From assembly GCF_009914755.1 (NCBI RefSeq), contig NC_060929.1: DNA of 64,000 nt. One strand, written 5' to 3'. The notes beneath the pieces are model-generated. The model saw only the letters and a program-made list of their open reading frames with translations. It made no database searches and was not told where the DNA came from. The position numbers were made by a program, and so were the translations under genes. This document shows, in pieces, positions 1 through 64,000 of this stretch (the first letter of the stretch is position 1; each line of letters opens with the position of its first letter). The DNA comes from the human T2T-CHM13v2.0 reference genome, Homo sapiens.

Positions 1-42
1 GGCTGGAGAAAAACATTCTATGAAGTTTAAAACATGATTACC

Positions 43-344
43 GGCCAGGTGTGGTGGCTTATGCCTGTAATCTCAGCACTTTGGGAGGGTGAGGTGGGCA
101 GATCACCTGAGGTCAGGAATTCGAGACCAGCCTTGCCAACATGGCGAAACCCCGTCTCTACTGAAAATACAAAAATTAGCCGGGCATGGTGGCAGGTGCC
201 TGTAATCCTAGCTACTTGAGAGGCTGAGGCAGGAGAATGGCATGAACCTAGGAGGCGGAGGTTCCAGTGAGCCAAGATCATGCCACTGCACTCCAGCCTC
301 GGTGACAGTGAGACTTCATCTCAAAAAAAAAAAAAAAAAAAAAA
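43..344 (+). mobile_element. AluS
   Basis: Full dimer with A22 tail. Confidence 0.95.
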
Positions 345-689
<345 letters not shown>

Positions 690-882
690 CTAAAAATTGC
701 CCGTGTTCTAAAACTTCAGGAAAATTAATCTTCACTTAAAAATTAGCAATGGGAAAAGAACCAAATTCAAATTTCTTACAAAATTATTATGAGAAAAAAG
801 AGAATAAGGAGTAGGATGTCATTACAGATAATGTATACATGCCAGAAAATCATGGTCACAGATTAAATAAAAATGACAATCT

Positions 883-1203
<321 letters not shown>

Positions 1204-1411
1204 TTAAAATGAGCTAAAAGACACTAAGAAAATGATACTAGATGTGAAAGAACATAACTAAGAAGTATGAAAGATTGGAAATGAGGTGATAGGATTTAAG
1301 ACAGAAGTATAAAGAAAAAGATCAATTTAGGACTGAAGCGTAAACTTGAAAGAACATAATAGCGAATAAATGTAATACATATAGTTTTAGAGTAGAATTT
1401 AAAAAGAGGGA

Positions 1412-1956
1412 TGTGCAAAAAATTAACATAGCAGGCCTAATCACAAAGCTTTCCTTAGAAAGGCCTTCCTGCAAGCTTGGCCCTTGACTGGAGTCTGGGA
1501 CCTTGAATTTCGGGAGAGTTTTCACCATTTCGTGATGAGAGTGGCTCACTGTGCCTTAACTGTTTGTGCACACAGTGTGGTTTATGCTGATCACCTACCT
1601 TCTTGGAGCTGGAATTTTGGTACATGGTAGGGAGATGGTGCCTATGGGACCAGTCCGGCATAGAAACCATGGGTGCTGAGTCTCTAATGAGTTCCCTGGT
1701 GGACAGCATTTCACACGTGTTGTTACAATTCATTGCTGGGGAAATTTAAGTGCATCCTGTGTGACTCCGCCTGGAGAGGATTCTTGGATGCCCGGTTCCC
1801 CCTGGACTTTGCCTCAGGCACCTTTTCCTTTGCCTGATTTTGCTTTGCATTCTTTCACTGTAGTAAGTCATAGCTGTTAGTATTACTCTATGTCGAGTCC
1901 TGTGTATATACCATGAGTCATTGAACCTGGCAGTGGTCTTGTAGACTCAACATACA
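1412..1956 (+). mobile_element. Solo LTR, MER68-like (ERVL)
   Basis: Begins tgtgcaaaaaattaacatagcaggcct...ccttagaaaggcct and ends ...ca, matching the recalled MER68 consensus. Confidence 0.75.
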
Positions 1957-3680
1957 CCTTTCCCATTATTTGCCTTTCTAATGGGCTTATTGGCAGGATT
2001 TAGAAATGCAAAGTTAGTCATGTTGTTTAATTACAGATCAATTATAAGTGAATCTACAACCCTGAAGTTTTGTAATATAGTACAATTTATATTTTATAAA
2101 TCAAATTAACTGCCAAAAAGTTAGACAAGTGATGAATTTATGAACTCTGAAAGCTGTACACACAGAAATGTTTTCAGCAATAGATTTCATGTGTTATATG
2201 GTAGTTTTTGTCATTGTTTCCATTTTAAAATGATATTTAAATAAGTTCTGTACCCTTGTTGCCTTTGTCTGTCTTTTTTTTAAGCAGGGTTAGAGTAATA
2301 TGGAGTTGATTTCTCTGTCCAGCTTTTGACAAAGATGTTTCCCTCCCACTATTGAGGGAAAAAAAGCATCTATTGTATTTTTGGTGTCTGAAATATTGAT
2401 AAAACTATTTTCCCATGTTATATATAAGATTTCTATGCAGGTTCACAAAGCATGAATTCTAGCCAGATGTTGTTGGTGAGTTTCATTTCAAAGCACATAG
2501 AATTTGTCTTCTTCTACAATGGTAAATAATTTAGAATTGCTTGAGTGTTTCAGGTCAGTGATCGGATACTATTGGATACCTTAGGATGCTGGTAGATATA
2601 ACCCTTAGTTCAAAAATATATATAATTCTAATGGAAATAGGTGCTAACAGAAGGAAATTGCATTTCTATTGGGAAGGAAGACTCCAACTCCAGAATACGT
2701 ATAAATTTATACTTATAAATACTTACGAAATATATGGGAACTCCAGAAGCATGGTTAGTCCTTGTAGTTGCTTGATAATTATTCTAGATGGGAATCAATC
2801 TGATTTAAGATTGCCCAGTGGTTGATCTTTTATTAAAATCAATGTAGATATCAGTTTAAAAAAACTCTTAGTGCATCTGATTTGAACTTTAGATTACTTG
2901 TTTAGTAAGGACAAAAAGAAAAAACAAAAACACACACAGCAAAAAGAAAAGACAAAAACACCCATAACCAACCAAATAAAAAACCACACACACAACACAT
3001 TAATACTTACGTTAATACCATTGATTAAAATAACCTATACCTTTGCTCTCTAAAGGTCTGGGGTTGTGAGCTAACTTAAAAACCAGCTTGGTTGTTCACA
3101 GTTACTGGTTTCCTTTTGATATTGCAGATATTTGGTAATTATATGTAGATGAAGGCTGTAAGCCTTCTACCCCACCCCCTGTATACCAGGTAGTGGGTTA
3201 ATTCAAACTGAATTCTGCCACTCATTTAGATACTTTTTAGCAAGCAGGCACAAAAACAGTCATGTAAACTCTTCTCTAGCTCTATGAAATTACAATTCTG
3301 TCTTTTTGGTATTCCGACAGTACCTTGTTTCAGTGGTTCACTTGAGGCATGTGCAACATTATAATAGGGACAGTTCACTTTTAGTTGGAGTCAGGGAACA
3401 AACCCTGAGATAATTGGTAGAACAGGGGATGCTTTCAGAATCCGAAGCCTAAAACACCATCCCTTAGGGTATGGACTGTTGGATTTATAGGATTATTATA
3501 CCCTGTTCATATGAGGGAGGAGGCAACTGGGCAGTATTTCTGGACAGCCCACAAACTGCCATACCACCGTGAAAAATTATGTCTTACACATCTGTTGTTG
3601 ACAGAAGATAAAGGCAGTGAGCTGAGATGCTTTTAGGAAAGGCTGCTAGATTGTGGTTTCTTGATTAGTCTCATGCCAAC

Positions 3681-4034
3681 TGTTATGGCCTGGATGTTTG
3701 TGCCCTTCAAAATTCACATGTTGAAACCTAATGACTACTGTGGATATATTAAGAAGGGGCCTTTTACTAAGTGATTAGGTTATGAGGGCAGATCGTTTGT
3801 AAATGGGATTAATGCCCTTATATTAATAGAAAAGACTTAAAGGAACTGTTTGTCCCTCCTCCATGTGAAGACACACAGAAGGTGCCATCTATGGGGACTG
3901 AGCCCTCACTAGACACCAAATCTGCTGGCACCTTGATTTTGGACTTGACAGCCTCCAGAACTCTGAGCAATAAACTTCTGTTTACAAACTGCCCATTCTG
4001 AGGTATTCTGTTATAACCCAAATAAACAAAGATG
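3681..4034 (+). mobile_element. MaLR LTR (MLT1A/MST-like)
   Basis: Typical motifs: 'ctgctggcaccttgattttggactt...cctccagaact...gagcaataaa'. Confidence 0.85.
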
Positions 4035-5235
4035 CCAGCTAAGCACCGTTCTAGAGTCGACGTCTGATTAGGGCACTAACATGTTAACTAGTCACCCCTA
4101 GGATGGACTTAGTTAAACCTAATTGTCAGAACAGCGGAAGTAAGGACTCATATCTAAACACATAGGTAACTGGTTAGATACCAACTCAGAGCCCAGGCTA
4201 TCAGCCAAACTTCCAACTTAGATCTTTGACCATGAATTCATGTGAACTCTTGTCAGCTACATAGCCAATCACTGCCTAATTGTTTCTTCCTGTAAATAAT
4301 GTTTTACATTTTATAACTGTCTGGCTATTTCACAGACATTTCTGGAGCTTTGTGATTCAAAGGGAAAAATATAAACCCAACCTGGTTTTCCCTAGGAAGA
4401 TGGCAGATATTTGTAGACCCTCTACTGTCTGCTAAGCTGTACAGGTGGTACAAAATGATTGCCTTCAGGGAGCTTAGATCTATTAAGGAGGGTAGAGGCA
4501 CAACATAAATTGCTGTAATTCAAGACAAATTAAGTTAACTGCTACCAGAGGGAGAGAAAGGGCTGAACACTTGCTATCCTTTCAGTTTTGGAGTTGCTTC
4601 CCGCTGAAAATCATTAACAGATTATCGTTCTTTGGAAGCTAGATCAAACCTGTCACAGATACATTACACTACCAAAGGACAGCATTGAGTTACTAGGCAA
4701 CGTTCCTAATTTGAGGTAAAGTATTTCTCTTTTCCAGGGCTTTGGGGCCTTAGTCAAAGGAGTCATCTAGAAGTGAAGGAATCTCTTTTTGGGTACTGGT
4801 TTTTCGGGCTCTGATATTAGGTTCTCTAAAGTTCTGGGTGAGGGCTTGTTTTCTTAACTCGGGAAACTGGATGTTACCTAAATTTCATTATAGCTATGAG
4901 AAGGGTGGTTAGGTTTATAGCACAAACACTTATGCCTTTCTTTTGTTAAATAATTTAGTGACCTGCTGTTATTTTCCTTGCCTTTAAAAATAAGCTCTCA
5001 AGCCTGTAAGGGCTGTTGACAGAAACATCTAAGGACTGGCTGATAAAGGATATTGAATTACTGCATTAGTACTGCATTGATTAGTACTTCTTAACACGAA
5101 TTGGAATTGTACATACATTTATTAGTCATGCTGTAGCTCATTCTCAAATCTTTTTGAAATTTATTGAACTTCTAATTTTGTTTTGGATAGATACTGAGAC
5201 AATAAGGAGAGTGTGAATGCTTTAACTCAGTTTAA

Positions 5236-5599
<364 letters not shown>

Positions 5600-5649
5600 G
5601 CATGTGTGTTGTTAATTACAGAGTAAATAACACTTGTTGCATATGTTAG

Positions 5650-5955
<306 letters not shown>

Positions 5956-6392
5956 TAGAATCTTGATTAAAAGTATTTATCAAGATGATCTCATGCTAAA
6001 GAATAAGGAGGACAGTTTTAAGTATCTTGACATATTTTTCTAGCTGATTACACAGCTTTTCATGAAGATGTGGCTACTGTGCTTGGCTAATGATAAAAGA
6101 CCATGTTTGGTTCTATTCCTAGAGCAAAACCAAAACAAAATGTTGTTACCATTACTTCCCTTTCCTGTTCTTGTTTTTTTTTTGTTAGAGTAACTATCTT
6201 TGTCTTGCATCAATCTACTTAACAGCACCAGCGTTAATGGACTACAACAGCCTGATGAATTTTCATTTTGCTCCTTTTGTTTGATTTTCTATCAGAATGC
6301 TAATTTTTGCCATAATGTAGCTGGCATGTTTCTAGTTCCTGAATTAGTTTTTTATTTCTTTATGCACTTACATCTAGGCTAATTATATTTGA

Positions 6393-6563
<171 letters not shown>

Positions 6564-6944
6564 TAGAGGTACAGGTGAAAATATAGTGTCTTTAGCTGAC
6601 TGCAGTATTAATTGATAACTGTAGCTCTTTTTGGAGAATGAACTGTACATAATATTTCTCTGGGTTTTTTGGGGGGAATGATGGAGCTGCCCTTTTTAAT
6701 GACTGAGGGGCATGCTTATCCTGACAATTTCTGTAACATCATTTCTATATCATGTAGTTTTTTGGAAAGGCATCATCACTGAAAATATGAAGCGGATTTT
6801 TTTTGTCTACTTGGTTATATTTTTCTATACACCTTTAGCTTTTTCTTGAAATGTTTGCAGTCTTATTTAATTATTCAGGTTATAAAACAGGTTTCTGGGA
6901 TATTCAGTTTGACTGTAAGATGCATAACATTTCAGTTTGCAAAC

Positions 6945-7254
6945 TTTCTTTTTTTTTTTTTCTTCTTTGAGACAGAGTCTCGCTCTGTTGCCCAGGCTGG
7001 GTTGAGTGAAGTGATGCGATATTGGCTCACTGCAACCTCTGCCTCCCAGGTTCAAGCAATTCTCCTGCCTCAGCCTCCTAAGTAGCTGGGATTACAGGCA
7101 CCTGCCACCACGCCTGGCTAATTTTTGTATTTTTAGTAGAGACAGGGTTTCGCCATATTGGCCAGGCTGGTCTTGAACTGTTGACCTCAGGTGATCCACC
7201 TGCCTCGGCCTCCCAAAATCCTAGGATTACAGGCGTAAGCAAACGCACCTGGCC
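6945..7254 (-). mobile_element. AluS (antisense)
   Basis: Reverse Alu with degenerate TSD tcagtt..caaacttt. Confidence 0.95.
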
Positions 7255-9141
7255 TCAGTTCACAAACTTTCATTGTTTATTTGTCCTTTGTTGATGAATT
7301 AGGAAGATAACGGGGAGATTAAACTTATTGCTTTCATTTATTAAATTATCACTTGGGAAGATGAGACATTATATTATAAAATTAATGTTATCCTAACAAA
7401 GTAATAGAGATAAAAAGCAACCCCACGTCATTTGATTAAGTACTGGAGAATCATCTGAACCATCTGAGTCAAAGGAGTTAAAACTCTTCAGAAATATTTA
7501 TTACTATTGCAAATTAAAGTAAACACTGAATTTATTCTCCTGACTCCTGAATCTGCATATTATTAACTAGTTTCTCTCAGTTTCTTCCTGTTCCAGTCTG
7601 TTCTAGTATGCTGAATTCAGATGTATTTTTGTTCAGTAACATTTTTATCTTGTCATCATCCAAAAGCTGAGAATCTGTCCTGCCGGTCTGTCTCGTCAAC
7701 TCTGTAGCCATCTCCATGATAGGAAATAAGTAGTAGGAATAAAGAGACATTTCTCGGCTGAAGGAGTGCTGATAGCCTGCAGCCAGCCCTGGCATTGTAA
7801 GCGTTCCCTGCTTCTGCCGCATCTTCCCTGTTCAAATCCTACTACAACAGAGTCAGTTCTGAAATCAAATTCCTAAGGCAGAAATCATCTGGAATCAAAA
7901 TACCCTTCAAAATTCCTTCCTTTATTGGACCTTGCACCATTTTAGAAGCCGAAGCTGAGATTAACATCTTCTGCTTGTCTTTGTACTTCAACTTCACCCC
8001 CACCGCCCCCCGCCCACCTTTCCAAGGAGCAATGGAAAGAGGTGCAGGGTAGGAGTTGGGTGTCAGCAAGAACAAGGATATAATAGGACACGTATCTGTC
8101 CCTCCTCTCTTGTCTGAGCCTGCTTCTCCAGGGGTGTCAGGGAATTGGCCTCCTCACGGGACCCTTTACCCCAGTCAGGCCAGTCAAGCTGTGGTCTCAG
8201 GAGCAGTGCTGCTGCTGATCTGAACTGCCCTCCTTAGCCTGTCCAGCCATCCTCAGAGGAACCTTTGTGACCTTGTACCTTCTCTGTGCTCTCTCCATTG
8301 AACTCCTGAGGCCTGAGAGCTTATGTCACACCTTTTCTAGTTGATTCCTGGCAGGTGGCATTGTATCCTAATTACGAGTCTTTTTCCAACTTGGCTATAA
8401 GCACCCTGAGGGTGGGACCATGTCCTTGCTATGTTCAGCACATAGGAGGTACTCTGGAAGTAGCTACTTACAGAGGAGAAGGAAAAAAGAAAGGATTAAA
8501 AAAACCCAACTCAAGTGGAAACAGCCATTTTAGGTCTCAAGATTTAAATGTCTCAGTGGGCTTTGTACTACTGTGAAACCTTGGTTAAAATTAATTATGT
8601 CTAGTTAATTGTGATTTTTTTTTAAGGACCCAAATTTTAAGTGGCAAAAGCAAACTTTTCTAAGGATTTAGTAAAACAAACTAAAATAAAATCCTTCCTG
8701 GGTAAATACCTAGAGTGCAGTGCAAGTTCATGTCTATCTCCAGCACCTTGTTCAGTGTTGTCATGAGAGCATTGGTTTATAAAATGGTAACTGTGAAATA
8801 CCAAAGGAAAATTAAGTCATCTTCCTATGTTGTATTTCCCAAGGTAGGAAAGTATGCAATTATATTTTAAAGATGCTTAGATAAAGCATCTTTATCATTT
8901 CAAAAGAATTTCTGAATAATTTATTCTTTGGTAACCAAAAACTATAAACGATCCCTTTTCTGTGTAAAATGTCAGTACTTCATTCTGTATGTATGTATTC
9001 ATCTGTCAAACATTAAATGAACACCTGTTATGAGCCACATTGTGCTAGGTATATATGACATTTAGAATCGGGGTATATGAAATAACAATTTGGCACAAAT
9101 AATTGTCTAGTTAATAAAACTTGTTTTCTGGTCTTTCTTAG

Positions 9142-9252
<111 letters not shown>

Positions 9253-9793
9253 TAAAAGGAATTCTTTTTGGGGTGTTTAATCTGAAATTATAAAATTTTG
9301 AAATTAAAGGCATTTTAAAACCAAGGTTACCATTGTTTTTAAGAACACAGTTTTAAATTGGAGAACATTTTATTTTAGAACTGAGCAATAGACTGGCTCT
9401 CTAGTATTACAAGGATTTTTTTCCTCATTCTCGTGAATGAGCCTGCCTGCAGATTGGCAGACATAGGGCGTTGTCCCAGGAAAGTGAGGAGAGATGCCTT
9501 TTGTGGAGGGCTTTGAAGGCTAGACTGAGGAGTTGATAGCCAGAGGGAGTTCATTCAGTGATTCTGAGCATGGGGCTGATATCATCAGAGCTGGGCTTGT
9601 GTGTAGGAGGGGACTAAGTGGTAGTAGTGGTGGGATCAAGTTAGCAAGTTCATGGAGAGGTGCCCAGGACCTGAGCTACAGCAGTAATAGCAAGGAGTCC
9701 AAAAGAGGGGTTAGGTGTGAAATGCTTAGAAGAGTAGAGTGAGTAAAGTTGGAGCTCCCTAAGGGAAGATACTTGAATCCAGTGCCTAACATA

Positions 9794-9972
9794 CAGTGAT
9801 TTCCAAGGTTGTCTGCACATCGGAATCACCTGGGATGCTTCACAAAATACTCATGCCTGTGTCCAGCCCCCATAGATTGTGATTTAATTGGTCTCCAGCA
9901 TGACCAGGGAGTTGAGATTTAAATTTTACCCAGATGATTCTGATATGCAGATAAATTTGGAGATTCTGACCT
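9794..9972. mobile_element. MER5A-like hAT-Charlie MITE
   Basis: cagtgatttccaagg...gaatcacctggg...ccagatgattctgat motifs. Confidence 0.7.
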
Positions 9973-10069
9973 AGAACAGTGCCTGGCACTTAGTAGAAGC
10001 CCAGTTAATGTTTATTGAATGAAAATTGTTATTTATTGCACACTTTCTATTTACTGGTGTTTAATACTC

Positions 10070-10500
10070 AAAATCACCTTCTGAGATAGGTTCTTGAAAT
10101 GAGGAAACAGATTCAGAGAGCTTCACTAACTTGCTTAGTGTTTCATAGCTGGTAGAGATAAATATAAGATTTAAAACCAGCATTGACTCCAGAGACCTTA
10201 GCAGGAACAAGCCATTATCCTGAATAGTTATACCTCTGGCTAGACCAGAGTGAATATGGTGTGATGGTGAAGAGAACCGCTATGTGTTGGCTCTGTCAGC
10301 TGAGTGAGTCACTCCCACTAATCCTCAGTGTTCTCACCTTTGACATGGTGGAACACCTCATCACAGCATTGCTGTAAGGAATAAAATTTTGAGCTCTTTA
10401 TCTCACACCACACAGTATGCTAGGAGCTTTATGAGCATTGTCTCTTTTAAACTGCACAGCAGCCTCACTAAGCAGATGCTGTTATTAGCCCTGTGTTACT
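10070..10500. mobile_element. MIR fragments
   Basis: MIR core motifs 'atgaggaaacagattcagagag' and 'cctcagtgttctcacct'. Confidence 0.6.
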
Positions 10501-10582
10501 CTGTGATTAATAAATAGTCACTATTTTCAATAATGGATTGCAGATGTTAATGTTGGTCATAGGCTTGAAGACACTGTTATGG

Positions 10583-11545
10583 GTTTTGCTGTTGTTTTCT
10601 TCTTTTTCTTTTGCAAGTTTTTTTTTTTACAATGCCAACTTTAAAAGGTCACTAAAGTTAACTGGACAATAATCTAGGCAGACATCACTTTACAAAAAAG
10701 AGGGAAAGCCCAAAATGCCACCTTCTATAGAAAACGCACAGTACAGTTTTATTCAGAGCAAAGAAAAAAGAAACTTGATCATACTATGAGAAACTCAGCC
10801 ATAGGTTTGGAATCCGTATTCACACCACACATTCACTGAGGACAATATTCTGCTCATACGATTGATTTGCTGCTGCATTTCACTGCTGTTTGTCTGATAT
10901 TAACAATTTTAAACAGAGCAGGGCAGCTAGTATTTGGAACAATCCTTACAGTGTGACGGCGTCAAGGACGTTTCACTTCTGTTCACACCGCTGGTTCGCT
11001 TGGCATACCTGGGTTTCCTCTTCTTCAGTAAAGTCATTTTTGATATTGGAAGTCTTGCGAATCTTCTCAGGACTTTTCTCCTTGATTGTATGGGCAACAG
11101 TCTTGTGTGTAACATCAAGCAAACCTTTGATGTCTAAGTAGTTTGCAGGCAGAAGTAGTACAAAAAGTATTCCTTGATCGACTTTCAGGAATTGTTGGTC
11201 CTAAGGAGGGATCTCCTCTGTTCGTTTTCTTTGTTCGCATCATCCTCGGGAGGAGGACGGCCATTTTTGTGGTGGGTACACCACCAAATGACCTTTTAAA
11301 AATATTGCTGCATTAACTTTGGTAGAGGAGCTGGGTCGTTATCTCCATCATCCATTCTCATATCTTCCAACATGGTCTTGATAGTCACAGATTGTTTGGC
11401 AATTTCCACATCAAATATCTCCGCATCAAAACTCAGCATCTTAATTGACGGCATGGTGTTTGAGCTTAAGGAGACCACTGGCCAGAGGCTCATGAGAGCA
11501 GGGCGACATCAGCAAAGAAGAGGAAGGCAGAGGACAAGGACACTC
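10583..11545 (-). pseudogene. Processed SKP1 pseudogene (5'UTR, CDS about 11454-10973, 3'UTR, decayed poly(A))
   Basis: The minus strand reads [31 protein letters not shown]... (SKP1 N-terminus) with frameshifts, and ends in a 'CEQK*'-like sequence at 10973. It has no introns, SKP1-like 3'UTR sequence to about 10615, then a T-rich tail at 10583-10612. Confidence 0.93.
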
Positions 11546-12290
11546 AAGACATGGTTTGGATGATGATAATTACCAAATCTTTTCAGATTTAGTGGGTCAC
11601 TCCGATTTCTTTTCTTAGCCATAAAGACCTTAAGACATGGGAAACTGATGAGGTAAAGAAGAAATCCTGAAAATGGAAATATCTTCTTTAGTTCAGCATT
11701 CTAATGAAATAAGCAGACCTTGTAGAGCAGACGCAGACAAGATGGCTTTCTGTGGACAACAGTGTAAGGGATGCAGCATTGTGGCTGCTGGAAAGGCTGC
11801 CTAAACATCTACTACAATTCTTACTGTGTTTTTGCTTACATGTTACAGCAGAAACAGACTCACTAGCAGACTTTTCCATGTAAATTAAAATTTTTCATTT
11901 CCAATGTTAAATTTCCTTTTTTTTTGTGTACCCAGGATTAATTTGAGATAAATCTAGTAGACCATGTTGTCTGTTGTTAGGCGCCGAATCATGTATCTCT
12001 GGGGATCCTACCTTCCCAGAAAGGCAGAGAGAAAATATGCCAGGCATTCAACACTGATGTTTTCAAGTATGAACTTTTCACTGACCTAACACTGATGTTA
12101 GCCAAAAACAAACACACGAACCTTTTCTTTGCCCTTTTATTTTAGGTCATGGTTTTTAAACTTTTATACTCCTAATCTATTAAAATCTATTTCAAAAGAA
12201 TTCCAGTTTAATTTTAATGGCACTTGCAACGTATTCCAAACAAATACCTGGAGAGAATCTGCTGATTAGTCAGTGGCTCAGCTATATAAT

Positions 12291-12601
12291 TAGTCATGTA
12301 CCACATGACAACATTTTGGTCCTTGGGGATTGCATATACAGAGGTGTTTTCTATGTTTAGAAATGTTTAGACACACAAATACTTACCATTGTGTTACAGT
12401 AGCCTACAGTATTTAGTAGAGTAACATGCTGTCTGGGTTTTAGCGTAGGAGCAGTATACTGTACCATATAGCCTAGGTGTGCAGTGGGCTGTACTATCTA
12501 ATTTTATGTAACTATATGCTCTGTAATGTCCACAGAATGACAAAATTGTCTAACGATGCATTTTCCAGAATGTATCCCCATCATTAAGTGAGGCATGATG
12601 G
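12291..12601. mobile_element. Tigger3-family internal-deletion derivative
   Basis: Termini agtcatgtaccacatgacaac...cattaagtgaggcatga and an internal 'ccatatagcctaggtgtg' motif. Confidence 0.75.
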
Positions 12602-13323
12602 TGTTGTTGTTTATACTGACATAAGTGCCTTACTGATCACATCAGTGGCTCATCCAGACAAATATTCTGTCTCTGACATTGACTGCCAAAGGTTAGTTTA
12701 GGGTCTGGTTTTCTTCTACAGTGAGATCGTAGAACAAATAATGGATGACGAGGGGATTTAGCAAAATAATGCAGATCTCCCCAGGTTCTGCAAGATCCCA
12801 TTGTTTGTCAGTCATCCATGAATTCTCCTAAATCCCTTAAGCTCCTCTTTGTATTTTTATCTTGTTCTAGCTCTTAAGGGCAAACACACAGTTCATAAGT
12901 CTAGGACCAGGCATTCAAGTTTCAGAAGACTTTCCACTCCCGTCACCTTTTATTCTATAAAATGGTCTCTTTGGTGCAAAATTTTAATAGTGACTTTTAG
13001 AAAGTAAAAATGATTTTTACTTTACTTATTGACTGATTCAAAGAGTTCACTTAGATTATTGAGGCTGGATTTTACTGTACTGATATCACATTAGCTTTTA
13101 TAAATAGATTATTTTTTCTTATGTGTTCTCACCTGTAGTTTTTATCAGTTCTGCTAATTTTAGGCAAGAAGATTCTTCAGTGTAGTTGTTTTTTAAATAA
13201 ATGCATGTCACATTGGCATGCCATTATTCTTAAGGCCTTTTAAAATTAGATTATATCGAATTAATTTTTTTTGAGGTTCTGTCTTTGGACTTCTTTCAGT
13301 TGATATAGTCTTGTCAATTTTTT

Positions 13324-13327
<4 letters not shown>

Positions 13328-13357
<30 letters not shown>
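13328..13357. repeat. (AC)15 microsatellite
   Basis: Read directly from the sequence. Confidence 0.98.
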
Positions 13358-13359
<2 letters not shown>

Positions 13360-13708
13360 ATATGTATGTCATTGGTTTTGTCAAAAAGCCTGAAAATGCA
13401 AATTCTGCTTGTAAATATTGGTAGAGGAGAAAAAAAGAAAACCGTGAGATGAGTCTGTGTTCCAGACTCATTGGTGGGTTATGTGGGATGAGTCTCTAAA
13501 ATGGTGAGTTAAGCAAAATAATTAATTTCCAAGGCAGATTTGTTTATCTTAGAGGTATTCCACTTTCAGTAGCATACTATATACTTTAAAAATTAAAAGA
13601 AATTTAGTTTCTTTCATGAGTACCTCTTTCTTCTACCTGTACTTTACATTTTTTAATTAAAAAAATTTGTAAAGTTTTATCTTTAATTGACAAATAATTG
13701 TATATATT

Positions 13709-14235
13709 TGTATTAGGGTTCTGTAGAGGGAGAGAACTAATAGGATAGATGTATATAAGGAGTATTGACTTACATGATCACAAGGTGAAGTCCCACTGTA
13801 GGCTGTCTGCACGCTGAGGGGCAAGGAAGCCAGTCTGAATCCCAAAACCTCAAAAGTAGGGAAGCCAACAGTGCAGCCTTCAGTTTGTCGCCAAAGGGCA
13901 GAGAGTCCCTGGCAAACCACTGGTGAAGGTCCAAGAGTCCAAAAGTTGAAGAACTGAGAGTCTGATGTTCAAGGGCAGGAAGCATCCAGCACAGGAGAAA
14001 GATGGAGGCCTCAAGACTCAGCCAGTCTAGTCCTTCCATGTTTCTCTGCCTGCTTTTATCATAGCCACACTGGCAGCTGATTAGATGGTGCCCACCAGAT
14101 TGAGTGTGAGTCTGCCTCTCCTAGCCCACTGACTAAATGTTAATCTCCTTTGGCAATACCCTCACAGATACACCCAGGAACAATACTTTGCATCCTTCCA
14201 CCCAATCAAGTTGACATTCAGTATTAACCATCACA
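13709..14235 (-). mobile_element. MLT2 (ERVL) solo LTR nested in L1
   Basis: tgtattagggttct...attaaccatcaca with a 5-bp TSD atatt at 13704-13708 and 14236-14240. Confidence 0.9.
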
Positions 14236-14698
14236 ATATTCATGGGGTACAATGTGATATTTCATTACATATATACATTATAGAATGATCAAATCAAGCT
14301 AATTAATATATCTATCACCTCAAACATTTATCATTTTTTTTTGTTGAGAACATTTAAAACCCTCTTTTAGCTATTTTGACACACATACAATGCATTAACT
14401 ATAGTCACCGTACTATGCAATAGATCACCAGAACTTGTTCTTGTCTAACCAAAACTTTGCACCAGTTGACCAGCATCTCTCTTTTCCCCATCTACCCTCT
14501 CCCCTAGCCTCTGATGACCACCAATCTGATCTCTACTTCTATGAGTTTGACTTTATTTGATTTTACATATAAGTGAGATGATGTGGTATTTCTCTGTCTG
14601 TGCCTGGCTTATTTCACTTTGCATTATGTCCTCTAGGTTCATCCATATTGTCAAATGATAGAATTTACTGCTTTTTTTTTTAAGGCTGAATAGTATTC

Positions 14699-14702
<4 letters not shown>

Positions 14703-14742
<40 letters not shown>
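14703..14742. repeat. (GT)20 microsatellite
   Basis: Read directly from the sequence. Confidence 0.98.
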
Positions 14743-14743
<1 letters not shown>

Positions 14744-15689
14744 ACATTTAAAAAATCTATTCATCTATTGGTGGACACTTTGGTTGTTTCCATATCTTGA
14801 TAATTGTGAATAATGTGGCAGTGAACATAGGGAGTACAGATATTTCTTCAACATACTGATTTCAATTCCTTTGGATATATACCCAGAAATGGAATTGCTG
14901 GATCATATGGTAATTCTATTTTTAGTTTTTTGAGGAACTAGCATACTGTTTTACAAAGTGACTGTACTGATTTATAATACCACCAACAGTGGACAAGGGT
15001 TCCCTTTTCTCCACATCTTTACTTGTTATCTTTCATCTTTTTTAATAAAAACTAATCTGAAAGGAGTGAGGTGACCTATTGTGGTTTTAATTTGCGTTTC
15101 TCTGATTAGAGATGTTGAGCATTGTTTCATTTATCTATTGGCCATTTGTATATCTTTTGGGAATCGTCTATCAGACCTTTTGCCCATTTTTAAATAGGGT
15201 TATTTGTTTTCTTGTTATTGAGTAGTTTGAGTTCCCTGTATATTTGGTATATTAGCCCCTTATCCAGTGTTTGATTTGCAGATATTTTCTCCTAGTCCCT
15301 GGGTTGTCTGTTTACTCTGTTCATTGTTTCCTTTGCTGTGCAGATTTTTAGTTTGATGCAATCCCATTCGTCTGTTCTTGCTTTTGTTGTCTATAGTTTG
15401 GTTCCTGAGCATCCCAAGGCTTTTTCTCAAGTCTTTGCACTTGTTAGTCTTTGTACTTCGTGGTCTCTCTACGTAGAATATTCTTCTGTTTCTCTTTAAT
15501 CTTTACAGGGTTAACTGCTTGTACTTGAGGTCTCAACTTAAAACGTTGTGTTAATATCTTCGGAGAGGTTTTATTTGACCTCCTAATCTAAATTATGTTC
15601 CTTGTATCACTCATTGATAGCATATAGGGTTTAATCATGATTGTTACCTATGTTTATTTAATATGCATGGGGCTCTTACATTATCTGTA

Positions 15690-15977
15690 CAAGGGGTCTT
15701 CAGAAAGTTCATGGAAAATGCATATTATGAAAAAACTTTGCATAGATTTCAAAAAATTTTGGCACCAAAATAAACTCATACTAACTTGTTAGAGCATGTC
15801 TCAATAGGATGTAGTTTGAGGCATTAACAGGGATAAGATATCAGTTTGAAAAGAGCTTCTATCAGAACAACATGAATTCTGCTAACAATTAAAGCGAGAA
15901 CAAACACCATATTTATGGTGAAGCTTGGGTGGAAGAGTGGTGACATCATTAATGCTTTATGAAAAGTTTCATGAGAC
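15690..15977 (+). mobile_element. HSMAR2 mariner 5' end (TIR and start of the transposase), truncated
   Basis: TA|caaggggtcttcagaaagttcatggaaaatg terminus, ATG aat tct gct at 15872, and the 'FMVKLGWK' segment. Confidence 0.85.
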
Positions 15978-16091
15978 CTCGGAATAAACACCACACATCT
16001 ACAACTATCTGATTTTCGACAAACCCGATACAAACAAGCAATGGGGAAAGGATTCTCTATGTGATAAATTTTGCTGGGAAAACTAGCTAGC
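15975..16091 (+). mobile_element. Internal L1PA ORF2 fragment with no tail or TSD
   Basis: 'cacacatctacaactatctgattttcgacaaacc...aagcaatggggaaaggattc...tgctgggaaaactagctagc' matches L1 ORF2 ([18 protein letters not shown]). Confidence 0.85.
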
Positions 16092-16458
16092 TGGAGACTA
16101 AAAGTCCAAGATCAAGGAATCCTTCTGAGGCCTATCAGGGAGAATCTGTTCTGGTCCTCTCTCCTACCTGCTGGTGGTGTGCTGGCACCCTTTGGCGTTC
16201 CTTGGCTTGTAGATGTAGCTCCTTGATCTCTGCCTTCATGGTTACATGGTATGCTTGCTGTATGTATGTCCCTTCACACAGTGTTTTTTAATAAGGACAT
16301 GGTCATATTGGATTAGGGGTCTACCCTTACTGCAGAATGACCTCATCTTAATAATTCCATCTACAATAACCTTATTTCCAAATAAGATAACATTTTGAGG
16401 TAGAGGGATAAGGACTTCAGCATATCTTTTTAGGGGTACACAATTCAACCCAAAACAA
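16092..16458 (-). mobile_element. MLT1 (MaLR) LTR lacking one end
   Basis: 'aagtccaagatcaagg'...'acaattcaacccaaaaca'; the usual tgtattagt...aacagaaatttatt end is absent. Confidence 0.8.
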
Positions 16459-17039
16459 ATAGGCCCATTATTTCCAGATTTTCTTCCTTTTGGCACACAT
16501 AGACTGATTATACCCATCTCTTTACTAGAAACAAGTGTTTTGATTATTATTTAAATGTTTTGCTCATTTATTCAACGTCTGATGTGAGGTTGTAAATAAC
16601 CATTGAATTTTGTAAAATTGCCAATCTTGTGCAATTTTGTGTTTGTAGTACAGTTCTCTGAAAAGTTATTCTCTTATCTTTGACAAATATCCTGGACAGT
16701 ATCTGTCCAGGTGAAGGTATGTATGCAAAGTGTTACATTAATTTTAGAGATGAAAAAGAAACATTTATATATATATTTAAAAATAAAGGAAAATGCCTAG
16801 GAAGAAAGAAGCAGAGGTCTGAATCTGAGATTCGAAGAAAGAAAAGTAGCCAAGGTGGAATGGGAGAAGAGCTGAGGTCTAAGAGGTAAGGTGTGTTACT
16901 CTGGGAACATGTCTTTGTATAGGACAAGCAGAGGACTTAAAGCTCTGAGGGATCAAGGGAGTAGAAAGAAAATGTCAGTCTAGTGAACTAATCTCTAACT
17001 GTGCTTTATTTTTTATCTGTATTTTTTTCAGCTATCTTT

Positions 17040-17330
17040 AGAGATAGTTATTCTGTTTTAGAGATAAGAATAACTAAGTCTCAGTTTTTCCAAGGTCATC
17101 CAGCCAAGCACATAGGGGACCTTTTGAAAGCATAGTTTTGGAGTTAATGATACTTCAGCTTGAGTTCTGATTCCCTTTTGTCACTTTGGAGAAGTTATGA
17201 ATTTGTATATACCTCAGTTTCTTCACCTGTAAAATGGGAATTAACTACCTACCTCATTGTGGTGTTGTGAGGACCAAATGAGACAGTATATGTAAAAGGA
17301 TTAGTGTGGTTCCTCATAGCAATTTTTTGG
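17040..17330. mobile_element. MIR fragments
   Basis: 'cctcagtttcttcacctgtaaaatggga' core motif. Confidence 0.7.
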
Positions 17331-18229
17331 TCAAGAAGGTAGCCATGGTCTTTAGAATACCAAAAAATTGGAAGCAGTGTAATTATTAGTAGGGAAAGGG
17401 AAAATAAATTGTCTGGTTATATATTGGAATATTATACAGCAGTTAAAATGAATGACTTAAGTCTATGTGTATCAACATGGATAAATCTCAGAAAAGCAAT
17501 GTTATAAAAGAACACATAAATGATATCACTAATTTAAATTTTGTCACACACAATATCCTGTTTAGGGGTTCAAACAGAAGTGGTGTTTTCTTGTCACATA
17601 GGCAGTCAAGACAATAATAACTTCTGGGAAATGAGAAAAGGGTTAGAGATACAGGTAGGCTGGTGTTTTACATGTATTTGCAATATTTAATTTTTAAAAA
17701 ATTATACAGAAAATACACACACATGAATTTTTTATAATGTACTGCTATTTGACCTTCACTACCATCATAATCAGGTGAAAATGAGACCCATGCACATCTG
17801 TCTAGAAAGCCCATGTTGAACTTGAGAGCATCTGTTTTCCAGCACATCTTGCATTAGAAAGACAGAAGACAGCCATCAGATGACCAAGGCTTCCAGGGAT
17901 GGCAGGGGGAAGGCTGGGTGCTTGCACTGTCAGTTTCTAGGATCTGCCCAGGTCATTTCTTTTCCTGAATCTGGTACTTGCCTGTGTTTTCTTTTGCCTG
18001 TAGCTACCGTCAGGAATGTAGGGAGACTTTAGGAGGATTACTGGTGAGTAGGTAGAGTCTTTTATGGGGGCCTACTCTCAAAATAATATAACCATGAACA
18101 ATTGAGGAATGTTTTTTTGTGGTCCCTTTTATTTATGCTCTAAACTTGACTAGTTCTGGGAATTGAGGAATCTCAACCTCACGTTCTGATTGACTAAGTA
18201 AATGCTAATGTGTTCGTTAACACAAAAGG

Positions 18230-18670
18230 CAATGCATTGGTTAGGGAAGCTAGCTGTTAACACAAAGACCCCAAAAAGTCTAATGGCTCTAATGTTGTGA
18301 AAGTTAATTTCTTCTTTTTTTTTCTTTGCATAAACAATCCATGGCCTTTCCACATTGGGGGGTGGGGTGAGACTCTCATCACATAGGCAGTTAGGAACCC
18401 CAGAGGCTCTTCAGTTTTAAACGTGTAGCTTCCAACGTCATCTTGAGAACTGATATTCAGCAGTGGAAGGAGAAAGAACAGGGAGGATATACATTTATGG
18501 CTTTTATGTGAGGCAGGCCTTGCATTGGCACATACCCTTCTGCCTAAATCTGATTATAAGCAGAATGCATTCCGATGGTCACAGCTTACTGCGGGGGCTA
18601 GCAAATGTCTGCTTGTTTTTCAAGGAATAGGAAGAAATGTTTAGTGAATACCTAGCAGTCTGTTGCCAGA
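18230..18670 (-). mobile_element. Old MLT1 (J/K-like) LTR
   Basis: Degenerate MLT1 motifs ('agctgttaaca...ctaatggct...aagttaatttc'). Confidence 0.5.
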
Positions 18671-20765
18671 GATGGTTTTTGTTGTTTCAATTCCATTGTA
18701 CGTTCTTCTTAGCATTTAAAAAATTATTTGAACTTTTGAACAGGCAATATCTTCACATACTTTAAAAGTTTGAAAATCTGAAAAGTTACACAGTAAAATG
18801 TTTGCTTATCATTCCTGCCCCACATCTACTCAGATCCCACTAGGTAATCATGGTTATTACTTTATCATGTATACTTCCAGAAACCTTTTGTTTAAAAAAG
18901 CAAATATGAATTATATATATATATATATGAAATCTCTTCCTCCCTTATTACATAGATGGAGCCATAATATACCCAGTACTTTGTACTTGGCTGTTTTCCC
19001 TTAGTAGTATAAGATAGTTATTTTAAATTTTGTATTATTCAGTCTCAGTGACAAGGTGGCGTTCCCAGCGTCAGGGAATTTCTAATCTAATCTGGTCAAG
19101 GTATAATCTACTAGTAAGGAGGAAGAGATACAAGTAGTGGAAGCTTTTGTACTAAAATCAAATACTTACCTGTTACTCACTCTATAACTCAATACCACAT
19201 TTAGAGCAAATGAGTAATACCTTTATAAGTCAAATTAGATTTTTAGAAAACTGCTTTAGGAAATTAGGCATGCTAAGATAATTCTTGGCATTTAAATCAC
19301 ATAATTAAGGGAATAGAAAATGGTTTGTGTTAGGAAATAGATCTTTGACTACATTTTTGCATGACTTTCTGATGTACTAAGTACATTTTAGTGGTCAATG
19401 TTCTCTACATTAAATGGCTTTTGTTTTGGTAAACCCATATGTTTGGAGTATTAATGGTTGTATTTCTAATTTGTTACCCTGGCCCAAATGATGAAGTAAT
19501 AGAATGTTGCATATTTCCTTCCACTTAACATTTAATTTGTGTTAATGAAACCAAATGTCACTTTTAACTCTGGAACTTCTAAAATGAACTACACCGGGAA
19601 GCCCTCTGTATTCTTTGTGGTTTCCCATGTTCCATGAGCCAGCAACCGGGTGTTCACTTGCAGTGACTCTGGTTTACTCAGCCCCTGGGGATGCATTACT
19701 GCTCGGAAATGGGAAGGGAGAGTAGCAGGTGGTGCGTAATTGAGAGCTGTGTTTGATTGGGACTGACCTGGTGCCCCTTTCCTCTGCCGGGTTGAATGAG
19801 AGTTTAAAGGAGGAACTGCTGCTGCTAAGAACAAAATGAACCCGAGTGCCTCTTACTGTTTGTCCCGACTGTCAGTGCATAGGGATTAACTAACATCCAG
19901 GAACTTTTAGCTGGCCTCTGCTTTGTTCTTCAACATTCGGACCTTCAGTGAGCTCTAGACCTGCACAAACGACCTGCAGCAAATGGCAGCTTTCATTTGG
20001 GCTGAGGAAGAGGAATATTGGAGAGAATGAGGAGAAGGAAATAAATATCTTTCCTTTTTGGCCCTTCCTGCTTTATCTTTCTCCATCTTTATGCCTTTAT
20101 TAATGAGGATTTTCCAAATATCGGTCTTCAAAAATGCCATAAGAAGACTTCATTTTCTGTGGTTTTAATGTCATAAAATATCTCCTTATGTGAAATAACT
20201 AGATATGCTGGATCAAGCATAACAAACATCCCTTTAGGACATTGCTGAATCTGTATTTAAAACATAAGGGAAAAACTGAGGGAACAGATGGAAAAAGGAA
20301 CTGGAAATGGAAGTGAATTGACTGCTGCAGCTGCCCTCTGGGCTCCTGCAGATCTTGGTAATCAAAAGGATTGGGGTTCAACTGCCTTGTGGGAGACAGG
20401 AGACAGGGTCTTGGGTCCATTTAAGTTAGAGATACCATAGTAACGTGAGACACTCAAAGGACTGTGGTCTCAGTAGAGAGGTGACAAATACGTCTTGACC
20501 TGTTCTTGCCTGAGGAAAACGTTTCTAAGAATTCTTAACCACAGGCCCTCCCTCATAGATTTTCAGTTTCAATTTATACTCTGTGTGGTCTGGCAATTTC
20601 CAAGCTGTGAAACTTATTTAAAACAGTCTGATGGTACTCACATAAATCACCAAGTTAAAAAAATACAAAATAGAATAAAAAATATGAGCATGGAAAATAA
20701 ATACTATCAAAAGGGCTCAGATTGATTTAAAAAGGAAACACAGACAATTCTTTAAGACTGAATGG

Positions 20766-20831
20766 ACTAAAGAACTCATTCATGTAACCAAAAACCATTT
20801 CTGCCACAAAAACTATTGAAATTAAAAAAAG
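20766..20831 (+). mobile_element. Very short L1PB-like 3' terminus
   Basis: 'actaaagaactcattcatgtaaccaaaaacca...aaaaactattgaaattaaaa'. Confidence 0.6.
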
Positions 20832-20999
20832 AATGACTTAAATAAGAATGGATCTTATACTCCAAAAAGAAAGAAAGAAAAGAAAACAACAACAACAAAG
20901 CAGGATATGGGTTAAACAAGAATAGAGGAAATAACTGAAATGCAAGATAATACCTGAAGAAATTACCTAGAATGCAGCACAGGGTGGCAATGTCAGGCC

Positions 21000-21455
21000 T
21001 TCAGTGTTTCTTCTCTGGATTTTTGAAACAGCTTTCTAACTGGTATTCCTGACACTGCTCTTATGTGCATCCAGACTATTAGCCTTGGATCCCAGCTCCT
21101 GTGATCACATTTTCAAACCTTCACCCTCCATTTTCCACTAATCTTTTATAGTCAATAGCTAATCTTTTACTCAATAGCTACCCCCAGGAAATCCTCCCTG
21201 ATCCTAAAACTGCATTTGTTCGTTAGGTGCTCCTGGCCTGTGTTCCCATTGTACCTAGATCATAACCCAGTTATAATCTTATTACATTGTTATCATTAAT
21301 GCTTTTTAAAAAGTTTTACTATTCATCACTAGAGTGTAAATTGTTTGTAGACTAGCAAAGCTCTGTTAACAATTATAGCCCTAATGTCTACCACTTTGTA
21401 CAATTAGTACTTTGTAAGCACTCAGTAATTGTTCATTGAATGTAAGAATGAATGG
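21000..21455. mobile_element. L2 fragment
   Basis: L2 3' end 'cactcagtaattgttcattgaatgtaagaatgaat'. Confidence 0.55.
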
Positions 21456-21707
21456 TGTATGTGAAAGGTGAAGCTATATAGGTCTAATGATGCTTAGATC
21501 CTAGGAAAGGGCCTATGGTTCATGTTTCTGACAGGAGATTATTTAGGTAGTTCATTTAGCCATTTCACATGACCAATGTGTTAATGTCTGAATTTAATCT
21601 ACTCGTTCTGTGTTGTCTTAAAAGTCAAACTTTTCAGTAAAACGAAACCAAACAAAAAATACACCCCTAGCAGTTTGTATTTCAGCTCCCCACCCCCACC
21701 AGACAAC

Positions 21708-21972
21708 TTTTTTTAAACATTTTATGTTGGTAGGTACATAGTAGGTCTATATATTAAGGGTATATGAGATATTTGTTGCAGGCATACAATGTATAATAAT
21801 CATATCAGGGTAAATGGGGTATCCATCACCCCAAGCATTTATCATTTCTTTGTGTTACAGATATTCCCATTATACTCTTCTAGTTATTTTTAAATGTACA
21901 ATAAATTGTTGGCTGTAGTCACCCTGTTGCACTCTCAAATACTAGATCTTATTCAATATATCTAACTATACA
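21708..21972 (-). mobile_element. L1MA 3' end (antisense)
   Basis: 'aatggggtatccatcacc.caagcatttatc' motif. Confidence 0.8.
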
Positions 21973-22969
21973 AAATTATCTTAAGTTTGAATTATAGAGG
22001 CATTTTCACAGTAGCAACCAGTAGGTACTGACTCCATCACTGACAATAGCTATAGGTCACACTCTGTGTTTCTGAGTGACAGCCACACATGGTAGATACT
22101 CATGTCACCACCTAGTTTATCTTCAAATGTGAAGGACTCCAGTGACACTCACATTTAGTCCTTTCATCTTTGGTAGTAAAGATGAATCTTTGTCATCCCC
22201 AGGACCTCTTCTTTTTGTTTGTTTGGTATATGGAATGAAATGACTCAGGTGCCTTCTTTCAGTTAATTTAAGTTGTATAGTAAGATCAACCGTAGAATAC
22301 TATCAGTCATCTTGGAATAATATCTTTATCATCATCCAATTGATGATGCTTCTTCCAGTTTTGTTTCCTGTTGCTATCACTCCATCTGTCATTAATTGCA
22401 CTAAGATAATAATTCTCTATTGTGTGGCCTGACATACTGTTTTATTACAATTATTTGGAAGGTCTTGTTACTACTGCACATTAAAAAACAATTCTAAGGT
22501 ATGTGAATTGTTTAATATTTAAAAATGTAGTCATTCTTGCTTATTTCCATTCTGATCTTCGTACAGGAGTTGAAGATGGAATTATACCTAACCGCAGTGA
22601 TGAGAAATTTGTGGTGAACAGTGTCACATACCCTTTCACTCTCTCCCTGCCCATTTAGACCTCCATAATTATTAATAGTTACATTGTGCTTTCTCAATGC
22701 AACCTACTGTCCAGTCTCAGCACAGCGAGTACTTCAGATCATTACTACTTGTCAGGTTTAGCACTCAAGATCCCAGGACTAGCTTTTCTTGTATAATTCC
22801 CACTTGTTGTTCACTTTGCACAAAATACCTGTTTACATATCTATGCCCTAAGGTTTGTCCATACATAGTTATTTCTGAGCTCATATTTTGGATGCTATTT
22901 ATCCCTCTTCCATGCTGTTCTTTGTAGTGTCTACTACACAAAATTTGTAACGATGTGGTAACAGTAAAC

Positions 22970-23180
22970 ATTTATGAGTGGTTGTCATGATGTAGCAGGT
23001 ACTGTGTTAAGTACCTGACATTTATTATTTCATTGAATTCTTGTACTAACACCAAGAGTTAGGGCTCATTGCTCTTCTCATTTTATAGGTGGAGAAACTA
23101 GGACAAGGCTAAATAATTGGTAAATGGCAGAGCCTGGGTTTGAATCAAGGCCACCTGACTTCTGAGCCCAAGTTGGTAAC
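22970..23180. mobile_element. MIR
   Basis: 'cattttataggtggagaaact...ggcagagcctgggtttgaa'. Confidence 0.7.
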
Positions 23181-23734
23181 CTCTGAGGTAGTCCTTAAAG
23201 AAGGTTGGGTTAAAACCAAACTGATTGATAGTGAACATACTGCTTTTGCCTGTGTTGGCACTAGACTAAAATAAAAACCTTTTCCTTTATGTTTTCCCAG
23301 ATTCCAAACCAACTTGGCCTAACCTTTCAAGTCTCTAAGAAATTTATAGTTTTATATCTATTAAAAAAATCTTCTGGTAGACTTCATAAATATGACTTAG
23401 ATTTTTATTAAACTTTTTTGCTCGTATCTTTCTGTATCTCAGAAAACCTTTAATTTTTGAGACAGTAGCTATTTGTGTAGGCTGTCTTATATGTTCACAG
23501 ATGGCATTATTTTATCAGTCCTCAAACCATCTGTAGCATCAACTTAGTCTATTCCAATTGGTGTCATCTTTCATTTATGCAGGAGTGAGTTATTAAAGTA
23601 AAACTTTATATTTGTATAACATTTTGGGTAAATGTTAGAGTAAAACATTGGTTTATTTTATCACAACAATCCTTTGCAAAGAAAATTTATTTTTTCCAGC
23701 TCATCTTGATTTACTTTATATGTAGTCTTCAGAA

Positions 23735-24450
23735 TGAAATTGAATCGAATAACTGTTTATTGAGCACAAATTGTTATCCTGAAATGTAGGGATAAGAAAT
23801 GACCCCTGTGTTCACTGAATTTATAGTCTTGTAGGAAAGACAGTGAAGTAGTAAATTCCCATTGAAGAAGAAATACAATTATGATTACCATTATGAGAAG
23901 GGAAAAGACGGTAGTATGGGAAATGATAGTAAAGGGATTAAGTCTGGTCTAGTGAATCTAGAAAGGCCTTTCAGAGGAAGAGAGGGTAGGAGTTCGCCAG
24001 ACGAAGTGTAGCTGATGGGTGGTAGGGAAGAGGAAAATAACCTTCTAGGCAAAGTAAGCAGCAAATGAGAAAGCCTCCATGTCAGAGAGCTTGGAGTAAC
24101 TAAGTCATTGAAAGATATGCAGTCTGACTGGAACTTAGAGTAGGAGGAAGAGAGTGACACATGATCTCAGGGGAGACCCAAGAGCTAAACAGGCATCAGT
24201 TGTTTTTTAGGACAATTAAAGATTCTGGATTTGAACCTAAGATTAATAGCAAGTCACAGATGAGTTTAAAGCAGAGGTGTGACATGAACAGATTTGGGCT
24301 TTAGGAAAACCACTCAGGCTGCAGTGTGGAGAATGAGTTGGAAAAAGGAATGGAAGTGGGGAGGAAAGTTAGGAGGCTGTTTCAATATAATTTGGACTTA
24401 GACTATAGTAGTGGCTGTAGAGGTGGAGAGTGGTGGATGGATTACAGAGT
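23735..24450 (-). mobile_element. L2 fragment
   Basis: 'tttattgagcac' and 'aagcagaggtgtgacatg..cagattt' L2 motifs. Confidence 0.65.
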
Positions 24451-25236
24451 CCACCCTGCTGAGAATGGAAGAGCCAGCCCGTGTGTGTACAAAGCTCTGT
24501 CTTGCTCTCCTGCATCGTACTAACAAATGGTCCTTCTGCATGCAAGAGTATGAGCCAGAGAAAAATGGAACAAAAATGAGGCCTGAAGTTAGTATAGAAG
24601 CTCTGTATTATGAAAAGGCATGATCTCACAGGTAGTTAAGGATAATAAAGACAAAAGCACTCACTAAATCGAAAGTCCTCAGTCTGATTGTAATCTAGCC
24701 AGGATCCTGATCTAAGATTTGCTTTTCATATCAGTGTGTATGATGTCAACAGAATTTTGAGAGACACCAAGTTTATTCAGTGGCTGATGCCTCCTTTCCC
24801 CCAAAACATCAGTTCATTCTTTCATCCACTTGTTTATTTATTCATTCATTCATTTACAAACACTTTAAATCCTTACTGAGGACTTACTACTCACCAGACA
24901 TGTTTACTTATCTTAGTTTTTAATACTACAGATGGTCATTATACCTAGTGTGGGCCTTTGATGTTTATAGGTACTTCATGGACCACATCTCATTGATGAT
25001 ACATTTAGTCCATCAGATTTCCGTTTTAAGTTGAGTCATCACTTAAGGTGTAGCCGTTGGTAAAATCCCGCAGCACTGATCTCCTATGTATCTGAATGTC
25101 ATATCCTCTGCACTTTCTATTGCTACTCCCCAATCTTTGGTCAGGGTCAATATGTTTAATTTAATTCATTCAAACAGTTGGTCAGTTCAGCCATCACCAC
25201 CACCACTAGGTCGTCTTGTTGGTCATTGTTTAACTA

Positions 25237-25580
25237 TTATATTAGCCAAGGTAATGCAAGCTATCAGCAAACAAATTCTCCGTCTAAGTGGCTTAAATAC
25301 ATTAGAAGTTTATTTCTTGCTAATATAAGTTCAATTGGTAACAGATCCGGGAATGGTGGATTTTCTGCTCCACTGTGGGCTCAGGCTGATGGAGTTACCA
25401 TGAGGCTCACAAGCTTGCCTAGCTGGCAAAGGGGATTAGGAGAATGTGAAAGCTTATTCAGGAAGTTTTTATGGGCCAGGGCTAGAGGTGGCTTACATCA
25501 TTCCCACCCATGCTTCAGAACTGAGGTACATGGCCATACCTAACTACAGGGGAGACTGGGAAATGTAGTCTTTGTGTTTG
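25237..25580 (-). mobile_element. Old MLT1 LTR
   Basis: 'gtggcttaa...agaagtttatttcttgct' and 'ctgggaaatgtagtct' motifs. Confidence 0.6.
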
Positions 25581-25683
25581 CTTGGTGAGCCTGTCTTTGT
25601 CAAACCCAGCTAGTGAATTTCCTTGTATGATACCTGCTCTTTGATTCAGATAATAATAAGAGGCATGGAAGGACCAGATATAT

Positions 25684-26047
25684 TGTTGTAGGACTTTTTC
25701 CTTAGTTCAGTTAAAGACAGCGAGGTTGGGGGAGGGTGGTCCTCATCACACAGCCATGTAAAATTAGGCCTGCAGACAATTCGAAGGAGGAGAAAAATGG
25801 AATTTATTGGGCAAAGAGCAATAAAAAGGGAAACAAAGACTCTCCAACAAGACAGAACGAGAATCTTGCTAGTATGCTTCCCGCCTCACAGACTGTAATC
25901 CCAGGTTCCACCCAGGAGGAGGAGGGGCCAGGCTCCTCCCTGCTGCCAAAGGCGTGAACTTCTGTGTCTCCACCCCAGTGCACCCTCCTCTCAATGCATA
26001 CGCCCATTGGAGTTTTGTCAGGGAGTCCTTCCCACATGACTATCTCA
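25684..26047 (-). mobile_element. ERV1 solo LTR (MER61-like)
   Basis: tg...ca termini, imperfect 4-bp TSD (atat/gtat), and 'ccttagttcag.taaagac' and 'ggggccaggctcctccc' motifs. Confidence 0.7.
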
Positions 26048-26148
26048 GTATGAAGGAGGAGTTTCCTTTGTGCCTAATAAGTGGCTGTGTCACATTCCTG
26101 GGCATTAGAGTGGGAAATGTCTATATTCTGAATTCCTAACATATCTGA

Positions 26149-26328
<180 letters not shown>

Positions 26329-27307
26329 TAAAGCTGACAGTGTTCTTCAGCTTGAGGACACTATATATTAAAAGAAAACTTTTGAGAGCTCTATTATTAT
26401 TTTATTTTGTAAAATCTTACAAATAGCATGCGAGAGTAGCTGAATCCTCAGAAATTTTAATAGTACAAATTAGAGTTATTCCAATTTTTCCATTGTAGAA
26501 AATAAAGTTTTCTCATGTGCCTTAACTACAGCAACATAGAGGCCCTTCTGTTATAATATAGGGTATTCTCCTGTTTCATCCTGAAAGTACAGACTATTAT
26601 CAAAATAGGAAATTTATGTAGACTTGTTATTTTAGAAAAAAAAAACCTTATTTCTTTTGATCTTAGAACAACTTATTGTTTCTTAAACTATGGAAAAATC
26701 TGCTAGTATAACATCTGTGGTGGTAGTTAGTATGCAAACAAGCTTGGATATTGAAGGTGAGTAAAGGATTATTTTGATTTTTATCACTTAAGCTTTACAG
26801 TTTGAGTCATAGCAAAAATGAGTCATTTTCCACGGTTAGGGAAATAATTTAGGTTATCTTCAAAATATGCCTAAAATTAAAAAAATTATTAATATTTTTA
26901 AATGATAAAACACTATAAACTATGGTGTTTTACTTTTTGCAGAAGTCATTCACATACCTTATACTCTTTGTTCCTTATCAAAACTTTATGACATTGAGAA
27001 GTTACTATTTTTATTACCTTCTTACTAATAAGAAATTATATCTAATGCTATATATGTGTGTGTATATATATATGTATATATATAAAATGCTGCAACCACT
27101 TGAATTACCTTGGCTAATATGATGATGCTCAGAGGTTTAGTAACTTGCTAGTAACAGAATCTGTATTTAGACCCAGGATTCTTGACTGTGTTTTCATTGG
27201 CTGTGTCTTTTGGATGCTATCATGTTTGATGTAGTTATCTTGACTGCCATTTTTTTTTTCTGGTTGCCACTTTTCATAAGCAAATTTTATTTTTCCTCCA
27301 AATGTAA

Positions 27308-27878
<571 letters not shown>

Positions 27879-29013
27879 TGATAAGTACTGCTTCTAAGAA
27901 TACTTGAGGTGCCCAAGAGGACTTACGTAACTGTTTTACATGCCTCAGCTAAATTTGAAAACAATGCACAAGCCAGAACTGGAAATACTGATCCTGGGGA
28001 GAAAGATATATGAGTTGGTTATGGGGCTGGGGAGCCTATTGCATCATTATTGGGTACACCATGTTATTGTTTTGCTGGCAATAGCAGAAGCTGTGCTGAT
28101 AGTCGCAAGTTTTATGGTAGACCTTTTTGAAGTTGCAATGTGGGTGCCAAACCATTTGTTGTTTTTATCCTTGGCTCAGAGCCTGAAAATTGATGCATAT
28201 TAACCTTCTTTAAACAACAGATCTCCAGGCACCTTGCCTTAACTACTTCAAAGGATTCACTGACAGATGTCAGAGATTTGAAAACAGAAGCAAAGCTGAA
28301 AATCTTTCAGTGGCTACTCAAATGCACAAAGTCAAAGTGTCCATGGCATCAAGATGGCAGCATCAGTTCATGGGGCTGTGATTTCTATTCCACCTTCCTG
28401 CCTTTTTGTAAACTTTACTTTGATGTTTGTATTGCACAGGGTTTGTGTATTTATAAAAGTTTCAAAACTCTAGTAAAGTCAGAATCTAATTCATTTAAAA
28501 AGTGGCCGGTATGCAGTGCAAGAATGACTTATTTTGGAATTTCAAAATATAGTTTACTAACGGAACTTATAACTCACTTGGAAGCCATTCCTTGTTGCTG
28601 TTTTAGTGTTTGTTTACACAAGAATGTACCTAAAGATTAGTTTGAAGGGTGAAGAGTAGAAATGATCTGGTAACAAACCAACTTCAGGAAAGCTGAATGC
28701 TTTAAACCAATGTTTTATAGATTAGTTGGCTGGCTCTGTGTACACACCATCAAACATATGTCTGTTCTTTATTATTAGATTACTCTAAATAAGCTTCTAC
28801 TGTGTACACCACATAGTGGGTGATGTCCTGGGTACAGATTGTGCCAATTATGTGAAATTCATAAAATGAGAAGGAACACTGGATGTTGTGGGAAGTGGTT
28901 AGCATAGGCTGTATGGTTTTGTGGAACGTGCCCTGGAATATGTACCAATAGGTGTTTTTATGGTGATAATGATAGAGGATCTCAAGTGAGCTGATTCTGG
29001 TATAAAATAGACA

Positions 29014-29306
<293 letters not shown>

Positions 29307-30903
29307 TAAAATAAACATTTCTTTTGATGGCAAAATGTTAAATTCAAATCCTGTAAATAGTGCTAGTCACAGGAACCCATAATAACTTTGCTCAAGAACT
29401 GTTTTGTAAGAAATTCTTAAGTAACTGCCGAGGTTGGTGAATACATTTAAAGGATAATCGCACTTAGCAAATGTTGAGGAGAGTGTTTTCAGAATTTCCT
29501 AGGTGAAAATCTTTTTTTAGCTAAGCAGGAATAAGCCCACAGCTGCATGTTCAGTGTGGCACTTAAGCTGGGGTCCTTCCCATCCTGTGTCCAGTGAGGC
29601 CCTGCCACCATACTTGTGGGTCTGTGCTCAAGCTCTCCCAGTGAGACAGCTGCTGCCAGAAGTAGGGCTGAACTCCTGGAGAGTGACTTCAGGAGCAGCC
29701 ACTTACCCATCCTCAGCTTTCTTGTAGCTTCTTTTGAGTTCTTTTGCTTAAGAAACTTGAGAACAACCTGCTGCCTCTGGCTTTCAACATGATTGTAAAG
29801 CACTACTGGTTTTCACCTTGCTTCTGTTGCTGACTTAACTTTACATTGTGTCTCAGCTTGGAAAATTAATCATTTTCTTGGGATTACAATAATCATAAGA
29901 GGTTAATATTCAAAATTATATTGAAAATGTTTGTGTTTGTTTCTTTACTTTTGTTAAAAGGTATCATTAATTGACTAGTGGCCAAAAAGCTTCCAGGTTT
30001 CACATTTATTTAAACAGTCCAGCTTCCTGTATAGGGTGGGGAGGGGGTCTTTCTGGAGAAAAGTTGCCTCATGATACACTTAGAATTCAACATTTGCTCA
30101 GTTGGACCTAACTTCTTATTTTTTTTGCATAATTCACCCTTTGTGGTTAGTAATTACCTTTTTGAATACGTTCTTAGCCTTAATCTATTTCATATATACT
30201 ATCTATTATGTGCCTTATTACTTTACCCCTAAATTGTTTTCTCATCTCAAGACAGTTCTTTTCAGCCAACATTTTGTCAGTTTTATTTTCCTGAGCTGTC
30301 TTCTAGAGCCTTCTAACTTGATCCAGTCTGGACTGGTTGTCCCCATATCTGTTGTATAGTACTATCTTAGATTCCCTTTACTTCCCTTGAGTTGAATCTT
30401 TTATTTTCTATATTCCATGTCTTCCTCTTCGTTTATTTCTTCATTTTGGTGGAGTATATATCCTCTAGAACCTTCCTGAGAAAGCACGTTGGAAGTAAAT
30501 CTTTTGAAACATTCATGTCTGAAAGTGGTTTTTTTGTTGTTGTTATTATTGTTACTACCTTCACATTTGATTGGTAGTTTGGATTGGTATAAAATTCTAG
30601 GTTTTAGATGACTTCATTATCTTTACTTCCTCTTCTGTTGAATTTTTCATTTCTACTATTATGCTTTAATTTCCAAGAATTTTTGTTTTCTTGTCCTCCA
30701 AATGTTTTTTCTTTTTAAAAGTAGCATCTTGTTTCATGGTTGTAGTATCTTCTGTTTCATGGAAGATATTATTAATATTTTTAGAAGTTCCCTAACAGGG
30801 CAGAATCCATATTGGTACACAAGTCTTTTTGGATTCTTGATGTAAATTGTGTCTCCGTTTTCCTTAAGGACAGTTTAAAATTCAGATACCTTGAGTCTTT
30901 TAA

Positions 30904-31286
<383 letters not shown>

Positions 31287-31399
31287 GGTTTTATGCCGTT
31301 TTAAACAATCTCTTAACTGTCGTTTCAAGATGGAGAGAAATTAGATGCATGTGTTTAACTCACTGTTTACCAGAAGCTATGATATAAAAATTATTCATG

Positions 31400-32330
31400 T
31401 TCATGTTAAAAAAAAAACTACAGTAGTATGCAGGGGTATGCAGTAAAGGGTAAAAAGTCTCCCTCTGCCACCCTTCCATACCTACTACCCAGAGGTAACC
31501 AGAGTAAGTCACATGTGTTACCTCCTAAAATTTTTATTGATATTTAGATTTTTTATTTATATAGAATAATGTATATCATTTAAAGAATACAAAGAAAGTG
31601 TTACCATGTAAATACATAAAAATATATACATATATGGTATATGATATAAACATACTGTATATATTCAATGTATGTTGAAATTATGGAGTTCTATACTGAT
31701 GCAAACAGATCTTAATTTTCTTTTAGCTGTTTCGTAGTACTACACTGCATGAGTTTTTCCCAATAAGATCCCAATTGATGGACATTTATTTCTTATTCAT
31801 CTTTTTAAATTATAAGCAGCGCTACTATGAATATTCAGACACACATATTTTTCACTATTAGTCTATTTTTAGATAAATTATTTAAAGTGGTGCTTATTCA
31901 AAGGGTTATGTGCACTTTTTTATTACGAAGACATGCCAAGTTGTTTTTCAAAAAGGTTAGTCCTCTGCTAAGAGTATATAAAAGTGTCTTTTTTTTCTTT
32001 TACATCCTGTTACATGGTTATTGTGAAGCTTTTAAATCTTTGGCGTTCCGATAAGTGAAAAATGCTATCCTATATTTCTAATTTGCTTGTCTTTAATTAT
32101 ATATGAAGATAATCGTATACATACTTGCTGTTCTCTTTCTATGAGCTGCATATTCAGTTTGTTTAGCCATTGTTCTTTGGATTATTCATCTTTTTCTTGT
32201 CAATTTGTAAGAGCCTATTATGTTTGGGAGAATTTTGCCTTGTGTCTGTTATGCCTTACAGATATTATCCTTCACATTTTTTAACTTGTTTAACCTATTT
32301 TTGCTATATGGTTTATGTTATTTTAAAAAT
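31400..32330 (-). mobile_element. Old L1ME-like fragment
   Basis: Degenerate motifs 'ttgatggacattta' and 'cttgtcaatttgtaagag'. Confidence 0.55.
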
Positions 32331-32515
32331 GAAAAAATACTAAACAAGTATTGGCTTTGTTTTCCTTGCCTAAAATTATTTCCTTTATACCTTTAAAATA
32401 TTACATAGTATTTAACCTCATTTAGAAAATATCAGTGATATTTTATTTCAACTAACTAGTTAATAGAAAATTTAAACTTTCCTCAATTCTGATTCTAACT
32501 TTTAAAAGTCACTAA

Positions 32516-32761
<246 letters not shown>

Positions 32762-33466
32762 TAAGTACCAGACCCTGAATTCTTCCTTTTCACCAGTCAG
32801 TATAATTCAGTGCATTTGCCATTTATTTGTGGATTCTTAATCTTTACTAGAATAATAATAGAAGTTGCATGAGTACATATATAATTAGAAATGTGATTGG
32901 ACCCTAAAAGTGTTACATTACAGCTGGAATACTTGCTACCTAAAATTTAGGCAGTTTACCATCTAGGACAGATATAGTACTCCCCCACATATCAGATGAT
33001 GGAAAGGTAAAACACAGGCAAAGCCAAGCATTAGTAGTTTATTAACCCCAAAATGAGTGTCAGATATCTTGTACTCATTTCCTATATTTCCAGAGATGTC
33101 TTTATATTTAGAATCTGTAAAAGCAAAGTTATCCTTTAAAAGGTAGTTATAACATATTGCACAAAACATTCTATGTAAATGAAATAGGATTTGACATTTA
33201 CGTTTGTCTTTGTTTTCTGCATAGGCAAACAACAAATAATTTATCTCTTGGTTTTACCATGGGAATCATGAAGTTAAAAAGCAGAAATGATTTTAGGGTA
33301 ATTTTGACCATCCTCAGAGAAGTTAAAAAACAAATCCATAAGTGCTTAGTGACAATTGGAACCACATTTTTCTGACTTCCAGTGCTTTCCTCTTTTATCA
33401 CACTATGAAAAATAAGCGATAACTGCTGTAATTAATAAACTTCGAATATGTATTTGCATGTTTTGA

Positions 33467-33700
<234 letters not shown>

Positions 33701-35840
33701 TAAAATGTAAATAGAAATCTGAGGATAGGATATGTATTATCTTTTCAAATTTTCTGTTTTATTCCTTGGAAATATGTTGTAATAACTTGTTTTGATAAGA
33801 GTTATTTTAATGATAGTGTTTTATTAGTCTCTTGTTAAAGTAATGCAACTTAATGTTATATGTATATTAGCGTTATCTGTTGAAATTATATTATAGAAAA
33901 TCTCAATTACTATGAATAACAACTTATAGAATTCATTTGTTCTAAATCCAGGAAAGAGAAGTTAGTCTTTGATCCCTACCTTGCAGATGATGAAATGATA
34001 CAAAGCCTGTGTTGATTGGCTCATACAGTGATTAAACGGTGGGGCTTCCTCCTAAAGTTAAGAGTATAGCTGCTAAAAAAAACAAGTCTAGAGTGAAAAA
34101 CTACAGTTAGTGAGTCTTCCATAAAATTATGGTACTGTTTAGAATATGTTTCTTGGGGGTGTGTACTTCTGTTTAAAGTTTGATAGTAATGTCTGAATGA
34201 GAACCAGAAAAGGAAGAAGTATGCCTTTTAAATATGGTTGTGCTTTTCAGTCCTATTCTGGGTCTTGAGGCATGCTACTCCTATATCTTATGTTTAATAA
34301 AATATGAAGATTCAAACTGAGGGAGTTTGAGAAATTCTGTTTTATTAAAATACCAAATTAGGAAACTTATGGTTAACTTCTATAGAATGAGCATTTTATT
34401 CAGGATTTTCAAAAAATAGATATTTTTCCGGTGGGGAAGAACTTAATTTCAAATCAAATTTTTAAACATTTACATTGTTTTGTGTGTTTTGCCAAAAGAT
34501 TGTTGAATGTATAGTTATTTGAAATAAGAAGCTCTACATTAATTGAGAATGTTCATTAAAGTGTTTATTAGTCTTGTGTTATTTCATAGATTTACCCATT
34601 AAGTCAACCTGTCTTCTGAACTAAAATTATTAAGATATTATACTCAGCAGACATTCACAATGCCACATAGAGCTCTATATAACAGAAAAATGATTTGACA
34701 ATATTTATACTTATGTTTATTGTCTGAACAGACAAATACCAAATATTTAATTGTAACTCTTGTTTTTGCTATGCAGTCATGACCTTGCAAAGTGAAAACT
34801 GGCCTAAAGGCCACTATTCTGGCTATTGGTTTAAAATCAGATGATCAACACTGCTTTAGTTACTTTAATAAAAGATATGTAGTAGAAAAGTGGCTGCCTT
34901 TTCTACTACATTTTTTTTTTTTTTTTTACAGTGGAGAAAGTAAGTGTAAGTGCCAATTCTACCATTTACATGCTATACGACCATGGAAGAGTTACCTCTG
35001 TTGTAAGACTATTATGGAGACCAATTAAGTTAAAATACATGAAAGTGCTTTTTAATCATAAAGTGCTATGCTTATACTACTCATATAATAACAATAATAG
35101 TAATACAGTTACCATTTATCAAGTACTTGTTAAAGTCTAGAATGGTGGTAGGTGCCTACATATATTATTTAATTCTTATAACAATGCCCAAAAGGGTCAT
35201 TCCAGTTTGTTGGAAAGAAAACCAAGGTTTGGAGTAGTTAGATAAGTTACCCAAGGTCCGAAGCACAAATCCAGCCCACTTCTGCCAGACTCTAGTCTTT
35301 CTATTATATTAATATCAGTATTTCATTCCATTTATTAATTCCAAATATTAACACAAAGATTCTCAACACCATGGATTTTATCTGACAAAATCTAGATATT
35401 TTAGAGCTCATAGTATTCAAAATAAAATAAAGTTTAAGTCTTGGAAAGACGGTCCTGGATTCATTTGGCAGTTTTTGAGTAAAAATGAGAGAAAATTATC
35501 AGGAATTCATAAGAGATAGTAGACTGGTTATTCATTATGAGTGTGGCATTGAGGTTTAAAAAGTACAGCATGGAGATCAACTAATTGTATTAAAAATTAT
35601 TAGGAAGATCAGTTATCTTTTATCTTTACTAGGTTAAGTTGATGAATTTGAGGAACAAAGTTTCTTCGTTATTGATAGTAGGATGGATTCTTGTTGGTTT
35701 TTAATAATCTTCTCTAGGATTTTAGTAGAATGTTAATACAAAATTGCTTTCATAGAACCTTTTGAAAAAAATAATTCTATTCATTGGAACACCAAAGGAA
35801 TTCTAAATATTCAAAATTGTTTTAATCAAATTCTGTTTTA

Positions 35841-36132
<292 letters not shown>

Positions 36133-38396
36133 GGACTAATGCTATTCTCAAATTATTTAGAGGTACTTAAAGGACTAGGAACAGACTCCATCAAATATGA
36201 TTATCTCTGAGAAGTGAGGGAGGCAGGGTGGAAAACCCTTATTTTACATTTATTGGTGCTTTTTTATGCCTTTCTGTTCTGACATTTTATTTCTATACAT
36301 ATGTCTTTTGTAATAACCTTAAAAGACCCATTATAGCAGCCCCATGTGAGCCACGTGATGGTATGTGGATCTTGTTATTTTTACTAAAATTAGATAAATG
36401 TGCCAGTCTGTAAATCCAGTGTTATTTTGACAACATTCATTTTTCACCTCTGTTCCCAGCTTTTATATACTCATTAGAATACTAAAGCCTTATTGTATGA
36501 TTCCTTATTGTCTCTATGTAAATATTGGCTTAGAAGAAATTAATGAAAGCAGAAACTTTATATTTTTATGTAATAATGTACATACATTATTATGTATTAT
36601 GTAATGAACGTATGTATGAATGTATGTGTGTATGTATGAAAGTATGTATGTATGTAATGAAAGCAGAAGTTTACATAGTTTACTGCTTCTGTTGCAGTCT
36701 CTATCATATTTTATGAATATATACCAATTATCTCTTAACCTTGAATGAAATGTGGAATGGAAATGGGGCAATGTTTACATTGGGGGCAGTACTGATAAGT
36801 ATTATTATTATTACTAAGGGAAAAAGAAAAATATTGGAAAAAATCTTTAGAAAGGGTTTTATTAATTGACAGCATGCAGCATATCCAAATACCTGTTTAC
36901 TGGTTTAAAATGTGGAAAATAATCTGTTACATCTGAGTACTTTTTACTTAGATTTAAAATATAGTAAAACATCCTTAAATTATTAAGAGAATGAAATTGG
37001 GGGATTGGAGGAATGGGTTAAGTGTGGTGCTGGAGAAAACAGCAGTTTCTGGAGTGAGTAAGAGTTTCGGCAAGCCTAGCAACGTTGCCAGCCCAGTGAT
37101 ACCACAGGCTATATAGATTGAATAACAATATCTGGCATTTAACTAAGACAGAATTGGGTCCCAGGAGAAGAATATGAGAGATTGCTTATAATGAATCAAG
37201 GCAGACTACTCACATCAACACCTAATAAACAAAGTCAGGAACTGTAGACCAGGAAAAGTTGCTATGAGAGCTTTCTAAGATTACTGGAATGTATGCTATT
37301 TTTCTATGTTAGTTTTCTTTTCTTTAGTAATAAAATTCTTAAACCAAAGGCCTACCTGTTCATTCTTAGAATGTTTGAAAAAAAGAATAGCTAGAGAAAA
37401 ATGTTGTATCTTATTGTCAGTATAGAAGAGAAGAAAAGCTAGCAGAAGACAACTCTGAGGAGGAACCCAGGCTGAAACTCTGAGGATTGCTGAGTGAGGA
37501 AAAGGGACCCTCAGGATCAGTCCAAGGACCAGACCCTGTCTGAGGATGTGACCAGAGGGGTTTAACTTGTGCCTTCCTGACTCTCGCTGTTTTCCCCCCT
37601 GCAGTGGCACTGTATTGGCTCTGTGTATGGTAGCCCGCTGTAGTGATTGTGCTCCTAGAGTAGAACTTTTGATACTTACAGATTGAATAGTTGTGGTCCA
37701 AACTGTTCCCAAGGTGCTCCTTGTTCAAAATGTCCACCATCCCTTAGCCAGTAACTCCTGTGGAGCTCTGTGTTAGTCATTATGCATCTGGATGTGTCCT
37801 TCCCAAATATCAGTGATCCAATCAGTCTGTTCCTGAATTTTGCTGTTTGCCTTTAGCATAGCTCTTTCCAGAATTATTTTATAAAAAGGCCAACATTTCT
37901 TTTAGTAGAACACTCTAAAACAGCAGAATTATTTAGCACAGTTTAAAAGTGATTTTATCTTTCCCATTAGTGATATTTTTTGTGGTTTTTCAAAAGTTAC
38001 TTTTTGTAGCCAAAGGAGGCTTGTTAGACTCTTCACTCTTAACTATTTAAGTGGGTGTGGCAGATTTGAAACTGTAGTAATTCTCTATAAATGAGGGCAT
38101 CACTAGTTCAAAACAGTTTTCTAATGATGAAATTTTTTAGATTAGCCACTAATTCTTAATATAATTAATGTAAAAGCTACAGTGTTTCTATTAATGGGAA
38201 AAATAAACTCAAGAACCATGTTGATACTGTTATTAATATGAACATTATAAATACCTGAAGGTACGTGCATATAATAAAACTGATAAATGTGAAAAAGTTC
38301 TCATAGCTCTCTCAAGATGACAACCACACAGTTTCTGGGTTCCATTCTGCTCAAAATGGGTTTTTATAAATTTATTTAAATGAATCATTGAATTAG

Positions 38397-38744
<348 letters not shown>

Positions 38745-38885
38745 TGAGAAGAGATAATACATAACTAAGGCTAAAAATGAATGGTGTGATAGAACTTCAC
38801 TTGCTTCCTGGCTGATTTCAGAGAACCTTATTTGCAGAGCACAGTTGGATCTATAAATATATTATGAATGTAAATTAAAATGACA

Positions 38886-39750
38886 GGAGATATTATCTCA
38901 CCCCAGTTAAAATGGCTTTTATCCAAAAGACAGGCAATAACAAATGTTGATGAGGATGTGGAGAAAAGGGAACTCTTGTACACTGTTGGTGGGAATGTAA
39001 ATTAATACTACCACTACCACTGTGGAGAACAGTTTGGAGGTCCCTCAAAAAAAAAAAAAAAATAGAGCTACCATATGATCCAGCAATCCCACTGCTAGGT
39101 ATATATCCCAAAGAAAGGTAATTAGTATATTAAGGAGATATCTGCACTGCAGTGTTTATTGCAGCACTATTCACAACAGCTAAGATTTGGAAACAAACTA
39201 AGTGTCCATCAACAGACAAATGGGTAAAGAAGCTGTAGTATGTAATCACAACAGAGTACTATACAGCCATAAAAAAGAATGAGATCCTGTAATTTGCAAC
39301 AACATGGATGGATTATGGAGGTCATTATGTTAAGGGAAATAAGCCAGGTGCAGAAAGACAAACTTGGCGTGTTGTCACTTACTTGTGGGAGCTAAAAATT
39401 AAAACAGTTGAACTCACGGAGATACAGAATAGAATGATGGTTACCAGAAACTGGTAGTGGTAGTGGGGGTGGAGGGGATGAGGGGATGGTTAATGGATAC
39501 AAAAAAACCAGAAAGAATGAATAAAACCTAGTATTGATAACATGGTAATTATAATCAATAATAATTTAATTGTACATTTTTAAATAAAAGAGTATAACTG
39601 GATTATTTGTAGCACAAAAGATAAATGCTTGAGGAGATGGATACCCCATTTACCCTGATGTGATTATTACGCATTGTATGTCTGTATCAAACTATCTCAT
39701 GTAACCAATAAATATATACAACTACCATGTACCCACAAAAATAAAAAAAA
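38886..39750 (+). mobile_element. L1MA-like ORF2 end and 3'UTR (sense)
   Basis: 'atctcaccccagttaaaatggcttttatccaaaag'...'gtacccacaaaaataaaaaaa'. Confidence 0.9.
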
Positions 39751-40333
39751 GATACTATGGTTCATATAAGTGAAAACTTGAAGAAAACTCTCATATGGGA
39801 AGAAACACTTTCTTCTCTTTATAGTTAGGGAAGTCAGTGCTTTCCTGTGAAGAGACTTTTACAGGATTTCAGTTCCTTGGATAAAAACTATCTAAAAATC
39901 CTCTCTGTTCAGAATAGGGGAGGATCATATCTCAGACTGGTGTAACATCTAGTAATTGAATATTTTAAAATTTTATATACTTAGAAATTCAATCTTTTAT
40001 GAGTAGTAGAATTCTTAAGATAAGTGAGTATTAATAAATGAAAGAGGTGGTTAATGAAAAAGCCATCAGAGTATACATATAACAATATTAGAAACATGAA
40101 AGCCCAAGTATTACAAATGTTTTATGCAATACAAATTGTACTTTGTCCCAAGTAGTGAACCCTTAATTAATAATATTTGTCTGTATTGACATATATACAG
40201 TCTGAAAAACAATACTGGACTTATCTTGAGTGTTTAACAATATATAATAAATTGTTATACCACAATTTGGGGAAAGCTTTAAAATATATAATGGTTACTT
40301 ATCTAAATCTCTGTTTATTTGTATTTGTTTTAG

Positions 40334-40398
40334 TTTATGATAGAAATAAAGAACTCTGCTGTATCTTGTATACCAACTGATTGGGTAAAGGTTGGAAG
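40334..40398 (+). CDS. MSH3: MSH3 coding exon (exon 16, 65 bp): [22 protein letters not shown]
   Basis: Splice sites ttgtttTAG| and AAG|gtaggt; frame is continuous. Confidence 0.96.
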
Positions 40399-40524
40399 GT
40401 AGGTTTAAAATAAATTTTTTTCTTACAATGCATTATGATGACATCTGTATATCTATGTGCTACTGGGCTCATCGTAGCCACATTCTTGAAATTAAAAGCA
40501 ATTCTTTTTACTTATTTTTTCTGA

Positions 40525-41019
<495 letters not shown>

Positions 41020-41504
41020 TAGTTGCTTTTACTTCATGGTGAATGCTATGCCTGACATTTCTTTTAAGAAGCTGCAATTTCATTTTCTACCTCACTGAGC
41101 TCCACATTTCTTTATTCTTAATGCCTTCCTTGGCACATAATTATTATAATTCTTTACATCTTTTTTTTTGTAACCCAGATCATGAATTGATGAAAATAAA
41201 TTAATCAAAAACAAATTTAGAGAACCACATTGGGACTCTGCCTTTTCTCCTTGGTTAGATACTAATCTCCAAGAGAGGACTCATTTAAAGACAAGGTATT
41301 AGGGAAGTATATACAGCTGTGAATAGTATCTTTTGTGGAATATTTATTAGTACTGTTATCAATAAGTTGCACAAACATGAGATGAAAATGGTACATTTGC
41401 CTCAGATGGTAGAAGAGGGACCGTAGCTGGTAATAGTGTACAGACATTCTGTTTTAAGGATGAAGGGAAATTTTGACATAATGTGTGAATGATTGTTACT
41501 TTAT

Positions 41505-41823
<319 letters not shown>

Positions 41824-42539
41824 TAATTTATTATTTTAACTTAAAAAGAGAATGTTTATTATCCATTGCCACATCATCAGATGTTGAAGGCACAGGCATG
41901 GATTTCTTTCATTCTAATACCATCTTTTTTTTTTTAATGCTACCAGAAGCTGTACTTTAGATTTGAGTATTGTTGATTCTAGGGGATGTTTTCTCTTTTT
42001 GCAGGCATTCTTTCCTTTATCTGTTTTTGTCCTGTACCACAGCTAATGAATGAAATATGCATTATGAAGAGAAATTACCAAAAACCATGTTAGTCTATCT
42101 ACAACAATAACTGAAATATCTCCCTAAATGAGTTTTTCCAGAAGATAAAGCTTTGATAAATATGTTGGCCTAGAAGTCTAGATGATATAATTTTAAAGCA
42201 ACAAGCAAGGCATAAATCAGTGACACCATCTTTCACATGTTCAGTAATGTAAATTGAATCAACAGATAAGATAGTTAGGGAAAGGTTCATTGCAGTTTAT
42301 CTGTTTGGCCATAGGGTTTTGACAGAGATGAGTTAGAACATCAGGAGTCAGATTTTGAATGCAAAAGGCCCACCCCTAATCCAGCAACTTGGCAAATTAA
42401 AGTGCAACAGTGTATTACAAGAGTTGGGGAGCAAAAAAAGACCAGACACCTTGATCTTTTCTTCTTGAAGATTTATCATCATAATGACAGCATTAACAGC
42501 AGTGGCAACCGCCACCACCACCACCACCACAACCACAAT

Positions 42540-42730
42540 ACTTACAGGCGCTCTCCTAAGTTTTATTTGTTTGATCCTGTCAACAGTACCTATGAGGTAG
42601 ATATTATTATCCCCGTTTCATAGATGAGAAAAGTGATATTTAGAGAAGGTCTGTTTCATTTGCCCCAAATCACATAGCTAGTAAGTAAGTGGCAGGACTG
42701 GAGCCTCGACCTGGCTTCTCTGACTGGGGA
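42540..42730. mobile_element. MIR preceded by (CAC)n
   Basis: 'attattatccccgtttcatagatgagaaa...cacatagctagtaagt'. Confidence 0.75.
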
Positions 42731-43294
42731 CCCATGGCATCCCCTGTTGTGCTCTAGCTACTGAACAGAGAGCAGAGATGATACTCAAGCCCAGATGGGG
42801 AGCATGTGGTATTTCTTCCTATCCAGAGCCACTGTGAATCTGCACAGATCACAGTATCCTGAAGATCTTTCTTAATTGCCTCCTGACTTAATGCATTGCT
42901 TTCTTTGTAATGCTTTTTTATTTTTCTTTTTTCACTGAAATACTTCAATCATACAGAAAAGCCCATAAAACAAAGAATAATACAACCTTCACCAATGTAT
43001 CTACCTCCCAGCTTTGTCTTATTTTCTTTTACCATATATGCTTCTGATCTTTTTTAAAGAGCATTTTCACTTAGTATAATTTAAAGAAAAAAGCTTTCTG
43101 CCTATGAAATAAAAGTTCTAAACTCTGACTTTGCTATATGGGTATAATTTGAAATGCATTTTAAAAGGCTTCCTGAGCAAAGTCATATTCTTTGGAATCA
43201 GTAGAGTTCAGGACCATAATTAAAGAATGTTCTTCTGTTTACAGCTGTTTACTTTCAAGGTTCATCAGAGAATAATAAATAACTAATTTTCTAA

Positions 43295-43477
<183 letters not shown>

Positions 43478-43610
43478 TGAGTTTACAATGAAAAAATATA
43501 ATCTGACTTTTTGCTATCAGAAACAGACTGGAAAAATCTTTCCATCAAAAAGAAAATAGAGATTACAGCTCATGACCCACCATAAAATAGTTGAGTACAT
43601 GTGTTCTCTG

Positions 43611-43932
43611 ATTTTATTTCTTTTTTTTTTTTTTTACTTTTTTTTTTTTGATACTGAGTCTTGCTTTGTCACCGAGGCTGGAGTGCAGTGGCACGATCTC
43701 GGCTCACTGCATCCTCCACCTCTCAGGTTCAAGCAATTCTTTGTGCCTCAGCCTCCTGAGTAGCTGGGATTACAGGCACCCACCACTACACCCAGCTAAT
43801 TTTTGTATTTTTAGTAGAGACGGGATTTCGCCATGTTGGCCAGGCTGATGTTGTACTCCTGACCTCAAGTGATCCGCCTGCCTCAGCCTCCCAAAGTGCT
43901 GGGATTACAGGCTTGAACCACTGCACCCAGCC
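43611..43932 (-). mobile_element. AluS (antisense), about 135 bp downstream of exon 17
   Basis: Reverse Alu sequence. Confidence 0.95.
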
Positions 43933-44190
43933 CGAAAGAAATTCTTAAAATCTACTGAAAGTTAAGATGACCCGCTATACACCCTTCACCTAGGTTCATC
44001 ACATGTTAGCATTTGCCACATTTGCTTTTTATCTCTCATGTATTTTTTTTCCTGAAACATTTGGAAGTAAGTTTTAGGCATTGTAACACTTTACCCCTAA
44101 ATACTTAAGCCTACGTCTTTAAAAATAAGGACATTCTACTATATAATCTTAACACCATTTATTATTACATCTAAAAAAAATTAACATTAA

Positions 44191-44502
44191 TTTTTTTTTT
44201 TTTTTTTTGAGGTGGAGTCTCACTCTGTCACCCAGGCTGGAGTGCAGTGGCGCAATCTTGGCTCACTGCAAGCTCTGCCTCCCGAGTTCTCCCACCTCAG
44301 TCATTCTCCCACCTCAGCCTCCTGAGTAGCTGGGACTACAGGCGCACACCGCCACGCCCTGCTAATTTTTTTTTTTTGTATTTTTAATAGAGACGGGGTT
44401 TCACCGTGTTAGCCAAGATTATCTCAATCTCCTGACCTTGTGATGCGCCCTCCTCGGCCTCCCAAAGTGCTGGGATTACAGGCATGAGCCACTGCGCCGG
44501 CC
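44191..44502 (-). mobile_element. AluY/Sc-like (antisense) with a small internal duplication
   Basis: gcaagct and accgtgttagcc diagnostics; long TSD aaaaaattaacattaattt; ttctcccacctcag occurs twice. Confidence 0.93.
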
Positions 44503-44780
44503 AAAAAATTAACATTAATTTATGAATATATTTGAATTTCTTGAATTTTCCCAATGTCCCCCCGCCACCGGCTTTAGATTTTAAAATGAAAGACCTAATC
44601 AACTTTTACATGTTGCATTTGGTAATTATGCTTCTTTAGTCTGTTTGAACCTAGAATTATCTGCCACGTTTTTTGTTATTTTACCATGGTATTTTTTGAA
44701 GAGTCCTTGCCATTGTCTCAAAGAATGCCTTATATTCTGGATTTATTGATAGTCATGTGTTCATATTGGCAGTTTTAAGT

Positions 44781-44970
44781 CATGGCATGCTGGCCAATGT
44801 TTAACAGCCAGCTCTTTGGAAGGACAGTCATGTTTGTAGAGTTTGCTGATTTCTGTAGTGTAAACACTCCCACCAGGGCTGATGTCAAGCTACCACTGGA
44901 CTGGAGTTGGGAAGAGATGTACACAGTTGATTTTCATGAGTCCATAGGAACCAGCTCTAGACCACCACTG
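44781..44970. mobile_element. MER63A-like hAT MITE
   Basis: 'tgctggccaatgtttaaca...caagctacca...ggagttgggaagagatg...caccactg'. Confidence 0.7.
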
Positions 44971-45224
44971 GTCTGAGTACTTTATATATAAACTCAGTAT
45001 TTTTCACGTGACCCCTGTAAGGCTAAGTATCATACCCAACTTACAAATGAATAAAGTGAGATGCAGAAATAAGAAGTTAATCTTCCAAGGGTAAGGGTTG
45101 GAGCCCAGATTCAGCCCCAGCCATCCGGCAGCCAGATGTCTGGCCTTTGCCAGCCTGCCCATGGTGAGCCTGCAGGCATCAGTCTAAATACATCTGTTAG
45201 TCTCTCACTTTAAAACCATAAACA

Positions 45225-45520
45225 GGCCAGGCGCAGTGGCTCACACCTGTAATCCCAGCAGTTTGGGAGGCTGAGGTGGGCAGATCACTTGAGGCCAAGA
45301 ATTCAAGACCAGCCTGGCCAAGATGGTGAAACCCTGTTTCTACTAAAAATACAAAAATTAGCCGGGTGTGGTGGCATGTACCTGTAATCCCACGTAACTC
45401 AGTAAGCTAATGCACGAGAATCACTTGAACCGGGGAGGCGGAGGTTGCAGTGAGCCGAGATTGCGCCTCTGCACTCCAGCCTGGGCAACAGAGCGTGACT
45501 GTCTCAAATAAATAAATAAA
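45225..45520 (+). mobile_element. AluS (sense)
   Basis: TSD aaaacc(a/t)taaaca and an (AAAT)n tail. Confidence 0.95.
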
Positions 45521-46115
45521 ACCTTAAACAGTAAAAATTCAGTGACGTCCTTCAGGGAGCTTTATTGTATTTCAAGTAATCAACCCGACAAATGAAAAAA
45601 ACTAAAAACAAAAAAGATATGTGAGAATTTTTACAAGCTAGTAAGTTGGTATCAGTCTTTTGCCCTGAGGAGTCTTGAATTGTAAGACCAGGAAGAGATT
45701 CCAATTTACTTAAATCTTTTGAGACTAGCTTGACTCAGAGTCTTGAATGGAGGGATGGAAATTTTGTCTATTCAGTTTCTTTTCTATTTCACTTTTAATT
45801 TTCTATTTTAAGGGTTTTCAGGGCCTTTGAGTGTTTCAGTTGTCCTGGCTTTTTCCTTAGTATTACCACTGAGAATGTGAAAACTGAACTAAAATTACAC
45901 CTTTCAGTCTTCAAGGACTCACATTCTAGAAGGGTCCTGGGATTTGGTTAGGTAATTTCATGTTCATTCTATTCAGACCTTACATAATTTCATAGATCTG
46001 GCTTCTATTCTCTTGTCATTATTCCAGACTAAAGAAAGTTGAGGTCTCCCAGGCTAATCATCCTGGTGTTATTCTTGATTCTTTCTTCCTTTTGGTCCCT
46101 TTATCTGTTACCAAG

Positions 46116-46340
46116 TTCTTTTTTTTTTTCTTTTCCTCGCTCTGCCACCCAGGCTGGAGTGCAGTGATACAATCATGACTCATTGCAATCTCTACCTCCC
46201 CAGCTCAAGCAATCCTTCCACCTCAGCCCCCTAGTAGCTGGGACCACAGGCATGCAGTGCCACACCTGGCTAATTTTTAAGTGTTTTTGTAGAGACAGGG
46301 TTTCTCTATGTTCCCCAGCATAATCTTGAACTCCTGGGCT
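46116..46340 (-). mobile_element. Partial AluJ (antisense)
   Basis: Reverse Alu, truncated. Confidence 0.85.
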
Positions 46341-46881
46341 ATGTCCAACCTGTTATCAAATTTCTGATTGTCTTTTTCCCCCTTTGAGGTGTTTCTTTGA
46401 TTTGTCCCTTCTTCTGTTGTCTTCTAACAGCCCATTATTACCTCAAACCATTCTTACTGTATTGGCCTTCTGACTGGGCCTTCTACTAGGTTGACCCAGG
46501 AGTTTTTATTATATTATCCCTAGGCTGTAATTGAGAGTTGCGAAGAGTGAGCTAACAGTAAATATAACATCATAGAAGCATATGATACTCTAATTACTAA
46601 GTGAAGAAAATCATGTAAAGTAAAAGTATGATACAGTTTTATATGTGTATATTTACATAATGCACAGCATACAGACTTTTATATTTTTAAAGATTATATA
46701 TGCTTATTATTGTATTACTAATATGCTTATTGGCCATGTGTATATCTTTGGAGAAATATCTATTCCTATATACATATGAACATACATACATATATATATG
46801 TATATGTAGACTCAAAATGTTAACTGATTATTTCTGGATGGTGAGGTTACTGGTGATTTTAATTTCTTTACTTTGCAAATG

Positions 46882-47230
46882 CAGTTGGCTCTTGATATCT
46901 GTGGGTTCTGCATCCATGGATTTAACCAACTGCAGATTGAAAATATTCAAGGAATGAAAAGGATGGTAGCATCTATACTGAACACATACAGGCTTTTTTT
47001 TCCCCTTGTTATTATTTCTGAAACAGTACAGTATAACTGCTATTTATTTATAGCATTTACATTGTATTATGTGTTATAAGTAATCTAGAGATATTTAAAG
47101 TCTATGGGAGGATGTACATAGGTTATATACAAGTACTTTACCATTTTATGTAAGGGATTTGAGCATGTTGGATTTTAGCATCTGCAGGGGGTCCTAGAAC
47201 CAATCCCCTATGGATACTGAGGGATGACTG
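46882..47230. mobile_element. MER2 (TcMar-Tigger)
   Basis: Termini cagttggctcttgatatc...gatactgagggatgactg, about 350 bp long. Confidence 0.85.
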
Positions 47231-48472
47231 AGCATGATTTCAGAAGTTCCTATAATGTACATATATTACTTTCAGAATAAGAAAAGTGTATTAAAGTTTT
47301 TATCCAGAAAAAGAATATTGGCTGAAATTTAGCTAGAGCATTTTGCAACTAGAGCCCCCACTTGAGAGCAGCATTGATTGTTATGTACACTATTTATTGA
47401 GGTACCAGATGGTGTGACTATGATATCATTAAAAAAATGATTAACCTCAATGAACCTGACATCAGAGGATTGAATACCAGCATTACAAATGTATTTGTCA
47501 CTTACTGAGGTACTAACTGTTGTGCATTAGTCACATTACTTTTGATCAAAATGTTGTCAGAAATTAAGGCTGTAGACACTGCTGTGGATTAAATCCTCCC
47601 TTGAAACATGTCTCTCTTTTTTTTGTTCTAGAAGATGGACTGTGTATATTCAGTAATCTTCTCAATTGCAAATTATTTAAAAATTGAATTATATCATAAA
47701 AAATTATAGAAATTCATTTGCAAATATTTTCAATTTTTATTAACTTCAGATATCATTGAGCAACACTTCATGGTAAACTTCTCTAGTCATCATAACACTA
47801 TAACAGCTTTAGAACCAAAGTGTCTTCATCTGCTTCCTATGGACCCAGCAATATCTTTTGGCCAGAGGTTAAATCATAGTGCCTTGACTTCATCCTTAAG
47901 TTGGTTGGTAGCATAGTGATAAAATTGCTTGTTGTTATGCTATAAACCCAGTCTACCAGATTGTTATCTGCATTGACCATTTTTCAGCTTACCATTTTTC
48001 TAAGTATGGATAATCTCTTTGAAGTTTGGCAAAGTGTATCAAATGGACAAAGACCAAGATGTCAAACAAGCCTTCTTTAAGAGTTATGATGTTATAGGTT
48101 TATGATAGTTTTTCATTTTATTCATGTCTTATTTATACCATTGACATCAGAAAGAGCATTGTTGTTCATATCAAAATAATTACTTATCCCTTCTTGCTTT
48201 TTTGTTGTTTTAACTGAAATGGGACCCACTAAGAGCTGTGTTAACTCATTTCCATCTTAAGAATTAGATCATCAGAGATAGCTACCCTCAAGTCAAGCTG
48301 CTGAGTAGTAGCAAATTAGAGTCTTGAGGACCTGGGCAGGACCTGAGAAGGAAGGAAAGAGTGAGAAAAAAATTGACCATTTGTTACTGCTAAAGCTTTG
48401 ATACTCATGTCCAGAGAGGCAAGGGCAGAAATACCAAATATGGCTGCTTTCTGGCAAAAGAGAGGGTGCCTA

Positions 48473-48997
<525 letters not shown>

Positions 48998-49034
48998 TCA
49001 ATGCAACATGTGGCATCTTCAAAACTAGAGAGCA

Positions 49035-49335
49035 TTTTATTTTGTTTTATTTTATTAAATGTTTGTGGGTATATAGTAGGTGTATATATTTATGGGGTAC
49101 GTGAGATATTTTGATACAGGCATGCAATGTGAAATAAGCATATCACGGAGAATGGGGTATCCATGCCCTCAAGCAGTTATCCTTAGAGTTACAAACAATC
49201 CAATTACACTCTTTAAGCCACTCCAAAATACACAATTAAGCTATTGACTATAGTAATCCTATTGTGCTATCAAATAGTAGGTCTTATTCATTCTTTCTAT
49301 TTTTTTGGACCCATTAGCCATCCCCACTTCCCTCC
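49035..49335 (-). mobile_element. L1MA 3' end (antisense)
   Basis: 'gtaggtgtatatatttatggggtac...ggagaatggggtatccat'. Confidence 0.85.
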
Positions 49336-49940
49336 ACATTTTAAAGTGGTGACTGAGGGCTGCCTGTCTGATGCTAGGGGCCTGTCAGTTTTGTGTTTGT
49401 GGTTTTGCACAGATTCTAACACTGTTGGTGGGAATCGTATTATTTGTTTTGATGAACTTTAATTCAGTGAGAAATAGATAAGTTATATTCATTATGTTCT
49501 ATCTACTCAGTAAATAAGTATACAGTATACTGTGAATATATTTTTCGGTTCACAAAAAACAGAAATAAAGCTGGATAGTTAAAATGTTGTTTCTAGTATC
49601 TGGAAAAAGTCATTTATGTACAATACCTTATTCTAATAATACTAGAAATATCAGAAGTTACAGTTTTAAAAAGTCATAATGATTATATAGGAATAGTCCA
49701 TCATTCTAGTAGTGTAATCTGGATATCTTTTTCAAGCTAGGAAGCACTGTAGAAATCTTTGGATTTCAGTAGTAAACAGACTGTCTCAACATTTCTGAAA
49801 CCCACACTACAATAGAGAAATGTTTTTAAAGAGAGGCATTTATTGTCCGTTTGTTGTCTTTTTCACGTTTTTGGATCATCTTTAAAAGGTCGTACAGAAT
49901 ATCTGAGCTACACTATTTTTTAAATGTAGAAAGTAGGCAC

Positions 49941-49984
49941 CTTCTGATCCGTGGTCAGACGCGTTACCCATTGCGCTACTGGCC
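49941..49984 (-). pseudogene. 5' half (about nt 2-45) of tRNA-Arg(ACG), retrocopied, inverted relative to the adjoining L1
   Basis: The reverse complement GGCCAGTAGCGCAATGGGTAACGCGTCTGACCACGGATCAGAAG matches recalled tRNA-Arg-ACG GGCCAGTGGCGCAATGGATAACGCGTCTGACTACGGATCAGAAG at 41/44. No T-arm or 3' acceptor strand is present. Confidence 0.88.
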
Positions 49985-50820
49985 ACATGAAAAAATGCTC
50001 ACCATCACTGGCCATCAGAGAAATGCAAATCAAAACCACAATGAGATACCATCTCACACCAGTTAGAATGGCAATCATTAAAAAGTCAGGAAACAACAGG
50101 TGCTGGAGAGGATGTGGAGAAATAGGAACACTTTTACACTGTTGGTGGGACTGTAACCTAGTTCAACCATTGTGGAAGTCAGTGTGGCGATTCCTCAGGG
50201 ATCTAGAACTAGAAATACCATTTGACCCAGCCATCCCATTACTGGGTATATACCCATGACCCAGCCATCCCATTACTGGGTATATACCCAAAGGACTATA
50301 AATCATGCTGCTATAAAGACACATGCACACGTATGTTTATTGCGGCATTATTCACAATAGCAAAGACTTGGAACCAACCCAAATGTCCAAGAATGATAGA
50401 CTGGATTAAGAAAATGTGGCACATATACACCATGGAATACTATGCAGCCATAAAAAATGATGAGTTCATGTCCTTTGTAGGGACATGGATGAAATTGGAA
50501 ATCATCCTTCTCAGTAAACTATCACAAGAACAAAAAACCAAACACCACATGTTCTTACTCACAGGTGGGAATTGAACAATGAGAACACATGGACACAGGA
50601 AGGGGAACATCACACTCTGGGGACTGTTGTGGGGTGGGGGGAAGGGGGGAGGGATAACATTGGGAGATATACCTAACGCTAGATGACGAGTTAGTGGGTG
50701 CAGCGCACCAGCATGGCACATGTATACATATGTAACTAACCTGCACATTGTGCACATGTACCCTAAAACTTAAAGTATAATAATAATTAATTAATTAATT
50801 AAAAAATAAATTAAAAAAAA
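49984..50820 (+). mobile_element. Young 5'-truncated L1PA (L1PA2/3-like): ORF2 C-terminus, 3'UTR and A-tail
   Basis: ORF2 peptides [29 protein letters not shown]... and ...KIWHIYTMEYYAAIKN-like. The 3'UTR carries 'gatgacGAGttagtgggtgcagcgcacc'. TSD aaagtaggcacctt at 49930-49943 and 50818-50831. Confidence 0.95.
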
Positions 50821-52136
50821 GTAGGCACCTTATTTCTATTTTATTTCTATGTATGCACAAAAATAAGGCAAGATGCTAGTAGGAGTCTGTAAAATTGCAC
50901 TGTGAAGTAGGGTGATAGGAAGAGCACAGTTTGAGTCTAGGCTCAATTGCTTTAGGCTAACTGCTTTTTCTCTCTGAACTTCATTTGTAAAACTTAGGTA
51001 ATGAAGACCTACCTTTATGGTTGTTGTAAAGAATATGTAGTGGCTTCTTCGTAGTCTTTGATTAGTAAATGTTTGTTTTCCTTTCAGCTTTCCTTTTGGA
51101 CCTATTTACAGTTAGTTTATTACATTTTCTCATTTTCCAGTCTTTGAAGAATTTGTGACTTATCACCACCTACTTAAACATTTTTTGTGCCTCTTAATCT
51201 CTCTTGGAGGCAGAGTAGTTACTATAAAGATTTAAGCTCAGCTATATATTTCCTGTTACTTAAAAAGATACTTTATACTTGGCCATTCTTAAAAATTAAG
51301 TTTTGGGTCCTTTTTGTAGTTTAATTATGTACACTTCACACATCCACAATTGATCACTACATACAGATGTCCACAATTTATACGACACTACACACATTGA
51401 CATAAAATACTATGATATGAGATAATGGGATAATTTAAGAAAAAAGAAAAAAGTATTCATGTATGTTTTCTGAATAAGTTTTTCATTAAAAGCCATTTAG
51501 GCTTTTAGATCAATAAATATTATAGTTTTAAGTAGCCAGAGACTTGAGGCAATGACCATTATCTTTTAAAAAACAAATCTGAAATTTAGTTTTTATATGC
51601 ATTATTAATAAGATAACTGAAGATAAGTGAAAAAAGTACCTTTTCCCCTTGTCTTCAATAAATATTTATTACAGTGTTTATTTTATGCCAACATTATAAA
51701 CTAGATGTTAGGTCTACAATGGGGTTAATGAGATAGACAACCTGCTTTCAAGAAGCTTCCAGTTTAGTGTGAGAGAAAGGTGTTGAAACTGTTATTCCGG
51801 ATTTGGAGGATGCTGTGAAGGAGAAGCACAAGGGAAGCTGATCCACATGAATATTTCATGATGTTATTGAAGCAAAATGAAAATGACTGCTATATTTATG
51901 TTATATCTTAAGTTCAAATGTCAGGGTCAGATGAAATCTGTGATATATTCTTAATGGTTGATATCTTTACATAGAAGTTGTTTTAAATTTATATACAAAA
52001 CAGAAGCCTCAATAATTTAGTTATTATATTAAAAAGTAAAGCTGTTTGGTGTAATCTCCATCTCTCTTAACTGTTAGGAATGCCTGCTGATCATCTGTAT
52101 GCTTACACTAGCTGATAAAGTGATTGCTTGTTGTAG

Positions 52137-52307
<171 letters not shown>

Positions 52308-52788
52308 TAAGATATTTTTCATTTTCCTCTTTATCAGTGCTTTAGATAAGATGACATTATTCAATTAATTATAGTGTCTTTATTATAAAATATTACAGTT
52401 ACTCAAATGTGTTAGACTCTTGGGAAAGCTGAATGTCATACATATATAGCTTGATTTGAAAATTAAATTCATTTCTTGCTTCCTCTGTCACTGAGTACAA
52501 TGAAAGCAGATGTTAAAGTTTATGTGGGTGACATTTTTATAAAGTTTCAGCACTCTTTTCATTTGTTAGCTTTTACTTGAACACTTTTATAATTATAAAA
52601 GTTTGATTAGGCAAGAAAAGACTGAGAAGATAGGGACTGAGGGGCATTTTAGTGATCTGTTCCTTTTGTTAAGAGCCCATATTCATCCCACTATTCTTTA
52701 TTGACCTCTAAACATCCCAACATGGAATATTTATTCTCTTTTTCATAAAGGATGTTAGCACAAACAAATCTAACTTTAAAATTCAGAT

Positions 52789-53148
<360 letters not shown>

Positions 53149-53162
53149 TTAAGAAAAAGTAA

Positions 53163-53451
53163 GACTAGGCTTGGTGGCTCATGCCTGTAATCCCAGCATT
53201 TTGGGAGGCTGAGGCAGGAACATCTCTTGAAACCAGGATTTTGAGACCAGCCTGGGCAACATATTGAGACCCTATCTCTACAAAAATTAAAAAATTAGCT
53301 GGGCGTGGTGGTGCACACCTGTAGTTCCAGCTGCTTGGGACACTGAGGATTGCTTGAGCTCAGAAGTTTGAGGCTGCAGTGAGCCATGATAGTGCCCATG
53401 CACTCCAGCCTGGGTGACAGAGCAAGAGCCTGTCTCAAAAAAAAAAAAAAA
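53163..53451 (+). mobile_element. AluJ (sense)
   Basis: Diverged Alu with A-tail. Confidence 0.9.
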
Positions 53452-53786
53452 GAGAGATAGAATTTAAAAAATACAAAATTAAATAAAGTTGTTCAAGTTC
53501 AAATGTTTTATTCTTTCCAGGAGGCATCTAGATTATTCCCTTCACTGCCATAGGTGTCATCAGTATGCTTTCTTGCTATGCGTGTTCTATCCTAGTGTAT
53601 CCTCCCAGCTCTGTGAGTTATCCTTTGCATCCTATTCTGCCAGGAAGCGTTTTGTCATTATATAATTTTGATAGCAACAGAATAAGTCGATGTAAATTTT
53701 AGTGCAGAAAAAATCACTTAAAATTTTGTTCCAAAGTGAAAATCTTCCTGGTAAATCATATCAGTGTCATGAATATTATATAATGA

Positions 53787-54303
<517 letters not shown>

Positions 54304-54489
54304 CTGTAGTCACTTTCTTTGCAAAATGTGAGAGCATCTGGGATTTTATTAGCCAGATATATTTAAGAAGAATAATTTAGGAAAGTAGTATTTATTGGTG
54401 TTATGAGTAAGTTCAGAAATGTGGTTACACATGAAAGTTCTGAGTCAAAGAACTATAGGAGGTCATTGGTAGGATATTATGCTTTTGAA

Positions 54490-54890
54490 AAAAGACCAAT
54501 GAATCACCAAGAAACTGATGAAAAGATGTTCAATCTTAGTAATCAGTGAGTGCAAATTAAAACAATGGGATAACGCTGTTTACCTGTTATGTTGACAAAC
54601 ATTAGAAAGTTTAATAATACCAACTTTAAGTGAGGGTATGAGAAAACAAGTTAACTTTCATATCCTGCTTGTAGGAAAGTAGATTGGTATATCTACTCTT
54701 GTCTATTAAAATAAAAAATAAGCATACTCTGTGACTTAGGAATCCCACTTTAAAAATTTACTCTAGCTTTGGGAAACACTTGGACTTGTACACGTGGAGA
54801 TGTGTATAGGATTGTTCATTGCATCATCGTTTATAAGTAAGAATTTGGATGCAATCTAAATGTTTAACAGTGGAAAATGTGTAGCAGCTT
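54490..54890 (+). mobile_element. Old L1M ORF2-end fragment
   Basis: 'aaaagatgttcaa..ttagtaatcag...tgcaaattaaaacaat' motif. Confidence 0.7.
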
Positions 54891-55029
54891 TGAAAATCTG
54901 ACAAGAAGTGATCTTCAGTATACTCTACTGTAAGGGCCTATTGAACCTAATTTCAGTTTCTTAAAGGCCATCTAAAGAACAAAGACGAAGTTTACTTTTT
55001 TTCCTTTAAAAAGGAGAGTAAAACTTACT

Positions 55030-56300
55030 CTGTCTTACACTTACCATGTGGGTTTATTGGATTGTTTTATAAATGTAAGATGCATTTTGGGATCTTTAGT
55101 GATCTTATTTTTTCTGTATCTTGGAACATTTTGTTATTTCTTCATCCTGAGTATTGTTTTAACATTGTTTATCATTTGTTTCAACTATAATATAAAAGTC
55201 TAAAATGAAAAGAAAATGAGAGAATGATGATGCAGAAGTGAGGGGAGAAATCACTATCACGTCATCCTTCTGTTTTCTTCTTGTATTGCCCGCATTACAT
55301 CATCTTCCAAGAAGGTATAAAAGAAGAGTGCAGATGCCACAGTTGGAGTCTGCTTCTAATTTTCATTGAACACAGTTGAAAATTCAGAATTTTTCGTTGT
55401 TCACCCGTAAAGGCAAAGAGAACAAAATTGACAGAAGGCCTTTCATAATTATTAGCTTAATCAGATGATGAATGTGAAGAGAAAAAAACCAGTGCCCTGC
55501 ATATTCATGGTGATGGTGAAATTTCATGTATCAGCAAAATCTGAGATTCTGAATGCTCAGAAAATATCCTAGGTGAATTTTCTCAAACTCAAAAGTTGGT
55601 ATGTGAATAATATATTTGTAAGGGCAAAATGAACTCTGTTATTCTCGTCCAGTTAGTCATTCAATAGGAAACATTCATCATGTAATATTTGGTGACAAGA
55701 ACCTGGACTGTCCTGTTTTGCTGAAAGATGTGATAGTATTCTTCTATCTTTTATAATATTTATTCACTAAAATTTACTTGATACAATTTATAGGTTACAA
55801 TTTATAGACAGACAGGAGATTGAAAGGATATAGATGATGTAGAAATAAAGGTACTCATTTGATTATTCTAATTGGTGTTGATAAGTCAAAAAATGAAAAT
55901 ATTTTGCAATTATGGAGCAAAGATGACCATCTCTTTAAGAAAATTATGAGCTTTAAAAGATTTCAAAAACTTCTTCAAGTATTTGCATTTTTGTTGATAC
56001 AAATGTGAAAAGAATCAGAAATAATCAGCTCTAGAACCTATTAGAAATGTATTGAAATTTGGAATTTAATATTTATGAATGAATATGTTCCAGATGCATG
56101 CTTGACGGCTGATGAGCAATGACATTCAGAATGTCTTACCCATTTCAGATATATATGCCTTGAAAACCAGGAGAATATGGAATAAAACTTTTGAGATTTG
56201 CTGTGTTTAAATTCTTATTAAAATTTGTCATGAGGTTGATTTTTTTTACTATCCCCTTATTCTCATTTCTGTAAAATTATTTGTGAAATGACTTTAAAGG
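55030..56300 (+). mobile_element. Fossil piggyBac-family transposon (Looper-like) with decayed transposase
   Basis: Frameshifted peptides KKIMSFKRFQKLLQV (about 55940-55980), LTADEQ (56102-56119) and PFQIYMP*KPGEYGIK (56140-56187) match piggyBac DDD transposase motifs. Confidence 0.8.
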
Positions 56301-56886
56301 AATATATTAAATCCAGATAGTAAATGGTGAAATCTATTTTTTGTGTGTGTACTGAGAGTTAAAATAAACTTTGAATTTTTTAAGTTACAGAATGATAGAT
56401 TACAGTATGACTTTTCCAAAGAAATCACAACGAGTGTGATGCATACATAAACATAAATGCACAGAAGAAGGTTGGAAAGGGTAGACACCAAGCTGGTCTC
56501 AGTAGTAACATCTGGGAAGGAGAGCTGAGAGTAGGGCAGGGCTCAGAGGTGCTTGAATACACAGCTAAAGCTGTAGATAAAACAGATATAGAGGTCTTTA
56601 AAAAGCATAAAGAACATCAAGGTCAAAAAATGATTCTTGTATCAAAGTAAAAGATACAAAAGACCGTAGAAAGATGTTTTAATTGAACAGCGTATGAAAA
56701 TTTTAGGTCATTTCATTTCCAAGTCCAACACATAGTTTATATTAATAATTACATCTAGAAATAATTTTATGTGATTTACTTTATTGTATTCATTAATGAA
56801 AATAAGTAGCAATAATCTGAACTGTTATCTTTACTAATGAAAATATTGGTTTGATCTCAGACAACAATAGAAAAATGAAGAATAAA

Positions 56887-57078
56887 GCCCAGCATGGTGA
56901 CATGCACCTATAGTCCCAGCCTCCTCAAGAAGCTGAGGCAAGAGGATCACTTGAGCCTAGGAGCTTGAGGCTGTAGTGTGCTATGATTGTGTCTGTGAAT
57001 AGTCACTGCACTGCAGCCTGGGCAGCACACTGAGACCCTATCTCTTAAAAAAAAAAAAAGAAAGAAAAGAAAAAAAAG
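56887..57078 (+). mobile_element. FAM (fossil Alu monomer)
   Basis: Monomer with the 7SL/FAM-diagnostic 'gtgaatagtcactgcac' and an A-tail. Confidence 0.8.
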
Positions 57079-57344
57079 ATCTTGTAAAGGTAAACTACAA
57101 GGGTGAAGCCATTTATAAGACTCTTCTAAAGTATGTGCTTCAGTGCACTATTATAATAATAAATGTTTTCCCAATTTTGATCTTATAGTTCAAATTTAAC
57201 TTTTATACTCAAGGTTTTATTCTGGACATATGTTCTTAAAATCTATGTTTAAAGTTTTGTTTTCTGTCGTACAAACAGTACTGAAATTTTTCATGCTATC
57301 TTAGAGTTTTTTTTTTAAGGCTATTTCCATGCCTAGTAAATTGA

Positions 57345-57506
<162 letters not shown>

Positions 57507-57934
57507 TGATAACATCCCAAACTTTTACATACCAAAGAAACATTTTTATAATTAAAAGTTACCCAAATTTCAACTTTGGCTTTAAATGGGCTAAGCCTGG
57601 ACATAGTTTTATATTTACCACGAAATGTGGAATTGGTGCTATTTCCAATGCAAGATTATCAATAGGTTTAGTAACTAAAAGTTTAGTTCTAATTAGTTAT
57701 CCTAGGTAACCCAGTAAAAATATTTTACATTTGTAAATACCCAATATGCAAATAGAGTTGGAATTATACCATAGTTTTGCAAATTCATGTTAGCATGTAG
57801 TGTTCCATCCTTTGTACTGTGACTATTTTCAGATGTTCTATGCAAGAATCAGAGATGCCTTTGCAGATTCCAATGATGAGAATTTTCATTATAGGGGCTG
57901 GATTTCTCTTACATAACACAAATGATCCTGAATA

Positions 57935-58440
57935 CTTAATTTACTTAACACATACTTACTGAGTGCCTGTGTCTCAGGTAATGAAGTATTAGGAACAGAG
58001 ACTAGTAAGCAAGACAGAACTCTTCCCTGCCCTCACAGAGCTTGTTGTATAGCAGAGAAGATAGGCTAGTGCAATACAGCTTAGTGCATGGCATGATAGA
58101 GGAGACCAGGATGGCCTGGGGATAGGTAGCAGGTTGGCCTAACCCAAGGGCAGGGAAGCATTGAGGAATGTTCCCCAGGGAGGAGATACCAACTGAAGAA
58201 TGAGTCAGTGCAGGCCAAGGTATTGAAGGGGAGTATTCCAGGTAGAAGAACCAGCATGGCAGATATTGGAAGTGAAGCATAGCAGGAGGAATTCGAGGAA
58301 CTGAAAGATGATGAGTAAGGTTGGAGTGCAGAGTGTGAACAAAGAAGTGTTCAGAGATAAGGAAGAGGCCAGTTCACTCATATCAAGAAATTTGCATTTT
58401 TACCCCTAAAAGATTAAGAATACTAGCAAGAGAGTGATAG
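57935..58440 (-). mobile_element. L2 fragment
   Basis: 'acatacttactgagtgcct' and 'ccctgccctcacagagctt' motifs. Confidence 0.7.
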
Positions 58441-58464
58441 AAGCTGGGTAAAAATAGTGAAGTT

Positions 58465-59120
58465 ATGGCAGGGTGTTTGAGTTCCATTGTCAAAGCTAAA
58501 TGGAGCTGGGCACTGAAGTGGTAAGGATTGATCTTATTCAGTAATACTCCTGCATAGGGAAGAGTCCAGTGTGAACTGAACTTGACTTCATTTTGGCATA
58601 GATGACTGGGTGTTTTAAAGGGAATACGAGGGAACAGGGAAAGGGAATGAGCTGGGGGAGGAGAGAGAGTGAGGTGTGGTTATTTGAAACCTATCTGGGT
58701 TTACTAATTGTTTGCTTATACCACATTTCAAAGAGTCAGCTCTCTGGTCCTTAAGAAGACAATTCTGGGTGATAGATTTACATCACAAAGGGGCAGAAAA
58801 AGTATTTATAATTGCAAGCTTTCTAAGGTAACTGTTCTAAGAAGGGCTTCAGCATCTGGCTGCCTGTCACCAAATTTTGGCTGGAATGGCGAATCCTGGC
58901 AGCACTGAGTTTTCTCAGGCAGATACTTTTAGTGGGGCTGGGGTCATCCTAAGGATGCAGCCTTGAGCTGTTAGAAACTATGCTAGTGGGGTAACTTCTA
59001 AGTAGGGAGGGTGGACAAAATCATTTTTACTCAAAGTCTCTAGGTTTTTATAGGTCAAAGTTGAGAACTAGTCCAGAAGAGGGCTCAGAGAAAAAACCTG
59101 ATGAGAATTTGGTCAAGGAC
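58465..59120 (-). mobile_element. ERV1 LTR (MER67/MER31-like)
   Basis: 'ctagtccagaagagggctcagag...tttggtcaagga' is the reverse of the MER67-type 5' end. Confidence 0.65.
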
Positions 59121-59930
59121 ATGGGGTAAAACGGTATGGTGATGGGTCAAAAAATGAATATGTAGGGAGTAGTTATGTGAGAGAGAAGGTATCAGAGAAT
59201 AAAATGCCTGACTTTCAGATATCAAATGTGCTGTTTTTCTGGTTGATGGCAAGATCTTATGTATGGCTATGGAAGGTGGGTAGCAGAAGGGAGAAGGTCT
59301 TTGGAGATGAAGAGATCAAGGAACAGAGTTTGGGAAAAAGTTGTCCATGTGAATGTTGAAATCTAAGATAACAGCAAGATATGCCATAGAGGAAAACAGG
59401 GATCCAGGTGTCTGAGATTGCGAGAAATGGCGATTGGGAATCCTGAAGTTTATAGATAGCTTAGATTGAGGACAGACAGTGGTAAAGCCCTAAAGAAGAG
59501 CTTCTGAACCCTGAACCCTGAGGTACATGGTCCATGGTTGGATGTGGCAGAAAGGTCAGCGCCCAAATGAGAGAGCTGCAGGGGAATAACAAACAGCCAG
59601 CCAGTTTTCATTTTAGTGTATGAAGGAAATGTTAAGCAAGGTGGTTAGAAACAGAAGTACTAAGGAACTCTTCTGAGGACAGTGAAAGAATTGAGATGTA
59701 GGGGAGCATTTGGAATGTAGATCAGAGAAAGCTCAGAGTAGTAGCGAGCTGGGACTGTAACAGAGTATTCTACCTCGGGCTGTGAGCAGAGGTGGCAGAG
59801 ATGTGTGGCATGGTGCATTTGGCTGGCCATGAGAGGGGGATGTGAAGGGAAATACTTTGAATGACATCTAGTTTAATTTATAATATGGATTTTCATATCA
59901 TAACAAGACTTGTTGGTAGTATATAATGCA

Positions 59931-60282
59931 TGTCTTAGTCTGTTCAGGCTGCTGTAACAAAATATCATAGACTGAGTAGCTCATAAACAACAGAAATTTA
60001 TTCCTCAGAGTTCTAGAGGCTGGAAAGTCCAAGATCAAGGTACCAGCAGATTCAGTTTCTGGTGAGGGCCTGTTTCCTGGTTCCTAGATGACACCTCACA
60101 TGGTGGAATGGGTAAAGGGTCTCTTACTCATGTATTCACACAGTGGAAGGGATAAGGGGTCTCTCTCAGGCCCTCATGAACTTGTCATCTCCTGAAGGCC
60201 CCATCTTCTAATACCATTGCCTTGAGGGTTAGGATTTCAACATACAAATTTGGGAGAGAGACAAATATTCATACCATAGCAA
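59931..60282 (-). mobile_element. MLT1A-like LTR
   Basis: 'tgtcttagtctgttcaggctgctgtaacaaaat...attcataccatagca'. Confidence 0.88.
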
Positions 60283-60398
60283 CCTAAGACCCAATGTCTA
60301 TAAACTTGTTCATTCTTTTTTAGGAAATTTTTATATGTGGTAGTCAAACAAGTTAATAAGTACCAATCTTTTTATTGTCTTTAAAAAGAAGACTATGT

Positions 60399-60627
60399 CT
60401 TTGAGAGGCCGAGGCAGGAGGATTAGTTGAAGTCAGGAGGTCGAGACCAACCTGGCCAACATGGCAAAACCCTGTCTCTACTAAACATAAAAATTAGCTG
60501 GGCATGGTGGCGCCTCCCTATGATTCCAGCTACTCAGGAGGCTGAGGCAGGAGAATTGCTTGAACCCAGGAGGCCGCTGCACTCCAGCCTGAGCAACAGA
60601 GTGAGACTGTCTCAAAAAAAAAAAAAA
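60399..60627 (+). mobile_element. 5'-truncated Alu with an internal right-arm deletion
   Basis: 17-bp TSD aaaaagaagactatgtc (60383-60399 and 60623-60639); deletion junction aggaggc|cgctgcactcc. Confidence 0.92.
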
Positions 60628-61419
60628 GAAGACTATGTCAACATAAGAATTTTTTTTTTCAGTTCTCATAATACCAGTAGGATATAGCTTTTCTTGAGAA
60701 AGTAATATAAGTTAAATATAAACTAAGCAACTAAATATTAGAACTATAAGTTTCTTAAAATAATTTCCTGTTACTGTTTCCCTGCCCATCTACTTGACCT
60801 CAAGAATATTACCCTTGGGATTGACTTATTTCTTTTTTTCTTTCCTTTTTCATTCTTTTTCTTTCAAAACGTATGTTACACTTTAATAAAGCAAGATTTG
60901 AAGAACTAAAATAGCCTTCTGTCTAATTACAATAATGTTTTAAAGAAACATTGAACTCTTACATTTAAATCTTTACAAAGTAAATGGAGTAATTTTTTTT
61001 TCAAGCAGGCACCTCAGAATATTCCAGAATATTCGTTTCTATTACATATGCTTTTTCTAACTTGAGTAGGAGTTGATATAGAACTGTTGCTATGGTGAAG
61101 TGCATTCTATTTTTCAGGGTAAAAATTTATATATAGGGATAGTGTTGAGAAAGAACTTACGTAAAATTCAATTTAAAATATTTTATGGATGTTAATTATA
61201 AAATATACCCTGAAAATAATTTCAAAGTTAAATGACATTGTTGTTTTTGATAATCATGTGGTTTTAAGAACTGGTGCTTTGTACATGTAACTATAAGTAT
61301 ACTTTTCTGTATTCTGTATTACATGAACTTATTATAGTGCTTCTGAATAAGCCAACTTTCTGCCCGCTTTTCCTCTCCCAGTTTTAAGAATACTTTTTAA
61401 AATACTCTTTCTTTTTGTC

Positions 61420-62030
61420 CCCTTCCTTGATTCACTATATAATCCAAGCATTTATACATGTGGTCACCGCTGGAGCTCCCTCCTCCACCCTGCCCACCTC
61501 CATGGATTCTCTACTCTGCAGCCACAGGGCTTCTGGAACGTGCCATGCCACTCTCCCTTTTGAATTCATACTTCACACTCCAGCCAGATTGGACTTCATG
61601 CCGTTCCCAAGTCACTGTGCCTCTGGGACTTGGCAGATGGTTTTCCCTCTGCTTAGAATGTCATCTTTCCCCACCCCACCCACTCCCGCCTCACACACTC
61701 CAACATCCACCCACCCAACACCCACCCGACTCCCCAGCTCTGGCTTGTTCAAGTCTTGCCTTGGATGTCAGCTCTTGCACTCAGCCTTCCTTTGCCCAGC
61801 TGGGATGGGTAACCCTCTCACATACCCTCGCCACTCTATTTCTCCACATCTCAGTACTTATTCCACCAAATTATAATCATTCTTTTTTTATCTGCCTTTC
61901 CCAGTGGACTGTAAGCATGAAGAGAACAGGGACTACATCTCTGTCACCTATGTGTAATCCCAGGATCAGTCACAGTTCTCTGGCACATAGCTGGCACCTA
62001 ATCAGATTTAATAAATCAGTAAGGATTAGC
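61420..62030 (+). mobile_element. L2 fragment with C-rich tract
   Basis: 'cttcacactccagccaga' and 'gactgtaagc...ctggcacatagctggcacctaat' L2 3' motifs. Confidence 0.65.
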
Positions 62031-62307
62031 TAGAAGCCTTCAGCAGTCTCCAAGTCTCACTTGAAATTTTTGCCTTTTATTTTCTACACAAAATGTTTTT
62101 TTTCAGGATATTATATGGGGATTGCCCCAATTTACAGAATAATTTTACTGTCAAACTAAAAGGGAAATTTGGGATCTTTTAGTGTAACCACGTCTTCATA
62201 CTTCTGAGTAAACTATGGTTCAGAAAGGGGAAATGATCTGCCAGAGGTTGCTCAGGTTGGGTCGTCTTGAACTGTTTCCCAAAACATAAACATATTTTAA
62301 GGCAAGC

Positions 62308-62533
62308 CAGTGCTTTCCAACCTTTTTCACTTTGCATCACACAGAAAATGATAGTATTTTAATGGAACACTGGATTAAAAGGAGAAGGAAGAGGTTGCTC
62401 AGAGGCCAAGGAGGCTGGCCCAGGGACTGTGGCCGCCCCAGCCCCACCCACCACCTGTGGGTTAAGGGGTCAGTATCTTGGCACCCCTGTCACCTTGTGA
62501 GGCAGCCCAGGACTGCTGCTTAGGGAAACCCCA
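62308..62533. mobile_element. MER112-like hAT-Charlie element
   Basis: 'cagtgctttccaacctttttcac...agaaaatgatagtattt...ggccgcccc'. Confidence 0.6.
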
Positions 62534-63654
62534 GCGAACCCACTGCAATCTCAACTCTCCCAGGATTGTTTGTTAAACCAAATGACTCTTTTTTTTTTAG
62601 TGGATGGATTTTCAACAGCAGTTAAAGTCGGGGTTTTCAGTTCATTTGTAGGGTTTTTGTTTTTAGTATAAAAAATATAAATTTCAACTAATGGAGGGGA
62701 GGGGAAAGAGTGGTTGACAGCTTCTCAGTTTGTTGGGTGGGAAGAAAATGAGTCAAACGTGCACAACAGGAAGATTCCCAGGAAGCACTCGAACCCTGTA
62801 GCTCTCTAGCCCAAGCAGAATTCACAGCCCAGGTGTTTTATTGCTGGGGCAGGGTAGACATTGAGATGCTAGTCACAGTCCCTTCTTGTGAGATCAAGAT
62901 GGGCCTAGGGTGCTTCAGTCATTAGCTCCGCATGTGGTATGGAATGGGTGCTCACACATTTGTTACATGAACAAGTGCTTGAAGCTGGTAAAGATGAGGA
63001 CAGATTTCCCAATTCCTTCCCTTATCTCAGTACAAATAATGTCTAGCTGGCCCAGAAATACTTGCTTTGGCTGTATAAAAGTTTAAAAGACTAGTTACAG
63101 TAATATTCATAAGCTGTTGACAATTTGTGCCTAATTACCAAGTGGAACAGTAATAATACATACCATAAAATATGTCTGAGCTTTAAGCTTAATTTAATTC
63201 CATGGCTAAATTATATTCTCACAGATTCTGCTGTAAAGGTGTTTTTCACATAGCATGATCTTTGAATCATGAGCCCATGGATTAAAATTCTAGGAAACAT
63301 TAATGGCAATTGAATATTGTTTTCTTGTCAGTCCTTTCCTCTGGTTCTCCTCTCTCCTGCTTCTGAAACAATGGATAGAGAAGGACATTTGTCTGATAAA
63401 GTGTTCTGACCTGCACTGCTGTCTCTGCCCAGAATGGCCCTCCCCTCTCTTCTTATCTCTTACCTGTCTGCATTGATTGGACTCACACTGTTCCTGCAGG
63501 ACCCAACAAAACACTGCCTCTTCCTGAGAGCCTTCACCATCCTCTGGCCAGAAAAAATCCCTTTCTATTCAAGCACTTTCTTTGCTCTGTTTTTAAAGCT
63601 CTCACATACTACTTTTGTTACACAAGTGTAGTGGGAAAGTGGCTCACAATGGTA

Positions 63655-63780
63655 GGAGATTTAAATTAAAATCCTGCTCTGCTGTCATTTCACTCTCATT
63701 TTGGATAGACCACGATTACTTGCTGGGCCTTAGTTTCCTCATCTGTAAAAGGAGGTGGTTAAGCTGGGTCACAGCCAGCC
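63655..63780. mobile_element. MIR
   Basis: 'tgggccttagtttcctcatctgtaaaa'. Confidence 0.7.
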
Positions 63781-64000
63781 CTCACACCCAGGGGAATGTA
63801 AATTGGGCAGGATCCAGGTGTTGGAGGGATTTAAGTCCTGACTTTGGCATCTCAACATGCAGCTGGTGCCGCTCTCCAGCTTCATTTTCCCTCTTTCTGT
63901 TTCTAGTTCACCTTGGGTTAAAAGTGCAAAGATTTGGCTGAGAGCTCGTCTGGAGGAGGCTTTGACTCAAGAGTCTCTTACCATAACCTGCTGTTGATTG

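What the first reader, a model, noticed from the sequence alone, without database searches (positions are those of the whole stretch)
49930..50831. Single retro-insertion joining an inverted tRNA-Arg(ACG) 5' half to a young L1 3' end
Seen: one 14-bp TSD (aaagtaggcacctt, 49930-49943 and 50818-50831) encloses about 44 nt antisense to the tRNA-Arg(ACG) 5' half, then a sense L1PA ORF2 end, 3'UTR and A-tail. The last 3 nt of the left TSD (ctt) are also the first 3 nt of the tRNA complement. The tRNA/L1 junction overlaps by about 1 nt (ggcc/cacatg). Known: U6/L1 chimeras are co-oriented, L1 twin priming gives 5' inversions of the same L1 RNA, and 'tailless' tRNA retropseudogenes exist. Inference: the second-strand nick primed reverse transcription on a different RNA (a tRNA, annealing at AAG around nt 43-45) while the first strand copied L1. 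This would be trans twin priming, capturing a tRNA half in opposite orientation. MSH3 pre-mRNA therefore carries a near-perfect complement to 5' tRNA-Arg halves.
Basis: partly seen in the sequence, partly recalled or inferred. Interest (0 to 1): 0.8.

Follow-up and report, generated by a model that had tools for sequence, protein, structure and literature searches.

The report
Known tRNA-Arg/L1 chimeric insertion in MSH3
An old jumping-gene (L1) insertion in an MSH3 intron carried in a backwards piece of an arginine tRNA in the same event, and this very locus and its likely mechanism are already published, so it is real but not new.

Summary
An exact 14-bp target-site duplication (49930-49943 and 50818-50831) encloses 44 nt antisense to tRNA-Arg(ACG) nt 2-45 (41 of 44 identical). 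It also encloses a sense 5'-truncated L1 with the ORF2 end, 3'UTR and an A-rich tail. The tRNA/L1 overlap is 2 nt (CC), not 1.

It is not new. This exact locus is a row in Table S3 of Law & Burns (Cell Genomics 2026; bioRxiv 2025), with the same TSD, tRNA nt 2-45 and an L1PA3 label. It is one of 21 tRNA/LINE-1 chimeras, and that paper attributes the antisense ones to twin priming. Doucet et al. 2015 proposed the same model for snRNA/L1 chimeras.

My one addition concerns the template. Fifteen independent 3'-truncated Arg-ACG retrocopies in this genome end at nt 39-53. None ends in the anticodon loop. The eight I read closely share 2-6 nt with their target site. Many carry 5'-leader bases, and all keep A34 with no inosine signature. 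This favours internal priming on an unedited pre-tRNA over a pre-cleaved tRNA half.

No function in MSH3 is indicated.

The parts
49930..49943 (+). Left copy of the 14-bp target-site duplication AAAGTAGGCACCTT. Its last 3 nt (CTT, 49941-49943) are also the complement of tRNA nt 43-45, which is the primer/template microhomology.
   Evidence: the same TSD is listed in Table S3 of PMC13174262
49941..49984 (-). tRNA-Arg(ACG) nt 2-45, sense on the minus strand and so antisense to L1 and to MSH3. It is 41 of 44 identical to the intact genes and keeps A34.
   Evidence: weak Rfam tRNA match on the minus strand
49983..49984 (+). CC shared by the tRNA complement and the L1: a 2-nt junction microhomology.
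49983..50575 (+). 5'-truncated L1 holding the ORF2 C-terminal remnant (from about ORF2p residue 1091 to the stop). Its frame is broken by the 34-bp duplication.
50223..50290 (+). Perfect 2 x 34-bp tandem duplication inside the L1, private to this copy.
   Evidence: every full-span genome match among the 40 scored is about 34 bp shorter than the query, and the 29 aligned copies split at that point
50576..50787 (+). L1 3'UTR.
   Evidence: the published L1 annotation ends at the place that maps to window 50787
50788..50817 (+). Degenerate A/T-rich tail (TAA/TTAA-interrupted poly(A)).
50818..50831 (+). Right copy of the TSD.

Best explanation
This is one L1 (L1PA3) retrotransposition event in the MSH3 intron between the exons at 43360-43476 and 52199-52306.

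The minus-strand nick primed reverse transcription on the L1 poly(A). That cDNA stopped about 830 nt in. The plus strand was nicked 14 nt away. Its 3' end (...CACCTT-3') annealed to AAG (nt 43-45) of a tRNA-Arg(ACG) transcript and was extended to about nt 2-4. The two cDNA ends joined through a 2-nt CC/GG overlap, and fill-in produced the 14-bp TSD.

Shown: the single TSD, the orientations, the two microhomologies, the identity of both pieces and the uniqueness of the junction. Inferred: that the tRNA was copied at the site (twin priming on a second RNA), and the order of the two primings.

A further inference, at about 60%, is that the template was an intact, unedited, nuclear pre-tRNA primed internally, not a pre-cleaved tRNA half.
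For: (1) An exact 14-bp TSD encloses both pieces, with chance about 6e-6. Nothing resembling a separate TSD flanks the tRNA piece.

(2) The pieces are tRNA nt 2-45 in antisense, 41 of 44 identical, and an L1 ORF2 end at E = 7e-60.

(3) The junction is unique. Only 1 of 40 scored matches spans it. None of the other 15 truncated Arg-ACG loci shown abuts L1.

(4) The microhomologies are CTT at the primer and CC at the L1 junction.

(5) The published catalogue lists this locus as found both by proximity and by multi-species alignment (contemporaneous arrival), with the same TSD. All four published hg38 features map onto the window with one constant offset of 484,639.

(6) For internal priming on a pre-tRNA, I examined 30 loci. 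Sixteen are 3'-truncated Arg-ACG copies, representing 15 independent insertions. Their 3' ends lie at nt 39 (1 insertion), 43-46 (5) and 49-53 (9). None of the 15 lies in the anticodon loop (nt 32-38). The eight I read closely share 2-6 nt with their target site. At least 9 of the 14 stand-alone copies carry 5 or more extra nt beyond nt 1. In L015/L062 these 6 nt are identical to the 6 nt upstream of the gene L018/L054. All 16 loci keep A at nt 34. Inosine-34 is read as G and is rare only in early precursors (Torres 2015, PMC4446420, passages).

(7) A second published chimera, Ile(AAT)/L1PA3, shows a 5-nt overlap (TTATT) between its TSD end and the anticodon loop.
Against: Neither nick fits the L1 endonuclease consensus well. 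The published table gives AG/AAAG with 'EN motif: No', and the plus-strand site is CCTT/AT.

The tRNA piece has 3 differences in 44 nt, against about 1.2% private divergence in the L1 part. The excess is mild, with P about 0.02-0.06. It could be chance, error-prone copying of a structured RNA, or an older tRNA piece.

I could not inspect orthologous primate loci. The timing rests on one flag in a published table.

Sequence alone cannot separate priming at the site from capture of a ready-made tRNA cDNA.

In this locus no leader is visible, so the pre-tRNA reading rests on A34 and on the sister copies.

In the published set, 9 of the 16 antisense tRNA pieces end at nt 36-39. That fits loop cleavage as well as loop priming.
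Confidence: 0.8

Rival explanations
1. Twin priming as above, but the template was a pre-cleaved 5' tRNA half made by angiogenin, RNase T2 or RNase L. This is what Law & Burns suggest for the class.
For: The paper notes that tRNA pieces in chimeras are typically half-length with breakpoints like known cleavage sites. In its table, 9 of the 16 antisense pieces end at nt 36-39.
Against: Here the piece runs to nt 45, past the anticodon loop. None of the 15 independent truncated Arg-ACG copies ends in the loop. The ends coincide with 2-6 nt target microhomology in the eight copies read closely. A34 is unedited in all 16 loci, and leaders are common. Both point to nuclear precursors, not mature tRNA. 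Noll 2015 searched for truncated RNA intermediates of 5S and U2 tailless copies, found none, and favoured internal priming.
Confidence: 0.1
2. A tRNA cDNA made elsewhere, for instance by free ORF2p, was captured as filler DNA when the L1 5' end was joined to the chromosome by end joining.
For: The 2-3 nt microhomologies at both junctions also fit microhomology-mediated end joining. The weak endonuclease motifs leave room for an atypical resolution.
Against: The left boundary and its CTT overlap match the stand-alone tailless copies. Those copies have their own TSDs, so they were primed at a nick. The strong antisense bias in the published set, 16 of 21, is predicted by priming from the opposite DNA end. 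Random capture predicts no such bias.
Confidence: 0.07
3. There were two independent insertions, a tailless tRNA retrocopy and an L1 landing side by side. Alternatively, the locus is a retrocopy of a read-through transcript from a site where an L1 fragment already lay next to an antisense tRNA.
For: The tRNA piece differs somewhat more from its source than the L1 part does from its relatives (3 of 44 against about 1.2%).
Against: The only TSD encloses both pieces, and no repeat flanks either piece alone. An L1 landing beside an older tRNA copy would duplicate tRNA or flank sequence, not AAAGTAGGCACCTT on the far side. No other genomic place has the junction. The published alignment-based test scored the two pieces as contemporaneous.
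Confidence: 0.03

Closest known systems
tRNA/LINE-1 chimeric insertions (Law & Burns, Cell Genomics 2026, PMC13174262; bioRxiv 10.1101/2025.02.02.635956)
   Same: This locus is itself a row of their Table S3. The row reads: L1PA3 at hg38 chr5:80785346-80786148 (+), tRNA-Arg-CGY_ nt 2-45 on the minus strand, TSD AAAGTAGGCACCTT of 14 bp. Like most of the class (16 of 21 by my tally), the tRNA is half-length and antisense, and twin priming is proposed.
   Different: Nothing differs in kind. I differ only on the template. The paper suggests pre-cleaved tRNA halves. The words microhomology, pre-tRNA and internal priming do not occur in its main text. The data here favour internal priming on an unedited pre-tRNA.
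Inverted snRNA/L1 chimeras formed by twin priming (Doucet et al., Mol Biol Evol 2015, PMC4476161; passages read)
   Same: A 3'-truncated small RNA in inverse orientation next to a 5'-truncated L1 inside one TSD. Reverse transcription starts internally on the small RNA from the top-strand nick. The RNA and the insertion site are complementary, and truncations fall in single-stranded regions.
   Different: The RNAs there are U5, U1, U2 and U6 (7 of 30 snRNA/retrotransposon copies), not tRNA. In those cases the cleavage site fits the L1 consensus when read in the L1 orientation. Here it does not.
Classical L1 twin priming (Ostertag & Kazazian 2001; not read, known from citations)
   Same: Two reverse transcriptions start from the two ends of the staggered break and are joined by microhomology. 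The result is an inverted 5' segment within one TSD.
   Different: In the classical case both primers use the same L1 RNA, so the inverted segment is L1. Here the second template is a different RNA.
Tailless tRNA retropseudogenes (Schmitz et al. 2004, not read; Noll et al. 2015, PMC5322556, passages read)
   Same: 3'-truncated tRNA copies without an A-tail, from processed or unprocessed tRNAs, truncated in single-stranded regions, with the target complementary to the terminal 2-18 nt of the RNA. The tRNA half here has the same 3' boundary and overlap as the stand-alone Arg-ACG copies.
   Different: Stand-alone copies have their own pair of TSDs and no L1. Here the tRNA copy shares its TSD with an L1.
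U6/L1 chimeras formed by template switching or RtcB ligation (Moldovan 2019, PMC6789731, search listing only; Buzdin and Garcia-Perez as cited)
   Same: A small RNA joined to a 5'-truncated L1 inside one TSD.
   Different: U6 is full-length and co-oriented with the L1. Here the tRNA is truncated and inverted, which a template switch from L1 RNA to another RNA cannot produce.

Membership tests
tRNA/LINE-1 chimeric insertion (Law & Burns 2026) | Non-L1 RNA-derived sequence lies immediately 5' of a 5'-truncated L1 | tested here: met
   The tRNA complement ends at 49984 and L1 identity starts at 49983.
tRNA/LINE-1 chimeric insertion (Law & Burns 2026) | One TSD of 7 bp or more encloses both pieces, with a 3' A-tail | tested here: met
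   Exact 14-bp TSD and an A/T-rich tail at 50788-50817.
tRNA/LINE-1 chimeric insertion (Law & Burns 2026) | Both pieces arrive at the same time in multi-species alignments | not testable with these tools
   No primate genomes are at hand. The published table flags this locus found_by_msa_prediction = 1.
tRNA/LINE-1 chimeric insertion (Law & Burns 2026) | L1 endonuclease motif at the cleavage site | tested here: not met
   Minus-strand site CTTT/CT and plus-strand site CCTT/AT. The table gives AG/AAAG with EN motif 'No'. The motif is not required for the class: the paper found it in 6 of its 8 checked cases.
Twin priming on a second RNA (Doucet 2015 model) | The small RNA is 3'-truncated and in inverse orientation to the L1 | tested here: met
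   tRNA nt 2-45 on the minus strand, L1 on the plus strand.
Twin priming on a second RNA (Doucet 2015 model) | The top-strand primer end is complementary to the RNA at its truncation point | tested here: met
   CTT at 49941-49943 is both the TSD end and the complement of nt 43-45.
Twin priming on a second RNA (Doucet 2015 model) | Microhomology where the two cDNAs join | tested here: met
   CC at 49983-49984.
Twin priming on a second RNA (Doucet 2015 model) | Reverse transcription of the small RNA takes place at the nick, not elsewhere | not testable with these tools
   This needs biochemical or reporter assays.
U6/L1-type template-switch chimera | The small RNA is co-oriented with the L1 | tested here: not met
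   The orientations are opposite.
Stand-alone tailless tRNA retropseudogene | Its own TSD pair directly flanks the tRNA piece | tested here: not met
   The right side of the tRNA piece is L1, and no repeat of the left flank occurs there. The 3' truncation with target microhomology is met.

The most novel reading that the evidence does not exclude
Antisense tRNA/L1 chimeras, this one included, may not be made from stress-type tRNA halves. They may instead arise when the second nick primes internally on nascent, still unedited (A34) pre-tRNAs in the nucleus. If so, the 'half' length is set by where a pyrimidine-rich DNA end can pair with a purine-rich single-stranded stretch. That would tie the published chimera class to the older tailless retropseudogenes. 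It would also make position 34 of A34 tRNAs a built-in marker of which tRNA pool L1 samples. A bolder reading is that the 41/44 antisense match in MSH3 pre-mRNA binds Arg-tRNA fragments. It is not excluded, but nothing supports it (about 2%).
Probability: 0.55. Interest if true: 0.35.

Novelty: already known. Interest (0 to 1): 0.12.

Why it matters
The locus is a clean example of L1 copying a second RNA from the other side of its own break. The example and the class are already catalogued, so confirming it changes little.

What remains open is which tRNA species is copied. The unedited A34, the leader bases and the target overlaps in the sister copies give a simple sequence test that could be applied to the whole published catalogue.

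The 44-nt piece sits deep in an MSH3 intron. There is no sign that it affects splicing or MSH3 function.

Tried and rejected
ARAGORN on the region found no tRNA. The Rfam scan gave only a sub-threshold tRNA match plus two chance snoRNA-like matches.

Pfam found nothing in the two short ORF2 pieces. The search against solved structures settled their identity instead.

I tested whether the insertion sits inside an older L1. A 15-nt match at 49419 to the L1 at 50136 turned up, but about 1 kb of flank on each side gave no BLAST match to five related L1 loci. I treat the 15-mer as chance or a very old remnant.

I tried to use the Ile(AAT)/L1 chimera as a second test of A34 editing. There nt 34 lies inside the TSD overlap and so comes from target DNA, which makes it uninformative for editing. 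It remains useful for the microhomology.

I did not build an L1 consensus. Age was estimated from pairwise distances only.

Orthologous primate sites could not be examined because no such collection is available.

Literature searches: 'tailless retropseudogenes'; 'twin priming' + tRNA + chimeric; inosine / precursor tRNA / ADAT / tRNAArg; retropseudogene / inosine / tRNA / LINE-1. In one search's listing, neither the Noll 2015 paper nor the Law & Burns paper contains the word inosine. Schmitz 2004 was not in reach, so I cannot say the A34 argument is absent from print.
Full report
**What is in the sequence**

The 14-mer AAAGTAGGCACCTT stands at 49930-49943 and again at 50818-50831, with no mismatch. 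Even if each end may slide by 20 nt, an exact 14-mer bracketing the insert has a chance of about 6e-6. In the whole 64-kb window I found 38 distinct exact direct repeats of 14 nt or more spaced 500-1500 nt apart. Apart from this one and a 15-mer at 49419/50136, the listed ones are T-runs or pairs that I recognise from memory as Alu against Alu.

Between the two copies lie three things:
- 44 nt of tRNA complement;
- an L1 3' end;
- an A/T-rich tail.

**The tRNA piece**

A whole-genome pattern search with the 44-mer at 49941-49984, allowing up to 3 mismatches, found 11 places: this locus and 10 others. All 10 carry the same sequence at exactly 3 mismatches, and the reversed control pattern found none. 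ARAGORN calls an intact tRNA-Arg(acg) at the match in 6 of the 10 and nothing in the other 4.

The window therefore holds the antisense of tRNA-Arg(ACG) nt 2-45, 41 of 44 identical. All three differences are transitions: sense G9>A, a D-loop A>G, and U33>C. ARAGORN sees no tRNA in the window. The Rfam tRNA model scores 15.5 bits against a gathering score of 29. Both are expected for a half.

**The L1 piece**

Of 40 scored genome matches to 49925-50060, only the locus itself spans the whole query. The other 39 start at query position 57-59. Nine of 9 related copies read ...AAAA(A)CCACATG at that point.

L1 identity therefore begins at 49983. The CC at 49983-49984 belongs equally to the tRNA complement (CTGGCC) and to the L1. 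The overlap is 2 nt, not about 1.

Other features of the L1:
- The translation of 49984-50259 matches human ORF2p residues 1091-1181 at E = 7e-60, and the frame ends at 50575.
- An 806-nt query of the L1 part raised 2,986 candidates, of which 40 were scored. The full-span matches are about 93% identical only because every one lacks a perfect 34-bp tandem duplication at 50223-50290.
- Pairwise distances to the 29 nearest copies, without any consensus, give a private branch of about 1.2% for this copy. The range over all 30 sequences is 0.9-2.7%, and the mean pairwise distance is 3.2%.

**One event or two**

The only TSD encloses both pieces. The tRNA piece has L1 on its right, and nothing there repeats its left flank. 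An L1 landing beside an older tRNA copy could not place AAAGTAGGCACCTT on the far side of that copy.

No other place in the genome carries the junction. None of the other truncated Arg-ACG copies abuts L1. The flanks are not part of an older L1.

A template switch from L1 RNA to a tRNA would give a co-oriented tRNA. The inverted one needs a second primer or a ready-made cDNA.

The plus-strand 3' end ...CACCTT pairs through CTT with AAG at tRNA nt 43-45. Extended to nt 2-4 and joined to the L1 cDNA through CC/GG, it yields exactly the sequence seen.

**It is already in print**

[quoted passage not shown] These were the abstract and outline, sections 11 and 18, passages found by term search, and Table S3 sheet 7.

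The paper reports 21 tRNA/LINE-1 chimeras. It says most tRNA pieces are half-length and antisense to the L1, and it proposes twin priming. By my tally of Table S3, 16 of 21 are antisense and 5 of 21 are sense.

One row is this locus:
- L1PA3 at hg38 chr5:80785346-80786148 (+);
- tRNA-Arg-CGY_ nt 2-45 of 76 at chr5:80785302-80785345 (-);
- TSD AAAGTAGGCACCTT at 80785291-80785304 and 80786179-80786192, 14 bp;
- cleavage AG/AAAG, EN motif 'No';
- found both by proximity and by the alignment-based prediction.

A single offset of 484,639 maps these four features onto window 49930, 49941, 49985 and 50818.

Eleven years earlier, Doucet et al. (PMC4476161, passages read) described 3'-truncated, inverted U5, U1, U2 and U6 copies next to 5'-truncated L1s within one TSD. 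They proposed initiation on the small RNA from the top-strand nick, helped by complementarity to the insertion site. Seven of their 30 snRNA/retrotransposon copies fitted that model.

Neither the kind nor the instance is new.

**What I can add: which RNA was copied**

Law & Burns suggest pre-cleaved tRNA halves. Their main text does not contain the words microhomology, pre-tRNA or internal priming.

I searched the genome with a whole Arg-ACG gene given by reference and read the 30 resulting loci:

| Class | Loci |
|---|---|
| Intact or near-intact Arg-ACG genes | 7 |
| Diverged full-length copies | 2 |
| A different Arg isoacceptor | 5 |
| 3'-truncated Arg-ACG copies | 16 |

Two of the 16 truncated copies (L079, L080) share flanks with each other and so count as one insertion. 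Eight further unlisted hits show the same match profile and probably belong to the same segmental duplication, although their flanks were not read. That leaves 15 independent insertions.

Their features are as follows:
- **3' ends.** They lie at nt 39 (1 insertion), nt 43-46 (5, including this locus) and nt 49-53 (9). None lies in the anticodon loop, where the known tRNA-half nucleases cut.
- **Target overlap.** In the eight copies I read closely, the TSD end overlaps the tRNA complement by 2-6 nt: CTT here, then TAGA, CTA, CTA, TCTTCT, CTTCT, TCTT and CC. Chance gives about 0.3 nt.
- **Leader bases.** At least 9 of the 14 stand-alone copies carry 5 or more extra nt between tRNA nt 1 and the TSD. 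In L015/L062 the six extra nt (TCGGTT) are identical to the six nt upstream of the gene L018/L054. L013 and L060 share CGAGTT, against CGACTT upstream of gene L012.
- **Position 34.** All 16 loci keep A at nt 34.

Mature tRNA-Arg(ACG) carries inosine at position 34. Reverse transcriptases read inosine as G. It is infrequent only in early precursors that still have leader or trailer (Torres et al. 2015, PMC4446420, passages read).

These points favour internal priming on an intact, unedited nuclear pre-tRNA. Noll et al. 2015 (PMC5322556, passages read) argued the same for tailless retropseudogenes.

One more published chimera, Ile(AAT)/L1PA3, shows a 5-nt overlap (TTATT) between its TSD and the anticodon loop. 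There nt 34 lies inside the overlap and says nothing about editing.

The argument has limits:
- This locus itself shows no leader, because the cDNA joins the L1 at nt 2-4.
- In the published table 9 of the 16 antisense pieces end at nt 36-39, which fits loop cleavage as well as loop priming.
- I could not read Schmitz et al. 2004.

**Points against or unexplained**

- Neither nick fits the L1 endonuclease consensus. The minus strand reads CTTT/CT and the plus strand CCTT/AT, and the published table says 'No'.
- The tRNA piece has 3 differences in 44 nt, where about 0.5-0.9 would be expected from the L1 part. P is about 0.02-0.06. None of the three is at a CpG. I have no firm explanation. Chance, or error-prone copying of a structured RNA, seems more likely than an older tRNA piece, given the TSD.
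- The order of the two primings cannot be read from the sequence.
- Orthologous loci could not be examined here.

**Function**

The element lies in the MSH3 intron between the exons at 43360-43476 and 52199-52306, in the sense orientation for the L1. The pre-mRNA therefore contains a 41/44 complement of the tRNA 5' part. Nothing in the data suggests that this matters, and about 15 similar copies lie elsewhere in the genome.

**Verdict**

Both the kind of event and this instance are already known. Interest is low.

Noticed in passing
window 50223-50290: A perfect 2 x 34-bp tandem duplication inside the L1 ORF2 remnant shifts the frame by one base. Every full-span match among the 40 scored genomic L1 hits is about 34 bp shorter than the query. 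It is therefore private to this copy, made either at insertion or later by slippage.
   Followed up: partly
L013/L059, L014/L064, L015/L062, L021/L066, L060, L065, L067-L069, L071, L072, L076, L078, L079/L080 (own genome): Fourteen stand-alone 3'-truncated tRNA-Arg(ACG) retrocopies have their own TSDs. Their 3' ends cluster at nt 43-46 and 49-53. Many carry 5-8 leader-like bases, and all keep A at nt 34, so none shows an inosine signature.
   Followed up: partly
L079, L080 and eight further hits (contigs C4, C9, C13, C14, C21): One truncated Arg-ACG copy (nt 2 to about 39-42) recurs at 10 or more places. L079 and L080 share the same flanks. The eight others show the same match profile, but their flanks were not read. 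The copy was evidently carried along by segmental duplications.
   Followed up: no
window 49941-49984: The tRNA piece differs from its source genes at 3 of 44 non-CpG positions, while its four CpGs are intact. This is a mild excess over the roughly 1.2% private divergence of the adjoining L1 (P about 0.02-0.06).
   Followed up: partly
PMC13174262, Table S3, sheet 'tRNA': In several rows the TSD columns seem displaced by a row. For example, the chr5:86372886 row carries TSD coordinates on chr6, and the chrX:107695404 row carries coordinates near chrX:65017944. The row for this locus is self-consistent.
   Followed up: no
L058, also L018 positions 169-244 (own genome C6:27082650-27082723): An Arg-ACG gene-like copy about 1.3 kb from an intact gene has a one-base insertion in the anticodon stem region. 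ARAGORN still calls it, with the anticodon at position 35.
   Followed up: no
window 49419-49433 and 50136-50150: An isolated 15-nt exact match to the L1 lies about 500 nt upstream of the insertion. The surrounding flank gave no BLAST match to related L1 loci.
   Followed up: yes
L081 1501-1660 (own genome C11:91925820-91925976): The published Ile(AAT)/L1PA3 chimera has a TSD that ends in TTATT, identical to the complement of anticodon-loop nt 34-38 of an intact tRNA-Ile(aat) gene (L086). That is a 5-nt primer/template overlap.
   Followed up: yes
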